A stretch of 63,654 nt of DNA, counting the filler, from Octopus bimaculoides (lineage: Eukaryota), in the NCBI RefSeq assembly GCF_001194135.2. It is 4 parts of 4 records of this genome, joined end to end, with 100 filler letters (N's around TTAATTAATTAA, not from the genome) between each part and the next. Parts side by side here need not be neighbours in the genome. Positions count along the whole stretch, not along the records: positions 29,386 to 43,857 come from NC_069000.1; 3 more parts are not named here. One strand, given 5' to 3'. Positions 1 through 63,654 of the stretch are shown piece by piece. The translations under genes were made by a program, and so were the position numbers. The notes under the pieces were generated by a model, which was given only the letters and a program-made list of their open reading frames with translations, searched no databases and was not told the DNA's origin. Position 1 is the first letter of the stretch; the number at the start of each line of letters is the position of its first letter.

Positions 1-36
1 TATATATATACTATAAATTTTATACATACATACAGG

Positions 37-74
<38 letters not shown>

Positions 75-620
75 AATATATATACAAAAACATACACATA
101 TAAATGCACAAAGAGAGAGAAAATAGGAAAGAGAGTCGTAAAGATGTAGAGACAAACAGTGCTTGTATAAGATGGAGTGAGAGTGACTTAGAGAGAAAGA
201 GAAAGACACGCAGACAGAGTGAGTGGGAGAGAGAGAATGCGGAAGGGTGATGCTGATTTCCAGTCAATGGAACATTCTGAGGTTTCAGAGTGGATTTGAA
301 GAATCTTAGCAAAGGAGATCGATCACAATACTTATTCTTTAGTCTTGGACATCCGTTATCGATTGACATTTGCTGAACCGCTTCTTTACGGAACATAAAG
401 TAAGATGAGCGAGTTCTAAGCGGCGTCAGCATAAACATTACCATGGAAACACAAATACAAACACACGTCAAACAGGCGTGCACGAACAAGTACACATATA
501 CATATGAATACAAATATAAATGGATAAACATAAAGCTTCCATAGTTACTTAATGCTTCCGTCCCCTAGTCTTATCAAATTTCAATTAATATGTGAGACTA
601 TATTCGTGCCCATGTGTTTG

Positions 621-688
621 TGTATGTATGTATGTATGTATGTATGTATGTATGTATGAATTTATGTATGTATTGATGTATTTGTGTT

Positions 689-757
<69 letters not shown>

Positions 758-884
758 CTATATATACATATATATATATATATATATGAATATACATATG
801 TGTGTATAATCATGTTCGACTAAAGGTAGTGCTTCAGCATGGCGGCAGTCAAATGACTGAAACGTACATACATACATACATACA

Positions 885-940
<56 letters not shown>

Positions 941-972
941 ACACATGCACACACACACACACACACACATAT
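621..972. repeat. Compound (TGTA)n/(TA)n/(TACA)n/(CA)n microsatellites around a family D SINE tail fragment (813-862)
   Basis: Read directly from the sequence. Confidence 0.95.
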
Positions 973-1236
973 ATCACAGTGTCACAGAATCGACTAGACC
1001 CTCAAATGTCTACAAAAGGCAACAACTATATATCTGTTTCTTCTTAATGTTTTAATTATCTATATAATAGCTAGTATAAATTATACTCTGGCTGATTTTT
1101 TTCTAGGCATCCTTAAGTAGCACAGAGATAGAAAGAAATGAGAAAAGAGAGGTGGCATATGAGTGTACATACAAGGCTTCCTGGCACTCAAAGTATAAAG
1201 AAAATTACATATACACGCTGAGAAAGTTAAAAATCA

Positions 1237-1237
<1 letters not shown>

Positions 1238-1268
<31 letters not shown>

Positions 1269-1271
1269 AAG

Positions 1272-1309
<38 letters not shown>

Positions 1310-1316
1310 GAGAGAG
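1238..1316. repeat. (GATA)n/(GA)n microsatellite
   Basis: Read directly from the sequence. Confidence 0.95.
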
Positions 1317-1419
1317 CCGGGGGTTAGATGCGAGGGAGTAAATGCGAAATAAGTTGGTTTTCGTAGACAAGCTACAACAGCGATTAGTATATTCATGTTC
1401 GAGTCTCCCGAAGCATCTT

Positions 1420-1605
1420 GGTTTCAAATTTTGGCACAAGGCCAGCTAATTCGATGGAGTGCTCGACTGGTCCTTATATTATCGGACCCCGAAAGGATGA
1501 AAGGCAAATCAACCGCAGCGGCATTTGAACCCAGAAGATGAAGACGCAAGAAATGTCGCTAAGTATTTTGTGCAGCATGCTAATAATTCTGCCAGGTCAC
1601 TGCTT
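1420..1605 (-). mobile_element. SINE family C (Deu/Nin-like central domain)
   Basis: gaccccgaaaggatgaaaggcaaa core shared with the 29.8-31.2 kb copies. Confidence 0.75.
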
Positions 1606-2390
1606 TAGTCTGCTATCGGATATTATAATTGTTACATTAAGAACTTACGCTTTAGTTTTCATTAATCTTATTTAGTTTCTTGCCTGAGCACCAAGAAATT
1701 TGATAAACTTTAACCCATAAGTATTATTTGTATAACATATTTTCAGAAAATTACCTATGGCTGCATAAGTATACTTCCGAAGTTACCCATCATTTGATGG
1801 GTAAAACTGTTGTAGGAGTATATGCGAAATTCGTATTCAACCTACCATCGTGTATGGTTAGCTTCGGGAAATATGCGTATAGATGTTACGCTTCTTCACG
1901 CAAATGCATTATCTTTATCTAATCTACGTCCATTCTTCAGAAACTTCATATATGAATTAAGATTTCGGAAGCGTTCTTCAATGTGGGTAAGCAAGCCATT
2001 TCCTCTCATGAGCTTCAATACATATGTAGAGAAGATTATTGAAACTTCACTACATACTCACAAAAGATCAGGTTATTTCTCATTACACACTCATACATAT
2101 AACTGCCGTGAAACTTGCATCGAAATGATGAGGCATGTTTGCAAGACCTGGAATATTTCATCCCTTTTCATTCACTGTTTTTGAACCCATTTGTAACGCC
2201 TCCCATGTAATAACATTGCTCCTCTTTAAGAGTAACTAGTATCAACTACTATCGGCATTGCAGCATATATTCCGAAGACTATATTGCTGATTTACACTTG
2301 TAAACTTTCACTCTACATCTGCATACAAATAGGACATCGGTTAATTTTCAAATATGCATTGAATGGTAAACAATTCGTTTTTCTTCTGGT

Positions 2391-2635
2391 GGAGGCACTT
2401 GGCTTAGTGGTTAGTGTATTGGACTCATGATTGTTAGATTGTGCTCACGATTCTTGGACCGAGTGAAACGTTGTGGTTTTTAGGAAAAACACTTCATTTC
2501 ACGTTGCTCCAATCTACTCAGCTGGCAAAAGTGAGTGATCATGTGACAGACCGATGCCCCGTCCAGGCGGGTAATATATACTCCGGATAACTGGCCTTAT
2601 GATTCATATTGACTTGAGAAGAAAACTTTACCTCT
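2391..2635 (+). mobile_element. tRNA-derived CORE-type SINE, family B
   Basis: ggcttagtggttag head and CORE-like aaacacttcatttcacgttgctccaatctactcagctg. Confidence 0.75.
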
Positions 2636-4069
2636 ACTTTTTCCTTTTTCTTCCCTAAAACCACGATCTCTGTAATTATAATTTAAATGTACGATTGCGC
2701 AAGCTGAGCATGCATTAATACAAATAGTTTCATGCGAAACAATAATTATACAACTGTTGTGGCAAATATCACATGATTCTCAAACCTCTTTATCTCTTCA
2801 TTTCCCATCTGCTACCTGTTGAAATTTTGTCTCCAGTGCAAAAGGATTGTAACGATAATTGTCATTGATCCATCTGTACCATTTACTTTCAATGTATTTT
2901 AATCTGATTTGAAGGTTTCCGTACTATAAAGTTACTCACTACAGTGAATGCAAGTCTTGAGATGGAAGCAGAAAATATCATACTTTTAAGACCTTGGTGC
3001 AGACAAATAAAACACCCGAGCTTTGGTCGATGAAGCATCGCTACTAAGAAAGATAGACTGAAGTCGATGTGATATGAATGGCACATCTTTTACAATTCTT
3101 CGTCATGATAATGTTGCACGAACGAAGAGTTTTAACCCTACACGGTCTAATTATATTGAAAGAAGAGCAATGAATGATATTCTACGTTGGTCAGTGTTAG
3201 GAGGTGGAATGTGGTTGTATTTTGTTTTTATTGCAACTCCGCGTTACTGTTTATTTTTCATTCGTTTTGTGCCTTTCGGGTGGTGACAGTAAAGTAAAAA
3301 CTAAGATGTCATTAACTCGATAGATTAAATTAAAGTAAAATGAGTCAGGAATTGATAGAGGAACAAAATTGGGAAAGTATAGACAGATATTTAGAGACAT
3401 TATATTTTAGTACAATCGAAATATGGCTTCCTCCACAAACTGTGTTACATATTCTCTCCCGAAGCTAGTAATTATCAGCGACCATTAGAATTACAATAAT
3501 TTGCATAATAGGAGTTCATTGCATATGCATGTATTGTTCTTGTCAATATTATATTTCACATATAATTATCAGCTTATTTGTTGTAACTACTTTATATTAT
3601 TATATTCTATAATATTATATTACATTAAAATGGCGATATCAATTGTATATGATATGACTAAGTTTATGATTGTTATGCACTAACCCATGAGCTCTGTTCA
3701 AGATCCGGCGGTTAATCATGTATTTTTAATATTTTGAATTAATATTTTCGGAAATAGTTTTTCTTGGTTTGCTTTCATTTATATTGTTTATTTGTTCTCA
3801 GCAGGTTACACTAGGTTGGCTGATTCTGAAAATTATTACATTTAAATTTCATAAATATTGTCGATATTTGTTTCACACTATTCCATCTGCATGTAGGAAA
3901 CTTTGGCATTATATCATGAACACGACCGCTCAACCCGCTACAATGAACAGCCTAAATATAACTCAAATTCATACCCTGCTCTCATAAAAGAACGTAAGAC
4001 AAATTCCTCAATATATAGATTTTGATGTACAAAGATCACGACGATTAATTCTAAATTCACTTTAAACAT

Positions 4070-4446
4070 GTTGTTTTGGCACTCCGTCGCTTACGATGTC
4101 GTGGGTTCCGATCAACGGAACAGCCTGCTCGTGAAATTAACGTGCAAGTGGCTGAGCACTCCACAGACACGTGTACCCTTAGCGTAGTTCTCGGGGATAT
4201 TCAGCGTGACACAGTGTGACAAGGCTGGCCCTTTGAATTACAGGTACAACAGGAACAGGAAGAAAGAGTGAGAGAAAGATGAGGTGAAAGAGTACAACAG
4301 GGTTCGCCACCATCCCCTGCCAGAGCCTCGTGGAGCTTTCGGTGTTTTCGCTCAATAAGCACTCACAACGCCCAGTCTAGGAATCGAAACCGCGATCCTA
4401 TGACCGCGAGTCCGCTGCCCTAACCACTGGGCCAATGCGCCTCCAC
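4070..4446 (-). mobile_element. tRNA-derived SINE, family A, full length
   Basis: Reverse complement of 56872-57259; tRNA-like A/B box head and (CAA)n-type tail. Confidence 0.85.
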
Positions 4447-5167
4447 GCTTTAAACATATATATGCTCATTCAATGATGACATGGGACTCATGAACAGCAA
4501 AAAAATATATTAGAATTAGTTTTCTTGTAGTGAACATTTCGTAACAGTGATAATCAACATTATGTAACTAATTTATACACTTGGTTATTGAATATCTCGT
4601 CTGCAATCAAACACAATATTCAGTTTGAAAGAGCGTTCTTAAAGAAGTAAGTGCATAAAGACGTAGTGTTGGTGACGTAGCAGCGATGAAAAGAATGCGT
4701 AATATAGACATGGATAATAGTAAAAAGGAATAGCACTTCTTATGCGTCTGTATGTGTATATATGTATATATGCATTTGGATATGTGTGTGCTTAATGTAT
4801 ATCTGCATATGTATATATATATATATATATTATTTTGTTTAAAAGAGTTCCAACACTGTCTGTTTTTTATGTTTTATTTATATTCCTGCAGAACCAATGT
4901 GGGGTATAGAATATGGAATATACAATATATAATATAATATACAATATATAATATAATATACAATATATAATATAAAATAAAATAAAATAAAAATGGATGG
5001 CACCATGTAAAAAAGTATTGAATGTAGATGAAATATTGAGTGTTCAATATAAAGGATCAAATATATAAATATATAAATATAAATATATAAAGGCGACTCG
5101 AGTTTCAGGGCTATTTCCCTTCGTCANNNNNNNNNNNNNNNNNNNNNNNNNNNNNNNNNNNNNNNNN

Positions 5168-5598
5168 CTAGGTCTTGATTGAGCAATGCATTTCGTGGAT
5201 GAAATACGATCCGGTGGTCGTGACTGAATTGCCCATAATATAGATTTCTTCAAACATGGTGAAATTTAAAGACTTCCTTCGCTCAAGAATGACCATGGGA
5301 TTGCAGCTAGAAAGTACCCCTCCGAGGCAAAAATCTGCGCAAGGTTGTTTACGGAAGACCAGAAGACCATGCATACCAGCCTCACTCTCCACATTACCAA
5401 TATTATCCCAAGGAAAAGCAAAGACGGATACAGCTTGACACCAGTCACATCGCAACCTATTTCTACAGCTGAATGATGTGGAGCAACGTAAAGTAAAGTG
5501 TCTTGGTCAAGAACACAACACTTACCGCGGTCCGAGAATCAAACTCACAACCCCATGATTGTAAGTCCGAAGCTCTAACCACTTAGCTATGCGCCTTC
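5168..5598 (-). mobile_element. tRNA-derived CORE-type SINE, family B-related
   Basis: cagctgaatgatgtggagcaacgtaaagtaaagtgtcttggtcaagaacacaac...ctaaccacttagctatgcgcc is the reverse complement of head plus CORE. Confidence 0.75.
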
Positions 5599-6386
5599 GC
5601 GGTGAAATTTAGGTTAAACAAAAAGAGAAACTACTTAGCAAGTGGAAGGAGAGCATGTATAGGTCATCTTAAATATTCGAAACAACAGCAAAATATCAGA
5701 AATATCAGAAATACATTAAAACACATTGTGTCTGAAAAACAACAATGAAGTGTTTGTGAACGAATTGCTTTTGATTATAAAGTCTGTTCCATCCAAACTG
5801 ACGTCTCTCCACAGGAGTGGGGAATGTGCTTGACACAATTATACCTCAGTTAATGAGCAGAACCTAAGACCTCACTGGTTAGGAGATACACGTATCACGG
5901 TTAATTTATTATAACAAAGTCAATAATACAATTGTTAGAATTTCACACTACTTTTCAAACAAGAATTTACTTTCATTCTTATCAATTTTAATAATTAACC
6001 CTTTTCGACGCAGATCAGTTTTTTTCTGTGAACTATAAATTTCTTTTTCAGTTCAACGAATATCGCAACGAACACTTTCTCGCGCTAAAAACCTTTACCA
6101 AAAATATGTTTTTTCTTCATTGATAACTAGAATCTTCTCGGATATATTTCCTTCAAAATATTGTTTATGTTTAGCGATGTGGCAGGCAATTCCTACTATT
6201 ACCATAGCATTTTATGACATCGTTGTTGAATGCGGTTCTCTTTATTGTCAGCAGTCATATCTGAATTGTATGTGAGAAATGGGAACAGAAAGCTTTCTTT
6301 TTATTTATCGTTTTGTATATTTGTGCGTAACTCATTTTGTTAGAGTATGTTTAGTTAGTGATGCATCACGTAATTGAACTCCTCAG

Positions 6387-6524
6387 ACTCTAGCTACAGA
6401 CATAGGAGGAGGCAATGCAGAGGCTGTAAGAGATATACCGGAAGTAGAGTCAATGTTGGTTGATCTACTAGAAATAGCTGTCAAAAATTTACTAAATGAC
6501 GCATTATTGTCTGACCTACAAAAC
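6387..6524 (+). CDS. Candidate coding exon of an unidentified gene or pseudogene
   Basis: cag|...|gtaagg boundaries, 138 nt, open frame TLATDIGGGNAEAVRDIPEVESMLVDLLEIAVKNLLNDALLSDLQN. 21 of 46 codons start with G, a coding-like bias. No family recognised. Confidence 0.35.
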
Positions 6525-7098
6525 GTAAGGTTATGCAGTTCCAGATATTCGACAAAGCGGATGAGTATGGTAAGATGGTTTCGATTACATGGTCATAGCG
6601 ATTAGTAGTTTAGAATCCAATATACTCATATTTTACACTAAACAATCTGGTCAGTACAGAAGATAGTAGCAGTTAATGAATGACAGAAGCACCGTAATTA
6701 CGTTTGCGCTTTCATTAGCTTGCAGCTATTTCAGATGCCATATTTTCCATTGGATGCATTTCCCAACCCACTTTCTCAAATATGGACTTACCTGGGATTA
6801 TACGTAAGGAGGTACACCTCCAAAAAATATGGATAAAAACCCATACCTCGTGGAACAGGATGAACTATTAGTCTTGGTCTTAATGCTTTTCTCTGCACCA
6901 AATTTTCTATGTACACTCCCAAGTAAAAATTTCCTGTATATATATCTTGTCTCGGATGACTGAATACCCAGTATATGGAAATGTGGATCAACATATTGGT
7001 CCATTATCTGGGATATTCCAGAAAATCTGTAAGACATTGTTATTAACTTTTTTCTTACTTCGATTCACCATTATAACAATTAGAATAATTTAAATGAT

Positions 7099-7620
7099 CT
7101 GACCCGCTTCCAGTTATTGCAGTAAACGGAACTTGTACACGTATAATCGTACATGTCTCTACATGTCACATAGTAACTTGCAGCTTTCCACTAGTATTTG
7201 CTTGTCTTTTATGGCTCCTGAAGTGGACTATAGTGTTATAATGGAGGTCGTTAAATGGAGATCAATGATCAGGTTTTTATACATGAAAGGTCGTGCACCA
7301 AAAGAGACTTTCGATGAGATGAAAGAGGTTTATGGTGACGATGCACCATCATACGACATAGTCAAGCACTGGCATCGTCAGTTCAAATGGGATCGAACAG
7401 CGGTGGAAACTATCCCTATCCCTGGATGACCACGTTCCGCCTTAAAGTAGAAGCCGCTATTTTGGAGGGTCACTTCATAACTAATCGGTAATTAGCCCGA
7501 GAAAAAAATCATTCACGACCATTCGCACATGCGAAAGTTGTCTGCACGAGGGATTCCCCGGATGCTTATATGTTTTCAGAAGCAGGAAGGAGTCAATTGC
7601 TCCCAGGAAATGTTGGCAAT
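7099..7620 (+). mobile_element. Mariner transposon, 5' half (HTH region, decayed)
   Basis: MEVVKWRSMIRFLYMKGRAPKETFDEMKEVYGDDAPSYDIVKHWHRQFK is a mariner N-terminal HTH. It is followed by a KLSARxIPRML (WVPR-like) motif. Confidence 0.85.
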
Positions 7621-7750
7621 TTAGGAAGAATTTAATAAAATGATTTAAAAATTATGTAGAGAAAGTATAAAATATTACCGGTTTCGATGATGAATTTCAT
7701 CTTCTCAAATATTATTAAGAATTTATAAAAAATTGAATATATATATGTGT

Positions 7751-7796
<46 letters not shown>

Positions 7797-9024
7797 GCGC
7801 GCGATTGTGTGTGCGTGTGTGTGTGTGTGTAGGTATGTATATATGTATAATCCATTCATCAATTCATTTACTGCTCCATTACTCGCTGAAATAATATATT
7901 GTAAGTTACAAATTCAGTATATTCATGCATTCAAGTAGTCCATTTGATATCTATCAAATCTCTGGATTTGATATATTTAACGCTTGTAGACAATACCTTA
8001 TATCAAAAGCTTCACTTTAAGTAGATTATGTAGCATATTATTTTGTATTATTGGTAATGAGTCTGCTAAATCGTACTAGGCAATATAGATAACATGAAAT
8101 GATACAGTTTTATTGGTTATAACTATTTCAAGCAAGGTATGGTCAGTCTGCTGATTAAAATGAACAATCAGATAAGCTGAGCTATGTGCAGCAAATAAAC
8201 ACGTAAGCAAATATATTCAGAATTTGCCATTAGTATATTTTGTAATGTATTTGGACGATTATATATATTTATGATCTATAATAGTACTTGGTTCTTATAT
8301 ACATGATCCATAAAAGTGCTTGATGTTCCTTCGTGTCTATTTCGAATTGCATTCATTCATATATGTATATGGGATATTTGTGTGAAGGTATTTATATATA
8401 TATGATGTCTATGAGTGTGTTTATACATATACAGACACGCGACACAAGAGGGGTGAAAGACCGAATGTTGCAGAATGCTTTGTACTAATATATGGAAGGT
8501 GTATTGAATACATATTAGCTCTGCAAAAGTTGCTCTCCTATGACAAAAGGCAACGGTGATTATCCTATTCATGTGCGAAGCTACTGAGACGTATTATGAA
8601 TAAATATGACAGTCACCTTACAGACTGAGTGGTTTACAGATGGTATCTGCTCAGATTAATTCTAAAAATGGACAAAATGATAGAATACACGAACGTGTAT
8701 ATCTAAAAAAATTATGTAAGAGAACACCTCAAATTTATACAATTGTGTCAGTACTTAATCATTTTTCTGAAGGCAAGAATAAAGAAACTCAGTTCATATG
8801 ATTTAGTGCAATAAGATGATAACGGAATAAATAAAACAAAGTAAGGATTTCAAAAGTGTAGCATTACCTTAATTTTAATATGCATTAAACCACCTATAAT
8901 TATTAGTACACATCTTCAGTTCATTTTGGTTATCTGCGTAAGAGTTTCTTTATGACTGTTATCAATAACAATAGATTACTCTCTCACATCCTCCCTTTCT
9001 CTCTCACAGTTTGCGTGCCAGTCT

Positions 9025-9270
9025 CTCTGACTCCTCTCTCTCTCTACTCTCTCTCTCTACTCTCTTTCTCTACTCTCTCTCTCTACTCTCTCTCTCTACT
9101 CTCTTTCTCTACTCTCTCTCTCTCTACTCTCTTTCTCTACTCTCTCTCTCTCTACTCTCTCTCTCTCTCTCTCTCTACTCTCTATCTCTCTCTACTCTCT
9201 CGCTGTCTACTCTCTCCCTCTACTCTCTCTGTCTCTCTCTGTCTCTCTGTCTGTCTCTCTCTGTCTCTCT
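9025..9270. repeat. (CT)n tract punctuated by TA (polypyrimidine)
   Basis: Repeating ctactctctct units running into a gap. Confidence 0.95.
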
Positions 9271-9405
9271 NNNNNNNNNNNNNNNNNNNNNNNNNNNNNN
9301 NNNNNNNNNNNNNNNNNNNNNNNNNNNNNNNNNNNNNNNNNNNNNNNNNNNNNNNNNNNNNNNNNNNNNNNNNNNNNNNNNNNNNNNNNNNNNNNNNCAC
9401 ACACA

Positions 9406-10091
9406 CACAAGGGGGTGCTCATTAAAGATTTCTACTGACCCACTTCCCAAGGGCTGCGATAAACGAAACTTGGCATAGTTATTACTTCTTCTCCCATCGC
9501 TTTATGCACCTGTGAAGACCTCGTATGTAGAAGTCGGTAGGTTGCGTCTGGAGCCAAGACTTTACCTCGGAAATAAGTTCATCATCATCCAAAAAGTGCT
9601 TCCCCTTCAAAAAGGTCTACATGGTTGGAAAGAGGTGGAAGTCAGATGGTGCGAGGTTGGGAAAGAAAAGTGGATGAAGAAGCATTTCATAGCCGCTGCA
9701 GTGTGCTTTCATCTGAGCAACATGCGCATTGTGAACTGGGGTGTTGTCTTCGAGGAGGCGGACTCCTTTGATCGGCATGTGACGCATCTCTGCTTTGATG
9801 ACGTCCAGCAATTTCTGTAACAGAGAAGCTTAATATGCCCCGTTAATTGAGGTGTCTTTTGCCAGAGAATCCATCTTCACTACTCTGCCCTGGTTCCAAA
9901 AGACTGAGCATCACCTTGCCTGCTGAAGTTTGGATACGAGCCTTCTTTGGAGGTCGTGAGTTATCATGCTTCTGTTGCTTCAACTGGACTATAGTGATTG
10001 ACCGATGTGCCATTCTGTGTGATATGTCTGCCGAAAAAGTCATCCTCGTTTTCTTGGCACATTGCCAAAAGTCCCCGGGAGGAACTGACTC
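9406..10091 (-). mobile_element. Mariner transposon, 3' half (DD34D catalytic region plus TIR, decayed)
   Basis: Minus-strand PPKKARIQTSAGKVM, LLEDNTPVH and HPLFFPNLAPSDFHLFP motifs. TIR-like end aagggggtgctc at about 9406-9420. Confidence 0.9.
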
Positions 10092-11313
10092 GTACCAAAT
10101 GTATAAAGTTACGATTATTATAAACTATACTATTTATTACATAAAAATGTTAAAAATATATGAATAAATAAAGTATCAGAATTTCACTTAGTTTTACAGA
10201 AGGAAATAAATTAGAGTAAGCCAATAGTATTATTATTCTATAATTTTTATGTGTGTACAAGTTCGAAGACCATATGATGATATATACTAGATATTCATAT
10301 ATGCATAATTATTCAAAAAGATATATAATCATATACAATAATTATTCTAATGTATTTATTCGTACTGATATAAACATTATTCTTAATAAATAACAAGTAA
10401 AAACATTAATTTACTTTGTTTATAAGAGGGAAACAATCCCGTAAAGCAATGTTTATATATTTATACATTCATTGCTTACGCAAAAATAACCGGAAGTATG
10501 TACTTACAATAGAAATGTTTTCAATCACGACAGGGCCTTTTATAAAATTATTTATATATAATTAGTATTAAATTCAATTTATATAATTTTAATCATTTTG
10601 TATATCGATGATAGCATAATTAAAGCTTATATCTTAACTTTAACTACGCATATAGTGATATAGTTTATACGTAAGAAAAATATACTATGGTACTAATTTT
10701 ATAAATTAATCCATTGAAATATTATAGATATCTTCATTTTTATACTTGTTTAAATCTACTAACTTTTCAGTTTAAATAAAAAAAAATACAAATCATGCAG
10801 TATAACAATACAATTTTAGAACAAACTACAAAACATTCAGTTTAAATAAAAATTTTGCAAGACATTCAGTATAATACCAAAATTTCGCCTCACATACAAT
10901 TACGTAAAATAATGTTATAAAGTTTTGGAAAATATCACAGGGAAAATAAATTTTGTTCACGTCCACTTCAATAACTTAGAAATTTTACCACAAGCTGATG
11001 TACCTATCAGTTTTTTAATTTATAAAAATTAATTAGTTTCAGTTTGTTTATGCATACATTCACCTCATANNNNNNNNNNNNNNNNNNNNNNNNNNNNNNN
11101 NNNNNNNNNNNNNNNNNNNNNNNNNNNNNNNNTATATATATATAAATATATATATATATATGTGTGTGTATATATATGTATATATATATATATCAGTAGG
11201 TTTGGAGGTGATTTACAGATATTACATATTAGAAAACAATAAAATACTCAGAGATCTGGATGGTTGTACATATACACATATTTATTAACAAATCATATGT
11301 TTTTACGAATCAC

Positions 11314-11353
11314 ATATAAGCGCTTTCATCTACTCTAATAGATTCAGCAGATT
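11314..11353 (-). ncRNA. Minimal hammerhead ribozyme-like motif (degenerate core)
   Basis: Minus strand: aat CTGCTGA atcta-ttagag-tagat GAAA gcgc TT atat. One change in the CUGANGA core; palindromic AAGCGCTT stem III. Confidence 0.4.
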
Positions 11354-12697
11354 AAAATTTTGTGAAGGGATTTGTCTCTTTTTATGGTATTAGTGAATGG
11401 ATTGGGGTGGAGAGAGAGGAACGAAAGAAGCGTAATGTGGAGTGCATAGGGTAGGAAAAGAGAGAGATAAGAATGGGGAGATAGTGGAGGGAGAAAGTGA
11501 GAGATAGAGTATGTGTTTGTGTGTGTGTGTGTGTCTGTGCGTGTGTATGCGCGCGTGTGTGTGTGCCTATGTATCTGAAAGGAAGCGTTTTGAATAAGAG
11601 ACAAAGTGAAAACGAAAAGAATATATATTTTTAAGTAGGTGGCTATAACAGATGCTTATTTTGGTTCAGCCAGCTTACCTGGGGGTCTGAAAGAAAAGAA
11701 TGTTTACAAAGTGAAAAAATGTGTTTTTTCTTAATGTCAATGGAAAAGGGATGGTAAGAGAGGAAGGAAAAAAGAAAGAAGAAAAAAATGTGTTTATGTC
11801 TTAAACTGGCAATTCTTTATGCCAACAAGCCAGAATTAACTGGGAACATATCTGACAGGGAGAGCTACCAACAATTCCACTAAGTAAACACTTAGAAACA
11901 TGTGCCGAAGGAATGACACCGTCTTCAGAAAAAAATATGGAACAACACTTCATAGCAAAATTCTCCCCGAAACTAAATGGCTGAAAATATGAAAATCACA
12001 TCAACATTCTTATAAACCCCTCTGGAACCGTAAGATATATGCATATGTGCGTGTGTGTATGTATATACATTCTCGTATACAGATTTTCCCGCCCATGCCA
12101 GCATGGGAACCAAGCATTGAACAATCATGATGATAATGATGATGATAATAAGTCCAGACAATTTTTTGAAAAATAACTTCCATTATTCCTCATCAACAGA
12201 CCCTCCTTACAGTAACCACATGGTCTTGCCATTTTTACGCACCAAGAATCAACTTGCCATCTTCTATTGAAAGAACTGACCAACTGTATAGATATAAACA
12301 CATATTTTTTCTTCTTTCTTTCTTCCTCTTTTCCATTAACAGTAAGAAACAACACATTTTTTCACTTTGAAAACATTTTTCTTTCAGACCCCTGGTAATC
12401 TGGCTGGACCAAAGTAAGCATCTGTTATAGCCACCTACTTAAAAATATATATTCTTTTCTCTTTGTCTCTTGTTCAATACGCATTCTTTCAGATACACAG
12501 GCACACACACACGCGCACTCATGCACACATACACACAAGCACACACACTCTCTCTCAATTTTCCCCTCCACTATTTCCTCATTCCTCTCCCTTTTTTCTA
12601 CTCTTTACCCTCCACATAACTCTTCTTTCGCCCCTCTCTCTCCACCCCAACCCATTCACTAATACTATAAAAAGAGACAAATCCCTTCACAAAATTT

Positions 12698-12738
12698 AAA
12701 TCTGAAGAATCTATTATAGTAGATGAAAGTGCTTATAT
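12698..12738 (+). ncRNA. Minimal hammerhead ribozyme-like motif (core intact)
   Basis: aaat CTGAAGA atcta-ttatag-tagat GAAA gtgc TT atat: CUGANGA and GAAA cores with a 5-bp stem II; stem I is weak. Confidence 0.5.
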
Positions 12739-13163
12739 GTGATTTGTAAAAACATCTGTTAATAAATATGTGTATATGTACAACCATCCAGATCTCTGGG
12801 TNNNNNNNNNNNNNNNNNNNNNNNNNNNNNNNNNNNNNNNNNNNNNNNNNNNNNNNNNNNNNNNNNNNNNNNNNNNNNNNNNNNNNNNNNNNNNNNNNNN
12901 NNNNNNNNNNNNNNNNNNNNNNNNNNNNNNNNNNNNNNNNNNNNNNNNNNNNNNNNNNNNNNNNNNNNNNNNNNNNNNNNNNNNNNNNNNNNNNNNNNNN
13001 NNNNNNNNNNNNNNNNNNNNNNNNNNNNNNNNNNNNNNNNNNNNNNNNNNNNNNNNNNNNNNNNNNNNNNNNNNNNNNNNNNNNNNNNNNNNNNNNNNNN
13101 NNNNNNNNNNNNNNNNNNNNNNNNNNNNNNNNNNNNNNNNNNNNNNNNNNNNNNNNNNNNNNN

Positions 13164-13199
<36 letters not shown>

Positions 13200-13210
<11 letters not shown>

Positions 13211-14766
13211 AGGGAAGAATTCACAAAAAAGCAAAAGACGAAGACAGGTGGTGTAGACAACAAGCATATATTAGTTTAACACTCAGGAAGTGAAAAGGTC
13301 TTTAACGTTTCGAACCTACGCTCTTCCACAGAAAGGAACACAGAAACAGACGGGGAGAGATAATAAAGAATGTGTAGTGGCTAACGATCTATCATGGCGA
13401 ATACCGGACAGATGGGTTACAGAGGAGGGCTAGGAAGAAGGGGAGATAATTAAGTAGTGGGTAGGAGTGAAGAGAAGAAGTAGGAGTCGGAGAAAGAGGG
13501 GTAGGTGGGTGGGAGGAAGCATGTGTAAGAGGAAGAGAAGGGAGGGGACGAGAGTTAGATGAAGAGGGGAGGAGAATTGAGCCCATGTGGTGCAAATGAG
13601 CGAAGAGAGAAGATTAATCCCTGTTCATGGTGAAGACGGGAGTCCGGATAGCCCCTGTGCAAGGACAATCCGAACATAGAGAGGTGTTATATTATTTATA
13701 TTATTTACATTTGACAGGTGTTGCAAAGAGTGACCGGTAGAGCGAAAATGCCGCGAGACCAGGGTGTCATTGCCGAGTCGGATGTCTCGGAGGTGTTCCA
13801 CGAACCCGTCAGCCAAGCGGCGTCTCGCTTGCCCGATGTATAGCGAAGGGCAGAGAGAGCAGGAGATGCAGTAGATGACGTTGCTAGAAGTGCAGGTGAA
13901 GGAGTTGATGATATAATAGGGTTGATGATGGGTGCCGGTGTGGAGGGTGGTGTTGGAAAGGTAAGGGCAAATGCTGTAGCATGGGCAGGGACAGGGGAAC
14001 GAGCCGGGTTAGTAAGTTGGGTTAGAGAAGAAGCTTTGGACCAAAAGGTCTCGTAGGATGTGGGCTCGTTTGAAGGAAAGGAGGTGTCGAAGTGGAGGGG
14101 TCGGACTAGAGTCGCCGGAAGGCTCGGAGAATGGTGCATTGGAGAGGTAGGGTGGAGGGGTGGTAAGTGAAGGGAAACGGGAGACGGGAGACGGCGATGC
14201 GGGTGCGGGGGGGGGGCACATGCACGGTCCATAGAAGTGCTCTAGCAAGAGCGGTGTCGATAATGGTGAGAGCATATCCACATAGGATGAAGTGGCGAGC
14301 CATGAGTTGAGACTGATTCTCAAAGTCATTGTCGTCACTGCAGAATCTGCGTAGACAGAGAAATTGGGAATAGGGGATGGGAGCTTGGTGCGTTTAGGGT
14401 GGGAGGAGAAGTTCAGGTATGAATGTGCGTCTGTGTATTTTTAGTGGATGGAGGTGGTAAGAGTGGAGTGATGAATGCTGACCGAAAGGTCAAGAAAGGA
14501 AACAAAAGTGTCAGAGATAGTGCAGAGATAATGCAGAGGTAGTGAAGGAGAATTCGAGAGCAGGATGGGAAGATTTAACAAAAAGGAGGAAGAAGTCTAG
14601 ATGTTCATGGGAGAGTGAGGTCGCATCGATACAGTCGTCAATATAACCAATATAAGGGCCGTATAGTTCGGGAGTGGGACCAATGAACTTGAGAATAGTT
14701 TGGTCACAGCATGGCCAACGAACAAGTTCGCATAGTTAGGGCCCATTCTCGTTCCCATGGCCCCTC
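13200..14766 (-). mobile_element. Penelope-like retroelement, 5'-truncated (RT C-terminal half, GIY-YIG endonuclease, 3' tail)
   Basis: Minus-strand AMGTRMGPNYANLFV, YIDD, YSQFLCLRRFCS and CTSSNVIYCISCSLCPSLYIGQARRRLADGFVEHLRDI; frameshifted. Confidence 0.9.
13300..13335 (-). ncRNA. Minimal hammerhead ribozyme-like motif in the Penelope tail
   Basis: Minus strand: cttt CTGTGGA a-gagc-gtag-gttc GAAACGTT aaag. Stems I and II pair, stem III is the palindromic AACGTT type, and there is one core mismatch. Confidence 0.45.
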
Positions 14767-15234
14767 TCAAGCTTGCTGATAATAATCACCCGCGAATGAG
14801 ATGCAGTTGAGTAAGAGACAGGAACACACACATACACATATATACATACACGCGAAGACTCGTGTGGAGATATACATTTACATATACACATAATGCACCT
14901 GCACACACATAAATGCATACATGTATATGTGTGTGTGTATATACATACATACATGCATATATATATATATATATNNNNNNNNNNNNNNNNNNNNNNNNNN
15001 NNNNNNNNNNNNNNNNNNNNNNNNNNNNNNNNNNNNNNNNNNNNNNNNNNNNNNNNNNNNNNNNNNNNNNNNNTGTTACTTTATTTATATACTGTAGTCA
15101 TTTTTATGCAAGAAATAGTATAGTTTATAATAATGGTAAATTGTTTAACATCGGCATATTTAGTTGAAACTTTTGAGTAATTGAATCGTTGATTAAAATA
15201 TTTCTGAATGGATTTAGTGTCTGAATAAAATATA

Positions 15235-15326
15235 TTCATATTTATTTATTCATTTATTTATTTATTTATTTATTTATTCATTTATTTATTTATTCATTTA
15301 TTTATTTATTTATTCATTTATTTATT
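15235..15326. repeat. (TTTA)n/(TTCA) microsatellite
   Basis: Read directly from the sequence. Confidence 0.9.
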
Positions 15327-15806
15327 CATCATGATATATAGTAATTTTAAATAAAATATATTTCCTACTCCACCATAAATTCTTAACATATATAAATTTC
15401 CTTATATAATAAAATTGGCAGTGATTATTTTCGATTAAAATATTTTTAGATTAATATTATTGGCTATGTATAAGAATATTTTATGACCATTGCAATTGTA
15501 TTGTTTACTTAATTCGTATTATTTATTTGAATCTTTTTTATATTTTTATTATGTTTATTACATTTTTGAATTATTTACGCCACGCTGCAAATAGGTATAT
15601 TTGAAATTAGTCTATTTTATTATTTAGCAGTACTTGCATGAAATTTTTGTCTGCTTTTGGGACAAATATTACCCTGAGGAAATTCCTATGCATAAATGTG
15701 AATTTTTTATAAATTCATTAGTGGATATGAGTCGAAAGAAATTGTTGGATTTATATTTGTTTTAATTATTCGTTATATTATATTATATTGTATTGTAGTT
15801 CTTTAA

Positions 15807-16666
15807 GGTAATTCCATTCCCCAACAATGCTAGATATTGAACCCCTATTTTCTTGGATGCCACTATACCTTCACGACGTTAACATCTCTTCTAATTAAAT
15901 TATATATGGAAAATTCAGATGCCCTCTTAAACTTTGAATCACTAAGTCTGATAAGATGATCCATAAATCAGAAAGAAAAAAAAAACAAATAAAATCAGTG
16001 ACAGTTAAAAATCTGTTTAGAATTATTCACTAGCCTGTATGGTCTGGCTAAGTCAAAATGTTTTTTTTATTCTTCCTTTCTACTTGGAGAGTTTAAACGT
16101 AATTATAAAAGTATGTCCTTCTGTTGAAATGTAATTTCAATAAATTTCTATATCTTTGTGCAGTTNNNNNNNNNNNNNNNNNNNNNNNNNNNNNNNNNNN
16201 NNNNNNNNNNNNNNNNNNNNNNNNNNNNNNNNNNNNNNNNNNNNNNNNNNNNNNNNNNNNNNNNNNNNNNNNNNNNNNNNNNNNNNNNNNNNNNNNNNNN
16301 NNNNNNNNNNNNNNNNNNNNNNNNNNNNNNNNNNNNNNNNNNNNNNNNNNNNNNNNNNNNNNNNNNNNNNNNNNNNNNNNNNNNNNNNNNNNNNNNNNNN
16401 NNNNNNNNNNNNNNNNNNNNNNNNNNNNNNNNNNNNNNNNNNNNNNNNNNNNNNNNNNNNNNNNNNNNNNNNNNNNNNNNNNNNNNNNNNNNNNNNNNNN
16501 NNNNNNNNNNNNNNNNNNNNNNNNNNNNNNNNNNNNNNNNNNNNNNNNNNNNNNNNNNNNNNNNNNNNNNNNNNNNNNNNNNNNNNNNNNNNNNNNNNNN
16601 NNNNNNNNNNNNNNNNNNNNNNNNNNNNNNNNNNNNNNNNNNNNNNNNNNNNNNNNNNNNNNNNNN

Positions 16667-16708
<42 letters not shown>

Positions 16709-16828
16709 ACACACACACACACATATCCATATATAATTTAATTAGAAGGCATGTTAACCTCGTGAAGGGATATGTTCATCCAAGAAAATAGGGGTTCAAT
16801 ATCTAGCATTGTTGGAATTGGAATTACC
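15807..16828. mobile_element. Non-autonomous DNA transposon, Kolobok-type
   Basis: 52-53 bp near-identical TIRs (15807-15859, 16777-16828) starting GG, with TTAA on both flanks (15803-15806, 16829-16832). The interior is partly gap. Confidence 0.7.
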
Positions 16829-17161
16829 TTAAAACAATAAATACATGTATTAAGCATATAGCTTATATCCTGTCAAAAGAAGAAAAGGAAAATGGAGATA
16901 AGATAGTTAACAATTATTCATTATTAACAAATTGTTTATCTTCGGTTCTGACTGCTATTTCAATTAATACACAATCATTTAATTACAAATTTGTACATTA
17001 CATTTGCATTTATGTGACATAAGCATAATTTCATCACAGAAAGAATGTACCTTGAGATGTTATAAGTGGACCTGCCAATTCATTTCAGCAGATAAAATAT
17101 TACGGTTTATGATTCGTATTATTATATGATCGGGAGAAAATTTTACAGATTGGTTAGAAAA

Positions 17162-17419
17162 TGTTTAGGCACTCCGTCGGTTACGACGACGAGGCTTCCA
17201 GTTGAACCGATCAATGAAACACCCTGGTCGTGAAATTAACTTGCAAGTAGCTGAGCACTCCACAGACACATGTAACCTTAACGTAGTTCTCCGGGAGATT
17301 CACCGTGACACAGAACGTGACAAGGCTGGTTCTTTGAAATATAGATACAACTGAAACAGGAAGAAAGAATGAGAGAAAGCTGTGGTGAAAGAATACAACA
17401 GTTTCACCACCACCCCTTG

Positions 17420-17422
<3 letters not shown>
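17162..17422 (-). mobile_element. tRNA-derived SINE, family A, 3' part
   Basis: Aligns with 4075-4322; runs into (GT)n and a gap. Confidence 0.8.
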
Positions 17423-17454
<32 letters not shown>

Positions 17455-17627
17455 NNNNNNNNNNNNNNNNNNNNNNNNNNNNNNNNNNNNNNNNNNNNNN
17501 NNNNNNNNNNNNNNNNNNNNNNNNNNNNNNNNNNNNNNNNNNNNNNNNNNNNNNNNNNNNNNNNNNNNNATACAACAGTTTCACCACCACCCCTTGCCGT
17601 GTGTGTGTGTGTGTGTGTGTATGTGTG

Positions 17628-17662
<35 letters not shown>

Positions 17663-17787
17663 ATTTATGTTATATATTTGTATTCATAAATCGATATATA
17701 CATTTATATGTATTTTTTATATTCATTTATCTATCTTTAAATATATATGTATATATATATATATACATACACATATATATATACATA

Positions 17788-17856
<69 letters not shown>

Positions 17857-17929
17857 GTATATTTGTATATGTATATGCGTGTGTGTATATGCGTATGTAT
17901 ACACAAACATCTCAATAGTAAACAGACAT

Positions 17930-18342
17930 CGTCGTTGTTGATAAATTTATTTGTTTTTGATTGAAAAAGTGATTGAAGAAGATTTGCTGCCTGAAGAAGT
18001 GGTTTCCTTGCTGCTGTTTTGTCCCGGTAAAGGGAATGCCCGATAAGAGTAGTGTAACACATTCACAGTCGCTCTGCAACATCAGTTGCCTTGCAACGGG
18101 AATTATTTTCAGTCTGCCTGGCAGTCAGAAGGATACACTTTTCAATGTGCCTAGCTCCAACTCATGTGATGCTGTTGAATAATTTTCTTTGTAATTGAAT
18201 TCTACACTCACTTTGTTGACTATAACAAGAGAACCCATAGGTGTTGTGCAATTTTACGTGGGCTAAGCCCACCTTCAGACAGACCACCAATACGTTTTCC
18301 TTCAAAATCAGACAACCGCTTTGCTTTTGGTGTCAGCAGCAT
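17930..18342 (-). mobile_element. Tc1/Tc3-like transposase N-terminal relic
   Basis: Minus-strand MLLTPKAKRLSDFEGKRIGGLSEGGLSPRKIAQHL resembles the Tc1/Tc3 first HTH; decayed downstream. Confidence 0.55.
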
Positions 18343-21170
18343 GGCTAGTTGTTATAACTAATATACAGTAATTTGAATCGAAAATTACTGTATCGAAAAC
18401 GAATAATACATTTACAAGATTGAATTACCAGCTAGTGTCCGTATAGGAAACATGGTAAAATGAAGGTTGGCCATATACTTTTCATATGTGTGTATATATG
18501 TTACATATAAAAATTACCAATGCAAGGTCTGAAAATGCAATGAAACACATTTTATGGTTATATAAGTTGAACGACAACGAAAACAGGCTGCAGTTGCTAA
18601 AATATGACTTTTCTGAAAATGCAAAATGTCTTTTTGTTACAGCATGTTTTGAACGGTATTTGTATATAGCTGCCGGACAGTTTTATGTCCAACTAGTGTA
18701 TTGCTATACTTAATGCACAGTATATTGTAATGCGACTGCACAGCTAATGCATACTACAATCTAATACAGAATAAACTTATTCAGTCAAATTTGCATGAAT
18801 TAAATTGCTCACAGAATACATTGGATAGTCATAATGGACTGTCTGTCTTACAATCTCACCGTGGAAATTTGGGTCGTTTTCTTATCCCTCTCTTCCTGTC
18901 CATGATGAGATTCTGTAAAAACGGCAGTGGTTTACGACTGTCCACATGTGTATTTCATGGCGATTAATTTACAGACTCAGTAGAGCCCTGAAATCTACAG
19001 AAACCTATTGTAATTATAGCATGAAAAACAAACATTGTTGTTTCTTAAGTAATTTATTGATCGACTGTAAACGCCAAGTATGCGTAATTTATGCAAGTGA
19101 GCGTCCCAGATTTATACTGCCGCTATAAATCAGTATACAGTATCACATATCTGCTTATGAGTAAGTGTCACGAAATATTGGAACTAGTTCAGATCATCTT
19201 TAGTTTCAATCGTGTGTGATTGTATAAATCTGTGACTTTTCCCATTTTTCCCATTATTTGCATATTATTTACACCGGCAGTGCTGGTAGATATCTATGAG
19301 CTTGTTATGCAGTATGTTATGGTATCAATAAGGAATACTGCTAATGCATCTATTATTCATTAACAAAGGATACATTATTACGTTATCTCTTCAGGAAAGA
19401 TAATGGTTATATGTGCAGCAAAGGAAGCAATGAGTGAACTGTCACTTGGTCACTTGCTCTGCAAGATGTAGGAGTTAAATCTCCTTGAATTACCCCACAT
19501 CAGTTTTAATAAGGACGTACTAGATAATGTAGTCCGAAGTATAATTTGTCTTAAACGGGACCCGATTGTAATGGATGCGTTCCCTTTATTCATGGATTTT
19601 CTCGATTGGTTTTACCCCTAGAATATACAACAAAAATCTTACCTCATCTTTCCGTGCCTCACCTACCAGAAACGATACTTGCTATCCCCCTCTCTCAATA
19701 TATCATTTTTGAGCACTATATTTCTTAAAGATCTATATCTTCACCTTTATTTGTTATCGACGATTCACTGAAAGTAAAGGGGGATTTCAAACTCGCTAAT
19801 CAGTCTTCATAAACCAGTCATTGGAGAAATAAAATTGTCATAATCATAATACTCATTACCTATATCACCTGATAAAAAAAGCGTCAGTATAACTATGCCT
19901 GACAAATTATAATTAAAATAAACCACACAGAACCTCCCACTTTCTTTCAGAGATAAGTGATATGACTCAAATTAGTTCTGAAATTTTAATATGCGTAAGT
20001 TTATCTCACTGAGTTTTTTCTTCACACAACATCCATTAAAAAACGCATTATTTATTTTATCCATAACAACCGAGACAGTTAGGCATCTGCAAAAGAAACC
20101 TAGAATATATTTATCTGGATAAAATAAAGTAAATAACGAGTGTACATTCATTGCAAAATAGATTATCGGATTAATGCAACGTGAAGTTATCTTACAATTA
20201 CCAAGGATGCGACACGATGGCTTGTTCTCATAGCTACCTGAAATTTAATCGAATTTCAGAACTTATATTCAAAGATGTGTATAAATTCCTCTTTCTAATT
20301 AGTCTCGGATTTCATGCTGTATAGTGCATTGAAAATTATATGATTTTATGAGAGTAGCTTATGAATGAGGAAATGTTGACTGTTTCTATTAGCCTTGCAT
20401 TAATATTCTGGTTAGATTTACAGTTACTATATATTTTAGCACCAAAATATTTGCTAATTGATTGCTTTAAATATTATACTAAATGCTGAGGAGTTTGCTG
20501 AATAGCTATACGTACACTTCTTTAACTCGTATTTATGTATCAAATTATTCATACTTTCTACATATTTAACGTCGGAAGTACTGAATAATCAATCATATAG
20601 GTGGTAATTTATACCTCATTTACTTCTAGGTAATAATCAGAGAAGTTTTCGATATTCTATACACATTTTAGTAATTAATAGACTCGTACATTAATAATAA
20701 ATAGCATGTGTTTTCGTGTAAACGTTTAATCTGTGTGAACGTTATAAATTTATGCATATTGTACTAACATCAAAGATAAAAGAAAATTATTGCTGGCATC
20801 CTTTTTCGTGTGTAGGAGTAAAATACAATTGCTATAGCTACTTCACAATTTACATTTCTAGTGGACGAAAGCTAGAACACAAATGGTGCTTTCTGGTTTC
20901 AACGGGGTTAGTAATAGAAAACATTATGTGGAGAATATGAGATGTTTAGTAGTTCGGTGTCTCTTCAGCTGCGAATATAATTCATATAATATTTATATGC
21001 AAGCACACTTGTGTCTTCAGTGTTATATGTTTTCGCTGCATAAGTACATAACAAATGTAAGGAAGAGATAGAGATACCTACTCTTCTGACTGCTTTTCAT
21101 ACAAAATATTGTTTCGAATAAAATTTGCTTACAATGGAGTATAACATAATATGTATTATAATTTAAACAA

Positions 21171-21228
<58 letters not shown>

Positions 21229-22350
21229 ATGTGTGCGTGTGTGTGTGTGTGTCAGTGCGTGTATATGTGTGAGTGTGTGAGAGTGTGTGTGTGCGTGTAT
21301 GTGTGTGTGTTGCAAAATAGGGTATTTTGAGCAAGATTGTTTTAACGCATTCATGATTTATCAGAAATTTATTTAGTAAGGCTTGGTTGAAGGAAACTTC
21401 GACGAGTGCGCTACTCCTAATGCGCTTCTTATATATTACTTAAATTCACTTAGCGCACTATCATGATTCATACGCTTGGATACTCTAGAAAAAGCTGTAA
21501 GAGAATCTTTCGTGTGTTGAAGCATATTTTATTGTCTGGGGAAAGTCTTTCTCTTTTAGTGCCTTATTACCTAAGACACTCACCGGTTCGATTTCCACTC
21601 ATTTACTTATTTATTTATTTTTTTAATTTTCGTTCCGTCTTGCAACCTCTTCAATGGTCTGTCCAATAACTGACAGAGGCAACGACTATTGAAGACTAAT
21701 GAATTCATAAACACACAAATAGCATCCAAAGGTAAATCTGTTTTTCCTTTTTCTTTCCTCTGATAATATTGTCACACAAAAATACGAAAAGAGAGGGAAG
21801 ATGATGAAAACTGGTCAATGTGACATTTATAGAGTACGAGGTCACATGTTTCTAGCGATCAGTTTTATGCTATTGTTAGCTCTTACCAGGGTGAAATGAT
21901 ATCAACATCTAGTAAAGATATTTGATATCCCATAACAACTTTATGATCAGTGGTGGGATTTTTACGTTTACTATTTATAGAAAGTATGTGAGCGGAATGT
22001 TTTGCAAATACACGAAGCAAATTATTATTATTGCAATCACCAAAATCATATGTCCAAATTTTAACGTTACTATTCACTATTTGGGATGTTTTTAATTTGT
22101 TTGCTCAGACGTGTTTCCCCTGGGGTTAGTTTGTCACATCATCGGTGGTGTTTAAATATTTCTTCGTTTGTTGAAACTTTAAATTTTCTAATTGACACAT
22201 CCTGGACTATGGAGTTTGTAATACATCCTGGATGGTTTAAGTTGGAGTTGAAGTATTTCATATTTTTTCGTTTGGTTTGTGAAATATTTACACATATATA
22301 TATGTGTGTGTGTGTGTTGTGTGTGTGTATGTGTGTGTGTGTGTATGTGT

Positions 22351-22383
<33 letters not shown>

Positions 22384-25240
22384 GATGTGTATCACTATTT
22401 GTGTTTTGTGTATGAGCCTATTTTTGTTTGGGTAGGAAAAGATAAATGCATTTATACCTAGATATTAGAATCTTATAAACGGCTATTTGAAAGAAACTGG
22501 GTTTTTTTCAGATATATTATGAGATGCATTCTATACATCACATTCTCCCAATTGACATAGTCAAATACATTATTCTCTACATTCGTTCTTCCTTAAGATT
22601 GTAGTGTAATTCGGGTAAGATTTGTCTGTTATATGCATGTTATCGAACCTCTAGTCTAGTTTGTTGATGTTTCAAGTGTAGTAGGCGCATTCGTGTTAAA
22701 TGTACGCCTGTCAGGGAAGCGAGAAAATGTTGGAGTAGTGAGAAATGTCAATATGTGCAGTTTACGTTAGAAATATTTCTTTTTCTAACGCAATACACTT
22801 GAGGTACGAGGATAAAAATTAGCGGAGGAATAAAAAGCAAATACGAACAGGACTGAGAAACAATTATATAGAAATCTAACTGGTATTATTTTCTATGTAG
22901 GTATCTTCAAGTCCCAGGTTCTCTAAGATAAACAACTAGAAATACGGTTGCAGAGCATGCAAGGTTTTAGAAGAGGAATTAAATGAAGTTAGGTTTGGGA
23001 AATAGCGTGAATACGTCTTTGACAAGGGGAAATTAATTAGAAGCATTTATGTCATGCTAGATAAAAGAATAAAAGAACAGCGAGAAGAGAATCGGAACGA
23101 ACAGACTCACAAAAGATTATGAATTAATAAGACAGAATAGAACATACAGAAATGAAATAAGAGGCCAGGAAGGAATATTATATTCACATTCTATTAATAT
23201 GAGATATAAACACATCGTAATAAGCCTCATATTCTAGCAGTTTCGCAAATAATTCAAAATTGTAATATTCTCAAACTGAAATTAAGTGAATTAGCAACAC
23301 AAGACACGAAAGCATGTAATTCAAGGAATGGGTTTATATTCATTACCAAAAATCTGTGAAATATATTTATATATGTCACAAATAAGGAATATAGGACAAG
23401 CCAGGAAATAGGATATTATTATAAAATATGTAGTGTATGACAAAACGTAATGTAAAGAATAAAAAAAAAAAAATTACAAATGTTTCCGAGTTGTTTATCT
23501 TAGAGAACCTGATACAAATAACATAATTATTTTTTTTGTTGTCATGGAAGCCAAGAAGAATACAGAATTCGAGATAGACGTGAAAACAATGGAGAAAACA
23601 CGCCATATTAGTAAAAACTGACAAATTACAATAAATGAAATCATGACTGCAAAATTTTCTGTTTAATTGGCAAAAAGAAATGTTTTTACATGGTTAGCAT
23701 TTGAGAAGTTTGAACAAGATCCGAACCAAAGACCGATAGATTTTTGTTGCAGCACAATACCTACATATCTGAAGCGGAAACTGCTAAAACTATACATTTA
23801 GCTTCTTATATATAGTATAAGAAACTATAGAGCCAGTTTTTCATTACGGGCGTNNNNNNNNNNNNNNNNNNNNNNNNNNNNNNNNNNNNNNNNNNNNNNN
23901 NNNNNNNNNNNNNNNNNNNNNNNNNNNNNNNNNNNNNNNNNNNNNNNNNNNNNNNNNNNNNNNNNNNNNNNNNNNNNNNNNNNNNNNNNNNNNNNNNNNN
24001 NNNNNNNNNNNNNNNNNNNNNNNNNNNNNNNNNNNNNNNNNNNNNNNNNNNNNNNNNNNNNNNNNNNNNNNNNNNNNNNNNNNNNNNNNNNNNNNNNNNN
24101 NNNNNNNNNNNNNNNNNNNNNNNNNNNNNNNNNNNNNNNNNNNNNNNNNNNNNNNNNNNNNNNNNNNNNNNNNNNNNNNNNNNNNNNNNNNNNNNNNNNN
24201 NNNNNNNNNNNNNNNNNNNNNNNNNNNNNNNNNNNNNNNNNNNNNNNNNNNNNNNNNNNNNNNNNNNNNNNNNNNNNNNNNNNNNNNNNNNNNNNNNNNN
24301 NNNNNNNNNNNNNNNNNNNNNNNNNNNNNNNNTATATAATCATAACAGGTGGTGATGGCTATGGTCATAGTGCTATAATTATGAAGTAACAGAAGAGAAG
24401 ACGTGATATAAATATAAACACGGACATATTCCCTTGAAGTAGAAAAAGAAGAGAAATATGTACCTCTTAAGTAAATATAAGGAATCACAGGAGATGCTAA
24501 TGTTCCTCTAATAGGAACAGAGAAATGTTCTTATGCAATGAAACATAATTAGAACGTGAAATTGATTTGGAGGTAATTAAAATTAGAAAATAAGAGCAAT
24601 CTCCATTATGCTGGCTGCCTTCAGTGATAAAAAATAAAAAGAAAGATACTACCAAATACAAAACCAGATTATTGTGGTTCATTATGCTGACATAGATGCC
24701 TAATACATATAAGTACTTGATTCTGTGTAAGAGCGTATGTGCGCCAAGCCATGCGTGTGTGTGTGTGTGTGTGTGCATGCGTGCTTGTATATGCGTGTGC
24801 ATTTGTATGATCGAGTATATGTATGCCACATCAGGTATGTGCGCGCGTTTATACATCCATATCTACTAACAGTTATATCTAATTCATTTTTCACTGTATT
24901 GCTTATTTGTTTCTTTTTGTAGCTGACATTAGTTGTGGATCTTCCATAAGTATGAAGCTGGTTGCCTTATGTTGCCATTTATATATACAAAGGACAAGAA
25001 GAAATCTTGCGAAACAGAGTTTATTTTAACGAGATACCTATTGGAATCACCTGTGGAGAGACATCTACACCGATGGATACACCTAAGCATGGTGTTCAGT
25101 ATCCCACCCGCGAAGCGAGGGATTGATGTTATAGTTGTCAATAAAGATTCTTTCTAACCCAGCGTGTTTTACCGGTTAACTACCAGGATCATAATATAAG
25201 ATTATTAACTATGTATATATATATATATATNNNNNNNNNN

Positions 25241-25276
<36 letters not shown>

Positions 25277-27403
25277 CATGCTTCACACTTTAATGTTGAT
25301 AGTCTAGGAATGTTTAAAAAAAATCCGAACACGTCGTTATTTCGTTTACCTAGACAATTGCTATTCTCGCCGTGAAAAGAGAACTTCCTGACATGTTATC
25401 TATATCTATGTATTCATCTTATTCATGACTTTTTCCCTGTGTGAAGCATTTGAACATAAATATTCTTGCTTGTAATCGCCACAACAAAGTAAGTTGGCTT
25501 AAAATTTAAATCTATATGTGATAACATCTAGTAGTTAGTAAATTTATAATTTATCATTCGCTGTTAGAAGAGACGCTTATTGCAGTACTTCATAGAATTT
25601 CGGACACTCTGTCATAGGTTTGCTTATGTGATCTTTCGCTCTTTCGCAGTAATAATCCACTTACGTCACGACTACGAGTTATTTCACTTCCTTTCCATTA
25701 TCTGGCAATCTGAGGTCAATCCTATAGTTTGACTTCTAGCAACCTTTTGCTACATATAGAATGCATTATCATCATTTTTGTAAACATATTTATTGCTTAT
25801 TTCTATAGACGTATTTCCAAGTTACTGGTTAGAAAGTTCAAGGGTTACGTCTTATAAGTTTTGTTTGCTTTACAAATACGGATATAAACTTATGCAGTGT
25901 TGAAGAAGAAAAATTCGCCGAAATGGAGAGGAGTGCAATGTTTCTATTTTGAAAATATCACAATGTATTCTTGTTATTTCAAGCAGTCAAGATACCTGAA
26001 AATCGGTAGAATTATCAGTCACTAACCTTCATTCAGATCATTCACCTTCAATTTAAATTAGTATAGGCATTTTGATGGGGAAATTTAGCTTCGATATTGA
26101 GTTAATTTGTAAAAGATTTAACTCTGATGAGAAACACGACGGCGAGAATATTTTCACTGTTATATATTTGCTTTTCGATAAACTCATTATCTCCTTCAGC
26201 AGAAGTTTAACTACACATGTAATAGCTTCTTCAGTAATAATGAAGTTAATATGTCCTACAAACTTACCTCTTCTTTCTTCTTAAATCGTGAAATTCCTTT
26301 TGCTTTCCTTATCTCTAAATGTCCTCGTATTTTATAGTTTTGTTGTTTAAAGTAGAATCACATCAGTGGTTACATGAACTACAATATCAACTATTTTGTT
26401 ACTTTATGTAGAAAGAGATACAGTAAACCAAGGGAGTGTGCTTTATATAATAATGATACAAAAAAAAAGGAAATACGATTTTACATTTTTCAGATACTAA
26501 AAATGATAATTATTTTGGTGGATTAAGTATATAATCATGATTCAAAACTAAATTACATATCTGCCTATATGCATAAATATAAAAACATGTGGTTAAGCAA
26601 ACATCTACATAAGTTCCAACGGACACAGAAAAGAGGCACATTCGCACATACAGATGACTCACGCATACTTATGTATATATGCCCATACGTGCCTAGAGAT
26701 TTATAATATACACACCATACACATATATATATATGTGTATATATNNNNNNNNNNNNNNNNNNNNNNNNNNNNNNNNNNNNNNNNNNNNNNNNNNNNNNNN
26801 NNNNNNNNNNNNNNNNNNNNNNNNNNNNNNNNNNNNNNNNNNNNNNNNNNNNNNNNNNNNNNNNNNNNNNNNNNNNNNNNNNNNNNNNNNNNNNNNNNNN
26901 NNNNNNNNNNNNNNNNNNNNNNNNNNNNNNNNNNNNNNNNNNNNNNNNNNNNNNNNNNNNNNNNNNNNNNNNNNNNNNNNNNNNNNNNNNNNNNNNNNNN
27001 NNNNNNNNNNNNNNNNNNNNNNNNNNNNNNNNNNNNNNNNNNNNNNNNNNNNNNNNNNNNNNNNNNNNNNNNNNNNNNNNNNNNNNNNNNNNNNNNNNNN
27101 NNNNNNNNNNNNNNNNNNNNNNNNNNNNNNNNNNNNNNNNNNNNNNNNNNNNNNNNNNNNNNNNNNNNNNNNNNNNNNNNNNNNNNNNNNNNNNNNNNNN
27201 NNNNNNNNNNNNNNNNNNNNNNNNNNNNNNNNNNNNNNNNNNNNNNNNNNNNNNNNNNNNNNNNNNNNNNNNNNNNNNNNNNNNNNNNNNNNNNNNNNNN
27301 NNNNNNNNNNNNNNNNNNNNNNNNNNNNNNNNNNNNNNNNNNNNNNNNNNNNNNNNNNNNNNNNNNNNNNNNNNNNNNNNNNNNNNNNNNNNNNNNNNNN
27401 NNN

Positions 27404-27830
27404 CTGGAGCACCACCGTGACTTTCCGTCCTTATGCTGTGCTCTCTTCACGTTCCCTGCATGGCTCTTCTCCTCCACCTGATATAGTCCGATCAAGAGTT
27501 TTGATGGCACATCTGGTGTATAAGAGGATTTGACATCGCTGCCCTAAACTGTGTCTCATTTCGAGCCATTGGTTCGTCTGATATTGTGGAGAGGAAAGCG
27601 TCGAGTTTTGTCTTGAAGACATCTATATCCATGTCTTGCAGGTCTCTCAAATGTTTTGGTAGGGCATTCAAGAGCTAAGGTCCTCTGAAACCGAGGCTGT
27701 TGCAGTGCCTCGTTCTTATGTGAGATGCAGTGGACAGCACCCTTGGTACCATGCAGTGGCCACCTGTACGGGCATTCTTGTAGTACTTGATGCCAAAGTT
27801 TGGCACCAGTCCTTCCAGTATTTTCCATAT
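27404..27830 (-). mobile_element. CR1-clade LINE, 3' end fragment
   Basis: Minus-strand WKILEGLVPNFG..CNSLGFRGP.LLNALPKHLRDL..DVFKTKLDAFLSTISDEP, typical of the CR1 ORF2 C-terminus. Confidence 0.8.
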
Positions 27831-28619
27831 GTATATTATTACATATCTCTCCCGTCTACGCTCCAGGGAGTAGAAACCTAGTTATGGATTACATGCATGT
27901 ATTATAGAAAAATATAGGTATACACACATTCGTGCGCGTATATAACGACGGACAAATAGGCATATGTGGAAGGAATGCAATCATATGAAGAGTTGTATGT
28001 AAGTAAATCTCATCTTCATAGCAGTCTCAAACGATCAACGTATGACTGATAAAATACAATGTAATATTTAGGCAGCTAAAGTATTTTATACCCCCACTAA
28101 CCTGTTACTAACTTCCCCATCTACACCCAAACAATTTCGAATCTAATTTATCGACGCTACTATTTTTATAACCTTACTTCTCTTGGAACATTGGCCATTA
28201 CATATTCAGCCAAAAAAAAAAAAAAAAGAATTATGAATTTGCTGTACGAAGATAATGACGCCTGTAAGTTGATACTTTGTTGCCTAAATTTTTTGAAGCA
28301 ATATTGTTTAAGTATGATTACGTAATATGAAATACTATATTAAACAGGGCATTGATCAATTGAAGCTGCTGTAAAGGGTGGATTAGCTTACATAATATAA
28401 GATGTATATAAAATTTTACATATAAATATATTTCTTATTCATAGAAATGTTTCTTCGGTGATTATTATTGCTATATGCATTCAATTTCACTTATTTTTCT
28501 TGCCGTCCTTTCTAGTTGTAAGTCTAGACAATGTCATCTGGATCGTGAAATTATTGTTTTCTATGATTCGATCTATGAGTACAACATATCGAACATGTGT
28601 GAGTGTGCGCGTGTGTGTG

Positions 28620-28667
<48 letters not shown>

Positions 28668-29065
28668 TACATACAAACACGTGATCATATGCCAAAGGTA
28701 TTGTAAAGAACGACCTTCATCAGCTGTCGGATATCGATGCCTCGTCATTTTGAGCATTTAACGACAATATGAGTCTTCAAAAACAGTTGCTCCCATAAGT
28801 ACCATACACAAATTTGGGATTTATGGAGGGTCAAATTTGGGAACAAAAACAGGATAGTGGAGACATAGAAGGAAACCGAACGAAATCAAACATGGAGGGT
28901 CGTTAGACCAGTGCGAGGGTAAAATAGCGAACGCGGGAAAACTATATTCTTTGAAATGAGAAAAGATAGGGGAACCAGGAATACGTCCAGCTTTAGGACG
29001 CCCCTAAAAGATAAGAAAGATGATCACGTGAGGGCAAGAACGATGGACGATGGTAAAGTATGAGC

Positions 29066-29105
<40 letters not shown>

Positions 29106-29285
29106 AAGGAGAAAGAGGGGAGAGAGAGACAGATAGACAACGGTGAAGAGGAGCAGAAAAGAATTAGAATAAGGATGAGAGAGAAAACATAGGGGGAGAA
29201 AACAGTATAGAGTTGAGTCGCAACAAAAAGATTAAGATAAACTTACTTGGAAATGGATGCGTGGCATTCAATCAAATAATAATAT

Positions 29286-29385
29286 NNNNNNNNNNNNNNN
29301 NNNNNNNNNNNNNNNNNNNNNNNNNNNNNTTAATTAATTAANNNNNNNNNNNNNNNNNNNNNNNNNNNNNNNNNNNNNNNNNNNN
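29286..29385. other. Artificial 100-nt assembly spacer (44N-TTAATTAATTAA-44N)
   Basis: The identical construct occurs three times; the 12-mer has stop codons in all six frames. Confidence 0.85.
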
Positions 29386-29409
29386 GCGTGCGTGCGTGCG
29401 TGCGTGCGT

Positions 29410-29610
29410 GTCCCTCCCTCATCGCAACTGGTGTTGATTTGTTTTGGTCACCCTAACTTAGCGCTTCGACAAAAGCGACCAGTAGAATAAGTATCAAACT
29501 TAAAAAGAAAAAAAAAAAAATATTAAGGTTGATTTATTTGACTAAACCTTTTCAGGGTGGTACCCCAGCATGGCCGCTACCCAATGACTGAAACAGGTAA
29601 AAGATTAAAG
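29410..29610 (+). mobile_element. SINE family D, 3' half
   Basis: ttcgacaaaagcgacc..gactaaacc..ccagcatggccgc..aatgactgaaacaggtaaaaga tail. Confidence 0.7.
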
Positions 29611-29647
29611 ACTGATTTTATGTCAATTTTACCTCTCATCTTTTCAG

Positions 29648-29984
29648 AGGCGATAAAATAAATACCAGCTGGGCACTGGGGTCGATGTCATCGACCCTCC
29701 CCCTCCCATCAAAATTTCAGGTCTTGTGCCTGTAGTAGAAAAGATTTATACCAAAGTACAAATTCCTGTATTTAAGTAAATTTAAAATATGTTTAATTTA
29801 AGGCGGTGAGCTGGCAGAACCGTTAGCACGCCGGGCAGTGTTCAAATTCCGCCGAGGTCAACTTTGACTTTCGTCATATCGGGGTCGATAAATTAAGTAC
29901 CAGTTGTGTACTTAGATCGATCGATCTAATCGATTGGTCCCCTCCCCCAAAATTTCGGGCCTTGTGCCTAGAGTAGAAAAGAAT
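29648..29984 (+). mobile_element. Two SINE family C copies (partial 29648-29746; internally deleted 29800-29984)
   Basis: ggcggtgagctggcagaaccgttagc head and ggggtcgataaattaagtaccag core. Confidence 0.8.
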
Positions 29985-30295
29985 ATATGTTTAATTTAGA
30001 ATGTGCTAACCAAGGTGGCCACCCTTGGCTCGGAAAAATCACTACTCTAGAAGGGCTTTGAAACGAAAGATTCGAGAAAATCCGTGTTATACCTGCATAA
30101 TTTTTCTAAGAGGTATTAGCGAAATGAAATGGTCTGCTCTTAAACCCAGAATCGAAAGCAGATCTTGGCCTTTATTTCAATCGATACTCCTTAGAGAACT
30201 CATTTCACGCCAAATAAAGTTCTTGTGTGAGTACATGGTACAAGCAATTAAGGGATGGTGATCTTGATCAACATATTTTAAATTAAACAACTATC

Positions 30296-31192
30296 GATTT
30301 CAAATTTTGGCACAAGGTCAGTAATTTCGGGGGCGGGGTTAAGTCGTCGATTACATCGACCCCAGTACTCAACTGGTACTTATTTTATCGACCCCCCCCC
30401 CGAAAGGATGAACGTTAAATTTGAACTTGGTGAAATTTTGAACTCAGAACATAAAGATTGGCGAAATGCCACTAAGTATTTTACACGGTGTGTTAACGAT
30501 TCTGTCAGCTCGCTGTCTTAATAATTCTTTCTACTGGAAGCACAAGGCCTCAAATTTGGGGGAAGAGATTAAGTCGATTACATCGATCCCAGTGTGTAAC
30601 TGGTACTTAATTTATCGACTCCGAAAGGATGAAAGGCAAAGTCAACCTCGGCGGAATTTGAACTCAGAACGTAAAGACAGAAGAAACACCGCTAAGCATT
30701 TCGCCCGGCGTGTTAACGATTCTTATTTCTTTACTGCCTACAAGGGGCTACACACAGAGGGGACAAACAAGGACAGAGACAGATTATGTCGATTACATCG
30801 ATCCCAGTGCGTAATTGGTACTTACTTAATCGACCCCGAAAGAATGAAAGGCAAAGTCAACCTCGGCAGAATTTGAACACAGAACGTAACGGCAGACGAA
30901 ATACCGCTAAGCATTTCGCCCGGCGTGCTAACGTTTCTGCCAGCTCGCCGCATTCGCTGTCGTAATAACTAGTAACCCTTTCTGCTAAAGGGAGAAGGCC
31001 TGAAATTTGCGGGGAAGAAACTAGTCGCATACACCGACCCCAATACTTCACTGGTACTTTAATTATCGACCTCCGAAAGGATGGAAGGCAAAGTTGGCCT
31101 CTGCAGAACTGGAACTCAGTGACAATTAGTCTGTTCTTTACGTTCTAAGCATTTTCCCCGGCGTGTTAATACTTCCATCAGCTCACAGCCTT
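30296..31192 (-). mobile_element. Four head-to-tail SINE family C copies
   Basis: Units at about 30296-30518, 30521-30722, 30723-30950 and 30975-31192, each with the ctggtactta..atcgacc..gaaaggatgaaaggcaaagtc core. Confidence 0.85.
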
Positions 31193-31832
31193 AAAATTTA
31201 AATATTAAATTCACCTAAATGAAATACACGTACCTGTACATTAGTGTAAATTAATGCGGACTACAAGAAGTTCCAGACCATAAATGTCTGAAGGATCGGT
31301 GTTGTACGTACATGTAAATGCCAAAACGTAGCTCTCGTCCTGCCTAACAATATCTTTAACTAGGCTGAGTAACTGATACGGCTTCGATTCTCCAAGTAAA
31401 ATCAGTTCATTGCACTTATGCTGCTAATGAATGATATAGAGTGAGGAAATGGGGTTGTCGATAATAATGGTTTGCCCAGTGACTCCACTGAATGGATGAA
31501 GTACAACTGAAGACCACTTCATGTAGGAAGATAGGTTCGAACTCAGAATAGCAAGCTAACGAAATACTGCCGCTTTTTTGTGTATTTAGCGAAACCAACT
31601 TGCGGAACCTATTTACAAGACTCAAGTGGACTCGGCCGATGACAGTTAAAGGTCTTGAACGCAATCTATGAATGATCAGTGATAGGAAGATTGAACTACC
31701 AAGCCTTTGGTTGGTGGTTCGGCCCTTTCGGCTCAGCCATACTCCGTGTCACTCTCTGGAAAGGCACTACCACTTCAGCCACCTCTTCGCTCTCGTCAAA
31801 TCACCAGGTTCCTGATGTGTATTAACCATATA

Positions 31833-32068
31833 GACGGAAACTGTGTGGAAGTCCGTCACATGTGTGTGTGTGTGTGTCCTACCGTCGCTTAGCTATCGGT
31901 TTGGTCTGATTAAGTCCCCGTAGCTTAGTGGTTCGACAATAGAGGGCGATAGAATACATAATATACATTAAAAAAATATATACTGGACTGGATTTGTTCG
32001 ACTAAACCTTACACGGCACTACTGTAGCTTGGCCGCAATCCAATAAAAGAAACCAGTAAAAGATAGAA
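31833..32068 (+). mobile_element. SINE family D, 3' half
   Basis: gacggaaactg..(TG)n..gttcgactaaacc..gaaaccagtaaaaga. Confidence 0.7.
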
Positions 32069-32324
32069 ATATGACAATAACCTTTGAAATGACGAATAGT
32101 ATTCCCTTTATAAAATAAATTTTTAAACAAAAATTAAAGACTATTTCGCTGAACCTAAAAAATTTTCACTATCCCCTGGGGTCTCTTGGATCCCAGTTTG
32201 AGAAAAAAGATGCTGAAAGGTGTGATCACTGAGATTTCGCTGCTACAGGCCGAACAACAACACATAGGATCCAATCGTCTTTTGTCGTATTGGTTGACTG
32301 GATCATAATGTCCTAAGTGAAGAC

Positions 32325-32400
32325 GAGTGAGCTGGCAGAATCGTTAGCAAGTCGGACAAAACATCTTTACGGCATTTCTTCCAGGTCTTTACGTTCTGGA
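32325..32400 (+). mobile_element. SINE family C head
   Basis: gtgagctggcagaatcgttagcaagtcggacaaaa. Confidence 0.65.
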
Positions 32401-33203
32401 TCTTTACGCGAAGAACGACTTTGCATTTCATCCCTTGAGAGTTCAAGTACTGACTGAATCCGAGAANNNNNNNNNNNNNNNNNNNNNNNNNNNNNNNNNN
32501 NNNNNNNNNNNNNNNNNNNNNNNNNNNNNNNNNNNNNNNNNNNNNNNNNNNNNNNNNNNNNNNNNNNNNNNNNNNNNNNNNNNNNNNNNNNNNNNNNNNN
32601 NNNNNNNNNNNNNNNNNNNNNNNNNNNNNNNNNNNNNNNNNNNNNNNNNNNNNNNNNNNNNNNNNNNNNNNNNNNNNNNNNNNNNNNNNNNNNNNNNNNN
32701 NNNNNNNNNNNNNNNNNNNNNNNNNNNNNNNNNNNNNNNNNNNNNNNNNNNNNNNNNNNNNNNNNNNNNNNNNNNNNNNNNNNNNNNNNNNNNNNNNNNN
32801 NNNNNNNNNNNNNNNNNNNNNNNNNNNNNNNNNNNNNNNNNNNNNNNNNNNNNNNNNNNNNNNNNNNNNNNNNNNNNNNNNNNNNNNNNNNNNNNNNNNN
32901 NNNNNNNNNNNNNNNNNNNNNNNNNNNNNNNNNNNNNNNNNNNNNNNNNNNNNNNNNNNNNNNNNNNNNNNNNNNNNNNNNNNNNNNNNNNNNNNNNNNN
33001 NNNNNNNNNNNNNNNNNNNNNNNNNNNNNNNNNNNNNNNNNNNNNNNNNNNNNNNNNNNNNNNNNNNNNNNNNNNNNNNNNNNNNNNNNNNNNNNNNNNN
33101 NNNNNNNNNNNNNNNNNNNNNNNNNNNNNNNNNNNNNNNNNNNNNNNNNNNNNNNNNNNNNNNNNNNNNNNNNNNNNNNNNNNNNNNNNNNNNNNNNNNN
33201 NNN

Positions 33204-33358
33204 TCGACCCAGTGTTCAACTGGTACCTTTGTTATCGACTCTGAAATGTTGAACAGTAAAGTCGACCTTGGTGGCGTTTGAGCTCAGAATGTAAAAAGCC
33301 GAAAGAAATGCTGCTAGGCATTTTGTCCGACAGCTAACGACTCCGCCAGATCGCCACC
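33204..33358 (-). mobile_element. SINE family C
   Basis: Reverse complement of the family C head and core. Confidence 0.7.
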
Positions 33359-34149
33359 CTCTTCTTCCGTATAAGAAGCTGAGGAAAATATTAGTTGTTG
33401 ATAAAATATTTCCTTCGCGAGTTTAGAATATCGGACCAACAAAAAAAAATGTCGGTCAGATACTCTAAGCTCACGATGAAAAAATTCTTGAGTTCAAATT
33501 TAAGATAAATAAATAAAAAGATATTGCAAACAGTTTGCAGTAATTTAGTCAATAGAAATTGGCAAATTAAAGCCTGCCTATTTGTTTCTACCAAACGGCC
33601 AAGAACAACTCGTCTATGTTTGGCCTTAATCATTGGAGGCATGCGCCGAACCACTGCACATTATCATACTGCTTGCTCCTCAGCTCTTTACCAGACTGAA
33701 TATTCAACAGTTAGCTTGTTTAAGCAAATACACAGCACAACAGATAAGATTTACAGTTACCGGCATTTTGAAATACTCTTCCAGGTTCGTTGGCTACGAC
33801 ACCATTCTCTTTTCTTGTTTTTTCAGCTCTACAAACTTATCAGATTTAGTTCCAGTATTTATTTCTTCTTTATTTGTAACTTTATTTTCCCCATGTTAAT
33901 CATTTTTTAAAAATCCTGTCCCTCGCCTTTTTTTCTCCACTTCGTTGGTTGTAATTTAAAATTCCAAAATCCATTTCTACTTTCCAAGTTTGGGATTGTG
34001 TCTTTAATTTTAAAATATAGAAATTTCAATTCGATCTTCGGTGCTACTTTAGCATGATGTCTACCGCAGTATCCGTAATCTACGCTAATAATAAATCATT
34101 ATTCAACATCATTCAACTCGTTTATAATCATCCAGTATAAAGTCCCTGT

Positions 34150-34450
34150 AGTTGAGGTAGACTGCACGTCCAGGTAAACCTCATGTTAAAATGCAAATGG
34201 CCAGGTGGAGCATACGCTGCGTCTTTTCTCAATATTTTCCCGGCGAATGTGATCAAGGTGCGACAACAAAAAGGATTGAATTTAATAAGCACAAGTAATA
34301 AATTCATACCATTAAGGGCCACCGAACCCATTGAGATCATTGCACAGTGTAGACCAGGGATGCTGTGGTATAGTGCACATTGACGTGGCATCCGATCTTC
34401 TTGCCAATTTGAAATAATATTTCTAAAAGTTTCGGCAACACACACACACT
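34150..34450 (-). mobile_element. Possible Gypsy-type integrase relic
   Basis: Frameshifted minus-strand pieces (QEDRMP..IPQHPWSTL..FGGP/LNGMNLLLV) resemble the PxxPWxxxHIDFAGP integrase motif; highly decayed. Confidence 0.3.
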
Positions 34451-34521
34451 TTGTGTGTCTCATAATCCATGGACACACGTTTTATTTGTAACTTACAAGA
34501 GTCCTACCATTATAGGACACA

Positions 34522-34611
34522 CGGCGAAGCTAAAAAATACGTACACCACCCGTTTTCGGCGGTTAGGGTTACGCCGAAAACGGGTAGTGTGCGTATTCTT
34601 TACCTCCGTCG
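34522..34611. repeat. 90-bp foldback (mini-MITE-like) with a GTTAGGGTTA loop
   Basis: 30-nt arms 34532-34561 and 34572-34601 with 3 mismatches, extending loosely to about 40 nt. Flanked by the direct repeat gacaca. Confidence 0.75.
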
Positions 34612-34701
34612 GACACATTGCATATACAATTTCAATACGAATAAATATTTAAAATAATTTTTAAAACCCTGTTTGGATATTATTTTCCACATTTTTTTTC
34701 A

Positions 34702-35080
34702 CAGCCATGGCTATATGGTGAAGAAGCTTGATTTGCAAACGCATGGCTTCGAGTTCAGTCCCCCTGTGTGGCACATTGGCCCCGTGTCTTCTATTATGGC
34801 CCCGGGCCGACCAGTTCCTTACGAGTCAATTTGGTAATCGAAAACTGCGTGGAAGCCCATCTTGTATATAATGTGCTTGTATATATGTTGCTTGTCCCCA
34901 CCACTGATTATCAAACGGTGTTGGATTGTTTACGTCCTCCTAACGTAGCAGTACGAAAAAAAAAAGAACGATGGAATAAGTACCAGACTTTAAAATAAAT
35001 ACTGGGGTAGATTTGTTCGACTAAACCCTTCAAGGCGGTGTCCCAGTATGGCCGTAGTCCAATGAGTGAAACCAGTAAAA
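34702..35080 (+). mobile_element. SINE family D, full length (old)
   Basis: Head and tail align with 56019-56415. Confidence 0.75.
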
Positions 35081-35489
35081 ACATTACATATTCTCAGTAT
35101 TAAATAATGATGTGCGTAAAGGGTAATTTATGATTAACTTACCTTGTGGTATTTAGCTAACGTACCTTAATCTTTTGAGTTCAAATCCCACCAGAATAGA
35201 TGAAATAAATAACTGACCAGTGTTTGAAATTCGATTTAACCTTTGATAGTCTCTCTCTCGCATTGCGAGTTCGAATCGTAACGCAGTCGAGTTTGCTTTT
35301 CGTTTTTTCCGAGTGAGATGAGGGGCGGTAAAATGCAAAAATCCCTTACTAGGGAGTTTCGGTTTAATCAACCGTACCCTCTCCCGCTCTTGCTTTTCTG
35401 GCCTTGAGCTTATGTTAGAAATCATACGTTCAAATTCCACCGTTGTCAATTGCAAGGGTCGATAATATAAAGCACCAATCAAGTGGTTG

Positions 35490-35691
35490 GTTAGTCCAGG
35501 GCCGGGGTCTCTGGTGTATATATTCCCCGGTCCGTCGCAAGATCACTCATTTTTATCAGCTGAATGGACAGGAGCAACGTGAAATGAGGAGTTTTGCTCA
35601 AAAACACAATGCATCGCCCGGTTCAAGAATCGAAACCACAATCTTACGATCATGTGTTCAACACACTAACCACTGAGCCATGCGCCTCCAC
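35490..35691 (-). mobile_element. tRNA-derived CORE-type SINE, family B
   Basis: Reverse complement of 2391-2590. Confidence 0.75.
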
Positions 35692-36064
35692 GCCAGTCAC
35701 GTAGTGAAATCAATTTAATCGGCTAACTCGTCTCTTCAAATTTCTCACCTTGTATCTTTGGATTGTAATTAAGTTCGGAAACATGGTCATCATGGTTTCT
35801 ACAGTTCCGTCATAAATCAAACCGAATTTGGGTCGGAAGTAAAAGACCAACCAAATGGGTTTTTTCACAATTCTTCACAATGAATTTGTGCACGAGTGAA
35901 TGCAAATGTTCAGTCATCGATGCTCCATTATAAGAAGCATTTGGCGTCTAGTTCAAGAGAATTTAATCGGGTTTATGAAGGACAGACATTGACGCTCTTT
36001 AGCACCAAGTCAGTGCTGATTGAGTAGATCTATAGTCAAGGACCTTCCAGCTGTGACCATCCTG

Positions 36065-36360
36065 TTTATTACCTCCGCCTTGGCGAAGGCATTGTTTTCA
36101 GCCGTGTTTGTTTGTTTGTCCGCGGACAAGATATCTCAAGAACCGCTGGATGGATTCAGATGTTTGGTCTTGTAGCTGGAACGAACTGATTAGATTTGAG
36201 ATCGATCCGGTACGAAACAAGGATTCTGGATTATTTTTCCTGTTTTTTTTTTGTTTTTTTTTTTACTTAATTTTTGAGAGGGGTAGTGTTCATTTTTAGT
36301 ATTCTCGTTTGTGAGAGCAGTCGAGTTTATTTCAAATATCCTCATTTTAAAAATCATCTC
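36065..36360 (+). mobile_element. Helentron/DINE-like non-autonomous element
   Basis: T-rich start ttattacctccgccttggcgaaggc (subterminal hairpin), (GTTT)n microsatellite, then caagatatctcaagaaccgctggatggatt, as in HINE-type elements (from memory). Confidence 0.5.
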
Positions 36361-37654
36361 AGAATGCAAGATGGCACTTTTCTGCCGGTTGACAATGCAA
36401 ATCTCAATTCCAATATCCTTCGGCCTCTTAGCTGTTTGGTTGCTGTGTCATGAGCGCCACGCATAGTATATCTAGGGATTACCTTACATATCTCACTTCG
36501 TTTCTTTTATCACGGGTGTCTGATTTGATGGCAATGTCACTGTTATTTCTAGCAGATCGTGTGACCACGTAGAGGTCCCTTCATTGGCTCAGAGCATGAT
36601 GATGGCGGTGGGGATAAGATTATAAACGAAAACAGCAGAGTGCGTCAGTTTCTGTTCTCATAGACTCGGTTTATTACCAATTCTTTTCTCGGTCACATTT
36701 TCAACTCTTCAAATGTTTATATACACAACGGTGGTACCCCAGCATGACCGCAGCTTCAAAGCTGAAACAATTTAAAGAATTAAATTTTTTTTTAAATAAT
36801 CGTTTAACTCAGACTTAGTAGAGAAGTTTAAAACCCGGCTGGGTAAAATACCTTGGTGTTTATAAGTCCTTTAAGTTCTGAATTCAAATTCTGCGATCAT
36901 CTTTGTTTTTCTCTCACTTTTCTGGCTCATGTCGATACGATAAAAATAAAAAAAGACTCCTCAAAGGAGATGTTAGCTGTAGACCCAATGGGACGTTTCA
37001 AATATGTTCATATAGATAGAATCAATGTTTTCAACCAAGTAGACTGTTTTTGTTTAGACTGTCCGAGATCAACTTTGAACCAGACGATCAATGAAATTCC
37101 AGCACCGACTTCATTATTCAATGCGTCCTTCATTTTATTTTATAATGGCAATGTTTGATTGCAGAGATCTTTGGTTGCTATTTCTAATAGTTACTATTTC
37201 TCACTGCGAAGAGGATCCTTCGTTGGCTCAGAAAACAGTTTGTTAGTCCGTAGCTTAGCTATAGTTGGTACCACCCGCGACATCCTTTGATTTGATCGAT
37301 CCCCTCATCGGTTCTCTAAGATTATACTGGTTTATACAGCAAATCCAAAAGGCTGCTCCATAAAAGCATCTCCCTTGGCGGCACTCAACCCACACATAGA
37401 TACACTTTCTACGCTTCTATTATTAGCGTTGATGTAGGACACAAATTCTATTCTAAAAAAATGATGGGATGGCAGCTGATGATCTATGTCTCATGTACAG
37501 ATAGATGGTTCATTACTTTATGCAGCAGCATTGTAATAAAAAAAAAAAAAGGCTTTTATTTTTTTTTTAGCTAGGAGTGGTAGCTTTAAGTCCTGTGGTG
37601 GGCGGTAATAAGAAAGCAGTTCAAGATTATTAAACGACTACTTGAAAATACATA

Positions 37655-37850
37655 AGGCAGTGAGCTGGCAGAATCGTTAGCGCGTCGGACAAAATGCTTG
37701 TCATTTCTTCGAGCTCCTTACTTCTGACTTCAAATCAACTTGGCCGAAGTCAGCTTGGCCCTTTATCCCTTTGTGATCGATAAAGTATGTGCCTGTGAAA
37801 TAGTGCGGATCGATACAGTAGACTTGTCTCATTCCTTCAAAATTACTGAC
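37655..37850 (+). mobile_element. SINE family C (old copy)
   Basis: aaggcagtgagctggcagaatcgttagcgcgtcggacaaaatgctt head; decayed core. Confidence 0.7.
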
Positions 37851-38005
37851 CTTAAATTCTGCAACCGATCGGCTTCCCGTTCAGGGAAAGTTTTGTGTCG
37901 GGTAACTGATTCATACGGCTTAAGGCTCACGAATAAAAGCATAATGTAACTACACACGTGCTGTTGACGATTCTTTTTTTCCTTCTTTGGACTTTCCTCC
38001 TTTTT

Positions 38006-38041
38006 CTTTCCAATGAAGAGCCATGCTCGAAACGTCAAAAG
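38006..38041 (+). ncRNA. Degenerate hammerhead-like motif in a solo Penelope tail fragment
   Basis: cttt CCAATGA a-gagc-cat-gctc GAAACGTC aaaag. Same layout as 13300-13335, with two core mismatches. Confidence 0.3.
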
Positions 38042-38849
38042 CTCTCGCTTTTTCAATGAACGTCAAATTCATACATTCCTTGTGCACGTCTTCTTGTTAT
38101 TAATATTTTAATGTTCGTTTATTTGATTTGACTGTGAGTGTGTGTAGCTAAGTAACTGAAAAGAGGTGGGGGAAATGTCTACGATACTTGCAAAGAATCT
38201 CAGAATGAGGAAAATAGAAAAAAAATTCCCAGCTAAATTGGGTGAAATGGAAAAAGTGTTAGTCCAAAATTTCAAACTTGATAGAAGATACACACTAGAA
38301 GTGTAGCAAGGAAAAAGGAAAAACGATTTATCCAGGTGTAGAGGTGAAAAAACGCAACATTTTCTTTGGCTTATAATGTCTATTAATTTGGGGACGCCAA
38401 AAGTAACTCCGACCCCCAGAACTGAGAAGCTTTGTTATACCACTTAGAAGAAATTTAAATGCATTTCTGGGAGTAAAACAATTAATTATTCCACACGAAT
38501 CTTTTCAATGAAAATTGTCATAAATCTTTCCCTCGTTTTTTGTCTTTTTCGTTCTCGCTACAATTTCCTGAGAGAGTAAAAATCCAATTCATTCAAAGAG
38601 CAAATATAAGAAAAAAAGACAGAAATATACTTATTTATAGGCGTTGTATTGTGTCTTATGCAAATATAGTAATTTATTCAACCAATCACGTTGTTCTATT
38701 TTATTTGAATAATAATAATATATAAATATGTTTGTTATTTAGCTTTATAGATATATGTAAATATTTTGGCTTTAGAAGAAGCTAATTTTTTTTATTACCC
38801 ACAAGGGGCCACGAAGAGGGGACAAACAAAACATGTGGGGGACATATAA

Positions 38850-39038
38850 CGTATGAAAAATGAATGACTGCAGCCATGCTGGAGCACCACCTTTAGTTGA
38901 GTTATTTTTTTGTAAGCCTAGTACTTATTCAATTAGTTTCTTTTGCCGAACTGCTAAGTTACGGGGATGTAAACACACAAGCATTGGTTGTCAGGCAATT
39001 TTGGTGGGGACAAACACACACACAGACATATACACACA

Positions 39039-39115
<77 letters not shown>

Positions 39116-39193
39116 TATATACAAATATATATATATATGTGTGTGTGTGTATGTATATATATATATACACATATATATGTGTGTGTGTGTATG

Positions 39194-39225
<32 letters not shown>

Positions 39226-39378
39226 CGATGGACTTCTTTCAGTTTCCATCTACCAAATCCACTCACAAGGCTTTAGTCGGCCCGAGGCTATAGTAGAAGA
39301 TACTTGCCCAAGGTGTCGCACAGTTGGACTTAACCCGGAACCGTGTGGTTGGTAAACAAGCTACTTACCACACAGTCA
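38850..39378 (-). mobile_element. SINE family D with an expanded internal (TA)/(TG) microsatellite
   Basis: Reverse complement of 56019-56415, with about 215 nt of internal microsatellite. Confidence 0.85.
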
Positions 39379-39390
39379 CAATTTTTTAAA

Positions 39391-39670
39391 AGTCTGGTAC
39401 TTATCTTGTTGGTCCTCTTTTTTATTTTTTTCAAACTGTTTACAGAGATACAGACAAACCAAAATTAAGTTGTCAAGTGATGAGGAAGAACACACACACA
39501 CACACACATTTGACAGGTTTCTACACAGTTTCCATCTACTAAATTCACTCAGAAGGCATTAGTCAGCCCAGGGCTATACTAGAAGGCACTTACTTGTCCA
39601 AAGTGCTGTGTAGTAGGACTGAACCCAAAACCATATGATTGTAAAGCAAGCTTGTTGACCTCACAGCAAT
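39391..39670 (-). mobile_element. SINE family D (older copy, tandem to the previous one)
   Basis: cagtttccatctactaaattcactcagaaggc..ggactgaaccc. Confidence 0.7.
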
Positions 39671-39811
39671 GTCTAAATGGATTTCACCTTGGAACCCGTA
39701 TTTCTATATGATGGAGTGAGATACCCTAAGACAATTGAAGGTCAAATTGACCAAAATGATGTGTAGAAACAAGGAAGTGTTATTCTTTACAATCATAGTA
39801 AGTCTTCAGCA

Positions 39812-40270
39812 TTATCATCATCATTATTCCAACGTCCATGTTGGACAGTTTGATAGGATCTGACGTACCTAAAGACTGCATCATGCTTCAGAGTCTCTGC
39901 CTTGGCAGGGTTTCAATGGTTGGATGCACTTCTTAATGCCAACCACTTTATAGTATGTGCTGGTTGTTTTTTTTTTCTTTTTTCTTTGTGTGTGTAACCA
40001 GCACTAGTGAGGTTACCATTTGCTTATGAGACTAAGAAACCCAAGTAAAGTGGGGAGTATTTATGTTAGGAGAATATGGAGTAGAGAAAGGGTATAAGAG
40101 GGGTTATTATGAGAGAAAAGGGCCAGGGAAGAACAGGTTTCTTGCTGTAGTGTAACTATATGAATACAGACGTTTTAGAAGAGAAGGTGATGGTGGGGGG
40201 GTGAAAAGGGATAAAAGCGTTGTTATCAGGTGTCAGGGTGGATCTTCAAGGTACCAGGTGAATATGAGTA
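39812..40270 (-). mobile_element. Retroposon 3'-tail repeat ((GAT)n-ended, RTE-like)
   Basis: (CAT)n followed by aacgtcc..ggatgcacttcttaatgccaaccacttt; the same family as 60515-61000. Confidence 0.5.
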
Positions 40271-40289
40271 AAGAGAATCATCAGTTTAG

Positions 40290-40343
40290 TATTTTAATAG
40301 TTTTCAGTCATTTTTTTACTTTCTTTTTTTTTTTTTCTTCCAG
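40290..40343 (+). promoter_or_regulatory. 3' splice site (branch-like TTAAT, long pyrimidine tract, CAG) ending 20 nt upstream of the AFF-like ATG
   Basis: ttttaatagttttcagtcatttttttactttcttttttttttttttcttccag|ttgtattttatatcaagatcATG. Confidence 0.6.
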
Positions 40344-40363
40344 TTGTATTTTATATCAAGATC

Positions 40364-43300
40364 ATGGCAAATAGTGAAGAATCTATGAAAACCATTCCAG
40401 TATTTGGTTCTCCGTGTCGTATATTTGAAATGAATGAGGATCCGATAAACCAAAAGTGTAAAAGAATTCTTGGAAACTATGAACTTATGCAGAACTTTAT
40501 TTCTGATTTTATATACATCTCCTCACAAGAACGTCCTGAAATTCTACACAATTTTCCAGATCGCAGGCTTGATGTTTCATACAGAGGAATCGGCCCTTTC
40601 CCCAAAAATATGCAACCAGATGTTAAGGTTCCCCCGNNNNNNNNNNNNNNNNNNNNNNNNNNNNNNNNNNNNNNNNNNNNNNNNNNNNNNNNNNNNNNNN
40701 NNNNNNNNNNNNNNNNNNNNNNNNNNNNNNNNNNNNNNNNNNNNNNNNNNNNNNNNNNNNNNNNNNNNNNNNNNNNNNNNNNNNNNNNNNNNNNNNNNNN
40801 NNNNNNNNNNNNNNNNNNNNNNNNNNNNNNNNNNNNNNNNNNNNNNNNNNNNNNNNNNNNNNNNNNNNNNNNNNNNNNNNNNNNNNNNNNNNNNNNNNNN
40901 NNNNNNNNNNNNNNNNNNNNNNNNNNNNNNNNNNNNNNNNNNNNNNNNNNNNNNNNNNNNNNNNCATAGGCCTACGCAATCATCTCTTTTACCAACATCT
41001 GGTCAAACAATGACCCTTCAAAAAAATGGAGTCAGTAACGATATGTATTGTAAACCAGAACAACAGGAGATAAGAGATGGTCAAACTCTGATTACTGACA
41101 TGAGAAAGGATTCATCGAAAGACAGAAATGTCGAAGAAATATTTAGGCTGACAATTGTAAAATCAGCTCTTGAGCCTCCCCTCTCCCCAATTTCTTCACC
41201 CATAAATGAATGGAAAAATTCTAAGCAACTGGATCAAAGTTTGTCAAGGCCAATTAGCAATAAACCAATCATTTCTCTACAGACTATATTCTCTGAAATT
41301 ATTACCAATTTAAAGCCACTTAGTCCTATTAAAAGTCCAAAATTTAAAAACACTGAAAATAATGATTTGGAACCTTGTACAGAAAATGTTGAACTCAATA
41401 CCTGGTCTTCTCCTGTCGATGACCTTAACATAAAACAGAAATCTGAAAATATGAAAGAATGGAAAAAAAGACATATTTTGGAACCGCAATATTCACAATT
41501 CTCTGTTGTAAAGCAGAGTTCAAGACGAGCTTATGTATCTGATAATAAAAATTCTTCAGTTGTTTCTGTCCACACATCTCCAACTGCACCAATGTATGAT
41601 AGCGAGATTAAATATGGAATTGAAGAAATCAATAAAAAATTGTATTACCCTAGAAGTGATTCCTATAGTGTCAAAATAACGACTAAAACAGAAAAATATC
41701 TTCCAAGTTTGGATAATATAGCCAACTGTTCATTGCCGAAAGAAAGAAAAGATTTGTCACAAGGTTTTAACTACATAAAAAGTGACAAATCTGTTGTAAA
41801 CGAAACGAAAAATGACTTAACAAATAGGATGGAATATAACTTTAACATGTCAAAGGAACAAAAGTGTTCAATGACAGTGCATCAGGTTGTACCACATGTT
41901 AATGCTGTGGATGAAAATAAATACATGAAACAGACGAAATACACTTACATAAACGAGATACAAGATGAAAAGAGTATTAAGATCATTGCCAAAGAAAGTC
42001 CTTTAAAAGAACCGAGCTACAAATATCAATACAAAACTGAACACCAGTCGCCTTCCTGTGAAATACCTTTTGCAAATACATCTGAAATATCTCCGCATAA
42101 AATTACATTTTCTAGTGAAAATGTCTTGGAGAATAAATTTTCAAAAGACGATCATCTGACACAGATTGTTAATACACAGGAATTTGTAAAACCTTATTCA
42201 ACTGGAACTTATCAAAAAAGCTTGAGGCCCTGTCTCAATATAGAAAAAGATATATCAGCTGCTCTGATTTTTTCTTCTCCTAAATACAAAGTCAGCCCAT
42301 TTGACATCTTCAATAACAGATGCTCACTTCTGAGACTCCCTATTTATTCTCTTACACAAAGGGAAAAGAAATTAGTCATCAAAATTCCATTGACATTATT
42401 GGATAGGAAACTAAAAATAAAAATGAAGTCTAAATTTGATGAGAATAATAAAAAGAGAATGCAGCGTTCATATTTTACTAGAAAAAAGTGGAATATATGC
42501 ATCATAGTGAAAATAAAAACTGCTTTACTTCATAAAATACCTTATTGTTGTATTCAGAAAGACATAAAAGCTTTAAGGTCAATGCCATATCCTCAGAAGC
42601 ACAGAAGAGTAAAGAGTGAGGGCCTATTCAAGACAAATACACACCTGTTAGGATCTGGGTTATTAGAAACTCACTGCTACAATGATTCAAGTTCTTACAA
42701 TGCAAGGGCCAATTATTTAAAAGACCAAGCTAAAATAATGCAACCAGCAGCTCAAAAGTTTTTGAAATTAATGTCTGCAATGTGGTATATTATGTGTGGC
42801 CATAGAATGGAAGAGGAACGAGTATCCCATAATTCTGTAATAACATTTTTTCAGACTACTTTTGAGTTTTTGGGTAAAATTGGCCATTTTAATGATTCCA
42901 GGATGGAAGCATTGAAACTTTTACTCCAAACTGCAGCAGCTCAAAAGATTTACCTCTTAAGAAATTTCAAAATGAAACAGCTCAAAATTGATTTAACTGA
43001 AGAATCAAAGACAGTGTTTGGTAAGCATTTTCCTTCCCAGCAGTTCGGTAATTATATTCGGCAACATTCTAATTTATCACAGAAGGAAAATTACCATTCA
43101 ATAATTGTCTCAAGACACTGGCTTTCTTTGAATAATGATTACGTTGAAATACTAGAACTTCTTGTACAAAGTAACCAATTTTGGATGGAATCACAAAATT
43201 TGATGCAAGAAAACAAAGAATTCTTTACACTTTTTGGAAATAAATGGCAAACACTTTCATTAAATGAACATATTCCAACAGTGGTTGACTTTGTCAAAGA

Positions 43301-43385
43301 CTGTTTGGAATTATTGCAACCAAAAGAATTGAAAATTTACACAGAATTCCAAAAGCATATTCAATTTGAAAATGATTTTCTCTAA
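40364..43385 (+). CDS. AFF4-like: AF4/FMR2 (AFF/lilliputian) family transcription elongation scaffold, intronless paralog, about 1000 aa
   Basis: ATG in strong context (atcATGG). N-terminal PVFGSPCRIFEMNEDPINQKCKRILGNYELMQNFISD matches AFF4 [57 protein letters not shown] matches the AFF [22 protein letters not shown] box. LVIKIPLTLL matches the AF9/ENL-binding LIVKIDLNLL. The C-terminal YNARANYLKDQA..IMCGHRMEE..FWMESQNLMQENKEFF..VVDFVKDCLELL matches the CHD. There are 91 open codons before the gap (40637-40964) and 806 after it. The gap length is an estimate, so the one-base frame offset is not evidence of a frameshift. Confidence 0.9.
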
Positions 43386-43753
43386 TGGAATCGGTTCATC
43401 ATTCGACCTGTGCTCCATTCTCACACTAAATTTACATCACTTATAAAAGAACTTCCATAAATACAGATGTACTGTTTAAAATTTGTTCTTTTCTATTTTT
43501 TGGAACTCTTCAAATGATATAGAATTTAAAGGCATCGACCAACCAAAACCCAAGTAAATAAGTATATAGTTAATGATATTTAAATTTAGAACAAAACAGG
43601 GAAGTGAAGTATTATATTCATTTTAAACTGTGGGGCCCAAAAATATTATCAGCTGTTATTTATATCTTTTCCGCTTTGAGTTCGACAGTGAAAAACAAAT
43701 TATTAACTTTTATAAGTACCCCTAGAAAAATATAAATACTTTTTCGATGTTTT

Positions 43754-43759
43754 ATTAAA
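43754..43759 (+). promoter_or_regulatory. Possible polyadenylation signal (ATTAAA) of the AFF-like gene
   Basis: ATTAAA about 370 nt after the stop, followed by GT- and T-rich sequence. Such hexamers are common by chance in AT-rich DNA. Confidence 0.25.
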
Positions 43760-43822
43760 TTGTGGTAACACCGAATAATTTGCAATAACACTTTCCTGAA
43801 GTGTGTATACACTTTTTTTTTC

Positions 43823-43857
<35 letters not shown>

Positions 43858-43957
43858 NNNNNNNNNNNNNNNNNNNNNNNNNNNNNNNNNNNNNNNNNNN
43901 NTTAATTAATTAANNNNNNNNNNNNNNNNNNNNNNNNNNNNNNNNNNNNNNNNNNNN
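43858..43957. other. Artificial 100-nt assembly spacer
   Basis: 44N-TTAATTAATTAA-44N. Confidence 0.85.
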
Positions 43958-43958
43958 T

Positions 43959-44010
<52 letters not shown>

Positions 44011-44412
44011 AAATAACTAGTTATTTCTCTATTTAACTACTTCCTACATAGATCATTCTTGTGGGGTTTCTTTTTACGAAGCAGAAAACATAAATGATTT
44101 AAGAAGCTACATACACATCTTTCACTTTATATCTCTTTTATCTATAAATTTTTTGCGTACTTCCAGTTCAGCGCTTTCGGTCCCTAAATATTTATGATTG
44201 TTTCACATTGTCTCGAGCAGAAACATACGTAAATACACACTCACATATACTTATTCATATACACACCCATCCAGGTCCAATTCAGGCCTCTCATTATTCA
44301 TATATTCACCTATTTGCAAGCTCATAGTGTGCACAAACACACACATACACACGAATAGAGGTACACACATACGCACATTCGCACGCAAACAAGCACACAC
44401 ACATACGCATAC

Positions 44413-44450
<38 letters not shown>

Positions 44451-45551
44451 ACTTGTAACGTTCTCAAATTTGTTTTTCTTTCACACAATATTTAATCAAC
44501 TCGCTCGTATATTTAGTTGGATTAACACTCTATCCTCTTTACTAACAAAAACTGACGCTATTGACATGTGTCCTTATCAGTATTCAACTAACACAACGAC
44601 CAGGAGACAAGATGTCAGCCAACTAAGGAGAAACTGTTCAAACAAATCGGAAGTCATCCATTTTGTTTCTAAATCAAATAATGTTTGCGTAGAGAAAAGA
44701 TTTGCTTTGTCATTTTAAAAAAAGGAACATGAACTATTTTACTTTTTCGCATTTTCTCATTTTTTTATTTTACTCTTTGTGTACGTATATTTTTTTAAAC
44801 TTTCACATCAGATTAAATAAACGACGTTCTTTACGCAATTCTTCATCCAAAGTTCGATTTCTGCTTGAATTATTTCCTGTCGTTTACTGTTACAGTTTTT
44901 GTGTTTAACTCTTTAAGGAGATGTTTTCAATAAAGAAATTTACACAAAGCAAAGCTGTTTCTCGTTATTCTAGCATAGACAAGGGAGCTCAGATTGAGTG
45001 CTAAGTTCCCATGACTCACTTTAAAGTGGCGTCAACTGAAAAGATTAAAGTCGCGACTGATAGATCATTGAATATAATAACTTACAGTATTTGTCCCAGC
45101 CCCTTACTTTCTAAGTTCATATGTCCCCCACTTGGTATTTCATCCATTTGAAGCCGAAAAAATATAACAACAATCAGTTGCCGAGATCAACAGCGTCGAT
45201 TCAACTCACTCAGGCGTTCTGCTTAGGCTACAAACGTTCATGATTAATCAGTTGAGAGACAGTATTGCCAGAGCAGCCATTATGTAACTTTTTTCCGGTT
45301 CTTATCCTGTCCACATTAATTTTAGCTCTCAGCCGTTAGAGGTTGATAAAATAAAGTACTAGTAAACTAGAGATATGAATGAAATCAAATAACACGTTTA
45401 ATCAAAAATTGCTTGATTTGTGACTAAAATATTATTATTATCATCCTCCTCCTCCTCATCATCATCATCATCATCATTATTACCTTCTTAAAATTTTGTT
45501 TCCATTTCTTGCTGAGTGTCTTCCCAACACCTAGGACAGAGAAACTCAGTG

Positions 45552-46414
45552 TACGAGGGTGTACCCAAAAGTAACCGGAAACGTTCACTATGCATCAAAC
45601 CCTTTGTAGTTCAGGTTTCCGCAGCTAGAAACAACTTGATGTGATCCTCAGGCATCAGGCTGCCAATCGGCGTCGTCGTGTGTAGTTCTACAGCCATGTA
45701 GTGCGTTTTGGCTTTGCAGTGCTTCTCCCCTAATCGTCGAATTTTGCGATGACTGAAATAAAGAAACAGCGTGCTGCAGTGAAATCCTGATTTCTACTGG
45801 GGAAAACGGCAGACGAAGCTTCAGGCTTCAAACAGGTTACAAGGACGCTGCCGTAACCAAAACACCTTATGAATGGTAACTCGTGGCTTGAAGACCAACA
45901 TCGTTCGGGACGACCGTCGACCTCCCGAACGAATGTAAAAATCACGGAAACTGCTGGACTGATCCATGAGGACCGTCGCCGCACAACTGACGTTAGTATG
46001 GCTGGTGTGTGCTGGAGCTCCTGCCAATGAATTTTGAGCGAGGAATTGCAAATAATAAGAGTTGTAGCAAAATGTGTGCCTCACTTGCTCACGGAAAATC
46101 AAAAGCAGTCATAACTGAACTGAAAAAAACAATTGGAAGTTGATCCAGACATGTTTTCGCAGGTCATCACCGGTGACGAAAGAAGGTGCTACAGAATTTT
46201 CAGATGTGGAAGAGCTGAAGAAACAAACGATGGAGGGGTTAAAAGGCGTCACTTCGCAAGAGTTCCAGCACTGCTTCGAATAGTAGAAAATGCGCCTGGA
46301 CCAATATATTGTTTCAAATGGGGAAGAATTTGAAGGTTATAAAAGTATAAACATGTAAAACTACGCGAATAGAATAAGATTGCAAAATTCCGGACACGCT
46401 TCTATATCCTCGTA
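45552..46414 (+). mobile_element. Internally deleted mariner element with TA target-site duplication
   Basis: TAcgagggtgtacccaaaagtaaccggaa ... ttccggacacgcttctatatcctcgTA termini. Decayed MTEIKKQRAAVK, SGRPSTSR, AKCVPHLL and VITGDE are joined directly to FSDVEELKKQ..EFQHCFE. Confidence 0.85.
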
Positions 46415-46555
46415 TACATTGATAGACCATTAAAATAAACACATCAGATTGTTTATTTACAAAGTCATGTGATAGAAATAATGGAAGAAAGGCAAAGAAA
46501 AGAAGGAAAGAAAAATACAAAAACGAAGAAAATAATGAGGAGAAGGACAGAAAAT

Positions 46556-47735
46556 TCACAGCGACAATGCTCTTCTCATTACATGTCATGTGACAGTTAA
46601 GACACTATTTTGCACTAACTGCATGGATGGTAAACCAGGGATCATCCTGAAATAATTTTCAGTCCTGTTTTCGATCAGCCCAAGTGCTCCTACAATCATT
46701 GGCATTGTAACCTTCTTGAGATGCGACATGCTTTCGATTTCAATCAGCTGATCTTTCTATTTTTTTGAGCTTATCAAATTCTTTTGCCGAGATATTATGA
46801 TCACAAGGTATGCTCATGCCAATCAATAGAGAGATTTTATTGTTTTGATCTTTCAAAAAATCATCTGGTTTACCAGATTTGATGGTCCGGTATGTACATA
46901 CTAGAAAGTCCGAAAGAACTGTTATATTTACTCTCTTTGTTACAGCCTCAGGATGGTGTCTGTACCGTTTGTCAGCTGTTTTTATTTCATAATGCTGACA
47001 TATTATAAAGTGTAGATTTTAACCAATTCTGTCATCTCTAGATTTATACTCTACAGGTCCTAAGACCTTACAACCAGAGATTAGTTGGTCCGCTGTTTCA
47101 ATTTCATTGTTGAAGTATCGAAACTTTTGGCCTACTCCATTTTCATCACGTTGGCTTGATAGTTCCGGGTCAATAAGCTCTGATCTTGAGCAGCTAAGAT
47201 AAAACATTCGCCTATGCCTTTAGCCCTGAGCTCCGTAGCCACTGATAAGTATGCATCAACTTGCTTGCTACGGGCCACATATTTGCCATGCAGAGGTTTG
47301 TGTTCCCACCTATCAGCCAGTTGTTCAAACGCATTTTTGCTTTGCTATTTCTTTGACCCCTTTTGCAACATCTGTTGCCGCACTCCTGTCATGTTGTTCA
47401 ATCTGGATTTCATACATGAATTAAGGTAAGGAAATTGTTTGCCCTCCATCATAACAGAATGAAGGTTCTTACGTTGCTCGTGCTTTTTAATGAGTTTTAG
47501 CATCTAGTCCTTAGATGTTTCAAGATAATTGTGGTGGTTTTGTAATAGATTTCAAACTGCATTAAGCCTAGATCTACTTGGATTCTGGGAAGGTAAAGGC
47601 GATCAGTGGATGCCTTTGGGTGGTGCATCTTATTGCAAGTCAGCAGCGTACGGATTTTCCTGTCAATCTTCGTTATTTCTCTCATATTTACATTGCAACT
47701 GTAAATAACAACAGGAAATATTAACGAATTTCTAA
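46556..47735 (-). mobile_element. R4/Dong-like LINE (restriction-like endonuclease), 3' part
   Basis: Minus-strand KIDRKIRTLLTCNKMHHPKASTDRLYLPR, PLHGKY, YQWLRSSGLK, AAQDQSLLTRNYQ, LISGCKVL, PD..IPCDHNISAKEFDKL and IVGALG. Confidence 0.85.
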
Positions 47736-49208
47736 TTAACACCTTGTTATATGCATTTAACGCGAATTTTAGGATTAGTCGAACTCTCTTGTAACATTCC
47801 TACTTCATTTTCATATGCATGTATGCGCATTTATATATATGTATCTATTTATAAACGTGTGTATATGTGCGTGTGCGTGTGTATGTGTGTGTGTGTGTGG
47901 GTGTGTGTACAGATATATTCATTAAACTGGGCAGTACCTTTCTAGTATCTCTAAGCGAAATATGTAGGGAATGGAACATATGCGTTCTTGTGTGTATGTA
48001 TGCATATGTATATGTTTGTGTGTCCGCGTGCACGTGCGTGTATGTGTGTGCGTGTACTGTATTCAGAAATTATGCGAGATCTAACACAATATTCACTGCG
48101 ATACAGCAGGATTCGCCACTTCAGACGGTATTAAAGAAACAGTACCTGAGTGACCAATGGATTGTTACTCAATATTCATCACAATAACGAATTTGATAGA
48201 CATGTATTAAATAATAAATTACGAACCAAAGTGTGCGGTTATATGGTTCAGTCGATACGCTGAACTACCTGGCAGACACTATATACTTGCTGATGCGCAC
48301 AACTCTTGTTAGTAAAACTGTAATATTTAATCAGTTCTTTCATTTCGCATACAACTTAATAACAGGGTGTATTACTTTAAATTTTGTCTATTGTCATTTT
48401 CTTATTTCAGTCATTGGACTGCAACTATGCGCGGTCAGCACCTTCAAGGGTTTTACCCCAACGAATCGAACACTGTACTTGGCTTGTATTAAGCCTGATA
48501 TTTATTTTATTGGCGTCCTATACCGAGCCCTCAAATTGTCGAGGACGTAAACAACTCAAAACTATCTGTAAAGCAATGGTGGGACACACACACACGTGCG
48601 CACACACGCATACACACCCAAACACGCACACGCACACACACATATTGAATATGTACACGAGTGAGTGAACGGACGAAGGGAAAGGGTACTTTTAGTTACT
48701 TAATGTAACATGAAAGTGACGGAATTCTGTTAGAGGTCTACAGAATTTAGTCGCAGGGAACCGAATAAAACTGCTTTAAATTATATANNNNNNNNNNNNN
48801 NNNNNNNNNNNNNNNNNNNNNNNNNNNNNNNNNNNNNNNNNNNNNNNNNNNNNNNNNNNNNNNNNNNNNNNNNNNNNNNNNNNNNNNNNNNNNNNNNNNN
48901 NNNNNNNNNNNNNNNNNNNNNNNNNNNNNNNNNNNNNNNNNNNNNNNNNNNNNNNNNNNNNNNNNNNNNNNNNNNNNNNNNNNNNNNNNNNNNNNNNNNN
49001 NNNNNNNNNNNNNNNNNNNNNNNNNNNNNNNNNNNNNNNNNNNNNNNNNNNNNNNNNNNNNNNNNNNNNNNNNNNNNNNNNNNNNNNNNNNNNNNNNNNN
49101 NNNNNNNNNNNNNNNNNNNNNNNNNNNNNNNNNNNNNNNNNNNNNNNNNNNNNNNNNNNNNNNNNNNNNNNNNNNNNNNNNNNNNNNNNNNNNNNNNNNN
49201 NNNNNNNN

Positions 49209-49254
<46 letters not shown>

Positions 49255-50144
49255 TCACACACATATAATGTCGGTCACCTCTACCCGTTAAACGATACTA
49301 TGTGAAATACCTGTTTGCGATAATCCCCTATGTGCTATTTGTGATTATATGTTTGAAAGTAACGTTCATGCTAATATTGATATTAACAATGGGAATAAAA
49401 TTTGTAATAGCACTCCGTTGTAAAGTGTTGTTTCATGTTCATGAAAACAATTTCGTGGAATATATGAGATGCTTTCATAGAAGAATGTGATATCCAATAA
49501 TGATGGACGCGGAAACAGGTGCAACAAACGCAGGAAAAGAAAATTGAAGCAAAATGAGCAAATTTTATAATATAATGAAAGCATTATGAGTATGATAACT
49601 ATTATAACGAAAATATATGACATGTAATGTGTTAATTTCAATAGCAGTGGAAAATTCTCCACAAAAAAAACGGAAGAATTTGAAACGTTATCGACAGAGA
49701 GGTTTAAAGAATTATAGAAATAAAGATAAAAATTGAATGAGTGAGAGTGAGTGAAACTGAGTGTAAGTTTGTGACAGATGGAAATGGAATTAACATTACA
49801 ACTAAAAATTATTAAATGGCAAATATAGAGTAGAATCAAAATATTTTAACGTGATGACGATAAAGCGGAAATGAAGTAGTTTTATACATTCCCCGGAGGT
49901 TATGTTATTTTAACAACCGCATATTTTAGATATTGTGGTTTTAAATGAATTAGTTCTGAGGAATTTGTTGCGTTTAAGCACTACATTCAGTTTGTCATGA
50001 AATCTAATACAATATCAGCGATGATATAGGTTATATCACAATAGAAATGCATAGAGACTTATAACATGGTGGTTTATCGAAATTTCCAATGACTATATTT
50101 ACGGCTTGGAATTGATGCTGAGTGAAACAATGAAAGTACAATCA

Positions 50145-50310
50145 TTTCTACTTGAAGCACAGGGCCTGGAATTTTGGGGAAGGGATTAAGTCGATTATAT
50201 CGACCCCAGTACGTAACTGGTACTTATTTAATCGACCCCGGAAGGATAAACGGTGAAGTCGAACTCGGCGCAATTTGAACTCAGAATGTAGCGACGGGCG
50301 AAATATGTAG
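50145..50310 (-). mobile_element. SINE family C, 3' part
   Basis: aagcacagggcc..gattaagtcgattatatcgaccccagtacgtaactggtacttatttaatcgacccc. Confidence 0.8.
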
Positions 50311-50394
50311 AATATACAGAAGAAAGAGGAAAATGAATATAGAGGCATTTATCGAAATATAAATATGTGTTGTTTAGTTCTTGTGTAAGGAAAC

Positions 50395-50624
50395 GTATGC
50401 ATGTGGCTGTGCGGTTGGAAGCTTGATTCGCAACCACATTGTTCCGTGTTCAGTCCCATCGTGTGGCACCTTGGGCGTTTTCTGCTATCCCCTCGGACTG
50501 ACCAAAGCCTTGTGAGTGGATTTGGTAGGCGGAAACTGAAAGAATCCCGTCGTATATANNNNNNNNNNNNNNNNNNNNNNNNNNNNNNNNNNNNNNNNNN
50601 NNNNNNNNNNNNNNNNNNNNNNNN

Positions 50625-50678
<54 letters not shown>

Positions 50679-50912
50679 TTTGTGTATTTATCTGAGTGTG
50701 CCTGTGTGTCTGAGTTTGCCCTGACCCCAGTATCGCTTGACAACCGATACCGATGTTTTTATGTCCCCCAAACTTTGCGGTTCGGCAAAGAGGCCGATAG
50801 TATAAATAGTAGCCTTACAAAGAATAATTCCTGGGGTCGGTTTCGTCGACTACAGGCGATGCTCCAGCATGGCTGCAGTCAGATATCTGAAACGTATAAA
50901 AGAATAAAAGAA
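50395..50912 (+). mobile_element. SINE family D with an internal microsatellite and gap
   Basis: gtggcaccttggg..gccttgtgagtggatttggtag..gaaactgaaagaa..ccagcatggctgcagtc. Confidence 0.85.
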
Positions 50913-51874
50913 TATATATATACGTGTGTGTGTATGCGTGTTTGTATGTGAATATGTGTGTGTATGTGAGAGAGATAGAGTTTGTGTTTGTGTGCGTGTA
51001 TCTAACAAAGATATATGTATGAATGTGTTTCAGAAATAAGTACTAAATAGCACAGTAAAAATTAATATATTTTAATTTGGTCGCTGAGAGGATATTCAAG
51101 CAAGTTATGACGAAGCCGAAGATCTTGCGTGCCTACAGTTGGAACACAAAGTAACAAGACACTAACTCAGCCAAAGTGATACATATATGTGTGTGTGTGT
51201 TTGTATATTTGTGTGAGTGTGTGCTTGTGCGTGTGTGTGGGAACACAGTAACACTCACAGATTTTTGTATACGTATATACATGCATGTAAATCGGAAACA
51301 CTAAATTTTAAATACCGTTTTTGTCTGTCTTACCTTCCTAGTCTGATATTTATCAATGCAAACGAGTAGTATGTCCTTTTGTAACGGACATAGGACCGTA
51401 TCAACGTGAGAAAAATGACCGATCACTGCCGTCCTTAACAATGCACACAAGCATGTCTAGGGTAGTTTCTGAGCAATTCAATAATATTGAAAATACTAAT
51501 GAAAAATGGTAATCAAAATAAAATGATGGCGATGGTGCTGCTGCTGCTTCTGATGATGATGATGATGATAAATCTTACTCTTGTATTAAATTGAAATGAC
51601 AGAAACTACAGTCGTAACAAGCTGAAGAAGAATGTGATGATAGAACAAAATGATATCAAAAATTTTTAAAAGAATAAGAAATCTAAAGGAAATTTTGAAA
51701 ATTTGTAATTTACATAAATTTACACCATTCTGCTGCTTGTTGCAGGGACTAGTAAGAGCTAAAGAGACATTGGCAGATGTATATTCACTCGGATATAAAA
51801 AAAAAGCATACATACATACATAATATTCGTTCACGCATATATTAAGTCTCTCTCTCTCTTTCACTCAATATATA

Positions 51875-51893
51875 TATATACACACCATATGTG

Positions 51894-51978
<85 letters not shown>
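51875..51978. repeat. (TA)n microsatellite
   Basis: Read directly from the sequence. Confidence 0.95.
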
Positions 51979-51980
<2 letters not shown>

Positions 51981-52550
51981 CAAATAATAAATGAGTATAT
52001 GCATAGATACGTACATGTATGTACATACCTACATCTATGTGTATATATAGATGCATATCTGGGTACAGGACGTTGCAAAATGCGTGGAAAAAATGATAAA
52101 CAGAGTACAGTATGTATGTACATATGTATATGAAAAACAAAACTCCTAGATTCTCTTTTACGTGGAAATACACTTGTTTACACCATACACACATATACGT
52201 ACATAAATACGTGCATACACACATACATGCACACACACAGTCACACTCACGCACACACACATATAAAGTTCAAATTTACAGAAAACAAAAGACGAAGATA
52301 CTTCAGGGAACAAAGAACAGGTGTAATAGTTTGAGAAGAAAAGCATCTAGAGAGAACAAAAAAAGAAAAAGAAAGAAAACGGAGAGAGAAAAATATGTGT
52401 ATTGATTAACGGTTCAAGATAATGAGATGACCAGAAGAAAGAGGCTGAGTGAAAGGGAAATAATGACGGTGACCCGGCTAAAATAGGGTGTGTATACACG
52501 AATGGGGTGAGTGGGTTTGAGCGTGTTTGAATGTATGCGTGGGCGAATTT

Positions 52551-52609
52551 GTGTGTGTGTGTGTGAGAGATAGATAGACAGATAGATAGACAGATAGATA
52601 GATAGATAT

Positions 52610-52651
<42 letters not shown>

Positions 52652-52662
52652 GGATAGATAGA
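52551..52662. repeat. (TG)n followed by a (GATA)n microsatellite
   Basis: Read directly from the sequence. Confidence 0.95.
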
Positions 52663-52849
52663 TGCACACAGGAAGTAATCTTTTCTTGACCATGGCCCCC
52701 AAACAGCTGAGTAACAAACATCATTCATAGAAGACCTGTATATTAAAGACTCGGTATGCGTAAAGAAGGTTACGCATAGGTAAATTTCGCGAAGAGGTGA
52801 GGTTGACATTAATATCGACATTATTATGATTTTCAGAAGAGAACAAGAA

Positions 52850-53200
52850 ATTGGTATGGTTCTATTCCTGGATGATTCTGATGGTCAATCAGAAATATGG
52901 ATCCTTGTAATTCTTCATCTTTTCCAGGCGTCTTGCCTAGGGGTTTTACCTTCCCGTTTTATAGAACTGATATGAGTCTTGAATGAATTCGAAGATCTGC
53001 GATACCTGGTCCTAGTCCCTTGAGGAGTGATGACGTATTCGCTACTAATTCTACATGTTATCTTCAGTTCATTTTTGCTATGATCTTCCATTAGAAAGAC
53101 TGTTTTCGTAATTATCTCAAGAAACCAAAGAGTTATCCTTGCTTGCCTTGTATCACTGGAAAACCTTCTTGGGGTTATTATTCGTTATAGAATGATGAAT
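52850..53200 (-). mobile_element. Possible RTE LINE 3' relic
   Basis: Minus-strand ggtaaaacccctaggcaagacgcctggaaaagatg resembles the GKRPLGRPRKRW motif; very decayed. Confidence 0.25.
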
Positions 53201-53555
53201 GGTTTATTTATGACGGTATGACTGATATCTATACAATTTTCCTTTTCAAACCGATGACATGGAGGAATTGGTAACCTTAATACATAAATAAAGTATGTAT
53301 ATCGTTGCTATTATATTAAACTGTCGTATGTCCAAATTTGGCCTAATGCGTTTTTTTTCTTCAATATTTATGTTTGCTTGCAATAGCCAGTTCTTATGGT
53401 CAAAGTATCGTAACTCCAGCTGCTTCAGATCCCAAGATATCGGAAATTGGCAAAATGCTGTACAACGGTTTTACTATGGAATGGTGAAACTACTTTTTTC
53501 GTTTTGTGAAAAAGACACGCTTTGGACTTACGACACTTTTGCATAATAGCGTGTG

Positions 53556-53597
<42 letters not shown>

Positions 53598-56018
53598 CAA
53601 CCATCACTCAAATTGTGATCCGAAAATGTTTATAATATTCACATTCTACAAACTACACAACTCAAGCGAAATTGAGAGAAGAGGTAGAGAAAAGAATTTT
53701 ATTGATAAATTCAAACGCGTTCTAAAATGGACAGTTATAATAACGATGATAATTATAATGATGATTGTGATAATAATAATAGGTACAACTACTATTACTA
53801 CTGCTTACCAGTACCACCACTCGGAGTAGCAATAATGAAAGTGACGAGATAATTTTTAGTAGTGTTGATGAAATAAACATTGACTCGATTGATATGTAAA
53901 CATTTCTGGAATGAAAATAGAATTCAATGTAAGTAGGATTGTTATTTACAACATTCCAAAATACAACCAAACAATTACTCCTTTAGTTGCAGTCAAAGTA
54001 AAGGATCCTTGACGTGCCCACCAAATCGTGACGTCGAAGCTATATACCGTTTGGTCTAAATACAGTTAGAACTTACTTGGCACGTTCAGCAAAAGGTAAA
54101 ATTTAAACTACATGCTGACTGGTTAAAGTACATTTCATAAGATTTAATTTGCTGAAGTCCATTTGAATGTACTTAAAGGTTGAAACCGATTATTTGAATA
54201 CAGTTGTCACGTGTGGGAGACGACTGTCACTACGTAAAGCTGATGACTGCTTAACGTATTTAAGTAGTAATTTTTTTTCAATATTGTAAATATAATAAAA
54301 CGTGAAAACCAGACGAAGTTGAAATTTCATTTATTAATATATATATATATATATANNNNNNNNNNNNNNNNNNNNNNNNNNNNNNNNNNNNNNNNNNNNN
54401 NNNNNNNNNNNNNNNNNNNNNNNNNNNNNNNNNNNNNNNNNNNNNNNNNNNNNNNNNNNNNNNNNNNNNNNNNNNNNNNNNNNNNNNNNNNNNNNNNNNN
54501 NNNNNNNNNNNNNNNNNNNNNNNNNNNNNNNNNNNNNNNNNNNNNNNNNNNNNNNNNNNNNNNNNNNNNNNNNNNNNNNNNNNNNNNNNNNNNNNNNNNN
54601 NNNNNNNNNNNNNNNNNNNNNNNNNNNNNNNNNNNNNNNNNNNNNNNNNNNNNNNNNNNNNNNNNNNNNNNNNNNNNNNNNNNNNNNNNNNNNNNNNNNN
54701 NNNNNNNNNNNNNNNNNNNNNNNNNNNNNNNNNNNNNNNNNNNNNNNNNNNNNNNNNNNNNNNNNNNNNNNNNNNNNNNNNNNNNNNNNNNNNNNNNNNN
54801 NNNNNNNNNNNNNNNNNNNNNNNNNNNNNNNNNNNNNNNNNNNNNNNNNNNNNNNNNNNNNNNNNNNNNNNNNNNNNNNNNNNNNNNNNNNNNNNNNNNN
54901 NNNNNNNNNNNNNNNNNNNNNNNNNNNNNNNNNNNNNNNNNNNNNNNNNNNNNNNNNNNNNNNNNNNNNNNNNNNNNNNNNNNNNNNNNNNNNNNNNNNN
55001 NNNNNNNNNNNNNNNNNNNNNNNNNNNNNNNNNNTATATATATATATATTATGCTATTGAGTAACTCTAATCTAACCCAGAATATCTTATCAGTCGTGGT
55101 CGCGAGATGACTGTTGGCTCCATTTCTAAATATTAATATAATTGGCATCGGAGTTGTTTTGGAAAATTTCACTAAATTCCAGAAAAATCTTTAACGGGCT
55201 AGGTGGTGATCGAATATAATCCTAATCTTATGTATACGCTATGATCCAATGGGAGAAAATGGGAGATGATCGAGGAAAAGCGTTGAATGTTGATGACTTT
55301 AAAAGTCATATGCTTTTCTTTCGTCAGAATCTCGCACGGTGTCAAACTATGTTAAGTTGTTATCTGTAATTACGAATAATACCCTAGGGTAACGTGCACA
55401 CACGAAGGAATGTGTCGTTGTAGCTTGCAAATACTTAAGAGACAGGCACCCCTTTTCTCTGGTTTTATTCGGGCTCATCTGGAATACTGACGACAATTTG
55501 ACCTTCTGATCAGAAAAAAGACAAATATATCAACTTAACTGACGAATATTAGATGATAGTTACAAAGACAATTAATTGCATGAAACACATTGATTATGGG
55601 GGCTAACACCAAATACTCTTAACTGTCGTGAACGCTATCTACGAGTATTCAATGAAAAAAATATATCATCAAAACTGTCTTAAGAAACGGGCATCAGTAT
55701 TACAAATTGTGCAACATTAAAATCCTTAAACAAATTGAACTCAGATGATCGAACAGATTTTAAACTCCGCTCTACATCATATACCTCAGCTGATTATGCT
55801 ATACTCATTATTATTCTGAAGGTAATCAAAACAAAAAAGAAGCAACGTGGTCTGTATAGGGAAAAATACTATTATTCTACAAAATGAATCGACTAACCTA
55901 CAACAAACATATGTATTTCGTTTAACTCCTCACTTCTTGTGTAGATTATGCTCTCCTAAACTATGGCGTAAAACAATGCGCTAAGAAATATAGTTATGCT
56001 AGATATTGTTATGCTAAG

Positions 56019-56415
56019 CGTAGGAGTGGCGTAAGTAGCTTTCTTACCAACCACATGGTTCCGAGTTCAGTCCCACTGCGTGGCACCTTGGGCAAGTGTC
56101 TTCTACTATAGCCTCGGGCCGACAAAAGCCTTGCGAGTGGATTTGGTAGACACAAACTGAAAGAAGCCCGTCGTATATATGTATGTATGTGTGTGTGTGT
56201 GTGTTTGTGTGTCTGTGTTCCCCCCCCCCTAAAATCGCTTGACAACCGATGCTGGTGTGTTTACGTCCCCGTAACATAGCGGTTCGGCCAAAGAGACCTA
56301 TAAAATAAGTACTAGGCTTACAAAGAATAAGTCCTGGGGTCGATTTGCTCGACTAAAGGCGGTGTTCCAGCATGGCCACAGTCAAATGACTGAAACAAGT
56401 AATAGAGTAAAAGAG
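56019..56415 (+). mobile_element. SINE family D, full length
   Basis: tRNA-like head ggttccgagttcagtccc, ggcaccttgggcaagtgtcttctactatagcctcgggccgac body and AAGAGT tail. Confidence 0.85.
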
Positions 56416-56871
56416 TACCCCCTGCAACACTAATGAGTGAAAGCTAAGTCTCTCTACTTTTATTTATATCTAGAAAAATTCATTTTTAAAAGTGAAACCC
56501 AACATAAATAAAGTTATATATAATAGCGTATATGATATGCTGTTCAAAATCCTTGGATGGAAAATCAGAACTGACTCGTGAGATTCGTATCCACGTATTA
56601 TATAACATGAAAGGTGTTCTGTTATACAAAAGCAAGTTTTCGAATAAATTGGATCAGTTAGTTTTACATGCTTTCATCTTACCTGCGAAAATTTCGAAAT
56701 GATTAGGTCCGTACACAAGTGATGTGCAGTAAATTAATGTTAGGGATGAGAGACGATGCAGAATAAAACTATAAATGATAGCTTGTAGAATTTAAGCTGA
56801 GAAATCCTCGAATGGAACACTATCGAGGCTATATGTAAATGTGTATATTCCTACATGCATACATTTATACA

Positions 56872-57259
56872 TGTGGAAGCGCAATGGCCCATTGGTTAGG
56901 GCAGCGGATTCGCGGCCATAGGACCGCGGCTTTGATTCCCAGACCGGGCTTGCGAATGTTTATTGAGCGAAAACACCTAAAGCGCCACGAGGCTCCGGCA
57001 GGGGATGGTGGCGAACCCTGCTGTACTATTTCACCACAACTTTCTCTCACTCTTACTTCCTGTTTCTGTTGTGCCTGTAATTCAAAGGGTCAGCGTTGTC
57101 ACACTGTGTCACGCTGAATATCCCCGAGAACTACGTTAAGGCTACACTTGTCTGTGTAATGCTCATCCACTTGCACGTTAATTTCACGAGCAGGCTGTTC
57201 CGTTGATCGGATCAACTGGAAACCTCGACGTCGTAAGCGACGGAGTGCCAACAACAACA
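56872..57259 (+). mobile_element. tRNA-derived SINE, family A, full length
   Basis: tggcccattggttagggc...ttgattccc head; body shared with 4070-4446; (CAA)n tail. Confidence 0.85.
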
Positions 57260-57611
57260 TCATTTATAAATATACATCTATATACAAGTGTATGGGTGTA
57301 AGTATATGTAGAAACACATGTATATATGCACACGTAAGGGTATAAATAAATATACATTAATAAACATATATGCATGTACGTAAGCATCTAACATGTTATT
57401 TACAGATCTGCACTTAGATCAACGCTATTAAATAAAGTACATGACAATTACTCGCAATTATTTCAGTAATAAAAACAGGACATTCTACTTAAGTTAATAT
57501 AAATCAGCATAATGCCCTTGTAGATATGACGGAGTCCTTTCATTATATTACATTTATAAAGGCTTTATGAGCGTATTCATATGCATATATATATATATAT
57601 ATATATATATA

Positions 57612-57711
57612 NNNNNNNNNNNNNNNNNNNNNNNNNNNNNNNNNNNNNNNNNNNNTTAATTAATTAANNNNNNNNNNNNNNNNNNNNNNNNNNNNNNNNN
57701 NNNNNNNNNNN
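57612..57711. other. Artificial 100-nt assembly spacer
   Basis: 44N-TTAATTAATTAA-44N. Confidence 0.85.
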
Positions 57712-57894
57712 ATATATACCATATCATGAAGAGATTAGCAACATCACTGGCGATCCAATATGCATTTCATTTGTTTATACAGTTTATTGTTTTTAAAAAC
57801 ATTTTCCTGCAAAAAGTGAAATAGCTCCAGCAATTCAACTTGAAAAGAATATTATTGTGCTAAATTTTAAAATTTTCGATCAACTTTAATTTTT

Positions 57895-58240
57895 GAAATG
57901 CTGGCAGCCAAACCAACTAGATCCATGGAACACCTCAATAAAAACCTCAATTTGGTGCAAACACAACAGACCTGATATTGTTCTGTGGGACAGGAAACAA
58001 AAGTCATGAACTGTTGTAGAGGTCAGCTGCCCAGTAGATATACAATCAAAAGTCCAACTTACAGCTCTTGTACCCTGACTATGAATTCTCATTTGTACCT
58101 ATCATTACAGGCGCACAAAACCCTAGAAATACACGGTTTCACGGAAAAAGAACAAAAGAGACTGACGCGAATTCTCCAAATCCAATCTATTAGTAGCACA
58201 GTGTAGATTTGCAAAACATTCCAAAAATTCTCCATATGTG
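57895..58240 (+). mobile_element. LINE 3' fragment with restriction-like endonuclease
   Basis: WNTSIKTSI.CKHNRPDIVLWDRKQK..VVEVSCPVD and LQLLYPDYEFSFVPII motifs; a different family from 46556-47735. Confidence 0.7.
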
Positions 58241-59154
58241 AATACTTTGGTGTATGCATTGACAGTTCAACCAACATACCAACTCAAAGACATATTTACA
58301 AACACCGGGAACTCTCTTAACTCAAAACATCTTGTCATTTTGTTAGCGACAGGCTTGAACTCTCAAGAACTTGAAATAAACTTAAAGAAAAAGAACATAC
58401 ATGAATGCGTACGTGCTTGTGTGTGTGTGTGTGCGCGCGCGCGCGTATATGTGTGTGTGTGCGTGTATGTGTGTGTGTGTGTTTGACGCACTTGTGCACA
58501 AGATGTGTGTGTTTGCTTGTACCACGTAAAATTCCTAGTGATATTTACTCTTTAATGGGAGATAGTGCAGTATGGTCAAAAGGTTAAAAAGTTAACTTTG
58601 CAACTGCGAAGTCTGGAGTCCAATCTCCCAACGTGGTATTTTGGAGAATGTCATTAGCCTCTCAAATTCTTGTCCGTCAGTTGAACTATACTTGTCACGC
58701 TGGGTCTGCCTGATTGCACGGAACGAATTCCATGGGAGGTAACTCATTAATGGGAGGTAACTCAATATGTACTAATATAATTGTATTTTTGTCCCTCACA
58801 ACAGATGGCTGACGAAGGAAGGGGTGATCCACTGATGGAAGTGATCTGGTGAAAATTCAGCAGAGAAACAAAAATTAAACAGCATGTATATGTGTACGTG
58901 TAAAAGTGAGGTATGTGAATGTTTGTGTGTGTATGTGTGTGTGTGTGTGTGTGTGTTTATGTAAAATATATTTATATAATCTTTGAGTGAGTGTATATGC
59001 GTTTGTGTATGTTTATTTAGAAAGATATATAGATAATAGAATTACAGACGCGCACTTACACAAACAGACACTTAAAAAGGAAGGAAGGGGGCTATGACAA
59101 AGTACGGAAAACCGCATACGCTACAGACTGTTGTACTCATACATATAAATGTAT

Positions 59155-59187
<33 letters not shown>

Positions 59188-59584
59188 ATACACACACAGA
59201 CACACACACACACACCACACACACACAGTTGCAGCACTGATTTTTTCTCCTTTCTGTACCCTTTTTATGTATAAAATACTACAATTAGCCGTCATTTTTG
59301 ACGGTATGGGGTCAGCTAATGATTATATAATAGTAACAGACAAAATATTGAGCCATTGAAAGTTATGCTCAAGTATGGCCACATACAAAGAACTGAAACC
59401 AAGGAAAGAATATTTTGGTCTTTTGTCAACTGAGTCAGAATGACTCGTTAAATTACCAAAGAAGAATTAAATTTTTTTTTACAAAATTAAACGAAAAATA
59501 AATACATTAAAAATATGTAATAAACTATTACATAACACAGTGTTTAAACTGAAATATAAGATAAGTAGAACTGGAAAATTAGGT

Positions 59585-60012
59585 GTGTCTTGGGATGGGG
59601 GTCATTAAGCCAATAATAATAAACAATAATAGAATCACTTTTTTATTGTTTAGCCAATCGTTTAAATATCTGCCCAACTTGACTAATCGTTCAGTTGTTT
59701 AATGTGTTGGTAAAACAACTGACTGTTTGTTTGTCATAGTTCTTTCTTCACTAATCACAGCCTTAGTAACAATGTTTCCTCTCTATTCAGACAGACTTAA
59801 GGCAGACCTTGAAAAGAGAGGGCATATCATTGATGATGCTACAAACAGCGATGAAAGGACTTTGACAAACAAGCAATTGATTGGTTATTTAACCCACAGA
59901 TTCAGCAAACAGTCGATTAGTTACTTGGTTAGATATTTAACTGACTGATTAACAATAAAGAAGTGATATTAAACCAGTGCATGTTCTGATTATGACCCTC
60001 CCAAGACAACAC
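59585..60012. mobile_element. Possible old MITE
   Basis: Degenerate inverted ends gtgtcttgggatgggggtcattaa and ttatgaccctcccaagacaacac. Confidence 0.35.
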
Positions 60013-60252
60013 AGTTTGTTTCAACATGAATTCACATCAAGAATCTTGCAAATGAAGTACAAAACAAAGTGGAAGATTAGAGTTAACTCTGTTAATGTGG
60101 ACAATTAGGATAGACAATCCTTATATTTTTACCATAGAGTTATTTTCATATACTTAAATTAAGTGAATATGTCTGAGAATATTAAATATATATAAACTAT
60201 CAATAATAAATCTCTGAGCAAGGTATAAACAGTAGCTGCATAATGTCATGAA

Positions 60253-60503
60253 ATATATTTGCCACCTAAATGTGGCTAACCCTTAAGGGTTGATGCTACT
60301 ATAGCTTGTAACCCCAGGAAGACATCTCCTCCAGCTGGCTATTGACACATTTTCTGTGCCCTATCAGTATTTATGACTTCCTTTTGCAAATACTGATAGG
60401 GCACAGAAAGTGTGTCAATAGCCAGCTGGAGATGTCTTCCTGGGGCTACAAGCTACAATAGCATCAACCCTTAAGGGTTAGTCACATTTAGGTGGAAATA
60501 TAT
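60253..60503. mobile_element. Foldback MITE / near-perfect palindrome
   Basis: Arms 60253-60372 and 60388-60503 differ by about 5 transitions and 2 small indels; 15-nt loop; TA-rich flanks. Confidence 0.85.
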
Positions 60504-60514
60504 ATATATATAAA

Positions 60515-61000
60515 CTATCATCATCCTTTAACGTCTGTTTCCCACGCTGGTATGGGTCGGATGGTTTGATAGGAGCTGCACCAGGTTCCATAGTCTGTTT
60601 TGGCATGATTTCTACAGTTGGCTGCCCTTCCTAATGCCAACCACTTTAAAGAGTGTACTGGGTACTTTTTTATGTAGCACTATCATGAGTACTTTATGCA
60701 TGGCACCAGAACCAATGCTTTTTTATGTAGCACCAGCACCAGTGCTTTTTACCTGGCTCCAGCATTGACAGAATCATCGAGTACCTTGTGAGATAAGAAC
60801 CTCTTAACTTAGAGTAAGGAGTAATATTGAGGTGGTATGGCTTTAGGCCAATTGAGAGATTTAAGATATAGAGGGGTCAAAAATAGATGTCTTGCTGTAG
60901 AGTAAATACATGGATTCTCTAGCTGGAAAACAGAGGAAAGTGTGTTGGAGAGTAAAATAAAGGGAGTGAGAGTGAAAAAGATGATGGTGAGTATGTTGCG
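60515..61000 (-). mobile_element. Retroposon 3'-tail repeat ((GAT)n-ended, RTE-like)
   Basis: catcatcctttaacgtc..ggctgcccttcctaatgccaaccacttt..tcttgctgtagagtaaatacatgg. Confidence 0.5.
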
Positions 61001-61483
61001 ACATGTCCTCAAGGGGCATTGTGGGTGGTGAGAATTGTGGGTGGTGAGAATAGATGAGGTGATATAGAGGCTTGGGCTGGGTGAGTGGGCAGAATGAGGT
61101 GACTGTAACAAATGATGGAGAGAAGTATAGGCGAGTCTCATATGTGGGGCTTGCAGTAGATATGTGAGGGCACTGGGGCTGATAGCAGGTAAGTGAGGAG
61201 TTGATGACGGAGAGCAGCACAAGGAAAGGAGAGAAGGTTCAGAAAGGGGGTGATTAGTGGAGGCAGTGGGTAGGGGAAGAAGGTAACTTAAGTGGGGAAG
61301 AATGTAACTAAGAATGCCAGTGGGGTGTATGTACCTATTCTGCTCTCAAGTGATAGAGGAAGTGATGAGTGTTAGGGGATGAAATGTGGGTGGAGGGAGA
61401 GCCACGAAACGTGCGTAGTCATTTTTATACCATTTATTAGTTATTCTTTTATGTACTTTATTGATTTTTAGAATAAGGTTTTT

Positions 61484-63610
61484 ATATCGAGTTATATCAC
61501 TTCCACATTTGAGTGGTTCAGTAGCTGTTTCAGCACCCAATCATAGTGTTGTAAGAGCTGAGTCAGGCAGCTTCTTCCTGGTCGGAAACCATGTTGGGTG
61601 TCAGGCAGCAAGTCATTTTCTTCAAGGAAGGCGATTAGTTTTCTTCTGACTATTCGTTCCATGACCTTGCTGATGTGCGAGGTCAGAGAGATAGGTCTAG
61701 TTCTTGGCATCCGCTCTGCTACCTCCTTTATGAATAGGGCATATTTTACCCTCCTTCAGTTTTCTTGGGAGTTTGCCAGATGCAAGGAAGCTCTGAAAGA
61801 GGGACTGCAGCGGTCTTGCTAGGACTCATTTACATACTTTTGGAAGGATTGCTGGGAATCCATCAGGGCCAGTAGCTGAGTTAGGGTTCATTTCATCTAT
61901 AGCCCTTATTACATCGTCATCCTTTATACTGATGTAATCGATCATCATTGCCTCTGTTTTTATATCTGCAGTGGTAAAAAAGTCAGCTGGGTTGCTGACT
62001 TGAAAGTGTCCTAGGGATGGATTGAAAATATTTTTGAATTGCTCATTTAGTATTTCACTTATCCTCATTGGGTTTCCTGTGAGTGAACCATCTTTTTCAA
62101 GGAGTGGCCCTATCCTACAGTGCACTGAAGCTGTTTCTTTGGCAAACTTGTAGAAAGCCCTGGGGTTAGATTTTATATTATCTATAGCCCAGGCTTCTTT
62201 GTCTGCTCTTTCTTTTTCATGGGAGAGTTGCAGATTTTTTTCAAACTCCAGCAGTTGTACTTTCAGGCGGGACTTTTCACTGCTTTCAATTTGTTTGTTT
62301 AGGCGATTTGAAACTTTTGTACGCCGTCTCATAAGAATTTTCCTCTCCCTGGAGATTTTGTTCTTGTGTACAGTGGCCTTTTTCTCCAGGACACATTTGT
62401 AGCACATGGCTTGCATTACAGACATGAATTGTTGAAGTTTCATGTCGATGTCCAGTGAGGAGAGACATTTAGGCCAGTTTTGTTTGAGGATCTCTTTCTC
62501 AATTTGTTTCCAATTTGCCTTATGGAAGTTCAAATTGGAAAGATTCTGAGTTTCTTGTAGGCTGCATGTCCATGGTTTCCTTTGGTCCGTACATGGTCAG
62601 CTCTACCATGTTGTGATCCAAGAGTAGCGTTGGTGTCACTTTCACATTATGGATGAGATCCATATTATTTGTGAAGCAGAGATCCAGTATGTTACCTGCC
62701 CTGGTTGGTTGGAGTACTATTTGTTCCATGTACAAAGTGTTGGCGAGGTTCAGGAGGGAATTCACCTGTCCTTGTTCGTATCGCGTCATTCCTGGGAGAG
62801 AAAGGCCCTAGGGCCATCTGACATTGGGCAGATTGAAGTCTTCCATAGAAAGTACACTTATGTGTTGTTCTAATGTGACTAGAACTTCTTCTATTTTTGT
62901 AAGGCAGTCTTCAAACTTGCCTACATGATTTGGAGCATCTGGAGGGCGATATGTAGCACATATAACTACATTGAGTTGTCTTATATGTACAATTAGTGTG
63001 ACAAAAGGACCTGGGGTGTGAGGTCTTTGCGGATGTACATAGCAACTCCACCATGACTCCTTTCTTTCCTGTTGGTCCGTAATACAACATGCTGTGGTAT
63101 GTGTATTTCTGCATTTCCTATATCTGGTTTCAGGTGTGTTTCCGTAAGTGCTATGCATAAGGCTTGATTGCAAGCAACAAGGTCTCTCAAGAAAGGGATT
63201 TTTGTCCTGTTACTATGTGATAACAGTCCTCTGATGTTCAGTAAGAGCACCAATGTGATGTGTGTGTTGTTGCCAATGGTGCCCACCTGGGGTCTATTTG
63301 CTGTGGTGGTCTTGTGTATTGGAGATAGTCCCATCTGTGAGATTGTAGCCAGGTCAGCTAATGTACCATCTTTTGTGCCATGCACAAAGAATATTGTTGT
63401 TCAGCAGCTGCCCTTTCAGCAACATGTTGTTGATAGGTCTGGTTTGTAGCACGCACTACATCTGCGTACCTCCATTTTGGGGCAGGTAGTGCGTAGTCCT
63501 TTCCTTTTGGCAGGTGGTTTCTGCCCTGTTTCATGTTTATGTGGTGGGGGTCTTTGGTGTGCAAAACGACAGCCTGCACCTTCCTCTCTATGCCAGCAGA
63601 CACCTTTCAA
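61484..63610 (-). mobile_element. CR1-clade LINE: ORF1 end, AP endonuclease and start of RT, decayed and 3'-truncated
   Basis: LLLNIRGL, IALTETHL, GGVAMY, YRPP, DFNLPNVRW, PTRAGNILDLCFTN, DHNMV, NFHKANW, ATGPDGFP, RPISLTSHISKVMERI and QHGFRPGRSCLTQLL. The upstream Cys/His-rich ORF1 contains CWH..GAGCRFAH. Confidence 0.92.
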
Positions 63611-63654
63611 GAATATATATATAAACATTATATATATATATATACATATATATA

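What the first reader, a model, noticed from the sequence alone, without database searches (positions are those of the whole stretch)
40364..43385. Intronless, divergent AF4/FMR2 (AFF/lilli) paralog: candidate retrogene for an alternative super elongation complex scaffold
Seen: 91 plus 806 uninterrupted codons on either side of one gap. Four AFF modules occur in canonical order: CyclinT box 40397-40507, ELL box 41130-41201, AF9/ENL motif 42372-42410 and CHD 42696-43340. No intron interrupts any sequenced part, and a 2.4-kb open frame in DNA this AT-rich implies selection. Known: vertebrate AFF1-4 have about 20 exons, Drosophila lilli is also spliced, and the invertebrates I know of have a single AFF that bridges P-TEFb, ELL and AF9/ENL. 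Inference: this is an old retrocopy kept as a second, fast-evolving scaffold, possibly tissue- or germline-restricted like the testis-specific paralogs of general transcription factors in Drosophila. The ORF track hides it because the N-terminus lies in another frame across the gap.
Basis: partly seen in the sequence, partly recalled or inferred. Interest (0 to 1): 0.8.

Follow-up and report, generated by a model that had tools for sequence, protein, structure and literature searches.

The report
Single-exon divergent AFF scaffold gene, octopus
This is a real, selectively maintained octopus gene for a very divergent member of the AF4/FMR2 (AFF) family of transcription-elongation scaffolds, encoded unusually in one uninterrupted coding exon.

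Summary
There are 91 open codons (40364-40636) and 806 open codons (40965-43385) on either side of the N run. The Octopus vulgaris orthologue (CAI9737402.1, 990 aa, one uninterrupted 2973-nt CDS) shows the gap hides about 92 codons (276 nt, not 328), so the two pieces are in frame.

- **Family:** the C-terminal homology domain (CHD) is solidly AFF: Pfam above cut-off, hhalign 96.8%, and an AF2 model that matches only the three AFF4 CHD crystal structures.
- **Partner motifs:** the P-TEFb, ELL and AF9/ENL motifs are present in the canonical order, at motif-level support only. The ELL and AF9/ENL motifs each occur twice.
- **Selection:** dN/dS is about 0.33 (CHD 0.14-0.25) across three octopods.
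- **Age:** a more distant set of single-ORF relatives also exists.
- **Derived structure:** the canonical mollusc AFF (Haliotis) spans about 145 kb, so the one-exon CDS is derived.
- **Not strictly intronless:** a conserved splice acceptor 14-20 nt before the ATG implies a 5'UTR intron.
- **Untested:** "paralogue", "retrogene" and "germline-restricted". My searches for a canonical octopus AFF failed technically.

Verdict: a new variant of a known family, of moderate interest.

The parts
40226..40257 (+). Putative end of a 5'UTR exon, with candidate donors AAG|GTACCA (40250|40251) and CAG|GTGAAT (40257|40258)
   Evidence: This block is conserved in all three octopods. L002 has the consensus AAG|GTGAGT at the aligned place. 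Inferred only, because no RNA evidence was available.
40258..40343 (+). Putative short 5'UTR intron ending in a polypyrimidine tract plus CAG (AG at 40342-40343)
   Evidence: The acceptor is conserved 14-20 nt before the ATG in the window, L001, L002, L004, L008 and L009. L008 has an in-frame TAA between the acceptor and the ATG, which argues for UTR rather than coding sequence.
40364..40636 (+). CDS part 1: codons 1-91, from the ATG start
   Evidence: It is 96% identical to O. vulgaris residues 1-91.
40397..40507 (+). P-TEFb (cyclin T) binding-type box, PVFGSPCRIF...LGNYELMQNFISD
   Evidence: Pfam AF-4 E 0.01, below the cut-off. It aligns to the AFF4 peptide of PDB 4OR5. hhalign to Haliotis AFF 35-63 gives P 1e-4. 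dN/dS is 0.17-0.24.
40637..40964 (.). Assembly gap of 328 N. The true content is about 276 nt, corresponding to codons 92-183.
   Evidence: Coordinates of the flanking matches in O. vulgaris and the protein alignment.
40965..43385 (+). CDS part 2: 806 codons plus the stop TAA at 43383-43385
   Evidence: It is 89% identical to O. vulgaris residues 184-990.
41130..41201 (+).
   Evidence: It resembles the AFF1 peptide [20 protein letters not shown] quoted in PMC5290273. It is conserved in the P0003 clade as IKEMRLPPLISPISSP. It was not statistically significant on its own.
41274..41339 (+). ELLBow-like motif 2, SLQTIFSEIITNLKPLSPIKSP
   Evidence: It is the top hhalign hit to Haliotis AFF 375-399, at P 0.11. 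That Haliotis stretch in turn matches the AFF4 ELLBow chain of PDB 5JW9 at E 0.63. It is conserved in the P0003 clade.
42369..42416 (+).
   Evidence: It fits the published consensus LxVxIxLxxV/L (PMC8344022) with I in place of V. The chance of one such match in a shuffled protein is 0.008. A low-confidence AF2 model places a beta-strand here.
42495..42542 (+). AF9/ENL AHD-binding-type motif B, ICIIVKIKTALLHKIP
   Evidence: It is the top hhalign hit to Haliotis AFF 920-936 (AIMVEINLSLLDHIPSS), at P 0.025. It is 9/15 identical to the AFF4 peptide PLIVKIDLNLLTRIP. It is conserved in the P0003 clade as LLIKLDTKLLSSIP.
42693..43319 (+). AFF C-terminal homology domain (CHD), lacking the Ser/Thr/Pro-rich insert of canonical CHDs
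   Evidence: Pfam PF18876 scores 36.9 bits against a cut-off of 24. hhalign to the Haliotis CHD gives 96.8%, E 2e-10, over 213 columns. The AF2 model has pLDDT 84 and pTM 0.80. The only significant Foldseek hits are 6R80, 6K7P and 6KN5, all AFF4 CHD, with TM 0.60-0.72. The absence of the insert is seen.
43320..43382 (+). C-terminal extension PKELKIYTEFQKHIQFENDFL, beyond the point where canonical CHDs end
   Evidence: Alignment A6. The PKEL part is conserved in both cephalopod-type clades. The AF2 model has low confidence here.
43386..43775 (+). Probable 3'UTR, with ATTAAA at 43754
   Evidence: It is 89-95% identical to O. vulgaris and alignable to L002. The poly(A) signal scan is. No A-rich tract follows it.

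Best explanation
The locus is a functional, lineage-restricted member of the AFF (AF4/FMR2/Lilli) family. Its whole 990-codon-class reading frame lies in one exon, preceded by a short 5'UTR intron.

**What the protein looks like**
- It is a mostly disordered scaffold.
- Its N-terminal helix box is of the type that docks cyclin T/P-TEFb.
- It has two tandem ELLBow-type motifs of the type that docks the ELL occludin domain.
- It has two beta-strand motifs of the LxVxIxLxxL type that docks the AF9/ENL AHD.
- It has a C-terminal homology domain of the type that dimerises AFF proteins.
- It has lost the serine-rich regions of canonical AFFs and the low-complexity insert in the CHD.

**Most likely origin (inferred, not shown)**
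A spliced AFF mRNA was reverse-transcribed and inserted in an early cephalopod. The copy then captured an upstream exon and promoter, and has since been kept as a second, faster-evolving scaffold for a super-elongation-type complex alongside a canonical multi-exon AFF.

**Shown here:** family membership, the single-exon CDS, purifying selection, age, and the derived gene structure.

**Inferred:** partner binding, retroposition, and the existence of the parent gene.

**How the confidence splits:** about 0.9 that this is a functional AFF-family gene with a single-exon CDS, and about 0.55 for the full statement including a retro-derived second copy beside a canonical parent.
For: **Family membership**
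- ORF and coordinates.
- CHD: Pfam above the cut-off; hhalign 96.8% to the Haliotis AFF CHD; an AF2 model with pLDDT 84 whose only significant PDB matches are the three AFF4 CHD structures.
- Collinear best local matches of each sub-profile to Haliotis AFF: 35-63, 375-399, 920-936 and 1231-1490.
- The AHD consensus taken from PMC8344022 is met. The relaxed AHD pattern occurs twice, at shuffle P 0.0024.

**Selection**
- dN/dS is 0.33 in all three octopod pairs and 0.14-0.25 in the CHD.
- All indels are in frame and there are no stop codons.

**Gene structure**
- The CDS is one uninterrupted ORF in O. vulgaris, in a second octopod and in the distant relatives L004 and L009.
- The Haliotis canonical AFF spans about 145 kb and carries both Pfam AF-4 and AFF4_CHD.
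- The acceptor just before the ATG is conserved.

**Signs of a non-essential extra copy**
- Divergence is fast: about 41% CHD identity between the two clades.
- One assembly holds a second truncated copy and a frameshifted copy.

**A possible parental lineage**
- A canonical-type CHD transcript of unknown organism (P0008) is the nearest non-member, at 61.6 bits against 36.7 for Haliotis. This is what a cephalopod parental lineage would look like.
Against: - No canonical octopus AFF was found. The searches meant to find one returned only P0008 and a fragment, and did not even return the Haliotis protein used as query. They are therefore technical failures, not negatives.
- The octopod profile reached Haliotis AFF but no annotated cephalopod canonical AFF at E<=1e-3.
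- P0008 stands alone as its own 50%-identity representative. This argues mildly against its coming from a cephalopod with an annotated genome.
- Canonical CHDs also diverge fast: Haliotis against P0008 is about 30%. Fast evolution therefore does not by itself mark a paralogue.
- No poly(A) remnant or target-site duplication was seen.
- The ELL motif matches are individually non-significant.
- No expression or binding data could be consulted.
Confidence: 0.55

Rival explanations
1. This is the only AFF gene of coleoid cephalopods. Either a retrocopy replaced the multi-exon parent (retrogene replacement, as described for amphioxus SYCP1 in PMC5803294), or the ancestral gene lost all its coding introns in place. 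On this reading it is the general super-elongation-complex scaffold, not a specialised extra one.
For: - No cephalopod canonical AFF surfaced in the exhaustive HMMER search, although Haliotis AFF did.
- All four partner modules are retained under purifying selection.
- AFF CHDs are fast-evolving even among canonical genes, so 41% identity between clades is not decisive.
- The concept has a precedent.
Against: - The Haliotis hit was borderline (36.7 bits, E 1e-4), so a cephalopod canonical AFF could simply have fallen below the threshold.
- Replacement is much rarer than addition. This rests on established knowledge, not on a test here.
- The loss of the Ser-rich regions, the extra truncated copy and the frameshifted copy in one assembly fit a less constrained gene better.
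- P0008 may be the cephalopod canonical gene.
Confidence: 0.33
2. The ORF is only the large last exon of a longer multi-exon gene. Further coding exons would lie upstream and splice into the acceptor at 40343.
For: - The acceptor is conserved.
- The distance from acceptor to ATG is 20, 14, 14 and 17 nt, always 2 mod 3.
- That stretch is stop-free in the octopods, L004 and L009.
- Canonical AFFs have about 30 residues before the cyclin T box, against 11 here.
Against: - L008 has an in-frame TAA between the acceptor and the ATG.
- The residues this stretch would encode are not conserved between clades.
- The ATG, its context and the following residues are conserved, and the O. vulgaris annotation starts there.
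- Even if this reading were true, all four modules would still lie in one exon.
Confidence: 0.08
3. It is a decaying processed pseudogene whose frame is open by chance or because the copy is young.
For: The CDS has no introns. The base composition is AT-rich. Nucleotide identity in the flanks (85-94%) is close to that in the CDS (about 93%).
Against: - The chance of 806 open codons is about 5e-29.
- The frame is open in at least three octopods separated by dS 0.15-0.32.
- dN/dS is 0.33 overall and 0.14-0.25 in the CHD, and every indel is in frame.
- Relatives that are far more divergent also have intact ORFs.
Confidence: 0.02

Closest known systems
Vertebrate AFF4/AFF1 (super elongation complex scaffolds)
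   Same: - The modules come in the same order: a P-TEFb-binding N-terminal box (aligns to the AFF4 peptide of 4OR5), ELLBow-type motif, LxVxIxLxxL AHD-binding motif, and CHD.
- The CHD has the same fold as 6R80, 6K7P and 6KN5.
- Both are largely disordered scaffolds.
   Different: - CHD identity to AFF4 is about 16-18%.
- There is no Ser-rich domain: 9.8% Ser overall and at most 10 Ser in any 50 aa.
- There is no low-complexity insert in the CHD.
- The ELL-type and AHD-type motifs are duplicated.
- There is a C-terminal extension.
Canonical mollusc AFF (Haliotis rufescens AF4/FMR2 family member 4-like, XP_046363129.2)
   Same: - The four regions match collinearly.
- Neither protein has the PxAxVxP motif.
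   Different: - Haliotis is 1493 aa and 17.8% Ser, and hits both Pfam AF-4 and AFF4_CHD.
- Its gene spans about 145 kb.
- The octopus protein is in the 990-aa class, shares about 24% CHD identity, and has an N-terminal Pfam hit below the cut-off.
Drosophila Lilli / C. elegans AFFL proteins (invertebrate AFFs)
   Same: They are divergent invertebrate members of the same family and are thought to scaffold elongation factors. This rests on my own knowledge and was not tested here.
   Different: They were not compared here. They are not known to be single-exon or to carry duplicated partner motifs (my own knowledge).
Functional retrogenes, including retrogene replacement (e.g. amphioxus SYCP1, PMC5803294)
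   Same: A single-exon CDS where relatives are multi-exon. A 5'UTR intron or exon of the kind retrogenes often acquire. Long-term purifying selection.
   Different: No parent gene was identified. No poly(A) tail remnant or target-site duplication was found. A different chromosomal location from a parent was not shown.

Membership tests
AFF (AF4/FMR2) family | C-terminal homology domain (Pfam PF18876), an all-helical TPR-like fold | tested here: met
   - Pfam: 36.9 bits against a cut-off of 24; 37.6 and 42.1 bits in the orthologues.
- hhalign to the Haliotis CHD: 96.8%, E 2e-10.
- AF2 model: pLDDT 84.
- Foldseek: the top three hits are the AFF4 CHD structures at E about 1e-7, and the next hit is at E 0.12.
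AFF (AF4/FMR2) family | N-terminal homology region with the cyclin T1/P-TEFb-binding box (Pfam PF05110) | tested here: inconclusive
   - Pfam AF-4 scores 15.6 bits, below the cut-off of 26.9 (E 0.01), and is not reported for full-length P0001.
- The box does align to the AFF4 chain of 4OR5 (E 0.42).
- It also aligns to Haliotis 35-63 (P 1e-4, 43% identity).
AFF (AF4/FMR2) family | ELL-binding ELLBow motif between the N-terminal box and the AHD-binding motif | tested here: inconclusive
   - Two motif-level matches lie in the right place and are conserved across clades.
- hhalign P is 0.11.
- phmmer against the PDB found nothing.
- The link to 5JW9 runs only through Haliotis, at E 0.63.
AFF (AF4/FMR2) family | AF9/ENL AHD-binding motif LxVxIxLxxV/L | tested here: met
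   - LVIKIPLTLL fits the consensus with I in place of V, at shuffle P 0.008.
- A second, relaxed copy IIVKIKTALL is the best match to the Haliotis motif (P 0.025).
- Only the sequence pattern was tested. Binding was not.
AFF (AF4/FMR2) family | Serine-rich (pSER) transactivation region | tested here: not met
   The octopus protein has 9.8% Ser and at most 10 Ser in any 50 residues. Haliotis has 17.8% and 26. This region is a common feature of the family, not a domain that defines it.
AFF (AF4/FMR2) family | Physical assembly of P-TEFb, ELL and AF9/ENL | not testable with these tools
   No multimer prediction or interaction data were available.
Retrogene (processed gene copy) | Lacks the introns of its multi-exon relatives throughout the CDS | tested here: met
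   The CDS is uninterrupted in O. vulgaris (2973 nt) and in L002, L004 and L009. The Haliotis AFF gene spans about 145 kb. Individual intron positions were not mapped.
Retrogene (processed gene copy) | An intron-containing parent gene elsewhere in the same genome | not tested
   The searches failed to retrieve even the query's own source protein. No tool here searches octopus genomes.
Retrogene (processed gene copy) | Poly(A) tract remnant and target-site duplications | tested here: not met
   No A-rich tract follows the 3'UTR in the window, L001 or L002. This is expected to have eroded at this age, so it carries little weight.

The most novel reading that the evidence does not exclude
Coleoid cephalopods carry a retro-derived, compact AFF scaffold. 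It has shed the serine-rich regions, and it has doubled both its ELL-docking and its AF9/ENL-docking motifs. It would therefore assemble an elongation complex with a different stoichiometry from the canonical super elongation complex. It would serve either as a tissue-restricted second complex or, more radically, as the replacement for a lost canonical AFF.
Probability: 0.3. Interest if true: 0.6.

Novelty: new variant of a known kind. Interest (0 to 1): 0.42.

Why it matters
AFF proteins are the central scaffolds of the super elongation complex, and animals outside vertebrates are usually treated as having one.
- An old, selectively maintained, single-exon AFF with duplicated partner-docking motifs would be a natural experiment in how a disordered scaffold can be rebuilt while keeping its short linear motifs.
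- It would also be a clean case of either retrogene addition or retrogene replacement for a core transcription factor in cephalopods.
- No paper in the searchable library links AF4/FMR2 with octopus, cephalopods or molluscs.
- Practically, the gene was retrieved from only one annotated genome in the protein collection, O. vulgaris, where it is called a "hypothetical predicted protein". In this window's assembly it is broken by a gap.

Tried and rejected
1. **Finding a canonical octopus AFF.** I ran the search for homologous proteins with Haliotis plus P0008 CHD profiles, first with low-complexity segments and then without. It returned only P0008 and a 112-aa fragment, and not even Haliotis itself.
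2. **Short motifs against the PDB.** phmmer with the octopus ELL and AF9 regions gave only chance hits. The Haliotis AF9 region also gave none.
3. **Literature.** There were no papers for the run or assembly accessions. There were none for AF4/FMR2 with cephalopod, octopus or mollusc. An octopus gonad transcriptome supplement has no AFF entry. The first search was swamped by "Lilliput"-type matches.
4. **Full-length AF2 model of the O. vulgaris orthologue.** Mean pLDDT was 28. It is unusable except as a weak hint of helices and strands at the motifs.
5. **Identifying the organism of P0008 from GC3.** This was uninformative.
6. **Rfam on the whole piece.** Nothing was found.
7. **SIAH-type PxAxVxP degron.** It is absent here and in Haliotis, so it does not discriminate.
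8. **Pseudogene reading.** Rejected on dN/dS and on the conserved open frames.
9. **Haliotis gene look-up.** Isoform X2 is not on record. Isoform X1 worked.
Full report
**1. The observation**

The piece holds an ATG-initiated open frame of 91 codons (40364-40636), an N run (40637-40964, 328 N), and an open frame of 806 codons ending in TAA at 43383-43385.
- At the local base composition, 806 stop-free codons have a probability of about 5e-29.
- No other gap-free, stop-free stretch in the piece exceeds 152 codons.

**2. The gap**

A protein search found two close relatives:
- Octopus vulgaris CAI9737402.1 / A0AA36BPN1: 990 aa, 89% identical, named "hypothetical predicted protein" by its source.
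- A 979-aa protein from a Logan assembly, 79% identical.

The O. vulgaris gene is one uninterrupted 2973-nt CDS on chromosome OX597833.1. The Logan contig also carries one ORF.

The window is collinear with the O. vulgaris locus from 33212 to 43852. Window 40635 matches CDS position 272 and window 40969 matches position 554. The gap therefore stands for codons 92-183, or 276 nt.

With 276 rather than 328 bases the two pieces are in one frame. This explains why an ORF list shows them in different frames. Continuity is inferred from orthologues and was not read in this genome.

**3. What the protein is**

*The C-terminal homology domain (CHD).*
- It passes Pfam's curated cut-off for AFF4_CHD: 36.9 bits against 24, and 37.6 and 42.1 bits in the orthologues.
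- A profile of the cephalopod sequences aligns to the CHD of a canonical mollusc AFF (Haliotis rufescens AF4/FMR2 family member 4-like) over 213 columns, with hhalign probability 96.8% and E 2e-10.
- An AlphaFold2 model of window residues 42642-43382 is all-helical, with pLDDT 84 and pTM 0.80.
- Its only significant matches in the PDB are the three crystal structures of the human AFF4 CHD (E 1e-7 to 9e-7, TM 0.60-0.72). The next hit is at E 0.12.

*The N-terminal box (residues 12-48).*
- It scores below Pfam's AF-4 cut-off (15.6 bits, E 0.01).
- It aligns to the AFF4 peptide crystallised with P-TEFb in 4OR5.
- It aligns to Haliotis residues 35-63 (hhalign P 1e-4).

*The two short motifs.* I searched each sub-profile against the whole 1492-aa Haliotis protein.
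- The best local hits fell at Haliotis 375-399 (P 0.11) and 920-936 (P 0.025).
- These are collinear with the other two matches.
- Haliotis 368-407 in turn matches the AFF4 ELLBow chain of 5JW9, at E 0.63.
- The published AF9/ENL AHD-binding consensus is LxVxIxLxxV/L (PMC8344022). LVIKIPLTLL meets it, with a chance of 0.008 in composition-shuffled sequence.

Family membership is therefore firm through the CHD. The three partner motifs are supported by position, order, conservation and pattern, but only weakly by statistics.

**4.

- **Both short motifs occur twice.** Both copies are kept in the distant relatives.
  - ELLBow-type: 41130-41201 and 41274-41339.
  - AHD-binding-type: 42369-42416 and 42495-42542.
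  - The second copy is in each case the better match to the canonical mollusc protein.
- **The CHD lacks the Ser/Thr/Pro-rich insert** present in Haliotis and in P0008. It also carries a C-terminal extension.
- **Serine content is low:** 9.8% against 17.8% in Haliotis.

**5. Selection and age**

Nei-Gojobori dN/dS is 0.33 in all three octopod pairs (dS 0.15-0.32). It is 0.14-0.25 in the CHD and 0.17-0.24 in the N-terminal 91 codons. All indels are in frame.

An exhaustive HMMER search of 1.84 billion representatives gave only eight hits at E<=1e-3. Besides the octopods these were:
- A more divergent group (P0003-P0007), with about 41% CHD identity. Their organisms are not given by the tools. 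I take them to be other cephalopods, probably decapodiforms; this is an inference.
- P0008, a canonical-type CHD transcript of unknown organism.
- The Haliotis AFF, at E 1e-4.

The divergent group again has single ORFs. One assembly holds two loci:
- One is full-length but has one frameshift.
- The other is an intact 600-codon ORF lacking the roughly 440-residue middle.

**6. Gene structure**

The Haliotis canonical gene spans about 145 kb for 1493 residues and hits both Pfam AF-4 and AFF4_CHD. The one-exon CDS is therefore a derived state.

The gene is probably not strictly intronless. A polypyrimidine tract plus AG lies 14-20 nt before the ATG in the window, O. vulgaris, L002, L004, L008 and L009. 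In the octopods a conserved block with a donor-like site lies about 90 nt upstream.

In L008 a TAA lies in frame between the acceptor and the ATG. This favours a 5'UTR intron over an upstream coding exon.

No poly(A) remnant follows the conserved 3'UTR, which has ATTAAA at 43754.

**7. What could not be settled**

That needs a search of octopus genomes.
- None of the tools holds octopus genomes.
- My two attempts to pull a canonical cephalopod AFF out of the protein collection failed technically.

The indirect evidence points both ways.

| For a paralogue | For a sole orthologue |
|---|---|
| Fast evolution | No annotated cephalopod canonical AFF reached E<=1e-3, although Haliotis did |
| Loss of the Ser-rich regions | Canonical CHDs are themselves only about 30% identical between Haliotis and P0008 |
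| Extra, damaged or truncated copies in one assembly | Retrogene replacement has a precedent (PMC5803294) |
| P0008 is the nearest outsider | |

I put the paralogue reading at about 0.55-0.6 and the sole-AFF reading at about 0.33. Expression pattern and partner binding were not testable.

**8. Verdict**

- It is a new variant of a known family: a compact, single-coding-exon AFF with doubled docking motifs, apparently undescribed in the literature searched.
- It has already been auto-labelled as CHD-containing in UniRef.
- Interest is moderate.

Noticed in passing
window 41130-41201 and 41274-41339; 42369-42416 and 42495-42542: The ELLBow-type motif and the AF9/ENL-AHD-type motif are each present twice, and both copies are conserved in the distant P0003 clade. 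hhalign against the canonical Haliotis AFF picks the second copy each time.
   Followed up: partly
L008 6907-9956 and L009 10001-11803 (both from ENA assembly ERZ21867824): One assembly carries two loci of this gene. One is a full-length copy split by a single frameshift near 'FLKGSP'. The other is an intact 600-codon copy missing the roughly 440-residue middle. Their upstream sequences are alignable, which suggests a DNA-level duplication. L009 has reverse-transcriptase and endonuclease ORFs 0.6-6.4 kb upstream.
   Followed up: partly
L003 (Logan SRR25158134), 1-1101: This is an mRNA-like contig encoding a canonical-type AFF CHD. It has a poly-Ser run upstream and a Ser/Thr-rich insert. It is the closest non-member to the octopus gene, at 61.6 bits against 36.7 for Haliotis. 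The organism is unknown. It could be the cephalopod parental AFF.
   Followed up: partly
window 29800-29980 and 30292-31119: A short interspersed repeat is present in tandem or nested copies here. It has at least eight copies in the 23-kb O. vulgaris locus, at 73-94% identity. Rfam found no family match at gathering score.
   Followed up: no
window 32467-33203: A second assembly gap of 737 N lies in the piece. The ORFs listed across it (32435-33244 on + and 32443-33219 on -) are artefacts of the N run.
   Followed up: yes
window 39041-39225 and 43823-43857: These are long (AT)n microsatellites, with interspersed TG/CA-type dinucleotides around 38990-39280. They generate the spurious 'IYIYIY' ORFs on both strands. 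The region 38900-39500 is the only part of the upstream flank that does not align with O. vulgaris.
   Followed up: yes
window 40364-43385 (database observation): The word-index search returned only O. vulgaris and one Logan protein at 79% identity or more. No protein from the window's own genome was returned, and none from any NCBI RefSeq octopus annotation. The gene may therefore be unannotated in those genomes, here possibly because of the gap.
   Followed up: no
window 43320-43382: There is a C-terminal extension of about 21 residues (PKELKIYTEFQKHIQFENDFL) past the point where canonical CHDs end. 'LLQPKEL' is conserved in both clades. The tail is nearly invariant among the octopods but differs in the distant clade.
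   Followed up: no
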